Shown here piece after piece: positions 1-64,000 of a stretch of 64,000 nucleotides of DNA. The position numbers and the translations under genes are program-made. Each line of letters begins with the position of its first letter. Within the stretch, counting starts at the first letter, position 1. This stretch comes from Reclinomonas americana ATCC 50394 (lineage: Eukaryota). A model generated the notes under the pieces. It was not told the DNA's origin and ran no database searches. It was given only the letters and a program-made list of their open reading frames with translations. Where the stretch lies: the NCBI GenBank assembly GCA_048213135.1, contig PS015009.1, positions 868,001 through 932,000 on the forward strand. The letters are read 5' to 3'.

Positions 1-2
1 AA

Positions 3-305
3 ATACTCACCTACATACCTTCCTGGCTTAAAAACAAGTACCTGCTTACTTCCGTTGCCTTTGTGCTGCTGATGGTGTTCTTCGATAATAAGGACATTCC
101 GTCCAGTATCGAGCGCTGGAGCAAGTTGAAGGAATTGCAAAAAAGTGAACAACATTTAGCCCAACAGATAGCCGATGCCCGAAAAGAGTTGAATTTGCTG
201 AAAACAAATGCGCAAACTGTTGAAAAATATGCAAGGGAAAATTACCTGATGAAGAAAGATAACGAGGATCTTTTCGTCGTGAAAAGCCCATCCACGGCCA
301 AATAA
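3..305 (+). CDS. FtsB/septum formation initiator family protein (5'-partial)
   Basis: Frame is open from the window start (ILTYIPSWLKNKYLL...), then a TM segment, a coiled coil and the typical EKYARENYLMKKDNEDLF tail. Confidence 0.85.
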   Translation: MLTYIPSWLKNKYLLTSVAFVLLMVFFDNKDIPSSIERWSKLKELQKSEQHLAQQIADARKELNLLKTNAQTVEKYARENYLMKKDNEDLFVVKSPSTAK

Positions 306-396
306 TTTGCTTAGAATACAATATCCCACCGTAATTTCCGTTTATGTAAGCGGATATGAATATTTAATTTTTTTAACACAAGCAACCAACCGTTGT

Positions 397-636
397 ATGC
401 ACAATTTTACCCTGGAAGATTTGCTTCGCTATTTGTATAACGAAACTTCCCCTGAACAAACAGCTCAAATAAAAGCTGCTTTGGAGACCGACTGGACACT
501 GCGTGAAAAATTCGAGGTAATGGCTTCTGCCAAACAAAGGCTGGAAGCCCTTAAGATGTCGCCCCGCCAGCAAACGATCGACAACATCCTTAACCACGCC
601 GAAAAAGCCGTTTCAGAACTTTCATCAATGGCCTGA
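397..636 (+). CDS. Small hypothetical protein resembling an anti-sigma N-terminal domain
   Basis: MHNFTLEDLLRYLYNETSPEQ...; ATG at 397 preferred over the upstream TTG. Confidence 0.7.
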   Translation: MHNFTLEDLLRYLYNETSPEQTAQIKAALETDWTLREKFEVMASAKQRLEALKMSPRQQTIDNILNHAEKAVSELSSMA

Positions 637-667
637 TACCCCAACCGGTAATTAACTTATTTTCGCT

Positions 668-692
668 CCCGGCCCTTTAGCCGGGATTTTTT
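668..692 (+). terminator. Possible intrinsic terminator
   Basis: CCCGGC-cctttA-GCCGGG followed by ATTTTTT. Confidence 0.5.
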
Positions 693-1340
693 ATGACCAC
701 GAAGGAACGGTACGATTTTGTGATCGACTATTTTAAGGAACACGCCCCCAATGCGGAAACGGAACTGATCTACGATAACCCTTTCCAGTTGCTGGTGGCC
801 GTTATTTTGTCGGCACAGTGTACCGATAAAAGGGTAAATATGACTACCCCTGCCATTTTTGAACGGTACCCCGATGCCGAAACGATGAGCCGGGCTTCTG
901 TGGAAGACATGTTTGGCCTGATCAGGAGCATCTCCTATCCCAATAACAAATCCAAGCACCTGGTGGGTATGGCTAAAATGCTGGTAGAGCGATTTGGCGG
1001 ACGTGTACCCATGACCGTTGAGGAACTCATTCAACTGCCGGGTGTGGGCCGGAAGACCGCCAATGTGATCACTTCAGTGGTTGATGAACAGCCCAATATG
1101 GCCGTAGATACCCATGTTTTCCGCGTCAGCGCCCGCATCGGCCTTACCCGGAATGCCACTACCCCGCTGGCCGCTGAAAAACAACTGATCAGCCATCTTC
1201 CCCGCGAATATGTGTTCCGTGCACACCACTGGCTTATCCTTCATGGCCGGTACATCTGCGTGGCCCGAAACCCCCGCTGCTCCGAATGCGGGCTTAAACC
1301 GGTGTGTAAATATTTTATGAAACAAAAAACGAAAAGTTGA
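693..1340 (+). CDS. nth: Endonuclease III
   Basis: LLVAVILSAQCTD, HhH LPGVGRKTAN, VDTHV and C-terminal 4Fe-4S Cys motif CVARNPRCSECGLKPVC. Confidence 0.97.
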   Translation: MTTKERYDFVIDYFKEHAPNAETELIYDNPFQLLVAVILSAQCTDKRVNMTTPAIFERYPDAETMSRASVEDMFGLIRSISYPNNKSKHLVGMAKMLVERFGGRVPMTVEELIQLPGVGRKTANVITSVVDEQPNMAVDTHVFRVSARIGLTRNATTPLAAEKQLISHLPREYVFRAHHWLILHGRYICVARNPRCSECGLKPVCKYFMKQKTKS

Positions 1341-1434
1341 AATTTTTTTGAGGAAATATCCCTTTATTTGTATAGTAATCGACCACCCTTCCAAAACCCG
1401 GCTAAATTTTTAATAAAGGACATATTCTAATTGC

Positions 1435-2376
1435 ATGAAAAAATTATTAGTTTTTGTTGGGCTTGTATTGCTGTTTTCCTTTGTTTCTCCCCACGCCTCT
1501 GCACAGTACTACTTCTATGACAATGATCATTATGACACCCCGCTCATCTTTGAAGTAGGCGGATCTGTTGGTGCCATGAACTCCCTTACCGACCTGGGAG
1601 GAAGAAAAGGCATAGGTAAAAAATTCGTGAAGGATCTTAACCTGAATAAAACCAATGTTTGCGGAAGCATTTTCCTGGGCGCTACTTACAGGGATATGAT
1701 TATGTTCAAACTGGAAGCTGCTTTTGGTAAAGTACAGGGCGATGACGCCGTACTGAAAAAAGTGGCACCCAGCACTTTCGGCCGCTATGAAAGGAACCTG
1801 AATTTCAGGAGCAAAATCACCGAATTCTCCGGTATGTTTGAAATTCACCCGTTGTATATATTCAATAACTACGACGGCGACAACGATAAAACGCCACCCA
1901 GCTTTTCTCCTTACATCACAGCCGGTGTGGGCCTGTTCTCTTTTAACCCGCAGGCAAAAACCACCAACGGTTGGGTAGACCTTCAGCCACTAAGCACCGA
2001 AGGACAGGGCTTTGCAGAATACCCCGACAGGAAAGTGTATAAATTAAGGCAGATCAACTTTCCCGTAGGTGCCGGTGTAAAATATGAGATTCTGCCCAAC
2101 ATCAACCTGAGGGCCGAATTCGTTTACCGCATCCTCAATACCGACTACCTGGATGATGTAAGTACCGATTACATTGACCCTACCCTTTATCCCAACTATT
2201 TTACCGGCGCCAAACTCACGAACGCGTTCCTGCTCAATGACCGCCAGTATGAACTGGATCCTACGCACATCACCAATCCCGGAGATCAGCGTGGCAACTC
2301 AAAAAATAAGGACGCCTACTTTTCCTTTAACCTGAAAGTGAGCTATACTTTCGGAAGGGAAAGGATCAGGAGGTAA
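1435..2376 (+). CDS. Outer-membrane beta-barrel protein (DUF6089-like)
   Basis: Signal peptide, amphipathic beta strands, RNLNFRS, LQPLSTEGQG and TDYLDDVS motifs. Confidence 0.75.
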   Translation: MKKLLVFVGLVLLFSFVSPHASAQYYFYDNDHYDTPLIFEVGGSVGAMNSLTDLGGRKGIGKKFVKDLNLNKTNVCGSIFLGATYRDMIMFKLEAAFGKVQGDDAVLKKVAPSTFGRYERNLNFRSKITEFSGMFEIHPLYIFNNYDGDNDKTPPSFSPYITAGVGLFSFNPQAKTTNGWVDLQPLSTEGQGFAEYPDRKVYKLRQINFPVGAGVKYEILPNINLRAEFVYRILNTDYLDDVSTDYIDPTLYPNYFTGAKLTNAFLLNDRQYELDPTHITNPGDQRGNSKNKDAYFSFNLKVSYTFGRERIRR

Positions 2377-2395
2377 TACGATAACTCTTTAATAG

Positions 2396-2424
2396 AAAAG
2401 CCCGCAAATAATTTGCGGGCTTTT
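2396..2424. terminator. Bidirectional intrinsic terminator
   Basis: AAAAGCCCGCAAAT-a-ATTTGCGGGCTTTT between convergent genes. Confidence 0.8.
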
Positions 2425-2543
2425 GATTTTGACCTGGTGCAGAAGAAGTAATCCACAAAGGCGCTAAACGATAAAGCAAGTGACCGTATTCCTTCAGGAT
2501 ATAAAACATTGTGATATTCGTGGCTTCGCGGGAAAACGCTATA

Positions 2544-4127
2544 TCACCAGTTATCCGCGCTGGCCTTTTCATAATCTTCCCTGTACTTATCCGGTATATG
2601 ACCATTGACCATACAACCTGTTTCACAACTGGGGAATATATCTTCAAACGTACGCACTTCATTCATAAATACCCTGCGGTAGATGTGGCTGCGGGTAAGC
2701 TGCCGCGGCTGGTCAATGCCCGCCGCACCGATCAGTTCCACAAAGGTTTTTACGGTATCCTCATGATAATTGAATACCCTGTCGGCCTTATCACCCACCA
2801 CCAGCCCCTTGGTCAGTGCCGGGTCCTGCGTGGCCACGCCCGTAGGACATTTATTCGTATTACACACCAGGGCCTGTATGCAACCCAGTGCCATCATCAT
2901 GGCCCGGGCGCTGTTGCACGCGTCGGCGCCCAGCGCGATGGCCCTTACCAGGTGAAAACCGCTGAGTACTTTCCCGGAGGCCAGCAGTTTTATTTTATCC
3001 CTTACACCAAAACCACATAGCATGTTATGCACAAAGGCCAAACCATCCATAAGCGGTGCGCCTACATAATTGCTGAATTCCTGCGGCGCGGCGCCGGTTC
3101 CGCCTTCTCCACCGTCCACCGTAATAAAGTCGGGGTACACACCGGTAGCCAGCATCGCTTTGCAAATGGCCATGAACTCATGTTTGCGGCCGATGCAGAG
3201 TTTAAAGCCCACCGGTTTACCATCGCTTTCATCACGTAATACTTTGATGAACTGCATCATCTCTACCGGGTTACTGAACGCGGAATGATAAGGCGGGGAA
3301 TACACTGTTGTGTAAGGTTCCACCAGGCGTATGGCCGCTATCTCGGGTGTGTTTTTCTTACCGGGCAATATACCACCGTGACCGGGTTTAGCACCCTGCG
3401 ACAATTTCAGTTCTATCATTTTCACCTCCGGGCGGGTAGCATTGCTCCTGTAGGCGGCGGCGTCAAAATTGCCATCCTTACCCCTGGCGCCAAAATAACC
3501 CGTACCGATCTGCCAGATGAGATCTCCGCCCATTTTAAGGTGATAAGGGCTGATGCCGCCTTCACCTGTATTGTGCGCAAAACCTCCTTTCTTAGCACCG
3601 CCATTCAGCGCCATAATAGCCTGCGGGCTCAGCGATCCGAAGCTCATCGCACTTACATTCAGCACACTGAGCTGGTAAGGCTGTTTGCAATCCGCATTGC
3701 CAACTGTAACGCGGGGGTGGTGATCCAGTTTATGAAAATCTTTCGGCGCTATGCTGTGGCTCATCCATTCATATCCCTCGGCGTATACGTCCAGCTGGGT
3801 GCCAAAAGGCATGGTATCCGTTTCCTGTTTGGCCCGCTGGTAAATCGTGTTCCTGTCGAGCCGGTTGATTGGTCTGCCATCAATATCACTCTCCACGAAA
3901 TACTGGTACAGCTTGGGGCGCAGGGCTTCCATCAGCCAGCGCATCCGCCCGAACAGGGGAAAGTTACGCATCAGCGAATGGCGGGTTTGCACCATATCCA
4001 ATATACCCATACCAAAAAGAAGGAGCACAGCGCCCAGCAACCACCAGAACCCGCTCCATACATATATTGCCAGTGCGGCCAGGGCCACAACAAGCAGGAG
4101 GTTTACAATAATGAATACTTTTCTCAT
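2544..4127 (-). CDS. FMN-binding glutamate synthase family protein with N-terminal TM helices
   Basis: SAMSFGSLS, NTGEGG, ELKLSQGAKPGHGG, DGGEGGTGAAP and CIQALVCNTNKCPTGVATQ; start placed at MRKVF. Confidence 0.92.
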   Translation of the reverse strand: MRKVFIIVNLLLVVALAALAIYVWSGFWWLLGAVLLLFGMGILDMVQTRHSLMRNFPLFGRMRWLMEALRPKLYQYFVESDIDGRPINRLDRNTIYQRAKQETDTMPFGTQLDVYAEGYEWMSHSIAPKDFHKLDHHPRVTVGNADCKQPYQLSVLNVSAMSFGSLSPQAIMALNGGAKKGGFAHNTGEGGISPYHLKMGGDLIWQIGTGYFGARGKDGNFDAAAYRSNATRPEVKMIELKLSQGAKPGHGGILPGKKNTPEIAAIRLVEPYTTVYSPPYHSAFSNPVEMMQFIKVLRDESDGKPVGFKLCIGRKHEFMAICKAMLATGVYPDFITVDGGEGGTGAAPQEFSNYVGAPLMDGLAFVHNMLCGFGVRDKIKLLASGKVLSGFHLVRAIALGADACNSARAMMMALGCIQALVCNTNKCPTGVATQDPALTKGLVVGDKADRVFNYHEDTVKTFVELIGAAGIDQPRQLTRSHIYRRVFMNEVRTFEDIFPSCETGCMVNGHIPDKYREDYEKASADNW

Positions 4128-4392
4128 GTGATAAAAGTAAAAAATAGGTGAGTAAAAATCAAAACCATAAAGATCAGGCAATGCTGCGGTTTCATTTTGG
4201 GTCATCCCGGCGAGAGGAAAGAGGGCTGCGCTACCTATGATTTATAGCGTCGTTTCAGGTCCTGTTCAGTACATGGACGGTATTGAGTGTATGGCCGCAT
4301 CATTTTGTGTAATATTTTTCCCGGCCTTTTACAACAAGTCGCTCTTAATGAAGTGGTTCCGGCTCTGGTCGCATTTTTGAGCACCCGGTAGT

Positions 4393-5535
4393 ATGAAAAG
4401 CCGGACAAAAAGTTCAACCACCGCTTCCCGCTTCCGCGGATTTTTTAAAGGAAAGAAAAGAATGATCTTCCTGTGCATCATCCTGGCACTGGTGATCTTG
4501 CGCCTTTTCCTCCCCGCTATTGTAAAACGTTACGTCAACAAAACACTGAATAACATCCCCGGTTACCACGGGCATGTGGAAGATATTGATATCGCCCTGT
4601 ACCGTGGCGCTTACGTGATCCACGGGTTGTACCTGTATAAGGACGGAGATAAAAAACCGATGCTGTATTTTCCCGAATCGGATATTTCCATTGAATGGAA
4701 GTCGCTGTTCAAAGGCAGGATTGTAAGTGAGATAGAAATGTACAAACCAAAAGTGACGCTGTATGTAACCGGGAATAAATTATCGTCGAAACAAAAACCC
4801 AAACACGACGACTGGACCACCGCTTTAAAAAAACTGGTGCCGATAAAGATCAACCGGTTGAAGATAACCGATGGCGAGATCGCTTATGCCGATATTATTG
4901 AAAGCCCGGATATTGACCTGTCCATCAAACAAGTGGACATGACCATCACCAATATGGGCAACGTGACAGATCACCAGAAAGCACTGCCCTCAAAGCTTTC
5001 GCTGAAAGGCGTTTCCTTTGGCAAGGGCAGCCTGTCTGTCAACGGCAATCTCAACTTCCTGAAACGTATTCCCGATCTTGATCTTGACCTGGCGCTCCGC
5101 AAATCGGATGTAACGGCGCTGAATGATGTTTCCATGGCCGCCGCGGGTTTCGATTTTGAACGGGGGCAATTTGAACTGTATATCGAAGCCGCCATCAATA
5201 ACGGCTACCTCAACGGTTCTGTAAAACCCATGTTCCACAACATTAAGATCCCCGACAGTTTCAAGGAAAAGAGTCCTGTTCTGAAACGGGTATGGGAAGG
5301 CATCATTACGTTTTTCGGCTTTGTGCTGAAAAACAAAAGCAAGGATTCCTTTGCCACTAAAATACCTGTAGAGGGAGATCTGAATGATCCCAGGACTGAT
5401 ACCTGGGAACTGATCAGGAATGTTTTCCGGAACGGTTTTGTTGAACCTTTCAAAAATGAAGTGGACAATGATATCCGGTTCAAAGACGCCAAACCCGGCA
5501 AACAGGAAAAAGAAAAGGAGAAAAAGAAGAAATGA
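4393..5535 (+). CDS. DUF748/AsmA-like domain protein
   Basis: N-terminal TM anchor, GHVEDIDIALYRGAY, beta-rich body, FATKIPVEGDL. Confidence 0.75.
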   Translation: MKSRTKSSTTASRFRGFFKGKKRMIFLCIILALVILRLFLPAIVKRYVNKTLNNIPGYHGHVEDIDIALYRGAYVIHGLYLYKDGDKKPMLYFPESDISIEWKSLFKGRIVSEIEMYKPKVTLYVTGNKLSSKQKPKHDDWTTALKKLVPIKINRLKITDGEIAYADIIESPDIDLSIKQVDMTITNMGNVTDHQKALPSKLSLKGVSFGKGSLSVNGNLNFLKRIPDLDLDLALRKSDVTALNDVSMAAAGFDFERGQFELYIEAAINNGYLNGSVKPMFHNIKIPDSFKEKSPVLKRVWEGIITFFGFVLKNKSKDSFATKIPVEGDLNDPRTDTWELIRNVFRNGFVEPFKNEVDNDIRFKDAKPGKQEKEKEKKKK

Positions 5536-5537
5536 TG

Positions 5538-5921
5538 TTATGCCACGGCAGCTGCGGGGATCAGTTCTTCTGCAGATTTACCTCTCGACACTTCCATTCG
5601 TACGATCGCCGGTGACAGGCCCGTAACTTCCACGCAATACTTGTTAAACGTTGTTTTGGAATTGAAGCCCGCCATCTGTGCAAGGGTGTGCAGGGTATAA
5701 ATATGATTATCCTTGTTTTGCAGCAACCGCACAAAGTACGTAAGCCTGAAGTGATTGATGTACTTATGAAAATTCTTCTGCCTCGAGTTCGACCGGATTG
5801 CCTGTGAAATGTTCACGCTGGATGTACCCAGCCTGGCCGCAAGGATCGATAAGGTAAGATCGGGGTTTTTGTAGAGCAGCTCTCCTTCGAGCAGGTTCTC
5901 TATCTTTTTAAATGTATCCAT
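5538..5921 (-). CDS. Stand-alone AraC-type HTH protein
   Basis: LYKNPDLTLSILA...NFHKYINHFR...AGFNSKTTFNK. Confidence 0.85.
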   Translation of the reverse strand: MDTFKKIENLLEGELLYKNPDLTLSILAARLGTSSVNISQAIRSNSRQKNFHKYINHFRLTYFVRLLQNKDNHIYTLHTLAQMAGFNSKTTFNKYCVEVTGLSPAIVRMEVSRGKSAEELIPAAAVA

Positions 5922-6161
5922 GTGTTTGTAATGAGCGTGGCTTTATAAACGCTGGTATTGGAAATCGTTGTTTCAGCTTTATGCAACTGTGCTCCTGAAA
6001 ACAGGCCGCTATGCTTAGGCTATTAATAAAGACGATTGATCGCAGCAATAGGTTGCATTTTTCCCGTACATCTCCGGCGCTGATAATCAATGCTGAAAAT
6101 ATTATGACAGTATCATTACGGCGGGTGTAAAGGTTTATCTTCCCGTCTTGCTACCGGGTTT

Positions 6162-6827
6162 ATGGATTTACGTTTAAAAATGCATCCAAAAGCTATGTCA
6201 CAACGCCTCTATACGTCAGCGCCATACCGCCAGTGGTATGCTCTTTTACTTACCATGATCATTGTTGTTCTGCTGGGCGCTTTCGTTGGCCGCAAGTCCG
6301 CTGATCCTGAACTGGATTGCGTGCTGTCTGTAAAAAAGACGAGCTACCGGCTGGGGCAGGTTCCCGAGCTGGAAGTAGCTATTATCAATAAAGGAAAGAA
6401 ACCGGTGTGGCTGATCGGTTCGCTTGACGGGTCGGAGGTCAAATGGAGGATGCCGTATTGCTATTTCACGGTTAAGAAACCCACACCGGACAGTATACCT
6501 GTTTTAGGGTGCAGGACACTCAACCCCCTGAGGGAAAAAGATTTTATAAAAGTAGGCCCGGGCGAAACTTTTAATCCTTACCGTTCCGTAGACGATGGCG
6601 GCTTTTTTACAGCTCATGAAATAAGACCCGAAACCTTCCGTAACCCGGGTATTTACAGCATCAGGTTTTATTATTCTACTGCAACGCCGGACAAAACACG
6701 TTTCTATGGCAGCGAGATATGGAGCAGGAAGGGCGGCAGCACACCTTCAGCTATTGCATCGTTGCTTGGCAAAGTGCCCGAAGTGGAACTGGTGAGCAAT
6801 GAGATCCGGATCGAGATCACCAAATAA
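6162..6827 (+). CDS. Hypothetical membrane-anchored or exported protein (start uncertain)
   Basis: 221-aa ORF with a hydrophobic segment and a beta-rich domain, followed by a terminator. Confidence 0.65.
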   Translation: MDLRLKMHPKAMSQRLYTSAPYRQWYALLLTMIIVVLLGAFVGRKSADPELDCVLSVKKTSYRLGQVPELEVAIINKGKKPVWLIGSLDGSEVKWRMPYCYFTVKKPTPDSIPVLGCRTLNPLREKDFIKVGPGETFNPYRSVDDGGFFTAHEIRPETFRNPGIYSIRFYYSTATPDKTRFYGSEIWSRKGGSTPSAIASLLGKVPEVELVSNEIRIEITK

Positions 6828-6834
6828 CCGGCAT

Positions 6835-6870
6835 AAAAAAGCCCGCTTCAATAGCGGGCCTTATATTTTT
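6835..6870. terminator. Bidirectional terminator
   Basis: AAAAAA-GCCCGCT-tcaat-AGCGGGC-cttatatttt between convergent genes. Confidence 0.7.
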
Positions 6871-6881
6871 TGATCGCTGTT

Positions 6882-8738
6882 TTACAACAACTGTTTGATC
6901 TCTTCTACCAGTTCACCTTTGGTGATGGGTACGCCCATGATCTTGTTGTAAGGTTTGGCATCTGCCAGGTATACATCGCGGATGATCTTCACCAGTTGCC
7001 CGTTGTTGATCTCGGGTACCAGTACATGATCGTAATTTTTGAGCATGTCGCCCAGGTTACGCGGGAAGGGCCGTACATAACGCAGGTGAGCGTGCGCAAC
7101 GGCATGGCCCTGCTGCTGCAGTTCGTTACAGGCACTTTTGATGGCGCCGTACGTACTTCCCCAGCCGAGTACCAGCACTTTGCCTTTATCTGGCCCGCTG
7201 TCCAGATGCTGTTCGGGAATATGTTCGGCAATAAGGTCCACCTTGCGCTGGCGGGTTTTCACCATATGCTGGTGGTTATCAGGATCGTAACTGATGTTGC
7301 CGGTCACGTCCTGTTTTTCCAGTCCGCCTACGCGATGCTCCAGTCCGTGTGTACCGGGAATAGCCCATGGCCGCACCAGCCGTTCATCTCTTTTATACGG
7401 CTGAAACTTGCCGTTGTCATCCAGGTCGGACGCCACATTAAGCGAAGCGAAAGAAGTTTTGATCGGCTCCAGCTGATCGGCTGTAGGGAACCGCCAGGGT
7501 TCGGCGCCGTTGGCGATATAACCATCACTCAGGAACATCACCGGCGTCATGTGCTGAACGGCAATGCGTACGGCTTCATATACCGCGCTGAAACAATCGC
7601 TGGGTGTGGCGGCGGCGATCACCGGCATAGGACATTCTCCATTGCGGCCATAATAAGCCTGCAGCAGATCACTTTGCTCTGTTTTGGTTGGCAGACCGGT
7701 ACTCGGTCCGCCCCTTTGTATGTTTACAATCAGCAGGGGTATTTCCAGCATAACTGCAAGCCCCATGGCTTCCGCTTTCAGCGCGATGCCGGGACCGCTG
7801 CTGGTGGTGATGCCCAGGTGCCCGCCATAACTGGCGCCAATAGCAGAAGTGATCGCGGCGATCTCATCCTCTGCCTGGAAAGTACGTACACCAAATGCTT
7901 TGTGGCGGCTGAGTTCGTGCAGGATATCGCTTGCCGGGGTAATGGGATAACTGCCCAGGAATAAAGGCAGCCTGCTTTTCTGCGAAGCGGCGATCAATCC
8001 GTAGGCCAGCGACTGGTTGCCCATAATGGAACGGTAAGTACCCGGTTCCATCCTTGCTTTTTCTACTTTATATCTTGTCGTAAATGTTTCCGTTGTATCG
8101 CCGAAATGATAACCGGCCTGCAGCGCTTTGATATTGCTTTCAAATATCTCAGGCTTCTTACCGAATTTTTCTTTAATGAATGCGGAGGTGCTGTCCATAT
8201 CGCGGCCATACATCCAGTACAGGAAACCGAGTACAAACATGTTCTTGGCCCGGTCTTTTTCCTTGGTGCCCATGGTGATATCCTTCAATGCCTCACGGGT
8301 CATTTTGGTTACATCCATTTTGATGACCTCGTAACTGGAGAGGCTGTCATCTTCCAAAGGGTTAACGCCTTCGGGATAATTGGCGAGACGAAGATTTTTG
8401 GCGTCGAAGCCATCGGTGTTGGCGATGATCTTACCGCCCGGTTTCAGGGCCTTGAGATTCGTTTTCAGCGCCGCGGCATTCATGGCCACCAGCACGTCGC
8501 AGGCATCGCCGGGGGTAAATATCCTGTCGGAGGAAAAACGCAGCTGATAACCGCTCACGCCCGGCAGGGTGCCTATCGGGGCACGTATTTCCGCCGGAAA
8601 ATCGGGGAACGTGGCCAGGTCAATACCCAGCAGGGCCGTATTATTGGTGAACTGGCTGCCGGTGAGCTGCATACCGTCACCACTGTCGCCTGCGAATTTT
8701 ATAACAACTTCCTGTAATACTTCTTCTTTTACTGGCAT
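6882..8738 (-). CDS. 2-oxoacid:acceptor oxidoreductase alpha subunit
   Basis: AGDSGDGMQLTG, FPAEIRAP, YPITPAS, QAEDEIAA, QRGGPSTGLPTK; start placed at MPVKE; TAACTTTG promoter-like element at 8799-8806 (-). Confidence 0.95.
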   Translation of the reverse strand: MPVKEEVLQEVVIKFAGDSGDGMQLTGSQFTNNTALLGIDLATFPDFPAEIRAPIGTLPGVSGYQLRFSSDRIFTPGDACDVLVAMNAAALKTNLKALKPGGKIIANTDGFDAKNLRLANYPEGVNPLEDDSLSSYEVIKMDVTKMTREALKDITMGTKEKDRAKNMFVLGFLYWMYGRDMDSTSAFIKEKFGKKPEIFESNIKALQAGYHFGDTTETFTTRYKVEKARMEPGTYRSIMGNQSLAYGLIAASQKSRLPLFLGSYPITPASDILHELSRHKAFGVRTFQAEDEIAAITSAIGASYGGHLGITTSSGPGIALKAEAMGLAVMLEIPLLIVNIQRGGPSTGLPTKTEQSDLLQAYYGRNGECPMPVIAAATPSDCFSAVYEAVRIAVQHMTPVMFLSDGYIANGAEPWRFPTADQLEPIKTSFASLNVASDLDDNGKFQPYKRDERLVRPWAIPGTHGLEHRVGGLEKQDVTGNISYDPDNHQHMVKTRQRKVDLIAEHIPEQHLDSGPDKGKVLVLGWGSTYGAIKSACNELQQQGHAVAHAHLRYVRPFPRNLGDMLKNYDHVLVPEINNGQLVKIIRDVYLADAKPYNKIMGVPITKGELVEEIKQLL

Positions 8739-8906
8739 ATATGATTGCTGTTTATGGCCGGCCAAAGGCATGATGCTGTAAGGTTCCCGGTCAGCGGACA
8801 AAGTTACAATTTAGGATGGCACTGAAGATACAAATTTCTTATCGCGAAAGCCCCGTAAAGGTTTGTGCTATGGGCTGAAAGTTTTAGGTTTGCCAAAATT
8901 TTTTGC

Positions 8907-10034
8907 ATGTACGATCTGCACGATTTCCTGGAACCTGTGTCACTGCACGAACTGAATAATGATGAAGGATATAACGATGGCCAGCTGGCCCAGTACATCG
9001 CCGTACATGAAGAGGAAATGCCCGATATCACCCAGGCCGACATTGTGATCGTTGGCGTTACCGAAACCCGGGGCAGCGGTATTCCAGGCCGGTCCGGCGC
9101 CGCGGACGCCATACGCAGGCAACTGTACCGCCTGCATTACTGGCACAAGGATATCCGCCTGGCCGACCTGGGCAATATCAAAAGCGGGGCTACACTGAAT
9201 GACAGCTACGCCGCCGCCAAAACGGTACTGGCCGAACTGTTCCGCCTCAACAAAACCGTGCTTATCCTCGGCGGTTCACACGACATTACCCTGGCGCAGT
9301 ACTATGCGCACAAAGAACTGGAACAGGTGATCGAAGCCAGTTGCATCGACGCCACCATTAACCTGCGCAGCGAGAGCCCCGAACGCAGCGAAAATTTTTT
9401 AATGGAAATGCTGACCAGCGAACCCAACCTGGTGAAGCACTACAATCATATAGGTTTCCAGAGTTATTTCGTTCACCCGCGGATGCTGGAAACCATGGAC
9501 AAACTCCGCTTCGACTGCTACCGCGTAGGCCTGGCCCGTGAGCATATGGAGGAGATGGAACCGGTGATCCGCAACAGCCACCTGCTCAGTTTCGATATTA
9601 CGGCCATTAAGAACAGCGATGCGCCCTCAACCCGAACCAGCTCCAACGGTTTTACCGGTGAAGAAGCCTGTGTACTTACCCGCTTTGCCGGTATGAGCAG
9701 CAACCTCAACAGCCTGGGCATTTACGGTTATGAACCGCAGCACGATGTGAATGACCTCACCGCCATACAGGTGGCACAGATGATCTGGTATTTCATTGAC
9801 GGTAAAAGCCGCCTGAAGCAGGAAGCTGATATGGATGACCGAGCCAGCTTCAACGAGTTCCATTGTAATTTCACAGAAGTAGATACGCTTTTCCTGCAAA
9901 GCAAACGCACTGGCCGCTGGTGGATGCAGTTGCCCAACAACCGTTTCATTGCCTGCAGTCATAATGATTACGTGCTTGCCAGCCGCAACGAAATTCCTGA
10001 ACGCTGGCTGAGGGCACAGGAAAGAGCGGTATAA
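8907..10034 (+). CDS. Arginase/formimidoylglutamase family protein
   Basis: ADLGNI, LGGSHD, IGFQSY, SFDITAI, NGFTGEEAC and the Bacteroidota C-terminal RWWM extension. Confidence 0.85.
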   Translation: MYDLHDFLEPVSLHELNNDEGYNDGQLAQYIAVHEEEMPDITQADIVIVGVTETRGSGIPGRSGAADAIRRQLYRLHYWHKDIRLADLGNIKSGATLNDSYAAAKTVLAELFRLNKTVLILGGSHDITLAQYYAHKELEQVIEASCIDATINLRSESPERSENFLMEMLTSEPNLVKHYNHIGFQSYFVHPRMLETMDKLRFDCYRVGLAREHMEEMEPVIRNSHLLSFDITAIKNSDAPSTRTSSNGFTGEEACVLTRFAGMSSNLNSLGIYGYEPQHDVNDLTAIQVAQMIWYFIDGKSRLKQEADMDDRASFNEFHCNFTEVDTLFLQSKRTGRWWMQLPNNRFIACSHNDYVLASRNEIPERWLRAQERAV

Positions 10035-10050
10035 AAAATTTTGATACAGC

Positions 10051-11370
10051 ATGAATCCCGTTTACAACATACAACGGTTGTTGCTTGCCTGTTCAGCAGG
10101 TGTCATCCTGTATATGTTATCGTCCTGTTCTCCCGTGAAAAATATCAGCCGCTCGGCCAAACAATTATTACTCGAAGATTCGGCCATTGCCACGGGCCAT
10201 ATCGGCATCAGCATTTATGAACCCGCCACCGGTAAGTACTGGTACAATCACAATGCGGATAAGAATTTCATCCCCGCCAGCAATACCAAACTGTTTACCC
10301 TGTATGCCGGCATGAAATATTTAGGAGACAGCCTGGCGGGATTGAAATACCTGGAAACAGACACGTCTGTTATTATATGGGGAACAGGGGATCCCACTTT
10401 TTTACTGCCGGAATTTAAGAACCAGCCGGTTCTCCGTTTTCTGCAGCAGGCACGCAAGCCCCTGGTATGGGGAGATCCGGCCCGTAGCTTCCAGGCTTTG
10501 GGCAATGGCTGGGCCTGGAATGATTATGAAGAACCTTATATGGCCGAGCGCTCCGTTTTTCCCATGTATGGAAATGTGGTCTCTTTCAGTATGAAAGATA
10601 CGGTGCTGGTTTCGGAGCCGGCCTGGTTTACAAAGAAAGGTTCCCTGTCGCATACCGGTCAATCATTCGGCATAACCCGGCACCTGGGCGACCGGCAATT
10701 TTATATAACAGCTTCTGTCAATCCTTTCGCCAGCCAGACCATTACTTTTGACACACGTGATATGTTTTCGCTGCTGGCAGATACGCTTGCCAGGCCGGTC
10801 GACACAAGAAATACCTATCTCCTTTCCCCGTCATTTAAAAATACAGGGATCATCCGTTCACAGCCCACCGACTCCTTTTTTACGCCGATGATGCACCGCA
10901 GCGATAATCTCTTTGCCGAACAGACGCTGCTGATGGTTTCTGATCATATACTGGGATATATGAATGATGCCCTGGTGATCGACACCTTACTGAAAAGCGA
11001 CCTGGAGGATGTGCCGCAGAAGCCCCGCTGGGTAGACGGTTCCGGCCTCAGCCGTTATAACCTGTTCACACCCCAGTCTTTTATTTATATCCTTAATAAA
11101 CTGAAAGCCACGTTTGGTATGGAGCGCCTTAAAGTGATCCTGGCCACAGGCGGAACGGGTACGCTCAGCAATTATTACAAAAGAGACAACGGCTATATCT
11201 TCGCCAAAACGGGTACATTAAGTAACAACTGCGCACTCAGCGGTTTCCTGTTCACCAAAAAAGGTAAACTATTGGTATTCTCCGTGTTGGCCAACAACTA
11301 CCAGTCGGGTGCAACGCCTGTTCGCCGGGCTGTTGAGCGTTTTTTACAGGATACAAGAGAGAAATATTAA
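10051..11370 (+). CDS. dacB: D-Ala-D-Ala carboxypeptidase/endopeptidase (peptidase S13, PBP4), probable lipoprotein
   Basis: PASNTK (SxxK), SDN, DGSGLSR and KTGTL motifs. Confidence 0.92.
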   Translation: MNPVYNIQRLLLACSAGVILYMLSSCSPVKNISRSAKQLLLEDSAIATGHIGISIYEPATGKYWYNHNADKNFIPASNTKLFTLYAGMKYLGDSLAGLKYLETDTSVIIWGTGDPTFLLPEFKNQPVLRFLQQARKPLVWGDPARSFQALGNGWAWNDYEEPYMAERSVFPMYGNVVSFSMKDTVLVSEPAWFTKKGSLSHTGQSFGITRHLGDRQFYITASVNPFASQTITFDTRDMFSLLADTLARPVDTRNTYLLSPSFKNTGIIRSQPTDSFFTPMMHRSDNLFAEQTLLMVSDHILGYMNDALVIDTLLKSDLEDVPQKPRWVDGSGLSRYNLFTPQSFIYILNKLKATFGMERLKVILATGGTGTLSNYYKRDNGYIFAKTGTLSNNCALSGFLFTKKGKLLVFSVLANNYQSGATPVRRAVERFLQDTREKY

Positions 11371-11453
11371 TTTTTCTTTTCAGGCAACACCTCCGGAAGA
11401 TACCGCATCTGTATACATACAGATATCCTTAGACCACCACCAAAACGTTTGTT

Positions 11454-14168
11454 ATGAAAAAAATATCTACCCTGCTGCTGCTTTTTTTTGCAGCGCTAAC
11501 CTTCAAAACAGTTGCCCAGACCCCCACTGCCTGTAATGCCGCATTCTCCATCCAGTTCAGCAACCCGTATACGGTTCAGTTTACCCCGGTAATGCCGGGT
11601 GAGCCCAGCGTGGTACAGCATTACTGGAGTTTCGGTGATGCCAGTGGCAGCAATGCGGTTGCTCCCTCGCACAGTTATAACTCGACAGGGACATATATTG
11701 TAAAGCATTACCTTATTCGCAACAATCCCAATGGCGTGGAAGTGTGCCGAGACAGTATGTCCATGACCATCAACATCCAGCAGGCGCCTTGTAACCTTCA
11801 GGCCAATTTTAACTGGACCGTAAGTACGCAGGACCCGTTGCAGGTGGCTTTCACCAATACCACCATTAACCTGGCTGCCACCGATTCCGTACGCTGGACA
11901 TTTGGCGACGGCACTTCATCACTCGATGTAAACCCATCGCACCATTATACAACCGCCGGTACTTATACCGTTTGCCTGCGTGTGAAAAGGACGATCAACT
12001 CTACTACCACACCCTGCGTGAGCGAAATATGTAAAACCATTACCGTACAAAACCCCTGCAACCTGCAGGTGAATTTTACCTGGAACGCGTCAACAGCCAA
12101 CCCGCTGATGATCGAATTCCATAACCAGAGTACGCCACTGAGTTCTACCGATTCAATTTACTGGTCATTCGGTGATGGCTCTTCTTCTACTGCTGTCAGC
12201 CCTAATCACACTTATAACCAACCCGGTACCTACAATGTGTGCCTGGTAATAAGGAAGACCATAACACCCGGTTCTGCGCCATGCGTTCGTGAGATCTGCA
12301 AAACCATTACCGTACAGACACCGCCCTGTAACCTGGTAGTCGATTTCAGCTGGAATGCAGCGGCTTCCAATCCGTTACTGATCGAGTTCCACAACCTGAG
12401 TACACCGTTAAGTTCCACGGACTCTGTTAAATGGAGTTTTGGCGATGGCACTTATTCTACCGCTGTCAGCCCCAATCATGCATACAGCCAGCCCGGCACC
12501 TATACCGTTTGCCTGGTGGTAAGGAAGACTAATACAACCGGTACGACACCTTGTGTAAGAGAAATCTGCAAGACCATTACCGTACAGGCGCCGCCCTGTA
12601 ACCTGCAGGTGAATTTTACCTGGAACCCTTCAACAGCGAACCCGCTGATGATTGAGTTCCACAACCAAAGCACACCGCTGGATCCCACAGATTCAATATA
12701 CTGGTCATTCGGCGATGGATCTTATTCCACAGCCGTTAACCCTACTCATACCTATAACCAACCCGGCACTTATAATGTATGTCTCATCGTGAAGAAAAGC
12801 AATACCTGCGTACGTGAGATCTGCAAGACCATTACTGTACAGGCCCCTCCCTGCAACCTGCAGGCGTATTTTACCTGGAATGCGTCAGCAGCTAACCCGC
12901 TGATGATTGAGTTCCACAACCAGACCACACCACTGAACCCTACCGATTCCGTGTACTGGACATTTGGTGACGGATCTTCTTCTACAGCTGCCAATCCCAA
13001 TCATACTTACAACCAGCCCGGCACTTACCATGTATGCCTCATCGTAAGAAGGGCCACTGCAGCCGGTACGGTACCATGCGTAAGGGAATACTGCAAAGAT
13101 GTGGTGGTACAGGCACCCCCATGTAATATACAGGTGGCATTCAGCTGGCAAACAGACCCGCAGAATTTCCGTAAAGTGATCTTTACCAACTTAACCGTTA
13201 CACCAACGCCCAATGCTGTAGCCACCTGGACGTTCGGCGATGGCACCAGTGCTACCAGCTGGAACGCGGTACATGAATACGCCCAGCCCGGCAGGTACCT
13301 CGTTTGCCTGAAAGTACAGTACAGCAATACCTGCGTACGCACCTACTGCGATTCGGTGACCATTGCAGCGCCTATGCCGCCCTGCAACCAGCTGAGTAAT
13401 TTTGGTTTTGAAAAATTCGCGAACGATAACCAGAAGTACAAATTCACACCAGCGTACATTAATACAACTTTACAATATACCTGGACATTCGGTGACGGTA
13501 CCGGCAGCCACGACATTGTTGCCACACACCGCTATGCACAACCGGGCACCTATACCGTTTGCCTCACCGTGTGGAACGGACCTAACTGCGCTTCCACTAC
13601 CTGTAAAACAATCACGGTACAACAGCAGATCTACTGCGACAGTGTGCATGTGAGCTATACTTACCAGAGAACAACGGCTTATCCCAACAAGCTGTACTTC
13701 TTCGCCAACAGCAACATGCCCATCCTTGACCAGGTGTGGACCATCACCCGTATACCTGCAACAAGCACATCAGGTACAGTTACGCTTCACCAGAACAACC
13801 CAACCTACATCTTCCCGGATACCGGTTCTTACAGGGTTTGCCTGAAAGCCATTACCGCCGGTGGTTGCGTGAAAGAATACTGCAGCATCATCCGCATTGA
13901 ACTGGTGCAATCGAACATCTGCGAACTGCAGGCCTTCCCCAATCCTACCACCAGCGCTGTGAATGTAAACGTGTTCCTCACGGCACCGGAGATGATACAC
14001 ACTTACATCTACAACTCCGCTAATGTACTGGTGAAAGAAAAACACCAGCAGGGCGTGAGCGGCGGCAACCTGGTTACGATACCCGTTCAGGACCTTGTAG
14101 CGGGACTATATAATATGAAGATCATTTACGGGAACAGGATATGCTATGCCCGTTTCCAGAAATTATAA
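11454..14168 (+). CDS. Secreted multi-PKD-domain protein with a T9SS-type C-terminal domain
   Basis: Signal peptide, eight WxFGD-containing PKD repeats plus one degenerate repeat, C-terminal FPNP...GLY...FQK sorting domain. Confidence 0.9.
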   Translation: MKKISTLLLLFFAALTFKTVAQTPTACNAAFSIQFSNPYTVQFTPVMPGEPSVVQHYWSFGDASGSNAVAPSHSYNSTGTYIVKHYLIRNNPNGVEVCRDSMSMTINIQQAPCNLQANFNWTVSTQDPLQVAFTNTTINLAATDSVRWTFGDGTSSLDVNPSHHYTTAGTYTVCLRVKRTINSTTTPCVSEICKTITVQNPCNLQVNFTWNASTANPLMIEFHNQSTPLSSTDSIYWSFGDGSSSTAVSPNHTYNQPGTYNVCLVIRKTITPGSAPCVREICKTITVQTPPCNLVVDFSWNAAASNPLLIEFHNLSTPLSSTDSVKWSFGDGTYSTAVSPNHAYSQPGTYTVCLVVRKTNTTGTTPCVREICKTITVQAPPCNLQVNFTWNPSTANPLMIEFHNQSTPLDPTDSIYWSFGDGSYSTAVNPTHTYNQPGTYNVCLIVKKSNTCVREICKTITVQAPPCNLQAYFTWNASAANPLMIEFHNQTTPLNPTDSVYWTFGDGSSSTAANPNHTYNQPGTYHVCLIVRRATAAGTVPCVREYCKDVVVQAPPCNIQVAFSWQTDPQNFRKVIFTNLTVTPTPNAVATWTFGDGTSATSWNAVHEYAQPGRYLVCLKVQYSNTCVRTYCDSVTIAAPMPPCNQLSNFGFEKFANDNQKYKFTPAYINTTLQYTWTFGDGTGSHDIVATHRYAQPGTYTVCLTVWNGPNCASTTCKTITVQQQIYCDSVHVSYTYQRTTAYPNKLYFFANSNMPILDQVWTITRIPATSTSGTVTLHQNNPTYIFPDTGSYRVCLKAITAGGCVKEYCSIIRIELVQSNICELQAFPNPTTSAVNVNVFLTAPEMIHTYIYNSANVLVKEKHQQGVSGGNLVTIPVQDLVAGLYNMKIIYGNRICYARFQKL

Positions 14169-14188
14169 CCGTGGGGGTTATACAAACC

Positions 14189-14226
14189 AAAGCCTGCAAT
14201 GTGAGTTGCGGGCTTTTACTTTTTTT
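14189..14226 (+). terminator. Intrinsic terminator
   Basis: AAAGCCTGCAA-tgtgag-TTGCGGGCTTT followed by a T-rich tail. Confidence 0.75.
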
Positions 14227-14397
14227 AGTAGCAGGTATTGAGTAGTTAGTAGTGAGTATCAGGAATGGTATCTGTCAGTAAACAGAAAGGCGGGAAGTAT
14301 AATTATTCAGGTAAATAAAACCAGGCGATGATGAATACTTTTCAGCAGTGTATCAACTCTCCCGTCTTGCTACTTGATACTTGCTACTCACGACTCA
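14226..14397. repeat. Pair of inverted degenerate heptamer tandem arrays
   Basis: tagtagc/aggtatt/gagtagt/tagtagt/gagtatc (14226-14260) versus cttgcta/cttgata/cttgcta/ctcacga (14366-14397). Confidence 0.65.
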
Positions 14398-16233
14398 TCG
14401 TCCAAAGAGTTTATCCAGCTCATCTTTTTTAAACTCAAGGTAAGTGGGTTTGCCATTGGCCGTGGTATTGGGTACCTGGCAAGTAAAGAGGTCGTTTACC
14501 AGCCGGCGCATTTCGGTGTCGGAGAGTGCGGTGCCGGTTTTGATGGATTGCTGCAGGGCCATGGAGCGGAGCAGTTTTTCGCGTTTGCTGAATTTGAGAT
14601 CGCTGCTGAAATGTTTGTACTGTTCCAGCATGCGTTCAATGGCTGTCCTTTCATTGCCCTGGTCTACATCGGCGGGTGTGCCCTGTATAACGAAAGTATG
14701 GTTGCCAAAGGGTTCCAGCAGGTAGCCCAGTTCGTGCAGGTCGGGCAGCAGCTCTTCAAGCAGCACCGCGTCGGCAGGGGCTAGTTCCAGCGTGGAAGGA
14801 AAAAGACTGCTTTGCGTGGCGATGGGCTTACCATCCAGCGCATTCATGAAACGTTCGTAGAGGATGCGCTCATGCGCATTTTGCTGGTTCACGAGGTAAT
14901 AACCTTTTACTGTTTCCACAACAATATAGGACAACTGCAATTGCATCAGCCGGTCGGTGCGTATGACAGAAGTCGCATCGGTATGCAGCAATGATGAGCC
15001 TGCATTTTTTTCGCCTGTGGCGGATGCAGCGGAAGCCTGTGGTACCGGTTCGTAAAAATCCTTCCAGTGTTTGAGCTCTGTCCTGTTGTCCCTTTCTATA
15101 AAATGCGACTGGTTCTTTTGCGTAAACGTCTGGTATAACGAAGAAGAGGTAGCGCCTGATCTTTTTTCTTCCGTGAAAGGTTTGCTCACCGCATCGAGGT
15201 GTTGTATACCCGGGTCAAGTTCAAAATCGAGTGTAGGTGTAATGCTGAACTGCGCCAGCGCATGTTTCACCGCACTCTGCACAAACGCGTATACGATCTT
15301 TTCATCCTCGAATTTGATCTCCTGTTTGGTAGGATGTACATTAATGTCGAGCTGCGAAGGATCAAGGTCGATGAACAGCACATACATGGGGAAGCTGTCT
15401 TTCGGGATCATCTCATCAAACGCGTTCATCAGCGCATGGTTGAGGTAAGCACTTTTGATGAAACGGTTGTTCACGAAAAAATACTGGTCGCCCCGCGTTT
15501 TTTTCGCGGTTTCCGGTTTGCCTACGAAACCATAAATATTCATGTAGTCCGACGGCTCCTGCACCGGCACCAGTTTGGAAGCGTAATTATTGCCCAGCAC
15601 CTGTACAATGCGCTGTTTCATGGACCCTCTTTCGAGGTGAAACATTTGCTGCCCGTTGCTGCTGAGTGAGAAAAAGATATCGGGGTACGACATGGCCACG
15701 CGGATGAATTCATCAACGATATGGCGCAGTTCGGCCGCGTTGCTTTTCAGGAAATTTCTGCGTGCCGGCACATTGAAGAAGAGGTTCTTCATGGCAATGC
15801 TCGTACCATTGGGTACAGCAATGGGTTCCTGCCGGGTAACCTGGCTGTTCTCAATTTCTATATAAACACCGGTCTCGTCTTCCGGGCGTTTGGTTTTCAG
15901 TTCTACCTGCGCTACCGCCGCTATACTGGCCAGTGCCTCGCCGCGGAAACCCATGGTACGTATGCGGAACAGGTCGTCGATATTCCTGATCTTGGATGTG
16001 GCATGCCGCTCAAAAGCCATGCGGGCATCCGTCTCACTCATTCCTTTACCATTATCGGTAACCTGTATCAGCGCTTTGCCCGCGTCGTTCACAAACAACC
16101 TGATCTCCGTGGCCCCGGCATCCACCGCGTTTTCCAGCAGTTCCTTAACGGCGCTGGCAGGACGCTGGATCACTTCGCCGGCCGCGATCTGGTTGGCGAT
16201 GTTATCAGGCAATAGATGAATAATATCCGGCAA
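14395..16233 (-). CDS. mutL: DNA mismatch repair protein MutL
   Basis: IAAGEVIQRPASAVKELLENAVDAGA, GFRGEALASI, DINVHPTK, QQNAHERILYE. Confidence 0.98.
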   Translation of the reverse strand: MPDIIHLLPDNIANQIAAGEVIQRPASAVKELLENAVDAGATEIRLFVNDAGKALIQVTDNGKGMSETDARMAFERHATSKIRNIDDLFRIRTMGFRGEALASIAAVAQVELKTKRPEDETGVYIEIENSQVTRQEPIAVPNGTSIAMKNLFFNVPARRNFLKSNAAELRHIVDEFIRVAMSYPDIFFSLSSNGQQMFHLERGSMKQRIVQVLGNNYASKLVPVQEPSDYMNIYGFVGKPETAKKTRGDQYFFVNNRFIKSAYLNHALMNAFDEMIPKDSFPMYVLFIDLDPSQLDINVHPTKQEIKFEDEKIVYAFVQSAVKHALAQFSITPTLDFELDPGIQHLDAVSKPFTEEKRSGATSSSLYQTFTQKNQSHFIERDNRTELKHWKDFYEPVPQASAASATGEKNAGSSLLHTDATSVIRTDRLMQLQLSYIVVETVKGYYLVNQQNAHERILYERFMNALDGKPIATQSSLFPSTLELAPADAVLLEELLPDLHELGYLLEPFGNHTFVIQGTPADVDQGNERTAIERMLEQYKHFSSDLKFSKREKLLRSMALQQSIKTGTALSDTEMRRLVNDLFTCQVPNTTANGKPTYLEFKKDELDKLFGR

Positions 16234-16371
16234 AATGATACAAGTTTAGCTGGCAAATTTAAGCATTCCGCTGAAGGTAATACCGCGGTTTACCTATTAT
16301 TTCCCGTTAAGGTACAAAGCCCGCAGAGTCAACATAAAAACGTTAACTATTCGCATGCCCTCACTATTAGG

Positions 16372-16490
16372 TAGTGCGCCGGTTTGGATACTCTTCCCTC
16401 GTGTCATACCGAGGTAACGAGGTATCTTTCGCCACAGGAGAGAGATCGCTCCTCCGCCGGGATGACCAAAGCCGTCAAACTGGTGCACTA
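16372..16490. mobile_element. MITE-like shell (TA-ended 15-bp inverted termini) enclosing an inverted REP-like doublet
   Basis: TAGTGCGCCGGTTTG ... CAAACTGGTGCACTA (13/15 match); inner GTCATACCGAGGTAACGAGGTATCT ... AGATCGCTCCTCCGCCGGGATGAC at 16403-16466. Confidence 0.65.
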
Positions 16491-16542
16491 TCCGCCATTG
16501 CTATATGGCCGTATTGTCACATTTTCCCATTAGTTTTACGGT

Positions 16543-19458
16543 ATGATGAAACGATTGTCCTACAGCCTGATCCTTTTCTTTTCCTGCTACCTGTCCGCAG
16601 CGCAAACCAATAAAGCGCAAACCTGGGCCGACAGTATTTACAAAACCCTGTCGGAAGATGAACGCATCGCCCAGCTGATGGTTGTCCGTTTATCCACCAT
16701 CGATTCCAAAACCAAACAGGTGACTTTCTTCGACCAGCAGGTAGCGAACCTGGTTAAACAATACAATATCGGCGGCATTTGTGTATTCCAGGGCAGCCCC
16801 GTAAAACAGGCCAGCATACTCAACAGTCTGCAGGCCATGGCCCGCACACCCATACTCGTTTGTATCGATGCCGAATGGGGCGTGGGTATGCGCATGATCG
16901 ACAGCGTACTGCCATTACCCAAACAAATGATGCTTGGCGCCGTGCAGGACCCCAACATTATTTACCAGTACGGCCGTATTGTGGGCGAACAATGCAAACG
17001 CGTGGGCATACAGGTGAACTATGCGCCTGTGGTGGACATCAACAACAACCCCAACAATCCCGTGATCAACGACAGGAGTTTTGGTGAGGACAAATACAAA
17101 GTAGCAGCGTACGCCATCCAATACATGAAAGGTATGCAGGATGTGGGCGTAATGGCCTGCGCCAAACATTTCCCTGGTCATGGCGATGTGGCAGTGGATT
17201 CACATTATGATCTTCCTGTTATCAAAAAGTCGATGCAGGAACTGGATTCGCTGGAGTTGTATCCTTTCCGGCAGATATTCAAAGCCGGTATCGGCAGCGT
17301 GATGATCGCCCATTTGTCGGTACCCGCTATCGACAACACGCCTAACAAACCTACTTCTATTTCAAAAAATAATGTGACCACCCTTATGCGGGAGCAACTT
17401 GGTTACCAGGGCCTCTCCTTTACCGATGCGCTGGAAATGCAGGGCGTGAAAAAATATTATCCTGATGGTGAAGCTTCTCTACAGTCGCTGATTGCCGGCA
17501 ACGATATGCTTTGCCTGCCCGGCGACGTGCCGCTGGCCATCACCAAAATAAAAGAAGCCATCACAAAGGGGCAACTGACCTGGGCCGATATTGAAGCGCA
17601 TTGTAAAAAAGTGTTGCTGTCGAAATACCAGTACGGACTCGCAACGCTTCAGCCCATCAATACCGATAACCTGACCGCCGACCTCAACAGCCAGGTACCT
17701 GCCATGCGCAGGCTGGTAGCGGAGAATGCACTGACTGTTCTGAAAAAGACCGACAGCCTGCTTTTCCCGCTGCGCAAGACCAAACATACCGTATACGTAA
17801 GCATCGGCAACAACACAGAGAATGCTTTTGCCAAACGCATGATAGCCGATTATGACGCCGATGTGATCTATTTCGATTACAAACAGGACGCGTCGGCCAT
17901 GGCTGCAACACTGGCATCCGTTAAAAAGAAATACAAACACATCATCATTGGTGTGCATGGTTACAACCGGGCGCCCGCCAACAACTTTGGCATCAGCAAA
18001 CCCGCCGTTGACCTGGTGCTGGGATTGAGCAACCTGCCCAACAGCATTCTCTTCTCTTTCGGTAATGTATATGCGCTGAAAAACTGGTGCAATGCCCGCA
18101 ATATAGTAGCCTGTTATGAAGATGATAATATTGTGCAGGCTACAGCCGCCGACCTGCTGGAAGGCAAGATAGGCGCAAGGGGAAGACTACCCGTTACCGT
18201 TTGCGATGCTTACCAGTTTGGCAGCGGCATCAGCGTGGCTCGTTTTTTTTTGCCCAGGATTGATCCTGTCAATGCGCACATCAACCCCGCCAAATTACTG
18301 GTCATCGACTCTATCGCCAATGATGCCATCAACCGCGGTGCCACACCCGGCTGCGTGGTACTGGTAGCCAAAGACGGCAACATCGCTTATTATAAGAACT
18401 ACGGCAGTTTTACCTACGACAAAACAGAACCGGTTCAGAAAGAATCGATTTATGATATGGCGTCGGTGACCAAGATCTGCGCTACCACCATTTCGGTAAT
18501 GCGGTTATACGACCAGGGAAAGATCAGGCTCGACGGTATGCTGGGCGATTACCTGCCCTGGGTGAAAGGCAGCAATAAAGACAAACTGAAAATCGAAGAT
18601 ATTCTCCTGCACCAGGCCGGGCTTGTGGCTTATATCCCATTTTATAAAGAAACGATTGATGCCAACGGTATTCCCTTACCCAAATATTATGCATCCGCTC
18701 CATCCGATTCCTTTTCCATCCGCGTAGCGAATAACCTGTATATGCGTACCGACTGGAGAGACAGCATTTATAAACGCATACTGCAAAGTAATCTTGGCGC
18801 TGCCAATAAATATGTGTACAGCGACAATGATTTTATTTTTCTTGGTAAGATAGTGGAGGCTTTAAGCGGGCTGCCGCTCGACCAGTATGTACAAAAAGAG
18901 TTTTACCAGCCCATGGGGTTGAACACCGCCGGTTTTAAACCGCTGGAACGTTTCGCTGTCAACCGTATCGCTCCCACGGAACAGGAGAAACTCTTTCGCC
19001 TGCAACTGCTGCGGGGTGATGTACACGATCCCGGGGCGGCCATGTTTGGCGAAGTGGCCGGGCATGCGGGCCTGTTCAGCAACGCGTATGACCTGGGCAT
19101 GATCATGCAGATGCTGCTGAACGGCGGAACCATTAATGGCAAAAGATACCTGCGTGAAGAAACAGTAAAACTGTTCACTGCTTACCACAGTAACATCAGC
19201 CGGCGTGGCTATGGTTTCGACAAACCGGAGAAAGATAATATGAACCGTACAGAACCTTATCCCTGCCTGTCGGCCTCACCACTCACTTTCGGGCACACAG
19301 GCTTTACGGGTACCTGCGTATGGGCTGATCCTGACTATAATTTATTGTTTGTATTCCTGAGCAACCGTGTTAATCCGGATGGTGGCGATAACAGGAAGCT
19401 GCTGAACATGAACGTCCGTGGAAAGATACAGGAAGCGATATACGATGCTATGCGTTAA
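16543..19458 (+). CDS. GH3 beta-N-acetylglucosaminidase fused to a beta-lactamase-fold serine hydrolase
   Basis: DAEWG, KHFPGHG...DSH, FTDAL; C-terminal ASVTK (SxxK), YSD, FGHTGFTG. Confidence 0.93.
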   Translation: MMKRLSYSLILFFSCYLSAAQTNKAQTWADSIYKTLSEDERIAQLMVVRLSTIDSKTKQVTFFDQQVANLVKQYNIGGICVFQGSPVKQASILNSLQAMARTPILVCIDAEWGVGMRMIDSVLPLPKQMMLGAVQDPNIIYQYGRIVGEQCKRVGIQVNYAPVVDINNNPNNPVINDRSFGEDKYKVAAYAIQYMKGMQDVGVMACAKHFPGHGDVAVDSHYDLPVIKKSMQELDSLELYPFRQIFKAGIGSVMIAHLSVPAIDNTPNKPTSISKNNVTTLMREQLGYQGLSFTDALEMQGVKKYYPDGEASLQSLIAGNDMLCLPGDVPLAITKIKEAITKGQLTWADIEAHCKKVLLSKYQYGLATLQPINTDNLTADLNSQVPAMRRLVAENALTVLKKTDSLLFPLRKTKHTVYVSIGNNTENAFAKRMIADYDADVIYFDYKQDASAMAATLASVKKKYKHIIIGVHGYNRAPANNFGISKPAVDLVLGLSNLPNSILFSFGNVYALKNWCNARNIVACYEDDNIVQATAADLLEGKIGARGRLPVTVCDAYQFGSGISVARFFLPRIDPVNAHINPAKLLVIDSIANDAINRGATPGCVVLVAKDGNIAYYKNYGSFTYDKTEPVQKESIYDMASVTKICATTISVMRLYDQGKIRLDGMLGDYLPWVKGSNKDKLKIEDILLHQAGLVAYIPFYKETIDANGIPLPKYYASAPSDSFSIRVANNLYMRTDWRDSIYKRILQSNLGAANKYVYSDNDFIFLGKIVEALSGLPLDQYVQKEFYQPMGLNTAGFKPLERFAVNRIAPTEQEKLFRLQLLRGDVHDPGAAMFGEVAGHAGLFSNAYDLGMIMQMLLNGGTINGKRYLREETVKLFTAYHSNISRRGYGFDKPEKDNMNRTEPYPCLSASPLTFGHTGFTGTCVWADPDYNLLFVFLSNRVNPDGGDNRKLLNMNVRGKIQEAIYDAMR

Positions 19459-19491
19459 CAACGCTGTATACTGCATTAATAACGGTACAGG

Positions 19492-19617
19492 TTATACGAA
19501 ATAAAGTAGTCCCCAGATCAGCAAAGCAGTGGTGATTATGATAATAATGAACAGAAGCAGTAGCTGGTAAAGCATACGGGCAAGCGCCCGGTACTTTCGG
19601 GTTTCTTCATACTCCAT
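19492..19617 (-). CDS. Putative 41-aa single-pass membrane protein (absent from the ORF track)
   Basis: Manual translation MEYEETRKYRALARMLYQLLLLFIIIIITTALLIWGLLYFV*. Confidence 0.5.
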   Translation of the reverse strand: MEYEETRKYRALARMLYQLLLLFIIIIITTALLIWGLLYFV

Positions 19618-19724
19618 ACTATGAAAGGAGATGCTTCAGCAAATAATATTGTTGCCTGTTATTGTAAAAAGAGTTTTGCTCTTTAGGTTATCTTTCCGTG
19701 ATGCGGCATGTCGGCTTTATTGTG

Positions 19725-19814
19725 GGACGTTATACCTAAGCACGAGGTATCATCCCGAGAAACGAGATATCATTCAAAAAGAGCGGGGCGTCATCCCGAG
19801 GAACGAGGGATCTC
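19725..19814 (+). repeat. Left terminal array: four ~20-nt REP-like units
   Basis: cgttatacctaagcacgagg / tatcatcccgagaaacgaga / tatcattcaaaaagagcgggg / cgtcatcccgaggaacgagggatctc. Confidence 0.9.
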
Positions 19815-19823
19815 AAAACCATA

Positions 19824-20126
19824 TCAGACATCTTCATTCAAAAAGTGCCAGCCTGGATTCATCGTATTAATTAATGCCATCTTCTTTCCACGATTCCAGC
19901 CTTTAATTTCTTTCTCTCTTGCAATCGCCTGTTTGATGTCCGGGAATTGTTCGAAGTATAAAAGATAAAATACATTGTAACGACCGGTGAATGTAGTTGT
20001 TGCAACAGACAAAGAAGCTTGTTTGTGCTCCTGCAACCGCCGGTAAAGGTTGTTGGTTACACCTGTATACAAAACAGTTTTAATTTTATTGGTTAGTATG
20101 TAGACGTAGTAAGTTTTAATAGCCAT
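19824..20126 (-). CDS. Small stand-alone GIY-YIG nuclease family protein
   Basis: YYVYILTN...LYTGVTNNLYRRLQEHK...FTGRYNV...AIAREKEIKGWNRGKK...NPGW. Confidence 0.93.
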   Translation of the reverse strand: MAIKTYYVYILTNKIKTVLYTGVTNNLYRRLQEHKQASLSVATTTFTGRYNVFYLLYFEQFPDIKQAIAREKEIKGWNRGKKMALINTMNPGWHFLNEDV

Positions 20127-20204
20127 AGATCTGCTTTACAGCAAATCTGTGATGGAGAGGGATACGTATGTCTTCGGGTTTTACGTAATGCTTCAGGATG
20201 AAGA

Positions 20205-20314
20205 GAGATCCCTCGTTCCTCGGGATGACACCTCGTTCCTCGGGATGACGCCCCGCTCCTTTTGAATGACGTCTCGTACTCGGGGATGACGCCTTCTTCT
20301 TCGGGATGACGTCC
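20205..20314 (-). repeat. Right terminal array: five ~20-nt REP-like units, inverted relative to the left array
   Basis: gagatccctcgttcctcgggatgaca / cctcgttcctcgggatgacg / ccccgctccttttgaatgacg / tctcgtactcggggatgacg / ccttcttcttcgggatgacg. Confidence 0.9.
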
Positions 20315-20326
20315 TGCTCTTCCGGG

Positions 20327-21211
20327 CTAATATAAGTTCATCAGGATTTGTTTCATCGCTTCCCGGTTCTTCCAGGGTATTTGGTGATCGGCGCCTTTAA
20401 TGGTATCCGCTTTTATGGAACGGGCATTGACCATCATTTTTTCTCCGTATGCGATGTTGCCTAGGGGCACCCAGGTATCTTCATCGCCATGTACAAATAT
20501 GACGTCCGTCTTTATTTTCGAAAGCTCGCCTGCCAGCGGTTTAAGATCATCTTTCAGGTACAATAATTCTGTATTGCTCGGCCCAAAAGCCCCGGGCAGG
20601 CACCAGTACAGGGGTTTGTACCGCATGATGTGCCGCCAGGTCTCCCTTTTTTCCTGTGCAGGATCCAGCGCCCCGGCAACGATTACGATGGCTTTGAAAA
20701 ATAAAGGTTCATCTGCGGCCAGTTTAGCCGTTACAGGCCCGCCCATACTGTGCCCGCAGAGATACATAGGCCGATCGTTCTTCAATTTTTTCAGAACAGG
20801 CATAATGATATTGCATTGGTCTTCCAGGTGCATGGCCTTGCCGAAATCGCTGTAACCAAAACCCGGCCTGTCGATACTCACCATTCGGAACTTTGTACGC
20901 AAAGCGCTGTCGTACATAAACCTCATATAATGAAACCAACTGCCGGGTGAACCATGTATAAAGACCAGTGTGGGCAATTGATCATCACCTGTAACCGCGT
21001 AGTGCAGGTGGCGCCCGTTGATGAGGGTATCGCCAATGGTGAGCGGGGCATTTTTCTTTTTGAAAACGGCCGTGGCCTTACTGTCATTCCAGCGCATACG
21101 CATGCAGCACTGGCAAAAGATCATATAGCCCAGCAGCAGGGCAATGGTAATAACGGAGAGTCGCATTACCTTACTACGAAATGAACGCTTTTTTGTTACA
21201 TCAGACCTCAT
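20327..21211 (-). CDS. Alpha/beta hydrolase (start uncertain, 21211 or 21166)
   Basis: HGSPGS, DRPGFGYS, GHSMGG, HGDEDTWV, GADH. Confidence 0.88.
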   Translation of the reverse strand: MRSDVTKKRSFRSKVMRLSVITIALLLGYMIFCQCCMRMRWNDSKATAVFKKKNAPLTIGDTLINGRHLHYAVTGDDQLPTLVFIHGSPGSWFHYMRFMYDSALRTKFRMVSIDRPGFGYSDFGKAMHLEDQCNIIMPVLKKLKNDRPMYLCGHSMGGPVTAKLAADEPLFFKAIVIVAGALDPAQEKRETWRHIMRYKPLYWCLPGAFGPSNTELLYLKDDLKPLAGELSKIKTDVIFVHGDEDTWVPLGNIAYGEKMMVNARSIKADTIKGADHQIPWKNREAMKQILMNLY

Positions 21212-21446
21212 CGGAATTTTCCGGGAGATGGCTGTACTCCCCGCGGATGGAATAGTATCCAAATATCATCAATCCAATGGAGATGGGCGTAAAAATACCG
21301 ATGATGATGGCCCAGGGAATGGGTTTATTGATGTCTTTGGTACCGTTACTGTCAATATGCTGCACCGCTCCCATAACGAGGAAGATGATCACCGCCGGGC
21401 CCAGCAGCATCCACACAATACCCATAATCTTTTTCAAACTGTTCAT
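21201..21446 (-). CDS. Small two-TM membrane protein (DUF6814-like)
   Basis: KKIMGIVWMLLGP...WAIIIGIFTPI...GEY; directly downstream of the MFS gene. Confidence 0.75.
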   Translation of the reverse strand: MNSLKKIMGIVWMLLGPAVIIFLVMGAVQHIDSNGTKDINKPIPWAIIIGIFTPISIGLMIFGYYSIRGEYSHLPENSDEV

Positions 21447-21455
21447 ACAATAGCT

Positions 21456-23033
21456 TTAGTCGTTAACGTTACGGTCAATTTTGTTGGAAAGATATAAGGC
21501 GCCAATGATGAAGCAGAGCGCCGCCACACCTATCGGGTACCAGAGCCCCACCAGCGGATCGCCGGTAAAGCTGGCCGACAATAAAGTGGCAATGAACGGC
21601 ACCAGTCCGCCGAATACCCCATTGCCGATATGGTACGGCAGGCTCATGGACGTATACCTGATCCTCGTTGGGAACAACTCTACCAGAAAAGCCGCTACCG
21701 GGCCGTATGCCATCGTTACAAAAACGATCATCACCCATACGAGGAAGATGAATTTCCATTTGAGCGGAGCAGAAAGTATCTTATCCGAATAAGAAGGTTT
21801 GCTGTCGGGCATGCCGATCCCTTTGAAACTGTTCACCCGGGTTTGCAATGTATCAATGCTGGTTCTGGTAAATGTATTCCCCGCGTAGCTGTACTTCTCT
21901 TTTTTATGATCGATGATGATGATAGTTCCATCATCTTTATGAAGTGTATCTGATTTTAAAAGTTGGTGGCTGTCTGAATAATTGAACTTTTGATCATGCT
22001 GCTCTTCAAACTTTGCCATCCACACTTTTGCATCCGCACTCTTCATCAGCTCACCGAATATCGGCCTGTAAAAAATCACGCCCAGCAACATGCCCGTCAG
22101 CATGATCCATTTCCTGCCAATGCGATCACTCAATGCACCAAACACCAGGAAGAACGGCGTCGCCAGCCCTATCGCCCATAATAGTATTTCGCGGTTCTGC
22201 ATGAATTCCAGCTTCACCGTGTTTTCCAAAAATGACTGTGCATAAAACTGGCCAGTGTACCAGATCACACCCTGCCCCATTACCGCGCCGAACAAAGCCA
22301 GTAATACCATTTTGAAATTCGACTTATGACCGAAACTTTCCTTTAACGGGTTGGTGGATGTTTTGCCTTCTGATTTGAGCTTGGAATACAAAGGCGATTC
22401 GCTCATCTTTAACCTGATATAAATAGACACCACCACCAGTAGTATAGACAACCAGAAAGGATAACGCCACCCGCCCCAGTCGGCATTGAAAGCGGTTTCG
22501 CTCATAGTCGACTTCACCAGCATAATCACACCCAATGCTACAAATAAACCCAGTGTAGCTGTGGTCTGTATCCAGCTGGTATAATAACCGCGTTTGTTTT
22601 CAGGTGCATGCTCAGCCACATAAGTCGCCGCACCGCCGTATTCGCCACCCAATGCCAGGCCCTGTATCAAACGCAGCAGCAACACCAGCAGGGGCGCCGC
22701 CATACCTATCGATTTATAACCGGGTACCAGCCCGATGAGAAAAGTGGAACCACCCATGAGAACCAGCGTGAGCAGGAAAGTATATTTCCGGCCGATCATA
22801 TCGCCCAGCCTGCCGAACACCAGTGCACCGAAAGGCCTTACCAGGAAGCCTGCCGCGAAAATGGCCAGTGTGCTAAGCAGGGCGGCCGTTTCATTTCCTT
22901 CGGGAAAGAATTGCGTGGCGATGATTTTAGCCAGCATCCCGAAAATGTAGAAATCGTACCATTCAATGAGTGTGCCCAGCGAAGAAGAGAAGATAACGCT
23001 GGTGATAGATTTGGTAGTTCGCAGATCGTTCAT
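21456..23033 (-). CDS. MFS transporter (metabolite:H+ symporter family)
   Basis: GTLIEWYDF, FGRLGDMIGRK, QGLALGGEYGGA, ELFPTRIRYTSMS. Confidence 0.93.
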   Translation of the reverse strand: MNDLRTTKSITSVIFSSSLGTLIEWYDFYIFGMLAKIIATQFFPEGNETAALLSTLAIFAAGFLVRPFGALVFGRLGDMIGRKYTFLLTLVLMGGSTFLIGLVPGYKSIGMAAPLLVLLLRLIQGLALGGEYGGAATYVAEHAPENKRGYYTSWIQTTATLGLFVALGVIMLVKSTMSETAFNADWGGWRYPFWLSILLVVVSIYIRLKMSESPLYSKLKSEGKTSTNPLKESFGHKSNFKMVLLALFGAVMGQGVIWYTGQFYAQSFLENTVKLEFMQNREILLWAIGLATPFFLVFGALSDRIGRKWIMLTGMLLGVIFYRPIFGELMKSADAKVWMAKFEEQHDQKFNYSDSHQLLKSDTLHKDDGTIIIIDHKKEKYSYAGNTFTRTSIDTLQTRVNSFKGIGMPDSKPSYSDKILSAPLKWKFIFLVWVMIVFVTMAYGPVAAFLVELFPTRIRYTSMSLPYHIGNGVFGGLVPFIATLLSASFTGDPLVGLWYPIGVAALCFIIGALYLSNKIDRNVND

Positions 23034-23177
23034 CCGGTTAAGTTATCAAATAAGCGGCAAACCAAAAACTCAATCAACGGGAACGTTTGCAGTAATCGCC
23101 AGTCATCCGCCAGTCAAATTTGTTGCGCCTGTCCGCATACAAATTTGTAAATTGAACATCCAAAATTGATACATATC

Positions 23178-25079
23178 ATGGCTTATCCTTACCAGGTCCG
23201 CTCACTTGAACAGTACCACAACGACTACCAGCGCAGTGTAGACAATCCCGAAGATTTCTGGGCGCAGATCGCGGAGCATTTTTACTGGAGAAAGAAATGG
23301 GACAAGGTTCTGGAATGGAATTTTACCGAACCGAAAGTGGAATGGTTCAAAGGCGGGCAGCTGAATATTACAGAGAACTGTCTCGACAGGCACCTGGCTG
23401 AACATGGCGATACGCCTGCCATCATCTGGGAGCCCAATGATCCTTCCGAAGGAAGCAAGACCTATACCTATAAAGAACTGCACCGTGAAGTGTGCCGATT
23501 TGCCAATGTACTGAAGAATAACGGCGTGCAGAAGGGAGACCGCGTTTGTATATACATGGGTATGATACCCGAGCTCGCCATTGCTGTGCTGGCCTGTGCC
23601 CGTATCGGCGCCATCCATTCCGTGATATTCGGTGGTTTCAGTGCACAAAGCATTTCGGATCGTTTGCAGGATGCAGGCGCCGCGTTTATCGTTACCTGCG
23701 ATGGCGCTTTCCGTGGCGGGAAGGAAATTCCTTTAAAGTCGGTGATCGACGACGCACTGGTGAGCTGCGATTTTGTACAGACCGTTATCGTTTTTGAAAG
23801 AACGAAAACGCCGGTGAGCATGCTGAAGGGCCGCGACCTTTGGTGGAGCGATGAGATCGCCAAAGCCGATGACCATTGCGAAGCGGAAGTGATGGATGCC
23901 GAAGACGAACTGTTCATTTTATACACCTCCGGCAGTACCGGCAAACCCAAGGGTGTGGTGCATACCGTGGCCGGGTATATGATCTGGACCAACTATACTT
24001 TTGTGAACGTATTCCAGTACCAGCCGGGCGAAATACATTTTTGTACAGCCGACATCGGCTGGATCACCGGTCACAGCTATATTGTTTACGGCCCGCTGTC
24101 TGCAGGCGCCACCTCGCTGATGTTTGAAGGCATACCTACTTATCCCGACGCGGGGAGGTTCTGGGATATTGTGCAGAAATACAAAGCAGGTATCCTGTAT
24201 ACCGCTCCTACCGCCATCCGCAGCCTGATGAGTTTTGGAACGGCCCCCATCAATGGTAAAGATCTTTCTTCACTTCGTGTACTCGGCACCGTTGGTGAGC
24301 CTATTAATGAAGAGGCCTGGCATTGGTACGATGAACACGTCGGCAAAAAACAATGCCCGGTTGTTGATACCTGGTGGCAGACGGAGACCGGCGGCACACT
24401 TATCTCCAACCTGGCGGGCGTTACGCCATCCAAACCTTCTTTCGCCACGCTGCCCATGCCGGGTGTACAACCCTGCCTGGTAGATGAGCACGGTAAAGAG
24501 ATTGAAGGCAATGACGTAAGCGGTAATCTCTGCATCAAGTTTCCCTGGCCCGGTATATTAAGGACAACTTACGGTGATCACGAACGCTGCAGGCTGAATT
24601 ATTTCTCTACCTATGCCAACCTGTACTTTACAGGTGACGGTTGCTTACGCGATGCTGATGGTTTTTACCGCATCACCGGGCGGGTAGATGATGTATTGAA
24701 TGTAAGCGGTCATCGCATCGGCACGGCAGAAGTGGAAAACGCCATCAATATGCACACCGGCGTGGTAGAAAGCGCAGTGGTAGGCTACCCCCACGATATC
24801 AAAGGACAGGGCATTTATGCTTACGTGGTATTTACCGGCAGAATGACGGATGAGGAACTGACCAAAAAAGACATTGCGCAAACCGTTTCCCGCATCATTG
24901 GTGCCATTGCCAAACCCGATAAGATCCAGTTTGTAAGCGGCCTCCCCAAAACCCGCAGCGGTAAAATCATGCGCCGGATACTGAGGAAGATCGCGGAAGG
25001 TGAAATGTCTAACCTGGGCGATACCTCCACCCTGCTTGATCCGGGGGTTGTAGATGAGATCAGGGATGGAAAATTATAA
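23178..25079 (+). CDS. acs: Acetate--CoA ligase
   Basis: YTSGSTGKPKG, ADIGWITGHSY, DTWWQTETGG, PKTRSGKIMRR. Confidence 0.97.
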   Translation: MAYPYQVRSLEQYHNDYQRSVDNPEDFWAQIAEHFYWRKKWDKVLEWNFTEPKVEWFKGGQLNITENCLDRHLAEHGDTPAIIWEPNDPSEGSKTYTYKELHREVCRFANVLKNNGVQKGDRVCIYMGMIPELAIAVLACARIGAIHSVIFGGFSAQSISDRLQDAGAAFIVTCDGAFRGGKEIPLKSVIDDALVSCDFVQTVIVFERTKTPVSMLKGRDLWWSDEIAKADDHCEAEVMDAEDELFILYTSGSTGKPKGVVHTVAGYMIWTNYTFVNVFQYQPGEIHFCTADIGWITGHSYIVYGPLSAGATSLMFEGIPTYPDAGRFWDIVQKYKAGILYTAPTAIRSLMSFGTAPINGKDLSSLRVLGTVGEPINEEAWHWYDEHVGKKQCPVVDTWWQTETGGTLISNLAGVTPSKPSFATLPMPGVQPCLVDEHGKEIEGNDVSGNLCIKFPWPGILRTTYGDHERCRLNYFSTYANLYFTGDGCLRDADGFYRITGRVDDVLNVSGHRIGTAEVENAINMHTGVVESAVVGYPHDIKGQGIYAYVVFTGRMTDEELTKKDIAQTVSRIIGAIAKPDKIQFVSGLPKTRSGKIMRRILRKIAEGEMSNLGDTSTLLDPGVVDEIRDGKL

Positions 25080-25988
25080 TCAGTAGTATTCAAAACGCAA
25101 AGCAAACACCATCGTCACGGAAGGAGATGTGTACACATCTGTCCGTGTTGCTTTTAAAGGATAATCGTTGGTGCTGTATTCATAATTCGAATACGTACGT
25201 ACCACACTGGAAGGATAGATACCGTAGTTGCCGGACCATTGCATGAGGTTGTTCGTAGTTAATTCCACCAGCCTGTCAATATCATCCGAAAAGAAAGTCT
25301 TAACACAGGTAGCGATGTTGGTCTCACCCAGCGGGTTCTTTTTATTGTCATAAGACAGGGATATCGTTTTCGGATCACCGGCTGACACAGGCACCTGGTA
25401 TACCTTTACTCCCGATACATTGGTTCCCGTTGTATAAGACGCGGTATCTTTCTGCCTTACCATGAAAGGCGAACCGTATTCCGTTGCCCTGGCAAAAGCA
25501 TTCGTCAAGTAGGAATAGGTATTGCGTTCGATAAGCACCAGGCTCCTGTACGTCTCTTCTTTCGTAACGCGTCCTGAACCATCGTACGTATAATAAGTGG
25601 TATCGTGCTTGGTTGGGGATTCGCTGCCCAGCAGGGCTTTTACAGGTTTTGTATCGGCGCCTGAATAGTAGAAGGTTAGGTAATCGGCATAGGTGATCAT
25701 ATTGGGTGCCAGCGTGGAATCTTCTGTCCAGAACTTATACCTGGTAACCCTGTTGCTGCCATCGTACTCCACCGTAATGATATAAGCTTCCCTGGAGCCG
25801 GCTTTTGAAGCAATCATCCTTTTCAGCTTTCCGCTGACGGTAGTTCCCGGGGTTGTACCGCCTCCACCTGTGCCGCCGGTTCCACCCGTTCCACCTGTAC
25901 CACCAGCGCCCGCCGCGGTACTTTCTTCCTTGCTGCAGGAAACGAGGACAAATAAAGACACAACAAAAAGAGCGACTGTTCTTAACAT
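25080..25988 (-). CDS. Hypothetical lipoprotein with Gly/Thr linker and YD-like beta repeats
   Basis: Lipobox LVSC, GGTGGTGG linker, YDGSNRV and YDGSGRV, YDNKKNP, terminal FEYY. Confidence 0.75.
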   Translation of the reverse strand: MLRTVALFVVSLFVLVSCSKEESTAAGAGGTGGTGGTGGTGGGGTTPGTTVSGKLKRMIASKAGSREAYIITVEYDGSNRVTRYKFWTEDSTLAPNMITYADYLTFYYSGADTKPVKALLGSESPTKHDTTYYTYDGSGRVTKEETYRSLVLIERNTYSYLTNAFARATEYGSPFMVRQKDTASYTTGTNVSGVKVYQVPVSAGDPKTISLSYDNKKNPLGETNIATCVKTFFSDDIDRLVELTTNNLMQWSGNYGIYPSSVVRTYSNYEYSTNDYPLKATRTDVYTSPSVTMVFALRFEYY

Positions 25989-26066
25989 GTTATTGCGGTT
26001 ACTGGTGAGCATTACCCGGCAAACATAAGATAAAGAAGCATACCAACCATTTTCACCGGTCATCGC

Positions 26067-26194
26067 TAGTGTCTCAGTTCGAAAATGAATAAGTCCGCCC
26101 GCCAGGCCGCTAAGGCCACAAAGGGTTACTGGATAGCATATATACTTTGTGTTCTTCGTGTTTTTGTGGGAAACATATTCAAATGGAAATACTA
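26067..26194. mobile_element. MITE-like shell (degenerate TA-ended inverted termini)
   Basis: TAGTGTCTCAGTTCGAA ... TTCAAATGGAAATACTA; internal inverted cacaaag/ctttgtg. Confidence 0.45.
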
Positions 26195-26199
26195 TATCG

Positions 26200-26916
26200 T
26201 CACCTGATCTTCTTCATAGCACCGACTTCAATTTCCGAACCTTCAGCCAGCATAACGGAAACAGGTTGCAGCCGGTCAAGAAAAGCAAATGCGTCACCAT
26301 ATAACTGTCCAAACTGCACATCAACCCGGTACTCCTTAACCGGGTAAATATTCCACCGCGGGTGCGCTACCGGGTATTCTGATGCCAGGTCGTCCTTCAT
26401 TTTAGTATAGCCCCAGTAATGCTCCGTAATAAACTCCTCCTCGGATCCCGGTCGTATGGCTTGCTGTACCAGATCGGTTTTTACAGCAATACTGTTCCAC
26501 CGGCCGCGATGGCGCCAGGCATAGGAAACCGACAGTTCATTTTCGCTTTCCACCCAGGAATGGCGGGTAGGCAGGGTAATGTATTTTTCTTTGTAGATGG
26601 TGTTCGCCACAAAACTGAGCGCCGGTTTAGGAACGATCTCCTGTATAAAAGTTACACCTCTTTTCCATTCTTCTCCGTCTTTATATCTCACATAAAAACG
26701 CAGGTTGATCTCTTCAAAATTGCGGTGAAACGGAATGGGGATGCCTTTGAGGCGGGTATCGAGGAACATAAATCCGACGAGGCTGATATAGCATTTGTTC
26801 TGCCACAGGTCTATCTCCGTTTGATAAGGCAGGAAAGGCACCAACACCGAAGGATCAACCTCGTAATTGGCGATCGCCAGTTTGCGCCATTGGGCTTTGA
26901 GAAAGACGTTGTTCAT
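26200..26916 (-). CDS. YqjF/DUF2071 family protein
   Basis: FLKAQWRKL..NYEVDP, FEEINLRFYV, FITEHYWGY, HPRW. Confidence 0.88.
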   Translation of the reverse strand: MNNVFLKAQWRKLAIANYEVDPSVLVPFLPYQTEIDLWQNKCYISLVGFMFLDTRLKGIPIPFHRNFEEINLRFYVRYKDGEEWKRGVTFIQEIVPKPALSFVANTIYKEKYITLPTRHSWVESENELSVSYAWRHRGRWNSIAVKTDLVQQAIRPGSEEEFITEHYWGYTKMKDDLASEYPVAHPRWNIYPVKEYRVDVQFGQLYGDAFAFLDRLQPVSVMLAEGSEIEVGAMKKIR

Positions 26917-26917
26917 A

Positions 26918-27454
26918 CTACCAGGTTTTACTAACAAAGCGATTGATCATGTAAATATCCACCAGGCAGCCATCCCGGCAAAACCAGAATTCGGCCTGAA
27001 CAATATCTCTTTGCCCGCAGGATGTTAAAGGTTTAAAACCTGCTTCCTTAGGCACATAAAAAACAGAGTTGGCAAATGGGATGGAGTTAGGGTCCCAGAA
27101 GCGGTATGCGGTTCCCTGTATTACGGCAAACAGACCCGCCCGGTTCAGCGTGTCAACAACCATCAGCACGTGCTCGCCTTGCAGAGGCCATCTTCCTGCG
27201 AGGTCTGCAGCAGTCGCCCCTAAGCCCAGGGGCAGTTTACCATACATGGAATAGTTCCTGGTCTGGCAAAATACCCGCTGTGTATCGGAAGAATGAAGAC
27301 TGGTATACAACATAACCGAGTCCTGGTAACCCAGTACAATAATGTCTTTTATGGCAACGACTTCAGACAAAGCCTGTTTAATATAAATATTCCTCACCTT
27401 GGCGGAAAGGGTAAATCCATAAAGCAACAGTAACGGGAGCAGCCACTTTTTCAT
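26918..27454 (-). CDS. Hypothetical exported protein
   Basis: 178-aa ORF with a signal peptide, co-oriented in an operon-like run. Confidence 0.7.
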   Translation of the reverse strand: MKKWLLPLLLLYGFTLSAKVRNIYIKQALSEVVAIKDIIVLGYQDSVMLYTSLHSSDTQRVFCQTRNYSMYGKLPLGLGATAADLAGRWPLQGEHVLMVVDTLNRAGLFAVIQGTAYRFWDPNSIPFANSVFYVPKEAGFKPLTSCGQRDIVQAEFWFCRDGCLVDIYMINRFVSKTW

Positions 27455-27478
27455 ATTGCTGAATTGATGATAAAGATA

Positions 27479-28692
27479 TTATTCATGCGCCGGTTCCGGC
27501 AGGTTGAAAAAATTGCTTCGTGTTTTATCAAGCACGGTTTTCAGTTTCGCGAAATTTTCCGGCACCGGGTCACAGTTAATAAATTTAGCGATGATTGACC
27601 GGTGACTGTACATGATGATCGTACTTTCCACATCGGGGTCGATCCTGTTCAGATACACTTCCGTTTTTTTGTCACGAAACGAAGGAACGAAAGTCAGTGC
27701 CGTATGTTTCAGTCCCAGTTCCGCACCGGTTTGTGCTAACTCTTTTTCCCTGGCAGCTTTGCTGTAATTATTTTCATTCCCGTAAACGAAATACACTTTC
27801 AGGTATTTACTTCTTGTACTGCTCTCCTTTTCCAGGAAGAGCAGCCACTTTTTTATCTTATTCCAGTCAGGGCGATTACCAACAAAATACAATATACCGT
27901 GATACCGGCCATACTTACACACCGGGCAGGCCTGCGAACCTTTATCGGGGCCAAAAGCATGATAAGGCCCAAAGGAAGGGCTGTCTTCTCCAACTGATAA
28001 CCCCGATTGATTCTTTGCAGCGCCTGTCGCCGGATAACCCGGAATGTTCAACCCCAGTATAATATCATGCTCGGCAACCTGCATATCCTTGTCCAGCACA
28101 ATACGCAGTACACCACTCCCGCCCCGGTTCTCCGTTTTTTTCTTTTTTCGCCTGTCAGCAGTTTATCGTCATCAAACACGAGTTCGTCAACATAATATTC
28201 GTTCATACCCGGCTCTTTTATGGAAAGATGGATATGGGCTGGCATGTCCTCGCCGGGATAAGGTGCAGGACGGATGGTATAGATAGAATAGGCACCATCA
28301 TCGCCTGTTTTAACCCAGCCTCGGATATGCCCGTGGCGGCGTGCACGCTCATCCATTCCTGCTGCGGGTGAATAGTACCCGTTGTTATCCGTTTGCCAGT
28401 AATAAACGATCACACCCGGTGCCGGCGTCATGCCATCGGCTTTAAAAATGGTACCTGTTACCCGTAATTTTTTCCCTTTTTCGGTCCAGCCCGCGCTGGT
28501 ATCCACGGCATTTATTTGTGCAGGCATACCAATGAACATGATCCCGCAACCGTCGCAACCGCCGCCAACAAGCTGGGTATTTTTGGAGTTGGCCTGCTTT
28601 GGGAAATTGTCGGGCGACTGGCCGCTGCAACCATTCAGAAAAAAAGAAAATGTAAGGATGATAAGGCCGGGGAGATGGATGGAATGTTTCAT
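27479..28692 (-). pseudogene. Intradiol ring-cleavage dioxygenase-like lipoprotein split by a one-base frameshift at an A7 run
   Basis: 5' part has GGGCDGC, YYWQTD, HGHIRGW, RPAPYP, PAHIH; the -1 frame after 28135-28141 continues ENRGGSGVLRIVLDKDMQVAEHDIILGLNIPGYP into ORF 27479-28099. Confidence 0.75.
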
Positions 28693-28734
28693 TTTTATTG
28701 TTTCTCACAAAGCTCCCGCATAACTCAATACCGG

Positions 28735-29598
28735 TCAACCGCTTATACCCTGACCTGATGAGTTTATACCCTGTGCTGATGAGTTCTTTTCCATCGCCTG
28801 CCTGAAATCCGCGGTATAGTTACGGCTCAGGCGGAGCTGTTCGCCATTCAGTAAACTGATGTCATAGTCACCATTCAACCTCGACTTCCACGAGGCTACC
28901 TTTTTGATATTTATAACAGCCGACCGGTGCACCTTTATAAAAATGGTCTTATCCAGCTGGCTGTGCAGTGACGTCAATGTTTGCGCATGCAGGTATTGCT
29001 TATCCTCCAGGTGCAGGCTGATATAAGGTGTTGAGGTACGGATATAAAAAATATCTTCCACGGCAACCGTTACATATTTCCGTCCTTGTTGCAGGGTGAG
29101 CGATGCCAGGGTTTGGCAGGGCTCAGTTTCAGCAGGAAGTTTTCCAGGAACTGCTGTTGGTATCCGGGTGAAGAAAGCGAAAGCCGCATAACCGGCCACC
29201 AGTTTATAGAGGTCTTCTGTAATAGTGTACTGCAAAGTTTGCCCGAAACTGTAGGTATGATAATAGAACAACCCGGAAAGAAGAACAACCAGCAGCGGGT
29301 AGACTAAAACATGCAACACCACCGGCGCCAGCACCGCCCGTATCACACCCTGCCCTATCGATTGTTTTTCGGGGTTCCACCGGGCCAACCGGTATTGCAG
29401 TAAGGTAACAGGAAGAAAAAGCAGCCATGACGTATTGAACAATAAAGATTCAGCAAGATAAAAAGATGACCGCTGAAAGGAGGAACGCAGCGCATCATTC
29501 AGCAGTGTGAGACAGGTGAAGGCAGCAACAAGAATACCAACCCTGCTGAATATTTTTTTTGTTCCCGGGGATGCTGAAAAAAACGCGGGTATACTCAT
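28735..29598 (-). CDS. Membrane-bound LytTR family regulator
   Basis: Several N-terminal TM helices; C-terminal FIKVHRSAVIN...NGDY...LSRNY. Confidence 0.9.
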   Translation of the reverse strand: MSIPAFFSASPGTKKIFSRVGILVAAFTCLTLLNDALRSSFQRSSFYLAESLLFNTSWLLFLPVTLLQYRLARWNPEKQSIGQGVIRAVLAPVVLHVLVYPLLVVLLSGLFYYHTYSFGQTLQYTITEDLYKLVAGYAAFAFFTRIPTAVPGKLPAETEPCQTLASLTLQQGRKYVTVAVEDIFYIRTSTPYISLHLEDKQYLHAQTLTSLHSQLDKTIFIKVHRSAVINIKKVASWKSRLNGDYDISLLNGEQLRLSRNYTADFRQAMEKNSSAQGINSSGQGISG

Positions 29599-29626
29599 AC
29601 TTAAATGTAGACCATTTACCCGTATG

Positions 29627-29659
29627 AAAAAGGCGCAACAAAAAATGTTGCGCCTTTTT
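29627..29659. terminator. Intrinsic terminator
   Basis: AAAAAGGCGCAACA-aaaaa-TGTTGCGCCTTTTT just after the M16 peptidase stop. Confidence 0.85.
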
Positions 29660-29678
29660 AACAAATGCTGTTATGGTA

Positions 29679-32609
29679 TTAATACCCGAAGATCTCTTCC
29701 AGTCCCAGTTTCTTCACTTCTCCGTACTTCGCCATTTCCGTTTCGGGGAGTTTTTTCTCCGATGCCACAATACAATAGGTATATGGCTTATTGGCGATGT
29801 TCTCTTTGTGGAATGTGTTCAGTTCGGCATAACCGATCTTGTCAACCGCCTGGTAGTTGGCTTTACGGATATCGTAGTTCAATCCTTTTTGCTGTGCAGC
29901 CAGGTAATCGAAGATGATACCATCCTGTGTAATACGACCTGTTTCGATGTCTTTTTTAAGACCGGCTTTGGCCACATCGATATTCTGCTGTACGTTGGGC
30001 AGGTCATTCAGCAACTCGTTCATCGCGGTGATGGATTCGTTGAATTTATCTGCCTGGCAACCTACGTAAGCCAGTGTATAGAAAGGATTTTCTTTCTTAT
30101 CCGGTGTAGCATATACCGCGAAGGTGGAATAGGCCAGGGCTTTGGATTCACGGATGGTCTGGAATACCAGCGCACCCATACCGCCACCAAAATAGTTGTT
30201 GAAAATGCCCACTACCGGTTCTTTGGAAGCATCATAGGTACTGGTGTTCCTTATCCAGCGAATCTCCGACTGCACCATATTGTAATCGGCAAACAATACC
30301 TGGTTTTTGGTTTGCGTGGCATTGTCGAATTTTACTTTTGCAGGGGCAGCGGTAAAAGTGGCCGGCACTTTATGCATTTTCTGCAATGAAGCAGTCAGTT
30401 GTGCGAGCGGCTGCGGACCATAATACAGTATCCTGTGATCGTAACCACCCAGATTGTGCAGTTTGTCTACCAGTTCGGCTGATGTAACGGCGTTCAGTTC
30501 ATCGTTACTCAGCGTATAATTGAATGGATTTTTGCTGCCATAGCGGGCATAAGCTACCAGCCCGTTCATAATAGAACCTTTGCTGGCTTTCGCGTCTGTT
30601 CTGGATTTGGCGATCCTGGCCTTCATTCCTTTCAACGCTTCTTCATCCGGTTTGCAATTCTTCACCAGGTCTTCGAAAAGTGTTACGGCCTTGTCGAAGT
30701 TTTCCTGTAACCCTTCAATGGTAACGGTGGTGTATTCAGCACCGGCGCTTACGGTAAAGCTGCAGGCGATTTTGTAGAATGCTTTGGTAATATCTTCGGC
30801 ACTCATTTTATCCGTGCCCAGGAAAGAGAGGTACTGAGCAGCCAGTCCCAGTTTTTTATCGTTCCAGGTACCCATAGCATAGCGGTAACGCAGGCGGAAA
30901 ATAGCATTGTCCTTATTGGGCACATACAATACTTCGGCGGCGCCTACTTTGGATTTCTGGATGTCTTTATCATAATCGAGGAACACAGGCTTTACCGGTG
31001 TGGCCGGCATGCTGTTCACCTGTTTTACGAAATCAGATTGGGCATTGCGGTTGGTTTCTACCGGGGTGATGGCAGGTTTGTCTACCTTAACCACGTTTTT
31101 ATCTTCTCCTTTGCGTTTGAAGATGACGAGGTAATTTTCCTGGAAATATTTGTTGGCAAAGTCAACAATATCTTTTTTGCTGATCTGCGACAGCAGGTCG
31201 GTGTACGCCACCAGCTCTCTCCAGTCCTGTTCATTGGTGAATGCGTCCATCAGGTCGCTGGCACGTCCGCCATAGCTTTCGGCAGCCAGTATCTTTGTTT
31301 TTTTATTGTTGTTGATGATAGAGGTGATCAGGTCATCGTCAAATTTTCCCTGCTTCAGGTTGTTGATCTCTCCCAGCATCAGGTCACGTACGGCTTCGAG
31401 TGACTGCCCCTGTGTGGGATTTCCCTGCAGGAACATAACACCATGATCGATGAGTGTAAAAGTAGAGGCTGATGCACGGAGAAGTTTTTGTTTCTTCACC
31501 AGGTTCAGGTCGATAAGACCGGCTTTGCCATTGGTAAGAATTTGCCCTACCAGGTCGGCCAGCAGCACGTCTTTCGATTTGTTGCCCGGCAGGCGGTAAC
31601 CGATGGTCACGCTCTCCGCGTCGGGTCCAACCACTTCAGCGGTGATAGGAGCCGTTAGCGGTACTTCATCCTGGAAAGTATATTTGGGAACCGGCTTGTT
31701 CTGCATGTAAGAGAACGTAGCATCGATCTTTTTGATCATCTGGTCGGCATCAAAATCGCCCGACATGATCACACCCATATTGTTGGGCACATAATACGTA
31801 TTGTAGTATTTGCGGATCTCCTGGAGAGAAGGGTTTTTCAAATGTTCGATGGTGCCGATAGTGGTTTGCTTGCCATAGTTGTGGTTTTTGAACAGCTCGG
31901 CAAAGAGTTTTTCAAAAACCTTGCGGCCGTCATTATCCAGTCCGCGGTTCTTTTCTTCATACACGGCTTCCAGCTCGGTGTGGAAGATGCGCAGTACCGG
32001 GTTGCGGAAACGTTCGCCCTGTACTTTCAGGTATTTATCTACGGCATTGGAAGGAACGTCGTCTGTATATACCGTTTGTTCAAAAGAAGTGAAGGCATTG
32101 GTACCCTGGGCACCCATTGCACTCATGAGTTTATCATATTCATTGGCGATGGAATATTTAGAGGCCACACCCGAAACGGAGTCGATGCGGTGGTATATCT
32201 CTTTCCGCTGTGCGGGATCTGTTGAATGATTGTACTCTTCGTAAAGGGCGTCAATCTTGTCCAGTTCCGGTTTTTCTTTGGCCCAGTTGAGCGAGCCGTA
32301 TTTATCTGTTCCTTTGAACAGCATATGCTCCAGGTAGTGCGCCAGGCCGGTGTTGGTGGCCGGGTCTGTCTTGCTGCCGGCCTTGGTGGCCACATAGCAT
32401 TGTACGCGGGGGTCTTTGCTGGTGGGACTCAAAATAACGGTGAGACCATTCTTTAAGGTATAGAACCTGGCTTTCGCCGGGTCGCTGGTTACATACTTAT
32501 ACGTGTAACCTCCCGAAGTGGCTTCCTTCCATTGGTACTTGCCGGCTTGGGCAAAGGTCATTGCAGGCAGGCAGAGGGCTGCAACGGCCAGTTGTTGGAA
32601 TAAACGCAT
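29679..32609 (-). CDS. M16 (insulinase) family zinc peptidase
   Basis: Signal peptide, GLAHYLEH (HxxEH), NAFTS, IRESKALAYS. Confidence 0.95.
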   Translation of the reverse strand: MRLFQQLAVAALCLPAMTFAQAGKYQWKEATSGGYTYKYVTSDPAKARFYTLKNGLTVILSPTSKDPRVQCYVATKAGSKTDPATNTGLAHYLEHMLFKGTDKYGSLNWAKEKPELDKIDALYEEYNHSTDPAQRKEIYHRIDSVSGVASKYSIANEYDKLMSAMGAQGTNAFTSFEQTVYTDDVPSNAVDKYLKVQGERFRNPVLRIFHTELEAVYEEKNRGLDNDGRKVFEKLFAELFKNHNYGKQTTIGTIEHLKNPSLQEIRKYYNTYYVPNNMGVIMSGDFDADQMIKKIDATFSYMQNKPVPKYTFQDEVPLTAPITAEVVGPDAESVTIGYRLPGNKSKDVLLADLVGQILTNGKAGLIDLNLVKKQKLLRASASTFTLIDHGVMFLQGNPTQGQSLEAVRDLMLGEINNLKQGKFDDDLITSIINNNKKTKILAAESYGGRASDLMDAFTNEQDWRELVAYTDLLSQISKKDIVDFANKYFQENYLVIFKRKGEDKNVVKVDKPAITPVETNRNAQSDFVKQVNSMPATPVKPVFLDYDKDIQKSKVGAAEVLYVPNKDNAIFRLRYRYAMGTWNDKKLGLAAQYLSFLGTDKMSAEDITKAFYKIACSFTVSAGAEYTTVTIEGLQENFDKAVTLFEDLVKNCKPDEEALKGMKARIAKSRTDAKASKGSIMNGLVAYARYGSKNPFNYTLSNDELNAVTSAELVDKLHNLGGYDHRILYYGPQPLAQLTASLQKMHKVPATFTAAPAKVKFDNATQTKNQVLFADYNMVQSEIRWIRNTSTYDASKEPVVGIFNNYFGGGMGALVFQTIRESKALAYSTFAVYATPDKKENPFYTLAYVGCQADKFNESITAMNELLNDLPNVQQNIDVAKAGLKKDIETGRITQDGIIFDYLAAQQKGLNYDIRKANYQAVDKIGYAELNTFHKENIANKPYTYCIVASEKKLPETEMAKYGEVKKLGLEEIFGY

Positions 32610-32949
32610 GGAATTTGATTTGGTTGAAAAATGAGTTGCCTAAGTTACAATTTCTATTTCCTCCAACAAGCCTTAATGGGAAAATCGGCACCACAACCCG
32701 GAAAATGACCAGGGACGGCAGTTATACCGTCCCGGTCACACCAAACCAAAACATGAAAACTAAACCTTATTCGTCGTCGTTTATACAGGATGCGGCGGGT
32801 CGTGAAATTACACAGGCAGGCGACGGATGACGGGTGACAGGCTACGAACAACCCTGGCAGGGCGGCCAATGGCTGTTTCAACCCTGGCAAAAGAATTTTT
32901 CCTGGCTTCGGATTATTGAACCAATTTTGCCGCAAACAGAATCACCATT

Positions 32950-33885
32950 ATGAAAAGCATACTTCGTTTCTTACTCAGAACCCTGCTCTTCCTTTTCGTG
33001 GTTGTAAACATCATTACAGCATTTCACGCTTATAAATTCACCCACTTTTACGATCCGGATAAAGTAAAAGTGAAACGGAATGAAGACAAGACCGGCTGGG
33101 ACAAAACCAGCGATATTCTCTTTGGCGCGAAAGCCGTTAAGCAAAAGAACCGGGTGGCCGACAGCGCCTGGCAAACTGTGCAGCTGACCACCGCGAAAGG
33201 TTTGAAACTGGAAGGCTGGTACATTTCCAGGGACAGCGCCAAAGGCACCGTTATCCTTTTTCACGGGCATGGCGGCAGCCGCTCGGGCGTAGTAAATGAA
33301 GCACTTCGTTTTCATGATATGGGATATAATACCTTGCTGATGGATTTCAGGGCGCATGGCAGCAGCCAGGGCAATACCTGCACCATTGGGTATGAAGAGT
33401 CGGAAGATGTGAAACTCGCTTTTGATCATATCCGTGGCAAAGGAGAAAAACACATTATACTATGGGGCATTTCCATGGGCGCCGCCGCGGTTACCAAGGC
33501 CATGCATGATTATGACCTGGCCGTTGATAAAGTGATCCTCGAAATGCCTTTCGGTTCCATCCTGCAGGCAGCCGAAGGAAGACTGTCCATCATGAAGCTA
33601 CCCCGCGAACCGCTGGCCTCGCTGGTCACTTTCTGGGGCGGCGTGGAGCAGGGTTTCTGGGCGTTCAGCATGAAACCATCGCGGTATGCCCGTTCCATTC
33701 ATTGCCCAACGCTGGTACAATGGGGGCGCAATGATCCCCGCGTTAGCTGGGAGGAAACCGCCGCGGTGTACAACAGCATACCGGCACAGAAAAAACTGGT
33801 GATCTATGAAAACAGCGTTCACAAGTCGCTGTACGACCAGGAGCCTGAAAAATGGATAAAAGAAGTGAGCAATTTTTTACAATGA
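32950..33885 (+). CDS. Membrane-anchored alpha/beta hydrolase
   Basis: FHGHGG, DFRAHGSS, GISMG, GRNDPRV. Confidence 0.9.
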   Translation: MKSILRFLLRTLLFLFVVVNIITAFHAYKFTHFYDPDKVKVKRNEDKTGWDKTSDILFGAKAVKQKNRVADSAWQTVQLTTAKGLKLEGWYISRDSAKGTVILFHGHGGSRSGVVNEALRFHDMGYNTLLMDFRAHGSSQGNTCTIGYEESEDVKLAFDHIRGKGEKHIILWGISMGAAAVTKAMHDYDLAVDKVILEMPFGSILQAAEGRLSIMKLPREPLASLVTFWGGVEQGFWAFSMKPSRYARSIHCPTLVQWGRNDPRVSWEETAAVYNSIPAQKKLVIYENSVHKSLYDQEPEKWIKEVSNFLQ

Positions 33886-35111
33886 CAGATCCCAGGAAAA
33901 TATCCATCCTCGATTATACGTACGAACTTCCCAACGAAAGGATAGCCCTGCACCCGCTTGAAAAAAGGGACGCTTCCAAACTGCTGGTGTACCGTAACGG
34001 CAACATCACCGAATCGGTGTATACCAGGCTGCATGAACACCTGCCCGGCAACAGCTACCTGGTTTTTAACAACACGCGTGTTATCAAAGCACGCATACGT
34101 TTTCAGAAAGAGACCGGCGGCTGGGTGGAGATTTTTTGCCTGGAACCCCACGAAACCATCAGCGAGTACAGCAGCATTATGAACCGCACCGGCAACGTTA
34201 CCTGGAAATGCCTGGTAGGCGGGGCGGGCAAGTGGAAGTCGGGCGGCCTGCAACTGGTTTGCGCTTACAATGGCGGCGAATTCACCCTTCGGGCCACCAT
34301 GATCGAAAAACTTTCCGACGCGTATGTGATCCGTTTTTCCTGGACACCGGAGCAATATGCTTTTGCCGAAGTGATTGAAGCGGCGGGTGATATTCCTTTG
34401 CCTCCTTATATAAAACGTACCACTTCGCAGGATGACACGGAAAGATACCAAACCATTTATGCGCAGGATGAAGGATCGGTGGCAGCGCCAACAGCGGGGT
34501 TGCATTTCAGTGAAGACATATTTACTTCACTGCGTGAAAAAAATATCGATACCGGTTTTGTCACACTTCATGTAGGAGCAGGTACTTTCAAGCCCGTAAA
34601 GGCCGAATACATGGAAGGGCATGATATGCACGCGGAATGGATAGATGTAAGCGCTGAAAGTATTGAAGCTTTGATCACACATAAAGATGATAATATTACA
34701 GCGGTGGGTACTACGTCGTTGCGCACACTGGAAAGCCTGTACTGGCTGGGCGTTAAAGCATTGCTGGAGCCTGGTGCTGCACAACTGACCCTGTCGCAAT
34801 GGGATGTGTATGAAACAGCACTGGCAACCGCTGATATCCCATTGAATGAAGCGCTTGGTGCCTTACTGAAGTGGATGAGGGAACATAACCGCGAACATCT
34901 TTTTACACAGACACAGTTACTGATCGTTCCCGGGTACCGTTTCCGCGTGGTGAAGGCGTTGATCACCAATTTTCACCAGCCGCAATCAACCCTGCTCCTG
35001 CTGGTGGCTGCGGCAACGCAGAACAACTGGAAAAAAATATATGAGTATGCGATGGAGCACGACTTCCGTTTCCTGAGTTACGGGGATGGAAGCCTGCTGT
35101 TCCTGGAGTAA
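33882..35111 (+). CDS. queA: S-adenosylmethionine:tRNA ribosyltransferase-isomerase
   Basis: FNNTRVIKAR, PLPPYI, GSVAAPTAGLHF, TLHVGAGTF, TNFHQPQSTL, FLSYGD. Confidence 0.96.
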   Translation: MTDPRKISILDYTYELPNERIALHPLEKRDASKLLVYRNGNITESVYTRLHEHLPGNSYLVFNNTRVIKARIRFQKETGGWVEIFCLEPHETISEYSSIMNRTGNVTWKCLVGGAGKWKSGGLQLVCAYNGGEFTLRATMIEKLSDAYVIRFSWTPEQYAFAEVIEAAGDIPLPPYIKRTTSQDDTERYQTIYAQDEGSVAAPTAGLHFSEDIFTSLREKNIDTGFVTLHVGAGTFKPVKAEYMEGHDMHAEWIDVSAESIEALITHKDDNITAVGTTSLRTLESLYWLGVKALLEPGAAQLTLSQWDVYETALATADIPLNEALGALLKWMREHNREHLFTQTQLLIVPGYRFRVVKALITNFHQPQSTLLLLVAAATQNNWKKIYEYAMEHDFRFLSYGDGSLLFLE

Positions 35112-35117
35112 ACACAA

Positions 35118-35480
35118 CTACCTTCCGGCTGACCTTACCATTACCGCTACCTCCGTTGCCTGTTTCTGGTTGTATTCTGAAACCATTTTATCGAGATTCA
35201 CCAGGTCAATGATAGTGCCGATGCCGCATAAACCGGCGGTGAACAGGTACAGCAGGCCCATGCCTGTTTCTCCCAGTACAAAGCGCTGGATGCCCGCCAC
35301 AAAGAAAAACCCGATGATCGTCAGTACCATAATATCGCGTTTCTCCTTACGCTTGCCTCTCAGGAAAAGAAAAAACTGCTGTTCCTGGTTCTCCGTCATT
35401 CCCTTGGTCAGACTTTGGATCAATATGAACTCTTCGGGTTGCAGTTCAGGCAACATCGTGAATATTTGCTGCTGGTCCAT
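35118..35480 (-). CDS. TM2 domain protein
   Basis: GIQRFVLGETGMGLLYLFTAGLCGIGTIIDL. Confidence 0.9.
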   Translation of the reverse strand: MDQQQIFTMLPELQPEEFILIQSLTKGMTENQEQQFFLFLRGKRKEKRDIMVLTIIGFFFVAGIQRFVLGETGMGLLYLFTAGLCGIGTIIDLVNLDKMVSEYNQKQATEVAVMVRSAGR

Positions 35481-35778
35481 ACGTAACTGGTTTAGTGCGT
35501 TTGAAAAATAGTTTTACAACAATGGTATAAAGAATAGCGAGTGTTGCGGGGATGCCCAGCACATGCTCATCGAATGACCTGGCCATGTTGAGATGAAGGG
35601 CATAATGAATAGAGTGGCCAATGCCACAACCGGGGCAATAAGAAAAGCCGATAAATTTAAAGAGACAAAAAGAAGTGCCCTGGCTTGCAGGGTCCATAAA
35701 GAAAAGCAGCAGCAGCGCTGTTATCCAAATGACAGGCCCGGCGTATTGCTTCCATATGACTTTGAGCGGGATCATCAT
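35446..35778 (-). CDS. DUF2752 family membrane protein
   Basis: CLFK..GFSYCPGCGIGHS motif, adjacent to the TM2 gene. Confidence 0.85.
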   Translation of the reverse strand: MMIPLKVIWKQYAGPVIWITALLLLFFMDPASQGTSFCLFKFIGFSYCPGCGIGHSIHYALHLNMARSFDEHVLGIPATLAILYTIVVKLFFKRTKPVTYGPAANIHDVA

Positions 35779-35823
35779 ACGGTATACAATATACCCGGAT
35801 TTAATGAAACCTCAAAAACAGGG

Positions 35824-35971
35824 TAGTACACCAGTTTAAATCCTGTTCCTTTATGTCATACCGGGGTAACGAGGTATCTCTCAGCACAGAAAAGAGGTTC
35901 CTTCCCGATATCGTTCCTCAGCGGGACAGGCTCTTTCGTCGGAGTGACTCAAAAATGAAACTGTAGCACTA
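35824..35971. mobile_element. MITE-like shell enclosing a REP-like doublet
   Basis: TAGTACACCAGTTT ... AAACTGTAGCACTA; inner GTCATACCGGGGTAACGAGGTATCTC ... GTCGGAGTGAC at 35855-35948. Confidence 0.6.
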
Positions 35972-36020
35972 CCAAAAACAGCGGAATGCCATTTTGAATT
36001 TTACCTTTTTACTTTTGATT

Positions 36021-36620
36021 TTACTGCTGTATGGTCACAGGCGTTCCTACGGGGATGTAGCTGTACAGGTCTTTCATTTCGGAGTACTTCACCGAAACGC
36101 AACCATCGGTCCAGTTGTAGAAATTATCTACCGTCCATTCTTCCTGCGGACGGGTGGCATGTATGGCGATGCCGTTGCCTATTTTGGCGGTCTTGGGAAT
36201 GAGTCCTTTCGCTTTACGTTCTTCAAAACGCTGCATACTGGTCTCGTTCGGGTAGTCGAGCAGCAATTCCGGGCCCCATTGTTTGTGTATCTTTTTCAGG
36301 ATCACTTTGAATTGTCCGTCGGGGGTACGTTTATCGCCTTCCCGCATTTTATCGCTCAGGTCTTTACTTCCGAAAACGATGGGATAAGTGGCGTACCAGC
36401 CTTCATCATCATATACCTTCAGCTCATAATCACTTTTGTCAACAATAATGTAATAGGGATTGTCTGCAGGCGCTTCCACAACCGCCTTCTTCGCAACCGT
36501 AAAGCTGCGGGGTTTCTTTGCTGCCGGCGCTTTCTTCTTTTTTCCCTTGTCGGGAGTGAATGAAAATGCCGTTGCTAAAACCAATACACCTGCTAAAAAA
36601 CGGAAAGTGATTCCTTTCAT
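36021..36620 (-). CDS. L,D-transpeptidase (YkuD) family protein
   Basis: IIVDKSDYEL, EGDKRTPDG, IAIH...WTDGCV catalytic His/Cys. Confidence 0.9.
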   Translation of the reverse strand: MKGITFRFLAGVLVLATAFSFTPDKGKKKKAPAAKKPRSFTVAKKAVVEAPADNPYYIIVDKSDYELKVYDDEGWYATYPIVFGSKDLSDKMREGDKRTPDGQFKVILKKIHKQWGPELLLDYPNETSMQRFEERKAKGLIPKTAKIGNGIAIHATRPQEEWTVDNFYNWTDGCVSVKYSEMKDLYSYIPVGTPVTIQQ

Positions 36621-36990
36621 GGCTGATTTGAGTTGTAGCGCTATGATCAAACGCTGTGCCATTCAAAAATATTTTATCCGTTTTAAAAAGATTAACAAAA
36701 AATACAAAATGTGGAAAAATTCATCCCGGTCGGCGCCTGCAAACGTTGCCAGGAAAGGTTACCCGCAGGTAACTATCAACCCTGTTATGTACATATTAAA
36801 GCTAATCCCAACATCTCCGTCTTATTCAATCCTTCATTCCTCCCCTCCTTCATTCTTTCATTCCTAAAACGAGAATCCCGCCGGTGCAGGATAAAATCCA
36901 TGCCGCGGCGGGATCGTTCTTATCATAAACCCGCTCCCTCACCTGCATTGGCCATGGCTTCTGCAGGCAAAGGATTGGGAGAGAGAGCTT

Positions 36991-37845
36991 TTACCAGTTG
37001 CTGAAACGCAGGCCAACATTATAAGGCCTCATGTTCAGGCTGTGTTCGTAGATCGATTTGGGACTGTAGGAACCGTAGAAGCGGATACCGGCAATGCCCA
37101 GCTCAGCTACATAAGAGAATTTGAAACGTTCCATATCATAGTCGCCCCTGTTCTTGCGCTTGCCCCTTTCATCGCTGATCTGTTTGTTACGCTGGCTGTA
37201 CAGGTAGCCTGCGCTTACACCTATACTCATGCTGATGCCTTTACGCTGGTTGTTGTGCGTGGCAAAATTCAGCATCAGTGGCACAGTCAGGTAATCCAGC
37301 GCCAGCTTATTCTTGGAGAACTCGATGGAGTCGCGGAAGATGAATGGTTCGTTGGTGTTTACCGTACCCAGGGTGTAAGGAACCACGCCGCCTTCGCGGT
37401 AGCTCAGCATGGACGAGGATTTGTAGCGGTAGTTATTGAGTTCAAGACCCAGCCCGTATTTCAGGTTCACCTTATGTTTGACCAGGTTCAGCCTTTGCAT
37501 GAAGAACCAGATGTTGACGTTGACGCTTTTACCGGTGCGGAGTTTGAAATCGCTTTTGCCGATAGCGGGATAGCCCGGGCGGTTCACCAGGTAAGACCCG
37601 GCAGTGCTGTAATCTGTTTTATCATCGTAGTTGGCAAAACCCAGGTCTACAATACCCCAGTTGGTGGAGATGTTGGAGCGCTTCCTTTTTTCATTGTTCC
37701 TGTCATTGTCCATGTGAATGCTCCTGTGGCCTTTCTTGCCTTCTTTTACGATCACCATGCCACCAATGCGGATGGTGTCTTTTTTCTGAGCCATAGCGCC
37801 CAGGCAGAAGAGAAATGTTAATGTGAGTAGTGTTATCCGTTTCAT
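36991..37845 (-). CDS. Outer-membrane beta-barrel protein
   Basis: Signal peptide, amphipathic strands, KNKLALDYLTVPLML; last gene of the ECF operon. Confidence 0.8.
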   Translation of the reverse strand: MKRITLLTLTFLFCLGAMAQKKDTIRIGGMVIVKEGKKGHRSIHMDNDRNNEKRKRSNISTNWGIVDLGFANYDDKTDYSTAGSYLVNRPGYPAIGKSDFKLRTGKSVNVNIWFFMQRLNLVKHKVNLKYGLGLELNNYRYKSSSMLSYREGGVVPYTLGTVNTNEPFIFRDSIEFSKNKLALDYLTVPLMLNFATHNNQRKGISMSIGVSAGYLYSQRNKQISDERGKRKNRGDYDMERFKFSYVAELGIAGIRFYGSYSPKSIYEHSLNMRPYNVGLRFSNW

Positions 37846-37948
37846 TTGCTTAGTTTTTATTGTTATGATCACGTACATGTTCCGTTACGGGCAAAGGAGT
37901 CCTGTTTCCAGTTGTTGGTTCATGTACTGTGTTGTAAAAGGTTAATGA

Positions 37949-39115
37949 TTATTTGGCTGCGATCTCGAAACCGGCGATCTGTATACCTTCTCCTGTTTTG
38001 ATGTTGGCAGAGCGTTCGAGTACCCGGCGTACTTTGCGGAAGAAACCACCCAGTTTGGTTTTTTTGTTCCTGTCCTCTTCCAGGTAATTGACATTCTCGT
38101 CGGCGCTGGCCAGCTTCGCATAAGGATTGGTGTTAGGCTGACTGTTATTGATCTCTGGTTTATTGTTGGAAGGAATAACAGTTCCGGATCTGTTATTGTC
38201 TTCTACAGGTGGTACGTTTACGGAAGCGATAGTGTTACTTTCTCTCTTGTTAATATTTTCAAAATATGGCTTGGGTAAATTATTGCTGGGTTTTTGCTGT
38301 TGTGGTTCGTTACCGGTTTCGTTGGTCACCAGTGAACTGTTGTCTTTAACCTGCAGGCGTTGCACAGCAGGTGTAACGGTATTGTTGCTGTTGTTGTGAT
38401 CGCCTGTTGTTGTTTTACCCGGATCGGTGGTTGTTACTTTATTATGGGTATGATCACTGCCGGTTGTGGCTACATCATTGCCGTTCGGGTTTGTTGTATT
38501 GGTATTCGTATCGGTGTTCGTATCGCTACCCTGGTGAACGCCGGCAATATTAACGGGGTTAGCATCCTGTTTTACAGGCTGGCCGTTTTGCCTGGCCAAT
38601 CCGCTGTCGGATGCCGCAGGGTTACTCTTGCTATTGTAAACGCTCAGTCCTGTCCAGATGCCAAAGCCCAGCAATACCGCGGCTGCGGCCACACGCCACC
38701 ATTTGAAGGCCACTACCCTTCCCGGCTCTTCGCGGTACAGGGAGGCTTTATCTTCAAATACCACCGTTTCGGGATGCAGGCGGGTGCTTTGCAGGATTTC
38801 CCATTCAGCGGCGGCTGCCTTATCGGTTTTCAGTAAGGATTGTACAAGGGCAGATTCTTTCTTATCCAGTTCCTTATCACCATACAGCACCAGTTTTTCC
38901 TGCATAGCGGCGAATTCTTCATCCTTAAGCAGGAAAGATTTATCAAAGCTGATGGGGGCTGGCGACAGCACACTGTCCTGTAACAACAACAGTTCGGCTT
39001 TAACGTCAGGGTTTTCCTGCACAAAAAGCTCTACGGACTTTCTTTCCGCAGCAGACAATTCGTTGTCTACATACATCAGGAAGTACTCTTCGTAATTATT
39101 TCTGTTGATGTTCAT
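37949..39115 (-). CDS. Anti-sigma factor-like membrane protein
   Basis: NINRNNYEEYFLMYVDNELS, one TM helix, low-complexity periplasmic region. Confidence 0.85.
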   Translation of the reverse strand: MNINRNNYEEYFLMYVDNELSAAERKSVELFVQENPDVKAELLLLQDSVLSPAPISFDKSFLLKDEEFAAMQEKLVLYGDKELDKKESALVQSLLKTDKAAAAEWEILQSTRLHPETVVFEDKASLYREEPGRVVAFKWWRVAAAAVLLGFGIWTGLSVYNSKSNPAASDSGLARQNGQPVKQDANPVNIAGVHQGSDTNTDTNTNTTNPNGNDVATTGSDHTHNKVTTTDPGKTTTGDHNNSNNTVTPAVQRLQVKDNSSLVTNETGNEPQQQKPSNNLPKPYFENINKRESNTIASVNVPPVEDNNRSGTVIPSNNKPEINNSQPNTNPYAKLASADENVNYLEEDRNKKTKLGGFFRKVRRVLERSANIKTGEGIQIAGFEIAAK

Positions 39116-39130
39116 TGTTGTTTGATTGCG

Positions 39131-39616
39131 CTAAATTACGTTTTCAGGACTTACGATATATTCCCTCAATTGTAACCTTGCCCGGTGTAAATATACTTTA
39201 ACCTGGCTTTCATTGAGCCCGGTTATTTTGCCGATCTCATCATAGCTGTACCCCTCGTAATCTTTCAGCATAACCAGGCTGCGTTGTACTTCTCCCAGTT
39301 TGGATAGGGCTTCATTCAGGATACGTTTGGTATCCGGTCCCTGCCTTACCGTTCCGCGGGCATCTTCATTGAACTCTTCCTTCAGGCTTATCCTTTTGTT
39401 CTTCCGGATGTGGTCGATCATCTGGTTATAGGCCACGGTGAACAGGTAACTCTTACAACGTTCATTTTCAACCTGTTCCCTGTTGATCCAGAGCTTTTCG
39501 AATGCCCCCTGCACCACGTCCTTCGCATCCTCCTCATGCCTCAGGTTCTTGAGGATGAATCGGTACACGTTATCCGCATACTGGTTTACGCATTGGTTAT
39601 ACTCTCTCTCCGTCAT
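39131..39616 (-). CDS. ECF RNA polymerase sigma factor
   Basis: AKDVVQGAFEKLW, YEGYSYDEI, QVKVYLHRAR. Confidence 0.95.
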   Translation of the reverse strand: MTEREYNQCVNQYADNVYRFILKNLRHEEDAKDVVQGAFEKLWINREQVENERCKSYLFTVAYNQMIDHIRKNKRISLKEEFNEDARGTVRQGPDTKRILNEALSKLGEVQRSLVMLKDYEGYSYDEIGKITGLNESQVKVYLHRARLQLREYIVSPENVI

Positions 39617-39663
39617 ACAGGTTTTGGTGTGGGGTTAAGTCACAGCCAGGATGTTTAATAATG

Positions 39664-39691
39664 GTACGAAGGTCGGCCAGGAAAAGTTACA
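39664..39691 (-). promoter_or_regulatory. Putative autoregulatory ECF promoter
   Basis: Minus strand TGTAAC-N17-CGTAC about 50 nt upstream of the sigma ATG. Confidence 0.5.
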
Positions 39692-39963
39692 GCGGAAGAA
39701 AAAAAGTTTTTTTCAGGTTGAAATGCCCGTTTTCGGGTCTGAATTGGAGGTTTTCGGGATAAAACGGGCCCAAAATGAGGCATTTTCAGTGAAATCCGGG
39801 CCGAAAAGGAGTAAATCACTCCACAATTCGTAATTATTATTTTCAGCCGTACATTTTTCGGACAAAAGCACCCCGTCAAAAATATCCGTTCACCTGCCTG
39901 CTGGTGTTAAGGCAAAAGTAAAAACAAGCCTGCCCGGCAGCATGTACTGCCTCTGAAGGTACC

Positions 39964-39992
39964 CGTAATTCGTAATTCATAATTCGTAATTG
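39964..39992. repeat. Heptamer tandem repeat (TCGTAAT-like)
   Basis: cgtaatt cgtaatt cataatt cgtaatt; similar array at 41292-41316. Confidence 0.7.
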
Positions 39993-39997
39993 CTACC

Positions 39998-40005
39998 TAC
40001 TTTTG
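39998..40005 (+). promoter_or_regulatory. Bacteroidota housekeeping -7 element
   Basis: TACTTTTG (TAnnTTTG) 20 nt upstream of the kbl ATG. Confidence 0.55.
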
Positions 40006-40025
40006 CCCTACTAAAAAACGCTCTC

Positions 40026-41213
40026 ATGAACCAAACATTCGTCAACCGTATTGCTTCAGAACTCAAAGAAATAGAGGAAGCCGGTTTATATAAAAAAGAA
40101 AGGGTGATCACCAGTGAACAAGGCGCCGAGATCATTGTGAACGGCACCATGGTGCTCAACTTCTGCGCCAACAATTACCTGGGTCTTTCCTCGCACCCCA
40201 AAGTACTGGAAGCCGCTAAAAAATACATCGACCACCGCGGTTATGGCATGAGCAGTGTACGTTTCATCTGCGGTACGCAGGACATACATAAAGAACTTGA
40301 ACAGAAGATCGCCACCTTCCTGGGAACGGAAGACACCATATTATATGCCGCGGCCTTTGATGCCAACGGCGGTGTTTTTGAACCGCTCTTTAATGAGCAG
40401 GATGCCATCATCAGCGACGCGCTGAACCATGCTTCCATCATCGATGGTGTTCGTTTGTGCAAAGCGCAGCGCTACCGTTATGAACACAACAACATGGAGG
40501 ACCTGGAAGCCAAACTGAAAGAAAGCGCTCACCTGCGCAGCCGCATTATTGTTACCGACGGCAGTTTCAGTATGGACGGGACTATTGCACAACTAGATAA
40601 AATTTGCGACCTGGCCGATCAATACGACGCCATAGTTATGATTGACGAATGCCATTCCTCCGGTTTCCTGGGCGCTACCGGCAGGGGTACGCATGAATAC
40701 CGGGGTGTGATGGGCCGTATCGACATCATCACCGGCACACTGGGCAAGGCCCTTGGCGGCGCCAGCGGCGGATTTACCAGCGGTAAAAAAGAGATCATTG
40801 ACATGTTGCGCCAGCGCAGCCGTCCCTACCTGTTCAGCAATACCGTAGCCCCCAGTATTGTGGGCGCTTCCATTGCTGTGCTGGATATGCTGAGCGAGAC
40901 TACCGAACTGCGTGACCGGCTGGAACAGAATACAAAATATTTCCGCAGCAAAATGACCGAAGCGGGATTCGATATCAAACCCGGCGATCACCCTATTGTT
41001 CCTATCATGCTGTATGATGCTGTAATGGCGCAGAACTTCGCCGCCCGGCTTTTAGAAGAAGGCATTTATGTTATTGGTTTCTTCTTCCCGGTAGTAGCCA
41101 AAGGACAGGCCCGCATACGTGTACAACTGAGCGCTGCGCACGAACAACGCCACCTCGACAAAGCCATCGAAGCCTTCACCAAGGTTGGCAAAGAACTCGG
41201 CGTACTGAAGTAA
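40026..41213 (+). CDS. kbl: Glycine C-acetyltransferase
   Basis: [51 protein letters not shown]. Confidence 0.97.
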
Positions 41214-41316
41214 TCATATCTGATTAAAAAATAACAATGCCTTTGGCCGCATACTTTCCGCTACCGGGAAAACACCATGCAGTCAAAGGCATTCGTAATT
41301 AGTAATTACCAATTAA

Positions 41317-41988
41317 CTACCGTATTTCTTTCAACTCAATCACCCACCCCAAATCCATTTTTAAAATAAGCGGGTTACTGGAGATGCCGTTTATCCAGAG
41401 TGTTTTATCACCAGTGCCGTCGGCCTTGTTATTGATAATAAACGCGTCGATCTTCATCTCTTTTCCTTTAACTTTTATTACAGGGGTTACTTCGTCTTTA
41501 TCGGGACGGTAAAAGGTTTCCGGTGCGCCGTCATCCATTGTCATCGTTGTTTTCTTTTTCGGCATATCACTGAAGTTGTCGTAACACATCCATACCGTGG
41601 TAGCATTGGTGAGTTTGAGTTCGCCGCCTGAAAAGTAGTTGCTGTATTTTTTCGAGCTGCTCATGGCTTTGGGGCTGATGGTCACGTGGCCTTCTTTATC
41701 AGCCGGAGATGTCATGGTATAGTTAAAGTCTATACCGTTCTTTCCATAGCTGTTGAGGGTTACAATAAAATCGTATTCCCGTCCGCCGGCATTGACATGG
41801 TACACGAGCTGGTCTCCTTTTTTCAGGTCGAAGAATGAAGACTCCCCGTTATCCTGTTTGATCTCCAGGGGCAGGTTGAGCGGCGCTTCGGGGGCCGGCG
41901 CTTTCACCGGGCGTTTTTTGGCGGAGGGCTGGGCGGTAAGGGTTGCCGACATAACGAGGAACGCCGCAACCAGGTATAGCATTTTCAT
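41317..41988 (-). CDS. Hypothetical exported protein
   Basis: Signal peptide, Pro-rich linker, beta-rich domain. Confidence 0.7.
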   Translation of the reverse strand: MKMLYLVAAFLVMSATLTAQPSAKKRPVKAPAPEAPLNLPLEIKQDNGESSFFDLKKGDQLVYHVNAGGREYDFIVTLNSYGKNGIDFNYTMTSPADKEGHVTISPKAMSSSKKYSNYFSGGELKLTNATTVWMCYDNFSDMPKKKTTMTMDDGAPETFYRPDKDEVTPVIKVKGKEMKIDAFIINNKADGTGDKTLWINGISSNPLILKMDLGWVIELKEIR

Positions 41989-42134
41989 GATGTTCTGTTG
42001 AAATGAATAATGAGCTAAGAAAGACTTTTGATAAGGGCGGTTCAATACCCTGTGGCGGGTATTTATTTTTTTACCGCGAAGAATGAAGAAACGCTAAGGC
42101 TTCGCAAAGGATTTTATATGTCTATCTTTATACT

Positions 42135-42656
42135 ATGCGGATACTATTTATCGTCTTTTTATGCGCCTGCTGTTTGTTTACCAAGGCACAGCAACCCGTT
42201 TTCCCGGCCTCTTTTACGGGCAAATGGAAAGGCAAACTGCAGTGGGCGGTGGCGGGCAAACCCACCCGTGAATTCTCTATGCAATTGAATATACTGCCCG
42301 CCGATACAGCGGGACAATACTCCTGGCAGATCATTTACGGCGATGATAATAAAGACAACCGTCCTTACCTGCTCAAGCCCGCCGACAGCAGCAGCAACCA
42401 TTGGGTAATAGATGAACGCGACGGCATTATACTCGACAGTTATGTGCATGGCAATTGCCTGCAGGGCGCTTTCACCGTTAACCAGAACACCATCATCGAC
42501 AATTACTGTATAGAGAATGGCCGCATGCGGGTGGAGTTCTTTACCGTTAAACTGGGCGATAAAAAACAAAGCGGTAAAGGAACTGAAGACGTACCTTTTG
42601 TACACAGTTACCGCATAGGCGGTTATCAATGGGGTATTCTTGAAAAGGTAAACTAA
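42135..42656 (+). CDS. Hypothetical exported protein
   Basis: Signal peptide; FTGKWKGKL, RPYLL, DERDGIILD. Confidence 0.75.
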   Translation: MRILFIVFLCACCLFTKAQQPVFPASFTGKWKGKLQWAVAGKPTREFSMQLNILPADTAGQYSWQIIYGDDNKDNRPYLLKPADSSSNHWVIDERDGIILDSYVHGNCLQGAFTVNQNTIIDNYCIENGRMRVEFFTVKLGDKKQSGKGTEDVPFVHSYRIGGYQWGILEKVN

Positions 42657-42772
42657 CACGGCGGGGAAACGCTTCCCCGGCTCTAAGTGCCGCTGCTATT
42701 ATATTTCCCGGTGGAACAGGATTTGCTTATCTTAGTCTGGCCTCACAGCCCTTTACACTTAAACCTGGTCAG

Positions 42773-43273
42773 ATGAAAAATATTCTTTTCCTGTGCATGT
42801 CGCTTTGTTTTACTACCACCGCTTTTTCGCAGCAGGCTACAGGTAAATATGCCGGCACTTACGAATTCCGTTTCCCGGGAACGAACCTCTCCCATTACAT
42901 CATCATTAAAAATAACGGCGGCCAGCTTACCGGCAAATACCTCGGTTGTGAAGCAGGCAATGACACCCTTTACTATTCCGCTTCCATGAAGAGCCTGGAG
43001 ATCGGCAATGATGGCAAGATCGCTTTCAAACTGAAGAGCTTTCGTCTTTCACCAACCGCATTGCGGCCAGGCCATGAGGAACTGACTCCCGAGGGACAGG
43101 ATGACATCAGGAAAAAGATCATGGAATCAGGCAAAGCCAATACAGCGCTGTTCATTACCGGCGGCTATTCTTTCTCCGGCACTATCGGCAAAAAAAATAT
43201 GCAGCTCCGGCGTGTTGCCGACCAGTATGATAATGCCGCTGACCAGATGAAGTTCACCCGCATCGCCAATTAA
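42773..43273 (+). CDS. Hypothetical exported protein
   Basis: Signal peptide ending AFSQ; 166 aa. Confidence 0.7.
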   Translation: MKNILFLCMSLCFTTTAFSQQATGKYAGTYEFRFPGTNLSHYIIIKNNGGQLTGKYLGCEAGNDTLYYSASMKSLEIGNDGKIAFKLKSFRLSPTALRPGHEELTPEGQDDIRKKIMESGKANTALFITGGYSFSGTIGKKNMQLRRVADQYDNAADQMKFTRIAN

Positions 43274-43286
43274 TGTATCATCAGCA

Positions 43287-43619
43287 ATGGTGTCCGTTAC
43301 AACCGCCCGCCAGATCGCCCTTTCCTTCCCGGGTACGGAAGAAAACCCTCATTTCGACAGGGCCGCGTTCAAAGTAACCGGTAAAAGAATATTCGCCACG
43401 ATGCATGAGACGAACAAGACCATTAATGTTATGCTCACCCCTGCCGACCAGGCGGAGTTCTGCCAGCTGGATGCCACGGCCATCTATCCCGTTCCCAATA
43501 AATGGGGTTTGCACGGCTGGACCATTTTTGATCTGACAAAAGTTGATGCAGACGTACTCTCCGCCGCATTGCATACAGCCTGCATGCTGGTTATGGAACA
43601 GAAAAAGAAGAAAAGGTAA
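43287..43619 (+). CDS. MmcQ/YjbR family DNA-binding protein
   Basis: ALSFPGTEENPHF..AFKV.GKRIFAT, NKWGLHGWT. Confidence 0.9.
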   Translation: MVSVTTARQIALSFPGTEENPHFDRAAFKVTGKRIFATMHETNKTINVMLTPADQAEFCQLDATAIYPVPNKWGLHGWTIFDLTKVDADVLSAALHTACMLVMEQKKKKR

Positions 43620-43785
43620 GCGCCCGTTACCTCAATCAAAAACAGGAAAAAGATCAAACAGTAATCTCAGCAGTTTTTCCGCCACAGCAAAAAATGGCTA
43701 TCATGATCGGGACGTATTGCAGCCGTATTATCTAAATTAAGGAAAAGAAGTTGCTATCCCCGACCGCGGATGGTAACTTTAACCT

Positions 43786-44238
43786 ATGGGATTTTTTAAC
43801 CTGTTTAAGAAAGCGACGATCATTAATGACGGATTCTTTGGGCCATTGCGTTATTGGCGATCAAAATCAGGCATTTCATATTTTTCAGGATCCGTTTACT
43901 TTTCTCCGACAGGTAAGAAAGCGGATATTATTGTAGAAGCCGATGCAGAACAGCCAACGGGGGAACAACATCAATTTTACAGGGAACTGGAAAGCAATTT
44001 TCCCAAGTATGCCGAAAAAATAACACCGCTGATTGAAGAAGAGTTTCGCAACTGGAAAGAAGATTTTGAGATCAGGGATTTCGTCAGCGAATTCGAATTG
44101 TCATGCCTGACCATTCCACGGCTCAATAACACTCCTTTTCGCTGGGACATTTCTTTCACAACCATCCATGACAAGAACCACCTCTTCACGATCAGCTTCG
44201 TCAATTATGAACCGGAACATGTACACATTGATGGCTGA
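43786..44238 (+). CDS. Hypothetical protein
   Basis: 150-aa ORF starting MGFFNLFKK and ending IDG. Confidence 0.7.
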   Translation: MGFFNLFKKATIINDGFFGPLRYWRSKSGISYFSGSVYFSPTGKKADIIVEADAEQPTGEQHQFYRELESNFPKYAEKITPLIEEEFRNWKEDFEIRDFVSEFELSCLTIPRLNNTPFRWDISFTTIHDKNHLFTISFVNYEPEHVHIDG

Positions 44239-44257
44239 TTGTATACGGCCGCTCTTG

Positions 44258-44656
44258 CTACTCCTTTCTCCCGATCATAAACGCCCTGTTCTCCTTACTG
44301 AAGCCAACCCTGGGATAATACTCCATAGCCGTTGGCACCGACAATAACAATATCATCGATTGTTCACCCAGCTTTTCCTGCGTCAGTTCAATGAGCCGAC
44401 GGCCGATGCCTGATTTATGTAGTGTGGGATCAACGGCGAGGTCGGCCAGATAAGTACTCCAGGCCCAGTCGGTAATGCAGCGGCTGACACCCACCAGTTG
44501 TTCACCCGCCCATGCGGTAACGATCAGGTTGGAATGCGCATACATTTTCGCGATCCGTTCTTTATCATGCGTAGGACGTGGTAAACCGGCCTTGTCATAT
44601 AATTCGCAAACCTGTTCCGCGGTGGGAGTAATGTCGTATTTGTAGATGATGTCCAT
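44258..44656 (-). CDS. GNAT family acetyltransferase
   Basis: YLADLAVDP..HKSGIGRRL, YYPRVGF. Confidence 0.92.
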   Translation of the reverse strand: MDIIYKYDITPTAEQVCELYDKAGLPRPTHDKERIAKMYAHSNLIVTAWAGEQLVGVSRCITDWAWSTYLADLAVDPTLHKSGIGRRLIELTQEKLGEQSMILLLSVPTAMEYYPRVGFSKENRAFMIGRKE

Positions 44657-44686
44657 AAAGAAGCCCGTCCTGCCAGGTTAATTTGA

Positions 44687-44890
44687 TCAGCTGTGTTTTT
44701 CCTGGTTGATATCCAGCAACCTTTTCATCAGTTCATCCTTTTCGAAACTAACCCTTTCCAGTTCAGATTTGGTGTGCTTGTATTTTGTGTAATACATAAT
44801 AGCAATGGCGGGAACGGCGATAAACGAGCCGAATACAATAAAGATCAGTATCCATTCCGATCCCCCGGGCATAGAAAGCAGTAATGTCAT
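44687..44890 (-). CDS. Small membrane protein
   Basis: MPGGSEWILI TM segment followed by a short coiled coil. Confidence 0.6.
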   Translation of the reverse strand: MTLLLSMPGGSEWILIFIVFGSFIAVPAIAIMYYTKYKHTKSELERVSFEKDELMKRLLDINQEKHS

Positions 44891-45018
44891 AACTTTTGGA
44901 TTTGATACAGGATGGTCAAGATAATCATTTTATCGCTGCCATGTTCCCCTGAAATGGCTTTGGGGCTTTGATTTTAATGAATTTTTCTTAACATTTGTCC
45001 CGACAAACGCCAACCGGC

Positions 45019-45519
45019 ATGAAAAATAACCAACAGGAAATAGAAGCCATCCTCAAAAAACTGACCGAGCACGGCTATGACGGCCTGGATGCTCATGAAA
45101 AACAGTTGCTTTTCCGCAAACAGTTCAGTGATGCCCACAGTACGCGGTACGATACCCCTTTTGAACTGGGCCTCACCCTTATTGTTACTTTTTTTCTCGC
45201 TGTACATGGCCTGCAGCGGATGGTACTGGCCACGGAGCTGCCGGTCTACCTGAAGCTGGGGTCTTTTGCACAGGGCAATGTTTTCAGCAAGTGGTTCAAC
45301 ATGGGACTGGGTGCCTTTTGTTTGTTGTTCTTCGGACTTTTGTTTGTTCTGAACATCAAAGACTGGAGCAAGGGGAAAGTCTATTTTACCCATCACGGGC
45401 CGGGCAATAAGAACATCCTGAAATATATTGGCAGGTTGTCGTTCATCATTATCATTATTGTCTGGATCGGCATAAAGATCATTTCCTGCTGGCCGGCATT
45501 TATGGAGGCATTGTCCTGA
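45019..45519 (+). CDS. Hypothetical membrane protein
   Basis: Three hydrophobic segments. Confidence 0.6.
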   Translation: MKNNQQEIEAILKKLTEHGYDGLDAHEKQLLFRKQFSDAHSTRYDTPFELGLTLIVTFFLAVHGLQRMVLATELPVYLKLGSFAQGNVFSKWFNMGLGAFCLLFFGLLFVLNIKDWSKGKVYFTHHGPGNKNILKYIGRLSFIIIIIVWIGIKIISCWPAFMEALS

Positions 45520-45654
45520 TTACCCGCCGTCCTTTTTACTACGCGGTATTCCCTTTAAACTACGCTAATTGATTTACATTTGTACAACCGGCAGAAACAG
45601 GTATGGACAAGCTGTTACCCAAGCTGAACCGTGATAAAAGGCCGGGACAAAGAA

Positions 45655-47028
45655 ATGACCGATACATCCAAAACATTCATAGCCAAAAGCACCATAAAAG
45701 CGGCCGACCTCGAACACCGCCGCACCATCAATTTCAATATAGGACGTTACAACGCGGTAGTGCCCAAAGGCAAAGAGCAGTTCAGCAACGTGCACCTGGC
45801 CAGGGAAAGGGCGAAGAATGTGAAATGGCGGGCCATTGAAACCCTCGACCAGCAACTGGAAGAATTTGAACTGCAGTTCACCAAACGCGGCGGAAAAGTG
45901 ATCTGGGCCGAAAACACCGACCAGGCCATAGCCGCCATACTCGATATCTGCAAAGAAAAGAATTGCAAAACACTGGTGAAAAGCAAGAGCATGGTAACGG
46001 AAGAGATTCACCTCAACCATGCGCTGGAACAGAATGGCATTGAAAGCATCGAAACCGACCTGGGCGAATATATCCAGCAACTGGATGAGGAGCCTCCCTA
46101 TCATATCGTTACCCCGGCCATGCATAAAAGCAAGGAAGACGTGGCTAAACTCTTCCACGAAAAACTGGGAACGCCGCTGCAATACACCCCTGAACAACTC
46201 ACGTTGAAAGCACGTGAAGTACTGCGTGAAAAATATGTACAGGCGGAAGTAGGTGTTACCGGCGCCAACTTTCTCATCAGCGATATCGGCGGTATTGCCG
46301 TAACCGAAAATGAAGGCAATGCCCGGCTGAGTTGTGCTTTTCCTAAAACACATATCGCGATTGTGGGTATAGAAAAGATGCTGCCGTCCGTAACCGACCT
46401 GGGCCTGTTCTGGCCGCTGCTCTCTACATTTGGTACCGGGCAAAAAATTACGGTGTACAACAGCATCATCACCGGGCCCCGCCAGGAACATGAAACCGAC
46501 GGACCTGAAGAGATGTACGTGATACTGCTGGATAACGGCCGTACCAATATCCTGCAAAATCCCAAACAAAGGGAAAGCCTTTACTGCATCCGTTGTGGCG
46601 CCTGCCTGAACGCCTGCCCCGTTTATAAAAATATCGGCGGTCACGCTTATGGCACTACCTACAGCGGACCTATTGGCAGTGTGATCACACCGCACCTGCA
46701 GGGCATGGAGGATTTCAAACACCTGAGTTACGCTTCATCGCTTTGCGGTAACTGCACAGAGGTATGCGCCGTTAAGATCAACCTGCACGAATTGTTGCTG
46801 GAGAACAGGAAAGAGTCTGTTGAAGAAGGTCACTCCGGTTTCAGCGAACGCATGGCCTGGAAAGTATGGCGCATGGCCAGTCTCAAAAGAAGTATGATGA
46901 ATATGGGAGGCGGTAACCTCAAAAATAAAGTGGTAAACGGGTTGTTTAAAGGATGGAAACAACGCAGAAGCGACCTGCAGTTCAGCTCAAAAACTTTCAA
47001 CCAGCTCTGGAAAGAGCGCTACAAATAA
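45655..47028 (+). CDS. lutB: LutB/LldF lactate utilization Fe-S protein
   Basis: KSKSMVTEEI, ETDLGEYI, CIRCGACLNACPVY, SSLCGNCTEVC. Confidence 0.93.
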   Translation: MTDTSKTFIAKSTIKAADLEHRRTINFNIGRYNAVVPKGKEQFSNVHLARERAKNVKWRAIETLDQQLEEFELQFTKRGGKVIWAENTDQAIAAILDICKEKNCKTLVKSKSMVTEEIHLNHALEQNGIESIETDLGEYIQQLDEEPPYHIVTPAMHKSKEDVAKLFHEKLGTPLQYTPEQLTLKAREVLREKYVQAEVGVTGANFLISDIGGIAVTENEGNARLSCAFPKTHIAIVGIEKMLPSVTDLGLFWPLLSTFGTGQKITVYNSIITGPRQEHETDGPEEMYVILLDNGRTNILQNPKQRESLYCIRCGACLNACPVYKNIGGHAYGTTYSGPIGSVITPHLQGMEDFKHLSYASSLCGNCTEVCAVKINLHELLLENRKESVEEGHSGFSERMAWKVWRMASLKRSMMNMGGGNLKNKVVNGLFKGWKQRRSDLQFSSKTFNQLWKERYK

Positions 47029-47048
47029 AACGTATCTTCCATCCCGGG

Positions 47049-48329
47049 ATGATATGCCTTTATTCACATACCACGTCGCCAAGGCTGCAATACATTTGCA
47101 ATTTTATTTTTGGTGAACTGATGGGTGTTGCATTTGAAATATCCATCGACAGCGAGTATTGCCGGCAATTGTCAACCCCGGTGATTAACTACAGCGATGC
47201 AACTATCGACGGAAGTTTTCACCTGCCCAATCATTCTCTTTTATTTGAACAAGATATTCACCAGCAGGATACCACCTGTTTTATTTCAGATGGCTGCCCG
47301 GTTTTTTTTAAAACAGGTGGCGACTTTTCCTTCGATATACTGGCCGCTTCTTTCTTTCTCATCAGCCGGTATGAAGAATACCTGCCGCATGAAAAAGATG
47401 AATATGGAAGATATGCACATCCTGCGTCGCTGGCTTATAAAGAGCAGTTCCTGCACCTGCCACTGGTGAACATATGGGTACAGCATTTTACAAAGGCATT
47501 GCAAAAAAAATACCCTTCCTTTCAACCTGCATTTCCTTCCTTTCGTTTTCTTCCTACCTATGATATCGACATCGCTTTTTCGTACCGCCACAAAGGATGG
47601 CTGCGGAACACCGGAGGTTTTTTGCGGTCGCCTTCACTGAACAGGTTGCAGGTATTGGTTGGCAGCAAAGCGGATCCTTTTGACAGCTATGACTTTTTAG
47701 ATGAACTGCACCAGCGGAATATGTTACAGCCGCTTTACTTTTTTCTCGTTGCAGAACAAAATGGCCGTTACGATAAAAATATACTGCCGCATAAAGAAGT
47801 AATGTGGAAGCTGGTAAAAAGACATGCCCGCAAATATGGCATTGGCCTGCATCCCGGCTGGCAAAGCGGCGATAAACCGCAGTTGCTGCAACAGGAAAAA
47901 GAAATGCTGGAGTCGATGGTGGAAAAGGAGATCACCCGTTCCCGTCAGCATTACATCCGCCTTACCCTGCCTGTTACTTACCGGCAGCTGATCAGCGAAG
48001 GCATAACGGAGGAGTACAGTATGGGTTATGGCAGCATCAATGGTTTCAGGGCTTCGGTGGCGTCACCTTTTTATTGGTACGACCTCGAAAAAGAGGAAGC
48101 TACCGGCCTCCGCGTTTATCCTTTCTGCTTTATGGATGCCAATGCCTATTATGAAGAAAAACTTTCCCCTGCAAAAGCATTGGAAGAAATACTGCATTAC
48201 CTGCAGGTATGCCGGGAAGTGAACGGCACGTTTATTACTTTATGGCACAATAATTTTTTGGGTACCGATCCGGTATTTGCCGGGTGGAAAGAAGTATACG
48301 AACAATTTATTGCTCAGGTTCAGCAATGA
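47049..48329 (+). CDS. Polysaccharide deacetylase-like protein (DUF7033-type)
   Basis: SRYEEY, TYDID, GLHP, RQHY, GFRAS, LWHN. Confidence 0.85.
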   Translation: MICLYSHTTSPRLQYICNFIFGELMGVAFEISIDSEYCRQLSTPVINYSDATIDGSFHLPNHSLLFEQDIHQQDTTCFISDGCPVFFKTGGDFSFDILAASFFLISRYEEYLPHEKDEYGRYAHPASLAYKEQFLHLPLVNIWVQHFTKALQKKYPSFQPAFPSFRFLPTYDIDIAFSYRHKGWLRNTGGFLRSPSLNRLQVLVGSKADPFDSYDFLDELHQRNMLQPLYFFLVAEQNGRYDKNILPHKEVMWKLVKRHARKYGIGLHPGWQSGDKPQLLQQEKEMLESMVEKEITRSRQHYIRLTLPVTYRQLISEGITEEYSMGYGSINGFRASVASPFYWYDLEKEEATGLRVYPFCFMDANAYYEEKLSPAKALEEILHYLQVCREVNGTFITLWHNNFLGTDPVFAGWKEVYEQFIAQVQQ

Positions 48330-49236
48330 TCTTATCCCTGCTTTTTTTAATGCTGTAATTCACCAGGAACACACCTGACAGGGTAACAATGGCTCCCCAC
48401 AAAATATTCATGGTCAGCTTTTCATTGAGCAGTACAGCGGCCGTGATCATGGCCACCAGCGGGTTAATGTACGCGTACAGGGAGGATATGGCCGCCGGTA
48501 ATTTTTTCATGGAATAAATGAACGCTACAAAACTGAGTATCGACCCCAGCAACACCAGGTAGGCGATCACCAGCCACACTTTCCCGGAAATGCTCGCCAG
48601 AGACACCACAGGCTGCGTAAGGTATGCCGCGATGCAGAGCAGCAAAGCCCCGATCAGCATCTGCCATCCTGTGGCATAATAGGGATTCATGTTCATTTTA
48701 TTCCGGGCAACGAAAATAGTGCCCACACTCCAGGCCAGCATGGCGGTTACAGATAACACCACGCCAAAAACAAAACCTTTGGGATGATCGTGAAAGGCAT
48801 TCTCATAAAACACGATGCCAATGCCGGTTACGCCGAGTAATAATCCAACGAGGGTCAGCAGCGTCATGTTGCGGCTTTTGTAAAAAACCCTTTCAATGAT
48901 CACTACGCTTAACGGGTACAAGGCGCCTATCAAAGCGCTCATGCCTGTCGGGATGTAATTGAGACTCCAGGTGCTGAGCCCGTTGGCCATTACAAACATC
49001 AGTATGCCCATCATCAGCAACCAGCCGAATGCTTTCGCGGATGGCAGTTTCATTTTTTTATACCACATGAAAAAGATGACGAAGATGCTGCCGCCGAGGA
49101 ACTGGCGTATAGATGCCATCTGCAAAGCAGGCATTTCCTGTACGCCCACCTTACTGGCTACCCATGTGGTACCCCATACCAGGCTGGTGGTGGTAAGTGC
49201 AAGATAACCGCCTGCTTTTCCTTTGGGTAAAGGCAT
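48307..49236 (-). CDS. EamA/DMT family transporter
   Basis: VWGTTW, about ten TM helices, YAYINPLVA. Confidence 0.92.
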   Translation of the reverse strand: MPLPKGKAGGYLALTTTSLVWGTTWVASKVGVQEMPALQMASIRQFLGGSIFVIFFMWYKKMKLPSAKAFGWLLMMGILMFVMANGLSTWSLNYIPTGMSALIGALYPLSVVIIERVFYKSRNMTLLTLVGLLLGVTGIGIVFYENAFHDHPKGFVFGVVLSVTAMLAWSVGTIFVARNKMNMNPYYATGWQMLIGALLLCIAAYLTQPVVSLASISGKVWLVIAYLVLLGSILSFVAFIYSMKKLPAAISSLYAYINPLVAMITAAVLLNEKLTMNILWGAIVTLSGVFLVNYSIKKSRDKIIAEPEQ

Positions 49237-49243
49237 GTGGAAA

Positions 49244-49351
49244 TGAAGTTAAAAGTCAAAATTAAAAAGTAAAACTGCTGCGTAAGGTGCAAAACCAAGG
49301 TAAATATCAACCGCTGTACATTTTTGAATTTTTACTTTTGATTTTTGAATT
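49244..49351. repeat. Inverted pair of degenerate heptamer arrays (TTTTGAA-like)
   Basis: tgaagttaaaagtcaaaattaaaaagtaaaa versus tttttgaatttttacttttgatttttgaatt; a related array lies at 35992-36024. Confidence 0.65.
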
Positions 49352-49353
49352 TC

Positions 49354-50859
49354 TTAATGCTTAAAGTGCCTCAGCCCTGTGATCACCATGGCCAGGCCGT
49401 GGTCTTTACAAAAATCGATGGAGTCTTTATCCCTTATCGATCCGCCGGGTTGAATGAATGCTTCAATACCGGCGGCATGGGCGATCTTCACACAATCATC
49501 AAAAGGGAAAAACGCGTCACTGGCTAGTACAGCGCCTTTCAGATCGAATTGGAATTGCTTCGCTTTCTCAATCGACTGGCGCAGCGAATCGATACGTGAG
49601 GTTTGCCCGCAACCCTTACCCACCAGTTGTTTATCTTTTACCAGCGCAATGGCATTGCTCTTCAGGTGCTTGGCAATGATGTTGGCAAAAAGAAGATCCG
49701 CCTTTTCCGTTTCCGTACAATTCCTTCCGCCTTCTTCTTTCCAATCGGTAAAATTGCCGCTGTCGTTTTGCTGGGCCAGTACGCCGTTGAGTACGCTTTT
49801 ATACTGTTGTGTTGTTTCCAGTGCTGTTTTTTGCAACAGCAGGATGCGGTTCTTTTTTGTTTTCAGAATATCCAGCGCGTCGGCCTCAAAACCGGGAGCG
49901 ATCAGTACTTCAAAGAATATTTCGTTGATGGCTACGGCCGTTTGTTTGTCTACTTCAGCGTTGCATACCAGCACACCGCCAAATGCACTTTCCGGATCAC
50001 CTGCCAGCGCCGCGTCCCAGGCCGTTTTCAGATCGGGGCGGGAAGCAACACCGCACACGTTGGTATGTTTGATGATGCCGAATGTTGTTTCTTTAAATTC
50101 CGCGATCAGCTGAACGGCCGCGTCCACATCTACCAGGTTGTTGTACGACAATTCTTTTCCGTGCAGTTTATCGAACAACACATCGGTATTGCCATAGAAA
50201 ACGCCCTGCTGGTGAGGATTCTCCCCATAACGGAGCACGGCACGGCTGGCATCAAAGGGATGAGCGAAGGCGGTGCCGTTGAAATAATTGGAAATGGCGA
50301 TATCATACCCGGTACAAACGTCGAATGCTTTTATGGCAAATGCCCGGCGTTGCTCCAGGGTGGTTTCGCCCTGCTGTGTTTTCAGCAGTTCTTCCAGTTC
50401 GCTGTAATCTTTTTTGGCGGCGATCACCACCACATCTTTATGGTTCTTGGCGGCAGCCCTTATCATGGAAGGTCCGCCAATGTCAATCTTTTCAATAATC
50501 AGTTTCTCGTCGGTAGTTGATTTCACTGTTTCCTCGAACGGGTACAGGTCAACAATAACCAGGTCGATTTCGGGAATGCTGTACTCCTTCATTTCAGCTA
50601 CATCAGTGTCATTATCCCTTCTGCCGAGTATTCCGCCAAATACAGACGGGTGCAGCGTTTTTACCCTGCCTCCCAGGATAGAGGGATAAGTGGTGAGCGA
50701 CTCAACCGGCACACAGCTGATGCCCAGGTCTTCTATGAATTTTTGTGTACCACCTGTAGAATAAATGGTAATACCCAGCTGGTTCAGTTGCTGTACAATG
50801 GCGTCCAGCCCGTCTTTGTAGAATACAGAGATGAGCGCTGATTTGATTTTTTTTTGCAT
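49354..50859 (-). CDS. purH: Bifunctional AICAR transformylase/IMP cyclohydrolase
   Basis: STGGT, GGRVKTLHP, IDIGGPSMIRAAAKN, LRYGENPHQ, SDAFFPF, RHFKH. Confidence 0.98.
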   Translation of the reverse strand: MQKKIKSALISVFYKDGLDAIVQQLNQLGITIYSTGGTQKFIEDLGISCVPVESLTTYPSILGGRVKTLHPSVFGGILGRRDNDTDVAEMKEYSIPEIDLVIVDLYPFEETVKSTTDEKLIIEKIDIGGPSMIRAAAKNHKDVVVIAAKKDYSELEELLKTQQGETTLEQRRAFAIKAFDVCTGYDIAISNYFNGTAFAHPFDASRAVLRYGENPHQQGVFYGNTDVLFDKLHGKELSYNNLVDVDAAVQLIAEFKETTFGIIKHTNVCGVASRPDLKTAWDAALAGDPESAFGGVLVCNAEVDKQTAVAINEIFFEVLIAPGFEADALDILKTKKNRILLLQKTALETTQQYKSVLNGVLAQQNDSGNFTDWKEEGGRNCTETEKADLLFANIIAKHLKSNAIALVKDKQLVGKGCGQTSRIDSLRQSIEKAKQFQFDLKGAVLASDAFFPFDDCVKIAHAAGIEAFIQPGGSIRDKDSIDFCKDHGLAMVITGLRHFKH

Positions 50860-50993
50860 GATGATGGCGAAAGTTTGAAGGATATACCGGAAATGGACCA
50901 GGTTTCGCCGCAAATTTACACTATTTGCGCCAGCGGATCGCCCTTCATTTTCGTTGTTGTGTAAAAACAGCCGGTTTTGTGAAAAAGAAATGA

Positions 50994-51902
50994 TCAGTGC
51001 CGGTTCAGCAGAATCTCCGCCCTTGCATTCTTCGTTATTTCCTGCGGGTTGCGGGCCGCGTTCAGGGGCTTACTGTCGCTCATGTTTTCAAGCGCGTCAA
51101 TGCGGGAAACACTGATCTGGCGGGAATAGAGGTACGATTTTACCACGTCGGCCCGCTCCTGCGCCAGCCTGCTGCACATGGCATGGCTTCCTTCTTCCTT
51201 GTGTGCGTGCCCGCTGATGCTGAGCGTAAAGGAAGGGTTATTTTTCAGGATGCTGATCACGCTGTCGAGTACTTTATAGGTAGAACTGATAAGGGACGAA
51301 CCTCCTTTATCAAAAGGAACTACAACCGTATTGGTGTCGGGGCAGCCCCGTTGCGCCGCATAACCATAAACATCCGGACATTTGTCTTCTTCATCCGGTA
51401 CGCCATCCAGGTCCCTGTCGGCTATAACAGGGGGCGGAGGTGGCATCGGGTAAATGATGACGATCTCGGCCCGGCAGTTCAGCGCATTGCCTTCAGCGTC
51501 AATACCGCGTGAGTAAGGCCGAGAAGCGCCAAACCCTTGTACAGCCTTGATCCTGGCCAGGTCAATACCCCGGCCCAGTATATAATCCTTTACAAAAATG
51601 GCCCGGTTCAGCGACAGGTACTTGAGTATGGTATCGTTGCCTTCGTTCATATGGGCATAGCCGTCGATGGAAAGCGTGGCCTCCGGGTTTTTCTTCAATA
51701 TATTCACCACACTGTCCATCACCTCATTGGTGTACGCCTGGTATAAAGCTGATTGTTTATACTCGAAACGAACAATGATGGTATCTGAACGGGTGGGGGG
51801 AGCAGGCAATAGCCGGGTACTGCTGCCGGCAAATGTTGCGGAGCCATACCATATGGAAAAGAGAACAAGGACGAACCTTAGAATCATACGCACAGTAGAC
51901 AT
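50994..51902 (-). CDS. OmpA-family protein with two OmpA C-terminal domains and a TSP3-like repeat
   Basis: Two F..../I.G.A/LS..RA/N.RAEI units separated by DRDLDGVPDEEDKCPD. Confidence 0.85.
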   Translation of the reverse strand: MSTVRMILRFVLVLFSIWYGSATFAGSSTRLLPAPPTRSDTIIVRFEYKQSALYQAYTNEVMDSVVNILKKNPEATLSIDGYAHMNEGNDTILKYLSLNRAIFVKDYILGRGIDLARIKAVQGFGASRPYSRGIDAEGNALNCRAEIVIIYPMPPPPPVIADRDLDGVPDEEDKCPDVYGYAAQRGCPDTNTVVVPFDKGGSSLISSTYKVLDSVISILKNNPSFTLSISGHAHKEEGSHAMCSRLAQERADVVKSYLYSRQISVSRIDALENMSDSKPLNAARNPQEITKNARAEILLNRH

Positions 51903-51965
51903 TTATGATGACAAAGGTAATTCTTCCGGAATAACCTGCTGAAAATGGCTTGTATTAATAATTGA

Positions 51966-54068
51966 TTACCAGTCTTTGTATTCCCATGCTCCCTGTTCAT
52001 AGACATCATAAAAAGATAATTGCAGTGACTTGGCCTGCTGCTGCCATTTGCCGGTACTCCGTTTACTGTTGGAGGCATCTGCAACAATCAGGCCACAGTG
52101 GAACACAGCAGCGAGCTGATCAAGCCGCAGCCGCGGGTTACCCGAAATGATGACAACATCGATAGTAATGCGCTCCGCTGGCGGCCGCCAGGGCAGTAAG
52201 GTATCGAGCAATAATATTCTTTTACCTGCAAAAGAATAAAACCGGCCATACCGATACAGGGAAGGCAGGCCTTCACCCGAGGCCTTTGCCTGCAGATCAA
52301 TACGGGCGGGGCGGAGGTGGAACTGCTGCAGCAGTCCTTCCTGCTGCAGCAAAGTATCGCCCCGGAAATAATACCTGTTCCCTTCAACAAAATCAACAGC
52401 CCGGTAACGCGGCACCTGGTAAACAATCAGTTTCCGCTGGCGGGCGGTTTGCCAGCGGTACACCGCATGAGCAGCGCAGAAACCGGCGAAGAAGAACAGG
52501 CTAACGGTTATCCATTTCTTTTTCTTCTGTAGAACCGCTGCAGACAAACTGATGACCGATGCGTACAGCAACAGGGTGCTGACAGGCGTGGCTGGTATAT
52601 TATCCCAGACAGAAAAAGACAGCTGATTCAGCCATTGTACAAACCTGTTCATACCCTGCGTTAGCAAGGAGCAAAACCATCCGACCGGACCTGCCAATGC
52701 AGGTGACCAGGCGAGCAGCAGCAGGAGTATTTCGGCATAAAGAATAAAACCCGACAGCGGTACCACCAGCAGGTTACTGAACAGGAACAGATTAGGGAAT
52801 TGGTGAAAATACCAGATGCATACCGGGAAGGTGAATATTTGCGCCGACAATGATACCGCCGTAAGTTCCCATATTTTCCGAAGCCATTTGTTGGGTACAT
52901 ACAAAAGGTGAAGCACCGGCTGCTGGAAAAGTAATATTCCCAGTACAGCAAGGTAAGAAAGACGGAAGCCTACATCCCACAGGTAGAAGGGGTCATAACA
53001 AAGCAGGATAAACGCTGAAGCCGCCAGCGCGTTATAAACCGGGGCCCGTTTCATCAGCAGCTTACCTGTTCCTATACAGGTGAACATAACGGCAGCCCTT
53101 AATACAGATGCCGAGGCGCCGGTGAGTAAGGCGAACAGCCAGAGTACCACCAGGGCAAGCAGCAGCTGTAACCATTTTGCCCGTTTAATATAAGGCAGTT
53201 TTTTGAACACCGCCAGCAGCAGTATATAGATCAGGCCCAGGTGCATACCCGAAACGGCGATCACGTGTACCACGCCGGTGTTACTGTAAGCTTGTACCAG
53301 GTCTTTGTCAAGGTCCTGCGTATATCCGATCAGCAGGGCTTCCGCAATTCCCAGTTCATCTTTGGAACTGGTCATGAACCTGCGCAGTATGTTCAGTACC
53401 CCGTCGCGTGCTTTGTATATGCCGCCACGGAAATTACTGCCGTGCAGGCTGTCCAGTAAAATATAGTTATCCTGCCTGAGGAATACCGTATGGTGAAGGC
53501 CATGAAAAGCACTGTACTGTTGATAATCGAATGCCCCGGGGTTACCTGAATTCCTGATGGGCTGAAGTGCGGCGTTGAGCAACAGCCTGTCGCCATACCT
53601 GGTATGCGCCGTTGCGGAGTCTTTAGCGATATAAGCCAGTACCCGTCCGCAACAGGGAATAAGTTGCCCATTGCGTACCAGTGCAATCGTATTCATTTCC
53701 GACTTAAACGAGCGGTTTTTTGCCAGTGGTGGTTCTGCCACTTCAGCCAGTATCCTGTCGCCCGGCTGGTACAGGTGCCCGATCCAGCGGGTATGATTCC
53801 GGATATCCTTTTGCTGTACCAGCAGCAAGCCCATTCCTGCAATTAATATTTGTATAACCACTCCCTGCAACCGGCGCCAGCGGTACCTGTACACAACCGG
53901 CAACAGGCCCGATAACAACAGCAGGAGCAGGCAGGGCACAATAACAATAACCACTACAGGTAAGGGTTGCGGCGCATACCACTGCAGCAGTATCCCGGTA
54001 ATAAGCGGCAGCAGGAGTCTTATAAAGGGAGCTTCTTTCCACCAGGGCAAGGATGATTGAACGGGCAT
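51966..54068 (-). CDS. comEC: ComEC/Rec2 family competence protein
   Basis: NPGAFDY, HVIAVSGMHLG, SVLRAAVMF, GFRLSYLAV. Confidence 0.93.
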   Translation of the reverse strand: MPVQSSLPWWKEAPFIRLLLPLITGILLQWYAPQPLPVVVIVIVPCLLLLLLSGLLPVVYRYRWRRLQGVVIQILIAGMGLLLVQQKDIRNHTRWIGHLYQPGDRILAEVAEPPLAKNRSFKSEMNTIALVRNGQLIPCCGRVLAYIAKDSATAHTRYGDRLLLNAALQPIRNSGNPGAFDYQQYSAFHGLHHTVFLRQDNYILLDSLHGSNFRGGIYKARDGVLNILRRFMTSSKDELGIAEALLIGYTQDLDKDLVQAYSNTGVVHVIAVSGMHLGLIYILLLAVFKKLPYIKRAKWLQLLLALVVLWLFALLTGASASVLRAAVMFTCIGTGKLLMKRAPVYNALAASAFILLCYDPFYLWDVGFRLSYLAVLGILLFQQPVLHLLYVPNKWLRKIWELTAVSLSAQIFTFPVCIWYFHQFPNLFLFSNLLVVPLSGFILYAEILLLLLAWSPALAGPVGWFCSLLTQGMNRFVQWLNQLSFSVWDNIPATPVSTLLLYASVISLSAAVLQKKKKWITVSLFFFAGFCAAHAVYRWQTARQRKLIVYQVPRYRAVDFVEGNRYYFRGDTLLQQEGLLQQFHLRPARIDLQAKASGEGLPSLYRYGRFYSFAGKRILLLDTLLPWRPPAERITIDVVIISGNPRLRLDQLAAVFHCGLIVADASNSKRSTGKWQQQAKSLQLSFYDVYEQGAWEYKDW

Positions 54069-54236
54069 GATTAAAAGTATCCCAGCCGGCTTCTTTCACC
54101 AAGGTGAAAAAACATTGTTTACCCGTTTTATTCTTTTACCAGTTGATTAGTTATATAAGGAAACCTGTGCCTGGTTTGGTGATTCCGCGGGCCGGTTCGT
54201 TCCTGTTTGGAGATAACAAAAAAAATTAAAGGGATT

Positions 54237-54262
54237 GCAACCCTTTATACTGGGCATTCGTC
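54237..54262 (+). promoter_or_regulatory. Putative ECF sigma promoter
   Basis: GCAACC-N16-CGTC. Confidence 0.55.
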
Positions 54263-54269
54263 TTATATA

Positions 54270-54420
54270 TAGAGCGTGTTTGTTTCACTTTCTCTTGGTA
54301 AAGATCAGAAATACACACCGAAGATATTATAAATAGTGGTTTAGGATTAGGTTCCTAGGTTTTTCAAAGGACGAATAAAACGGCCAGCTGTTTCTACTGC
54401 AGGCCCATTTTATTCGTTAT
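54270..54420 (+). ncRNA. Candidate small non-coding RNA
   Basis: Lies between an ECF-like promoter and a long hairpin (54371-54417), contains no ATG, and has a possible 5' stem-loop. Confidence 0.4.
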
Positions 54421-54455
54421 TACTTTCAGGGAAACCACTAAAAAATCAGGAAAAT

Positions 54456-55118
54456 TTATTGGAATTTGCGTGTAATCCGCGCCGGTATCTTGAAGATATT
54501 GGGGCTTATTTTATCCCGGCTTACGGAAGTTGCCTGGTACAGGATGCCCGATGATTTGTAAGTATATTCATACTGCATCACCATTCCGGGGATACAGGCA
54601 AAAACGGGTTCATAGTCTTCGGGCAGCCGGGGCAGGTCGCTGGTATAATACAACGTGATCTCGCTCCCGTCTTTACAAATGATGGTGGCTTTTTTGCAGT
54701 TAAAACCCAGCACCTCCAGTGAGTCATTGGAAAAAGTGCAGGCAGCATCAGCATATTTATCGTTGAATTTCGTCCACCCGGTTTTGCTGAAATTTCGTTT
54801 ATAGGTATCCTTACCTGATTCTTTCACCAGTGTGGCAAACCTGTCCCCTTCTTTTGTTCCGCTGAAAAAAATACTCTCCATCCTCATCAGGCTTACCATC
54901 CGTATCCTTGCTTTTCCATTTTGCAGGAATATGGTTTTACTGCCGCCGTCATACGCGTCTGCAGCGGCTACATTTTTTTTGCCACTAGTCACTTTTATGG
55001 TATAAGATATGGTTACAGGTGCAATTCCTTCACGGCTTTCGGAAGGATTTTGTGTATAGGCCGGCGAAACCGCTACTGCAAGCAGGGAAAGCAGGGTGGT
55101 CAGTAGGTGTGTATACAT
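54456..55118 (-). CDS. Exported protein, GLPGLI/DUF4412-like
   Basis: Signal peptide; LGFNCKKA..YYT...PGMVMQY...FKIP. Confidence 0.75.
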   Translation of the reverse strand: MYTHLLTTLLSLLAVAVSPAYTQNPSESREGIAPVTISYTIKVTSGKKNVAAADAYDGGSKTIFLQNGKARIRMVSLMRMESIFFSGTKEGDRFATLVKESGKDTYKRNFSKTGWTKFNDKYADAACTFSNDSLEVLGFNCKKATIICKDGSEITLYYTSDLPRLPEDYEPVFACIPGMVMQYEYTYKSSGILYQATSVSRDKISPNIFKIPARITRKFQ

Positions 55119-55134
55119 TTACAATAGTGATTGA

Positions 55135-55980
55135 TCAATTATCCTTCTCTCCCGCTACAAAACGGGTGAGATCAATAATATCAAGGGGGTTGTGGTTATT
55201 ACCCGGTTTATCAAAATAAGTCGCGTCGGCTTTTTTCCACTTTTCCAGCTTACGCTTTGCTTTTTTCGCTTTAAAGGTAGGTTTATTCTTCTTGTTGGTG
55301 CGGTACATTGTTTTCATGAACTGCAGCATTTTTTCAGAGACCGCAGTGGAACTGTACTGGTCAACATCCACGATCAGCTGCCGGGATTCATCTTTGAAAT
55401 AAGGTTCCATGGCGCTGTACCGGCAATTGAGCACGCTGTACAAGAGGTCATTGTCTACCCAGCTAAAAGATTCTCCTGATCCTGAGAGGCGGGGAGCCTG
55501 TGAAGCGGAATAAACCGGAGCTGTAACACGGTAAGTTTTTTTCTCTGCCACCAGGATCCGGGCATTGGAATCGGTTGCAATGGCCGGTATGTTAACAGGT
55601 ACCAGTGGTGATTGGGAAGAGGGTTTTGCAGCGGGGGACAGGGCTGCTGTTTCGGTCGCTTTTATGGCCGGGGTATTCCAGGCCAGGCGGTAAATCGCCC
55701 ATGCGGCGAAGAAGAAAAATAATACAGCAGCTAAAGCACCCAGCCTGTAGAATAAGGTCCTGATATTATTCGGATTTCCTTTAACGGATTTGCTGATGGT
55801 AATATAATGACTCTCCTGCGGGGCTATTTCGTATTCCCCCAGTTCCTTAAGTTTCAGGTCCAACGCATCCCTGTTCATTTCTTCCCGTGCGGCATCTTGT
55901 ATGCGGCCAAAGAGAGATTCAGGAGGTTGTTGTTCATGATCTTTAAGCTGGCTCAATATGTCCCTGATTTGATCAGCCAT
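55135..55980 (-). CDS. Anti-sigma-like single-pass membrane protein
   Basis: LKDHEQQPPESLFGRI N-terminus and a TM helix; its start overlaps the sigma stop codon. Confidence 0.75.
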   Translation of the reverse strand: MADQIRDILSQLKDHEQQPPESLFGRIQDAAREEMNRDALDLKLKELGEYEIAPQESHYITISKSVKGNPNNIRTLFYRLGALAAVLFFFFAAWAIYRLAWNTPAIKATETAALSPAAKPSSQSPLVPVNIPAIATDSNARILVAEKKTYRVTAPVYSASQAPRLSGSGESFSWVDNDLLYSVLNCRYSAMEPYFKDESRQLIVDVDQYSSTAVSEKMLQFMKTMYRTNKKNKPTFKAKKAKRKLEKWKKADATYFDKPGNNHNPLDIIDLTRFVAGEKDN

Positions 55981-56561
55981 TATATATTCCCCATTATTTC
56001 TTTTAACTTATGTTTTGCCCTTGACAGTTGTGATTTGCTTGTACCCTCACTGATCTGCAACAGGTCAGAAATCTCTTTGTGGCTATAACCCTCTACCAGG
56101 TAGAGATTGATGATAACCCTGTGACCTACCGGAATCTGCTGTATAGCCTTCAGTAATTCGTTATTGGTCAGCTTGGCATTGATGTGGCCATCTGTAACAG
56201 GATGTAAGGCCGGTTGATTTTCCACATCAACTGCAACCAGCAGGCCATTATTCCGGCGCTTCAGGTAATCGAGGCAGGTATTAATAAAAATACGCCGCAT
56301 CCATCCGTCAAAAGTTCCATGACCCTGGTAGGTCCGGAGTCCTTTGAACACCTTGATATAGGCATCCTGGAATACATCGTCGGCATCTGAATTGCTGCCT
56401 AAATACCTTTTACAAAGGCTGTACATTCTACCCGCATACAACTCATACAATTGCCTGAACGCTTTATCGTCTCCGGATATTGCACTTTCTATTAAGACGT
56501 CTAAGTCAGGCTCTGCGTTGCGTAATGAGGGTGTATTTTTAATTTCTTCGTCAGACTTCAT
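55980..56561 (-). CDS. ECF RNA polymerase sigma factor
   Basis: ADDVFQDAYIKVF, FDGWMRRIFIN, EGYSHKEI, GTSKSQLSRAK. Confidence 0.95.
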   Translation of the reverse strand: MKSDEEIKNTPSLRNAEPDLDVLIESAISGDDKAFRQLYELYAGRMYSLCKRYLGSNSDADDVFQDAYIKVFKGLRTYQGHGTFDGWMRRIFINTCLDYLKRRNNGLLVAVDVENQPALHPVTDGHINAKLTNNELLKAIQQIPVGHRVIINLYLVEGYSHKEISDLLQISEGTSKSQLSRAKHKLKEIMGNI

Positions 56562-56632
56562 GCGCTACAAATGTGTAAGTAATTCGGGCTAAATATAAAA
56601 TACCCTGTAAAAATAAAAAAGTGAGTTTTATT

Positions 56633-56657
56633 GCAACCTTTTTATGTTTCAGTCGTC
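56633..56657 (+). promoter_or_regulatory. Possible ECF promoter
   Basis: GCAACC-N15-CGTC, same motif as at 54237. Confidence 0.4.
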
Positions 56658-56810
56658 CAGCAAAAAAGGTTCTGAAAAAAAAAAGGATGGTAAAGGAGAA
56701 AATAACGTTCCGATAATACATTTTTCCCAGAAAAAAACCGGGATATTACGCTTAATACCAATACTTTTCGCCGGAATTTACATCCATTATCTAAACCCAA
56801 ACTGAAAACA

Positions 56811-56900
56811 ATGATCAAAATTTATTTTCCGATAACCTGCCGCGTATTTTCTTATCCCGGGCCCCGGAATAGGCTGAACCCGGCCCCTTTGCCGGGATAG
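56811..56900 (+). CDS. Putative 29-aa small peptide
   Basis: Manual translation MIKIYFPITCRVFSYPGPRNRLNPAPLPG*; A-rich start context ACTGAAAACA-ATG. Confidence 0.35.
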   Translation: MIKIYFPITCRVFSYPGPRNRLNPAPLPG

Positions 56901-57058
56901 CCAAACTCCCATCGCCAGTTCTTTACGCTGCCGCCCCCACCCAAACGGGCGGAAACTGTATCCTGCATACCCATAACGCACCTTCGTCTTTTATCGTATA
57001 ACCTGCCGCCAGTCCAAACCCGATTATTTTATGAACCTTATTTACAAGACTGCAGATT

Positions 57059-57787
57059 ATGATCATAGAAGAAAAAAATATTGTTGAAACATTTATTATT
57101 GTCCTGTTCATCGCCATCCTCCTCGCCTGGTTCGCCATAACCCACAGGCAAAAAGGGCAACGGGTGCAGCTTCGCACCTGGAAGGACGCGGAGATCAGGA
57201 TACTGGAAGCGGAGAGAAGACGTATAGCCGCCGACCTGCACGACAGCATCGGGCCGGCACTTTCCGCTGTAAGACTGAAACTAGAATGTATAGAAGGGCT
57301 CCGGCAGGGAGAAGCGGAACTGCTTGAATCGGCAAAACAACACCTGCAACTGATATTAACAGAGCTGAGGGAGATCGCCAATAATCTTGTTCCCGGTGTG
57401 CTGCTTAAGAAAACTATTGAAGAAGCCATTGAGGATTTTATCGATACCATACCCCAGGGAGAAAGGGGTATCCGGTTCGAGAGTAATAATATGCCGAGGC
57501 TGGACCCCGTCAGGTCTACCCATATCTACCGCATCCTGCAGGAGATCATGCACAATACCATTAAACATGCCCGCGCCACTTCGCTTCATATCCGGATGGC
57601 AGGACAGGGCAGCCGGCTTTCTATCAACACGGCAGACAACGGGATGGGTTTTCACTATGACCCCGCGGCAGGCAATGGCTCGGGACTCAGCAACCTGCAC
57701 AACCGTGTTCAGCTCCTGAACGGCAGCATCCGAATTGAATCGAACCCTGGAAACGGAACCAGGATCTTTATTGACATACCCGTATAA
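57059..57787 (+). CDS. Minimal HisKA_3 sensor histidine kinase (one TM, no sensor domain)
   Basis: ERRRIAADLHDSIG, QEIMHNTIKHA, DNGMGF, GSGLSNL. Confidence 0.92.
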   Translation: MIIEEKNIVETFIIVLFIAILLAWFAITHRQKGQRVQLRTWKDAEIRILEAERRRIAADLHDSIGPALSAVRLKLECIEGLRQGEAELLESAKQHLQLILTELREIANNLVPGVLLKKTIEEAIEDFIDTIPQGERGIRFESNNMPRLDPVRSTHIYRILQEIMHNTIKHARATSLHIRMAGQGSRLSINTADNGMGFHYDPAAGNGSGLSNLHNRVQLLNGSIRIESNPGNGTRIFIDIPV

Positions 57788-57788
57788 A

Positions 57789-58475
57789 ATGACAGTTATA
57801 CATACTAACTATGCTCCCATACGCATCATCATCGCGGATGATCACGAATTGCTCAGGGATGCTTACCGCAATGTGATCAGGAAAGAAGCGGGCATGGAAC
57901 TGGTGGCCGATGCCGTTAATGGCGAACAACTGGTGCAACTCGTGGGCCGCCATCTTCCCGATATCGTCATCACTGACATTATGATGCCGGTGAAAAGCGG
58001 CGTGGAAGCCACCCGCATCATTACACGCGACTACCCGCAGGTAAGCGTGATCGCGTTTTCCTTTTTTCATCATGATCATTTCATCATCGACATGTTACAG
58101 GCAGGCGTTAAAGGATACCTCAGTAAAAGCGCCACCAAAAAAGAGATTGTGGAAGCCATCATCACCGTTCATCACAACCAGTCTTACTTCTGCAATCTTA
58201 CCAGCACAAGGGTGAATAAACTGATCGCCCAGAAAAACATTACACCCAATTACCTTACGGCCAGGGAAATATTCTCGGATAATGAAAGGGAAGTGATCAC
58301 ACTGATCTGTAAGGAATATTCAAATAAGGATATATCCGCCGCGCTCAGCCTGAGTGTACGGACAATTGAAGGCTACCGGGAACGTATACTTGAAAAGACC
58401 AACTCAAAGAATGTGGCCGGCATCATTTTATATGCTGTGCGGAATAACCTGTATATACCGGGCGACGATGAATAA
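57789..58475 (+). CDS. NarL/LuxR family response regulator
   Basis: IADDH, TDIMMP, GYLSK, LSVRTIEGYR. Confidence 0.94.
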   Translation: MTVIHTNYAPIRIIIADDHELLRDAYRNVIRKEAGMELVADAVNGEQLVQLVGRHLPDIVITDIMMPVKSGVEATRIITRDYPQVSVIAFSFFHHDHFIIDMLQAGVKGYLSKSATKKEIVEAIITVHHNQSYFCNLTSTRVNKLIAQKNITPNYLTAREIFSDNEREVITLICKEYSNKDISAALSLSVRTIEGYRERILEKTNSKNVAGIILYAVRNNLYIPGDDE

Positions 58476-58487
58476 CCGTTATCCAGC

Positions 58488-58913
58488 CTATGCCTGGCGG
58501 CCGCTCGCTTTATCTCTCAGGTTATTGTATTCTTCCAGCAACTTCCTGAATTCTTCCAGTTGCGACATATACAATTTCAGGTAGAAATCACGCTGGCGGG
58601 TGGCTTCTTCTTTTGTTCTGGGCTCGGTCAGGTAATTAACATCGGTTTCCTTGATCCCATAATCCTCCACTTCAGGAATATCCTGGGAAAAGTCGTAACC
58701 CAATACCCTGCCATAGCGTTTGAGTATACCTACAGACAGGTCTTCCCTGCGGGTATGGTTGTAAAATGTATTCCGGGAGGCATAATGCATGCGCTCAACG
58801 ATGGTCTCAACGGTCAGGCCCGACTCTTCGGCAGCCTTTTTTAAAACCTGGCCCCTGTGTACGGTATTTTCTTTCGCATTCACTACTGTAAAGAAACCAT
58901 CAGTGTTGTACAA
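58488..58913 (-). CDS. XRE-like HTH regulator with a C-terminal coiled coil (start uncertain)
   Basis: HRGQVLKKA..SGLTVETIVERMHYASRNTFYN...LGYDFS. Confidence 0.7.
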   Translation of the reverse strand: MYNTDGFFTVVNAKENTVHRGQVLKKAAEESGLTVETIVERMHYASRNTFYNHTRREDLSVGILKRYGRVLGYDFSQDIPEVEDYGIKETDVNYLTEPRTKEEATRQRDFYLKLYMSQLEEFRKLLEEYNNLRDKASGRQA

Positions 58914-59073
58914 GTAAATGAACCCATAAAGTCCATATTTTTATATTTTTTGTACTTTTTTGTATTTTATTGTACAATTTTGTTAATTTTATATCCCTCT
59001 CCCGGTACACTCCAGCCTGTGCCGTTTCCTCCTTCACTGGCAAAATATTTAATAGTTAAACCCCGTAACCCTT

Positions 59074-59301
59074 ATGTACACCTTATCGCCGCTTGCGGCT
59101 TCTGTACTGCGGTATGATGCCCTGCTTCAACGCTATGCCCGTTTCCTTACCCGCGACGAATCCTGTTGCGCTGTTCTTGTAAAGGATGTTTTTGAAACCT
59201 GGTACGAGTTGTACCCAATCCCGGAACATCCGCATACCCGGAAGATACTGCAGCAACTCACCCTGGGATTCTGCAACAGTTACCGCCATCATAACGGCTG
59301 A
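59074..59301 (+). CDS. Small protein resembling an isolated sigma-70 region 2
   Basis: YDALLQRYARFLTRD...LVKDVFETWYE...C; no region 4. Confidence 0.5.
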   Translation: MYTLSPLAASVLRYDALLQRYARFLTRDESCCAVLVKDVFETWYELYPIPEHPHTRKILQQLTLGFCNSYRHHNG

Positions 59302-59411
59302 CGGGTTATTGTCAGTCCGGCGTCATGTTCCTCTTCTCGAAAATGGTTTTCCCTTACGCGTTGGTGCGGGAGCAAAACTTATGGCAAGTTTGTTCTTACA
59401 ATTTTCAACTT

Positions 59412-59741
59412 ATGAGCTGCGAATACCAGTCCCTTTACTATGGCGATGACGGATACGTGGTACGATGCCGGAAATGCGGTTATTACCAGGTAGCCTTTAT
59501 CAGCACCATGCTCACTTTAACAGTTGCCGACTTTCATGCCCTCCGCGAACTGGTAAAACAAAAATGCCATGAGGCGGATGTTTCTTTCGCTGAACACAGC
59601 AAATCGGTGGTGCTGCAAACACCATCACAACAGGTTTGCCTGTTACTGACAAGAAAAGAAGCACTGAATTTTTGTGACATACTGGAAGAGGCTGATACGG
59701 AAGCCAGGACGCAATCGCTACTTGGCCTGTTCAATGCCTGA
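59412..59741 (+). CDS. DUF6686-like protein
   Basis: GYVVRCRKCGYYQVAF CxxC motif. Confidence 0.7.
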   Translation: MSCEYQSLYYGDDGYVVRCRKCGYYQVAFISTMLTLTVADFHALRELVKQKCHEADVSFAEHSKSVVLQTPSQQVCLLLTRKEALNFCDILEEADTEARTQSLLGLFNA

Positions 59742-59896
59742 CTACGGGTAAAATGCCAGAAGGGTTTTATTAAGGTCCGCAATTTATGGTCGTGCAGGGA
59801 GACCGGTAAAAGAACACAAACAGTGATACAGTTTCCTGCAAGCGTTGGTAGCTGTAATCACCGTTCGTGCAAGTTGATCGATGGTTTCTCAGCAAT

Positions 59897-60256
59897 TCAA
59901 TGACGGTTGCTGATGGCATATATAATACCAGGCAGCTCTTCAAACTCGTGGTACTTATCCAGCACAAAATCGGCCCCCGATAATTTACATTGGGTTATCA
60001 TGTCCGTATCTGTCCGCATAACAAGCATCACCACCACACTTTTTTTTCCCTTGAACATTTCCAGCAGGCGCATCGATTGCCCGTTGGGCAGGTGCCTGTC
60101 AATGAGCACTATTTCGGGCATCAAATCCCTGCCGGTGTTTAATGCTTCATTATAAGATATGGCCTTGTGTATAGTAAGTGGCAGGCCGGTTTCGAGGAGC
60201 AGGTTGGATAATCGTTCTATAATCTGCAATGACCTGTCTATAATCAATACCTGCAT
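59897..60256 (-). CDS. Single-domain response regulator (atypical receiver)
   Basis: VLIID, VLID, GADFVLDKYHEFE. Confidence 0.8.
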   Translation of the reverse strand: MQVLIIDRSLQIIERLSNLLLETGLPLTIHKAISYNEALNTGRDLMPEIVLIDRHLPNGQSMRLLEMFKGKKSVVVMLVMRTDTDMITQCKLSGADFVLDKYHEFEELPGIIYAISNRH

Positions 60257-60370
60257 GTCCAGTGTTTTACAACACAAAGTACCGCCAGGAAAGCCAGCCT
60301 TTATATAGCAGTTAAGATGGACATTGGGTCGAAAACCCGCCGGTATTGATGTAGTAATACTACTACCCCC

Positions 60371-61015
60371 CTACTGGCTGATATCGGTAATGATGTGATG
60401 GGCTATGGCATAGCGGGTGAGTTCGGAATTGGTGGTAAGTCCTATTTTATCCATGATGCGGCTGCGGTGTGTGCTTACCGTGGTCAGCGCCAGGCTGAGG
60501 ATATCGGCGATCTGGCTGATGGTTCTTCCCAGCGCCAGCAATTTAAATATTTCCAGTTCCCGGTTCGACAGGAGTTCGTGCGGATGCTTAACGGTATTTT
60601 CCTGGTCCATCAACCGTTCAGCGGTTTCGGGCGTGATGTATTTCTTTCCCATAGCAATCCTGTTCACCGCGGTGATGAGTTCTTCGGGTGCGGAATTCTT
60701 ATTCATGTAACCCGATGCGCCGGCCTTCAATACACGTACGGCGTATAATTCTTCGGGATAGATGCTGAGTATGAGCACGGGCAGTTCGGGCTTCATCAGC
60801 TTGATCTGTTCCAGTGCTTCCAGCCCGCTGCGGCCGGGCATATCCAGGTCGGAGATCACCAGGTCCCAGTCGCCAAATGTCACTTCCTTTACCAGCGACT
60901 CACCGTCGCTTACCTGTTTGATCTCCACCATGGGAAACTCATCCTGTAATAACTGAACCAGGCCCAGGCGGATGAAACCATGATCATCGGCCAGCAGTAT
61001 ACGTTGTATTCTCAT
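60371..61015 (-). CDS. NarL family response regulator
   Basis: LADDH, SDLDMPG, GASGYMNK, LSNRE, TVSTHRSRI. Confidence 0.95.
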   Translation of the reverse strand: MRIQRILLADDHGFIRLGLVQLLQDEFPMVEIKQVSDGESLVKEVTFGDWDLVISDLDMPGRSGLEALEQIKLMKPELPVLILSIYPEELYAVRVLKAGASGYMNKNSAPEELITAVNRIAMGKKYITPETAERLMDQENTVKHPHELLSNRELEIFKLLALGRTISQIADILSLALTTVSTHRSRIMDKIGLTTNSELTRYAIAHHIITDISQ

Positions 61016-64000
61016 CTTTATGTGATTGATCTGTATCAGCGGGTATACGTACACTGATGCGGGTGCCTGCACCGGGTGTACTCTGCAATTCGAATTCTCC
61101 TTTCAGCGACAGTACTCTTTCCTTCATGCCCAGTATACCGAATGAATTTTTGTTTTTTACCGATTCAATATCAAAACCTTTGCCATCGTCCTCAATCCGC
61201 AATATGGCATAGCCCATCGCGATCACCAAGGAGCTGTTCACTTTTTGGGCTTTCGCGTATTTCGTGATGTTGTTCAGCGCTTCCTGGTATACCCGGAAAA
61301 GACAGGTGGCCGCTGCTTCAGGCAGTTTGACCTGTGTTTCGGTAGTCACAAAATCAAGGGAGATGCCGGTATTGGTGCTGAACTGCCGTCCCTGCCAGCG
61401 GAGAGCCTCCAGCAATCCGTAGTCATCCAGTATCACGGGCCTGAGTTCGTTGAGTATCCTGCGAATAGACTGGTTGCCGCTGTCGAGCAGTTTCATGGTA
61501 TTACTCAGCTTGGCTTTCACCGGTTCGGCGTCATCGGGTATCCTTCTGTTGATCCAGGCAATGTCCATCTTAATGGCGGTAAGCTGCTGGCCCAGTTCGT
61601 CGTGTATTTCCCTGCCAATGCGTTTTCTTTCTTCCTCGCGGATATTCTGCAGGTGAGCGGTAAGCTGGCGAAGCTGTTCCGATGATTGTTTGATGATTTC
61701 CTGTGCTTCCACCCTTTCTGAAAAATCGAGCCCCACACCCATCAGGCATTTTCCTCCTTCATAATCGATGGCGATGCCGGTAAAGTAATAAGGAATCTTT
61801 TTACCCGCTTTGGTAAGGAAGCTTGCCTGTACATTATCTTCCCCGGCAACAAAAACATTACTGATCTTTTCGGTGAGCAGTTGTTTCTCATCTTCATCAA
61901 AAAAATCGAGCGGGTGCATGGTCGCGATCTCTTCATTGTTATAGCCCGATACCCGTTCAAAATTATCATTCCAGCGCAGGAAGCGGCCTTCGAGATCGTA
62001 CAGGTAAAAAATGCCGGGCAGGCTGTTCACGATGGATTCGGAAAGGTCTCTTTCTTTTACGATGTCATCCTGCGCTTTTATCAGATCCGTTACATCCTGC
62101 ACGGTTCCGGTGAGGTACAGGGGGTCGCCTTTCGCACTTCTTACCAGTTCGGCCATTTCGTGAGCGAAGAGTACAATATCGTCCCGTACAATGATGCGGT
62201 GAATAAAATCGAGTGCCCGCTTTCCGGTGAGCGCATCTTCCAGCGCTTTATTGAATACTTCCCGGTCTTCCGGATGAATGGCATTGAAAAATGCTTCGTA
62301 ATTACTGCTGAGTTGCTTGCGGTCCACATCGAATATGCGGTATATCTCATCCGACCAGGAAAGGCTGTTGTTCTTTACATCCAGTTCCCAGTGCCCCATC
62401 TTACCGATCTGCTGCGCCCGGCGGTATTTCTCTTCGTTATCTTTTATTTTGAGTTCCGCCGTTTTGCGCTGGGTAACATCATGGTAATTCATCACCACGC
62501 CATTCAGGTAAGGTTCCTGCAGCATATTACGGAAACTGCATTCCAGCCATTTGTAGTCGCCGTTGGGCAGGCGGTGGCGGTATTCAATGGTCACAATTTC
62601 CGAAGGATCGTTGATCAGGCGGTTAAAGGTTTGCAGCACCAGCTGCAGATCGTCGGGGTGTATCTTACCCAGGTGCACCTTGCCCAGCATTTCAGATTCA
62701 GGATAGCCTAGTATACGGGTGGCCGAAGGGCTCAGTTCGCGGAGCATACCATCGGCGCCAATAACGGCCAGCCCGTCGGTGCTGTTCTCTATCATAGCCC
62801 TGAACCGTTTCTCACTATTCACCACGCTTTCTTCTGCCTTCTTGCGCAGGCGTTCTTTTTCAATGACTTCCATTGCAAAGGACACGTCGCCGGTGGCTTC
62901 TTCCAGCAGGGCCAGTTCGGCGGAATCGAAGAAATTCTTTTCGGCCGCGAAAAAAGTGAATGCCCCGGTTACCTTACCGAATTTTTTTATGGGTAGCGAC
63001 ATGCACGCCTGGTAATCCCTGCTGAGGGCCTCTTTACGCCACTGTTCGGTAAAAGGCCCGTTCTCTATATCATTGCAGGTAAATACTTTTTCTTCATCAA
63101 CTGCCCGGTGCGCCGGCAGGTGCAGTGAGGCTTCCGCTTTAAGTACGATGGGGGTAATGGTATGCAGGAAGGCTTTTTCATCGCCGGCATACATTACCGG
63201 TTCCAGCTGGTTGTTTTTTTCATTGACCATACCTATCCACGCCATTTTAAAATTACCCTGCTCTACGGAAATGCGGCAGGCTTCTTTAAACAATACGTCT
63301 TCATTGGTTACCCGTACGATCATCTGGTTGATCTGGCTGATAAAAAAGTACAGGCGGTTGGCCTTGAGTATTTTTCTTTCCGCCCTTTTCTTTTCGGTAA
63401 TGTCCCTTATAAAAACGGAGATCCCTTCGGGTGATGGATATACATGATTCTCCTGCCAGAGATCAAGCGGCGGATAATAGTCTTCATTGTACAGGTACCG
63501 TTGCTCTGCGTAGGCCTTATGAAAAAGATGATAGGTGGCAGAGTTAACGGCTTCAGGAAATACTTCCCATACATTCTTCCCGATCAGCTCCTGCGGATCG
63601 CGGTGTATGAGTTCTCCCGCGCTTTTGTTGATATACGTGTAGTTCCAGTTTTTATCGAGTGCAATAAAACTGTCGGATATCCTTTCTACCAGCAACCGGT
63701 ATTTCTCCTCGCTGTTGCGAAGGTTGATCTCGGCTATCTTTTTTTGCGTGATCTCGCAGAAAAAAACCGACAGGCCATTAGGTGAAGGGTAGATGTGCAC
63801 TTCAAACCATTCGTGCATCGAAGGTGAATAGTCTTCCAGGTAAATATATTCCTGTGTTTCCATCGCTTTGTGGTAGGCATTGTAAAAATTTTGCCCGACA
63901 CTTTGCGGGAATTCCGTCCAGATATATTTCCCGGTCATCGTTTCCGGATCACGTTTCATGATCTCCCCGGCTTTCCTGTTCATATAGGTAATGCGCCAGG
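60984..64000 (-). CDS. Multi-PAS/GAF HisKA_3 histidine kinase (5'-partial)
   Basis: Several PAS domains (IHPDD, IHPED), a GAF domain, ERKRIGREIHDELGQ, QEALNNITKYA, DDGKGF. Confidence 0.95.
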   Translation of the reverse strand, partial: WRITYMNRKAGEIMKRDPETMTGKYIWTEFPQSVGQNFYNAYHKAMETQEYIYLEDYSPSMHEWFEVHIYPSPNGLSVFFCEITQKKIAEINLRNSEEKYRLLVERISDSFIALDKNWNYTYINKSAGELIHRDPQELIGKNVWEVFPEAVNSATYHLFHKAYAEQRYLYNEDYYPPLDLWQENHVYPSPEGISVFIRDITEKKRAERKILKANRLYFFISQINQMIVRVTNEDVLFKEACRISVEQGNFKMAWIGMVNEKNNQLEPVMYAGDEKAFLHTITPIVLKAEASLHLPAHRAVDEEKVFTCNDIENGPFTEQWRKEALSRDYQACMSLPIKKFGKVTGAFTFFAAEKNFFDSAELALLEEATGDVSFAMEVIEKERLRKKAEESVVNSEKRFRAMIENSTDGLAVIGADGMLRELSPSATRILGYPESEMLGKVHLGKIHPDDLQLVLQTFNRLINDPSEIVTIEYRHRLPNGDYKWLECSFRNMLQEPYLNGVVMNYHDVTQRKTAELKIKDNEEKYRRAQQIGKMGHWELDVKNNSLSWSDEIYRIFDVDRKQLSSNYEAFFNAIHPEDREVFNKALEDALTGKRALDFIHRIIVRDDIVLFAHEMAELVRSAKGDPLYLTGTVQDVTDLIKAQDDIVKERDLSESIVNSLPGIFYLYDLEGRFLRWNDNFERVSGYNNEEIATMHPLDFFDEDEKQLLTEKISNVFVAGEDNVQASFLTKAGKKIPYYFTGIAIDYEGGKCLMGVGLDFSERVEAQEIIKQSSEQLRQLTAHLQNIREEERKRIGREIHDELGQQLTAIKMDIAWINRRIPDDAEPVKAKLSNTMKLLDSGNQSIRRILNELRPVILDDYGLLEALRWQGRQFSTNTGISLDFVTTETQVKLPEAAATCLFRVYQEALNNITKYAKAQKVNSSLVIAMGYAILRIEDDGKGFDIESVKNKNSFGILGMKERVLSLKGEFELQSTPGAGTRISVRIPADTDQSHKDENTTYTAGR

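Follow-up and report, generated by a model that had tools for sequence, protein, structure and literature searches.

A probable Ssn-family GIY-YIG nuclease gene between inverted hairpin arrays that differ between strains

The data presented here suggest that a short nuclease gene in the 64-kb stretch of DNA analysed in this study (the window) very probably belongs to the Ssn family of single-domain GIY-YIG nucleases. From strain to strain the gene, which is resident and not currently hopping, keeps its place, while the inverted repeat arrays around it acquire and lose units and apparently trade them from arm to arm. Both the enzyme family and the layout of a gene between hairpins have already been published (Chenal et al. 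2025, Nat Commun 16:2388; PMC11893778), so the locus is not a new system. What it apparently adds to the main text of that paper is a hairpin class carrying GA...GA (GA/GA units), polar stacks of truncated hairpin heads, and turnover of the arrays with exchange between arms from strain to strain. The account we prefer, to which we give slightly better than an even chance as a whole chain, is that the Ssn nuclease nicks at the hairpins, that heads are stacked by repair, and that template switching copies variants from arm to arm. The locus offers a test case for whether Ssn enzymes act on their own chromosome and drive repeat spread, a question left open by Chenal et al.

The nuclease and its family

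Chenal et al. described single-domain GIY-YIG nucleases flanked by NTS/SRM hairpins as the Ssn family (SsnA, CDD cd10448). According to the main text of that paper, ssDNA-only cutting was demonstrated for four Ssn homologues, and the cut made by Neisseria SsnA is ssDNA-only, orientation-specific and beside the repeat; counting with the length of the product (20 nt) and the NTS75 oligo given there places it 4 nt 5' of the first base of the tag. Loss of SsnA Y6, Y17 or E64 abolished cutting. The cellular role described in Neisseria is restriction of transforming DNA, and the NTS-ssnA-NTS layout was called IS-like, with an analogy to REP-associated transposases and the suggestion that it may have expanded the repeats (PMC11893778). 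A search of the literature on SsnA/GIY-YIG and Ssn/cd10448, with coverage mostly outside subscription journals, found that 2025 paper alone.

The window protein is 100 aa long, and PF01541 was its only match in a family scan, which gives a single GIY-YIG domain under 150 aa. Its predicted model is a compact GIY-YIG domain (pLDDT 92.6), and GIY-YIG folds ranked top in a fold search with that model. A search of plasmid records gave 33 matches, including a Neisseria gonorrhoeae ORF with 9 NTS copies within 3.3 kb and an SRM-flanked gene of Azospirillum lipoferum 4B, one of the strains used to define SRM (PMC11893778). The window protein shares 39% identity with the NTS-flanked N. gonorrhoeae orthologue over 93 aa (pairwise, E 1e-21) and 40% with the A. 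lipoferum protein. By tblastn the same orthologue gave E 1e-12 at 93% cover, within the Ssn limit of E <1e-10 over at least 75% as applied to this N. gonorrhoeae orthologue and not to N. meningitidis SsnA itself. Y9, Y20 and E71 of the window protein align with SsnA Y6, Y17 and E64 (SsnA numbering transferred by counting on the N. gonorrhoeae orthologue) and are invariant across 44 aligned homologues (44 of 121 proteins). In a quick tree, built on 102 columns without reference GIY-YIG subfamilies and leaving many forks open, the SRM-flanked proteins nest among GA-flanked ones, apart from three weak outgroups from the same assembly.

Shared with the published family, then, are a single GIY-YIG domain of ~100 aa with the catalytic Y, Y and E kept, a gene between oriented GTCAT-tagged hairpins that end in ATC, further hairpin copies dispersed in the genome, and co-occurrence of gene and repeat across genomes. 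By analogy with the homologues that have been assayed, the window protein would be expected to cut the GA/GA variant of the unit.

The nearest solved structures, by sequence and by fold, are UPF0213 and Slx1, as would be expected of a housekeeping repair nuclease of the YhbQ/UPF0213 or Slx1 kind that happens to have repeats alongside. However, these PDB matches are weak (E 2e-4, TM 0.55-0.60) compared with E 1e-21 for the SsnA orthologue, and the association of repeats with the flanks of homologues, given below, is far above control. We regard a housekeeping enzyme beside chance repeats as extremely unlikely. No Ssn structure was among the PDB matches, and the single NCBIfam match, below cutoff, was to a group I intron endonuclease.

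The repeat arrays and their hairpin class

Four units on the left (19728-19814) and five on the right (20205-20311, minus strand) make up the arrays, with a period of 20-21 nt (Table 1), as had been described in an earlier note on this DNA made from the sequence alone. Also borne out were its observations that 25 nt of the innermost units L4 and R5 match exactly, that the outer ends of the arms read GGACG/CGTCC, and that a single 100-aa GIY-YIG gene lies between the arrays, in one ORF (20126-19824) with PF01541. In an inverted-repeat comparison the arms are 84 nt long and 81% complementary, and terminal inverted repeats are present. No target-site duplication was evident, again as noted earlier, since no direct repeat of at least 3 nt occurs within 3 nt of both ends. 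The 19-mer of the unit has five matches across the window, every one of them at the nuclease locus, compared with 0.01 expected. A complete unit consists of a GTC tag (GTCAT-tagged), a 5-bp stem, GA...GA and an ATC tail. L4 and R5 are the only complete hairpins, and the remaining seven units are without the 3' arm. An Rfam search of 19400-20400 returned nothing at E 1, a promoter scan of the locus found promoters at shuffle level, and a terminator scan found three terminator-like sites, compared with 0.9 expected, none of them inside the arrays.

Table 1. Features of the nuclease locus and its neighbours (positions in the window)
Feature	Coordinates	Strand	Basis or remark
Left arm outer end	19725..19727	+	mirror identity with right arm ends 3 nt outside tag
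L1, decayed 3'-truncated head, 20 nt	19728..19747	+	polymorphic in runs X2-X4
L2, 3'-truncated head, 20 nt	19748..19767	+	mostly deleted in run X4
L3, atypical head, 21 nt	19768..19788	+	resembles 3' end of nuclease gene; R3 is its mirror
L4, complete GTCAT-tagged hairpin, predicted nuclease target	19789..19814	+	5-bp stem, GA...GA, ATC tail
Probable Ssn-family single-domain GIY-YIG nuclease, 100 aa	19824..20126	-	PF01541, alignment to SsnA
R5, complete hairpin unit	20205..20230	-	25 nt identical to L4
R4, 3'-truncated head	20231..20250	-	near-perfect tandem copy of first 20 nt of R5
R3, mirror of L3 (18/21)	20251..20271	-	inferred identical to L3 in run X3
R2, 3'-truncated head	20272..20291	-	sequence comparison of units
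R1, 3'-truncated head	20292..20311	-	5-6 substitutions in runs X3 and X4
Right arm outer end	20312..20314	-	sequence
Left neighbour: GH3 + beta-lactamase-fold protein	16543..19458	+	context
Right neighbour: alpha/beta hydrolase	20327..21262	-	context
Possible collapsed unit remnant inside R5 (tentative)	20188..20201	-	resembles second (GCT-stem) unit type

The arrays had been described earlier as matched unit by unit. The match is strong for L3 and R3, which mirror each other at 18 of 21 nt (other pairings 8-13), and the strings quoted for them are indeed mirrored, with one mismatch. It is weaker for L1 and L2, which agree with their mirror partners at 14 and 13 positions and with R4 at 15 and 16, although each has a single diagnostic base in common with its partner. 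L3 also matches the 3' end of the nuclease gene, 64 bp distant, at 14 of 15 nt (rough chance 2.5e-4, spotted post hoc), a likeness that suggests local template switching. Besides 20188-20201, a second short stretch at 19628-19641 resembles a collapsed remnant of the GCT-stem unit type known from the doublets of this genome. Elsewhere in the window, 11454-14168 encodes a secreted-looking protein of 904 aa with many internal repeats, PKD-like by eye.

The published SRM pattern matches the Neisseria and Azospirillum loci. However, it had no match in the window and marked none of the units beside 80 homologues (the best 80 of 531 confirmed). Because the published pattern gives no match here, the window unit is SRM-like rather than a formal SRM, differing in its 5-bp stem followed by GA...GA. 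A GA/GA unit was found within 300 bp of 49 of these best 80 of 531 confirmed homologues, compared with 4 of 174 control windows, and units stood on both sides of 32 of the 80, compared with none of the 174 controls; the other 31 had no strict unit nearby. The stem triplet is freely variable yet complementary in 344 of 383 units, with many different pairings. Among Chitinophagaceae, 185 of 401 genomes had a homologue at E 1e-10. At least 10 units were present in 38 of the 81 genomes with a homologue at E <=1e-30 compared with 25 of 320 others, as raw genome counts in which kinship was ignored, and at least 10 were also present despite no homologue match in 12 of 216 genomes, many of them incomplete. 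Supplementary Data 4 of the 2025 paper, with column meanings inferred, includes some Chitinophagaceae that are homologue-positive with no NTS (PMC11893778). Viral contigs, searched with one unit pattern, gave one locus, a gene-less pair. The earlier note had cast the nuclease as the partner of the repeats and had named the flanks of homologues and genome-wide unit counts as places to look; both comparisons agree with its view, as does the lack of a Y1 transposase described below.

The probable host here is in Bacteroidota, a phylum without mention in the main text of PMC11893778, where 'Bacteroid', 'tandem' and 'homogen' each have 0 occurrences; that main text likewise has nothing on truncated heads stacked outward or on exchange between the arms. 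The published motif does not pick up GA/GA hairpins, so that a large branch of enzyme-target pairs, mostly in Bacteroidota (87 of 147 genes in our sample), has probably been under-counted before. Such pairs could add specificities for ssDNA tools. One genome (G349) has up to eight homologue matches. The hairpins differ between its sampled copies (L151-L154), with the same variant on either side of a given gene, which makes them a set suited to the study of enzyme-target co-evolution. At L149 (G297), L161 (G107) and L130/L145 (G072), Ssn genes have been duplicated in tandem or as segments, apparently via flanking repeat modules. The 2.17-Mb record of L182 (NZ_CP119142.1), filed as a plasmid, is probably a chromosome.

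The window's contig is 2.33 Mb long and belongs to a 108-Mb assembly of 16,441 contigs. Its GH3 and MutL proteins are 71% and 81% identical to counterparts in an uncultured Chitinophagaceae genome, which places the probable host in the Chitinophagaceae. This assembly has one nuclease gene of the Ssn kind and 26 strict units on two contigs, 21 of them on the window's contig, including five tight inverted doublets. These gene-less doublets are REPIN-like in layout, which would suit repeats that are REPs moved by an HUH/RAYT transposase encoded elsewhere, with the nuclease as a passenger. However, a search for Y1 (HUH) transposases found no PF01797 match in the assembly (the control search matched in 6 of 14 genomes), the units are concentrated around Ssn genes, and CGTC repeats were described as not flanking tyrosine transposases (Di Nocera et al. 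2013, PMC3733652), so a passenger role for the nuclease appears very unlikely. The CGTC repeats of that study occur in Bacteroidetes and, as far as its text describes them (the figure of CGTC-1 to -4 aside), share with the window units a CGTC/TGTC tag, a stem starting with AT, the formation of dimers, the host group and the lack of a dedicated transposase, but no nuclease partner was recognised for them there.

By analogy, the window locus may work like a RAYT system, though it is not a member of one. Both have a single resident gene between inverted hairpins, dispersed gene-less doublets and an ssDNA hairpin substrate (PMC11893778, as far as its main text goes), but the window enzyme is GIY-YIG and not HUH, and the tag is GTCAT and not GTAG. 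No tie of REPIN/RAYT to GIY-YIG was found among the titles retrieved from the REPIN/RAYT literature. One region of the assembly (G000:C1:1601500-1614900, with L008-L012, L018, L023 and L024) has at least 10 strict units clustered between ordinary-sized genes, as doublets and a three-head stack, with no nuclease match there.

Strain variation and one-sided head stacks

Contigs of four public conspecific runs from four studies (X1-X4), ~99% alike to the window and picked for containing the locus stretch, were compared with it as contig graphs and not as raw reads. The nuclease gene is at the same site in all four. X1, which may be the window's own source, has no listed array difference from the window, and X4 has lost 19752-19792 in a deletion with 8 nt of microhomology. 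A 34-nt segment across the R4/R5 junction is at double depth in X2, where the gene contig starts and ends with it, implying that the extra unit of the right arm is there present in the left arm too. Double depth is also seen in X3, for a segment of 47 nt that covers L3, implying that the right arm bears the L3 version. The outermost right unit carries 5-6 substitutions in X3 and X4, and in X3 it is nearer R2 (17/20) than R1 (15/20). Altogether 11 of the 40 listed strain differences are inside 200 bp of arrays (p 2e-4, with near-end differences outside the listing). As to inversion of the gene between the arms, the listed differences include no strand-change joint, although contigs are blind to it where the arms share a unitig. 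Three of the four listed strain SNPs in the nuclease gene (19852, 19982, 20001 and 20044) change an amino acid, and two match database protein P0002; the nonsynonymous changes are a weak hint of relaxed selection, from too small a number of SNPs for a judgement on it. Ten differences common to X2 and X4 fall in 135 bp of the hydrolase gene (20663-20798). This cluster, at 350 bp from the right arm, resembles a recombined tract.

Across homologue loci, near-identical inverted units were found in 34 of 77 pairs. In these pairs positions -1 to -3 agree in 59 of 102 cases, compared with ~0.29 between loci, and positions -4 to -7 are slightly raised (49 of 136 agree, compared with 0.26 between loci). 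The earlier note had proposed that the two ends are homogenised or were copied from each other. Copying stands, and the strain contigs suggest that it recurs. Steady homogenisation of whole arms was rejected for the window, where the outer units are only 13-14/20 alike; exchange would be episodic. Template switching between inverted-repeat arms has been described to homogenise them without a dedicated nuclease (PMC8604942). Since it is a known host process, arm-to-arm exchange needs no nuclease.

The stacks of heads are polar. Of 613 distinct full units, 21 (9 genomes) have a second copy of the head 7-mer 10-25 nt upstream, whereas none has the tail 7-mer repeated downstream, again as raw counts with kinship ignored. 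With shifted words the ratio of heads to tails was 23:0, 18:1 and 16:2, and with a wider window it was 23:1 (610 units). The duplicated side, that of the head and tag, is the side cut by published SsnA. At L158, where the Ssn gene has a canonical SRM, the stack is two-sided and decays outward, with arms that are not mirrored. Against a role for the nuclease, some units without a gene in the window's assembly (L008, L011) carry head stacks as well. Leftward extension at the junction amounts to 0-2 nt for 25 of 37 heads; extra bases are present in most. A fixed, simple nick-primed duplication starting at -4 was rejected because the junction registers scatter.

The stacks of truncated heads were probably left behind by repeated rounds of cutting and repair, and are probably not the termini of a jumping gene. 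As suggested by its homologues, the enzyme would nick ssDNA a few bases 5' of the tag of each full hairpin. Repair at the nick would re-copy the head, sometimes off a neighbouring template, which is what the polarity points to, and repeated nicking and repair would stack truncated head copies outward. Fold-back template switching, for which host polymerase would suffice, may carry variants between the arms in the manner suggested by the strains, and the hairpin doublets that lie without a gene at other places on the chromosome may be maintained by the enzyme. We infer that nuclease cuts initiate the head duplications.

It is also conceivable, if rather unlikely, that the gene is an Ssn member but that the stacks and the mirror come from host replication slippage and template switching alone, with the nuclease uninvolved. 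The published homogenisation of inverted arms, the microhomology at the X4 deletion, the clean 20-nt tandem copy seen in R4, the irregular head junctions and the strong fold-back of the locus as ssDNA (z -9.4) are all consistent with such a passive origin. However, stalling at hairpins should presumably duplicate tails too, and the observed ratio is 21 to 0. If cutting and repair are indeed at work, as we prefer, one-sided head stacks and strain-level array turnover are countable footprints of possible enzyme action.

Mobility of the gene

A different possibility is that hairpin, gene and hairpin together form a mobile element, and that such elements make up a transposase-free family in which the Ssn genes are autonomous. 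The ends would be set by nuclease cuts at 3-5 nt outside the tags, and host repair would complete the movement; doublets would be non-autonomous, MITE-like offspring, and head stacks would be nested leftovers, an ordered record with the oldest outermost and able to take up nearby DNA, as in L3. If true, a mobile Ssn family would provide the mobiliser that has been missing for CGTC repeats across bacteria. We consider it unlikely, though several results point towards it. The distribution of the genes is patchy and non-syntenic, with up to eight matches per genome, and arms of the same locus agree at -1 to -3 above the level of different loci. Three of six hydrolase loci from metagenomes hold GH3 beside the hydrolase, and the nuclease is absent from all three, the gaps being about 50, 185 and 690 bp. 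The earlier note had looked to an empty site between the GH3 and hydrolase genes; the absence of the nuclease would fit one, but at 73-80% protein identity the loci are too distant for mapping ends at base resolution.

At one Hymenobacter site the gene is present in 1 of 29 relatives, where it is frameshifted, and among the 13 viewed the others are empty, with doublets or with another gene, so that the site has been seen empty, with doublets, and with doublets plus gene. The gene is likewise absent from all 14 Flavobacterium and all 4 Spirosoma loci compared in relatives. Homology between the paralogues L153 and L154 ends 3-5 nt outside the tags, and that between L151 and L152 ends 4 nt outside the tag at one end. 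These boundaries are ambiguous because recombination between repeats could also yield repeat-bounded homology.

Against mobility are the one copy in the assembly, the same site in 4/4 conspecific runs and the lack of a target duplication. At L188, the sole empty site resolved to the base, the two arms are joined through 5 nt of microhomology in the way expected of a deletion, and the site looks like a deletion scar. Among 19 multi-copy genomes no near-identical dispersed pair with clean ends was found; dispersed pairs bounded near repeats are only 76-81% alike, and closer pairs are tandem or long segmental duplications. Enzymes of the GIY-YIG kind act by hydrolysis of DNA and are not known to carry out strand transfer. 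The earlier proposal that the nuclease cuts the arrays to spread itself or its repeats is therefore upheld in part: the partner role stands and cutting has been published for homologues, but a single copy at an unchanged site in four runs speaks against spreading. At L215 (G487), a frameshifted Ssn gene (~1039-1327) with intact flanking doublets occupies the same site as an intact gene in L043.
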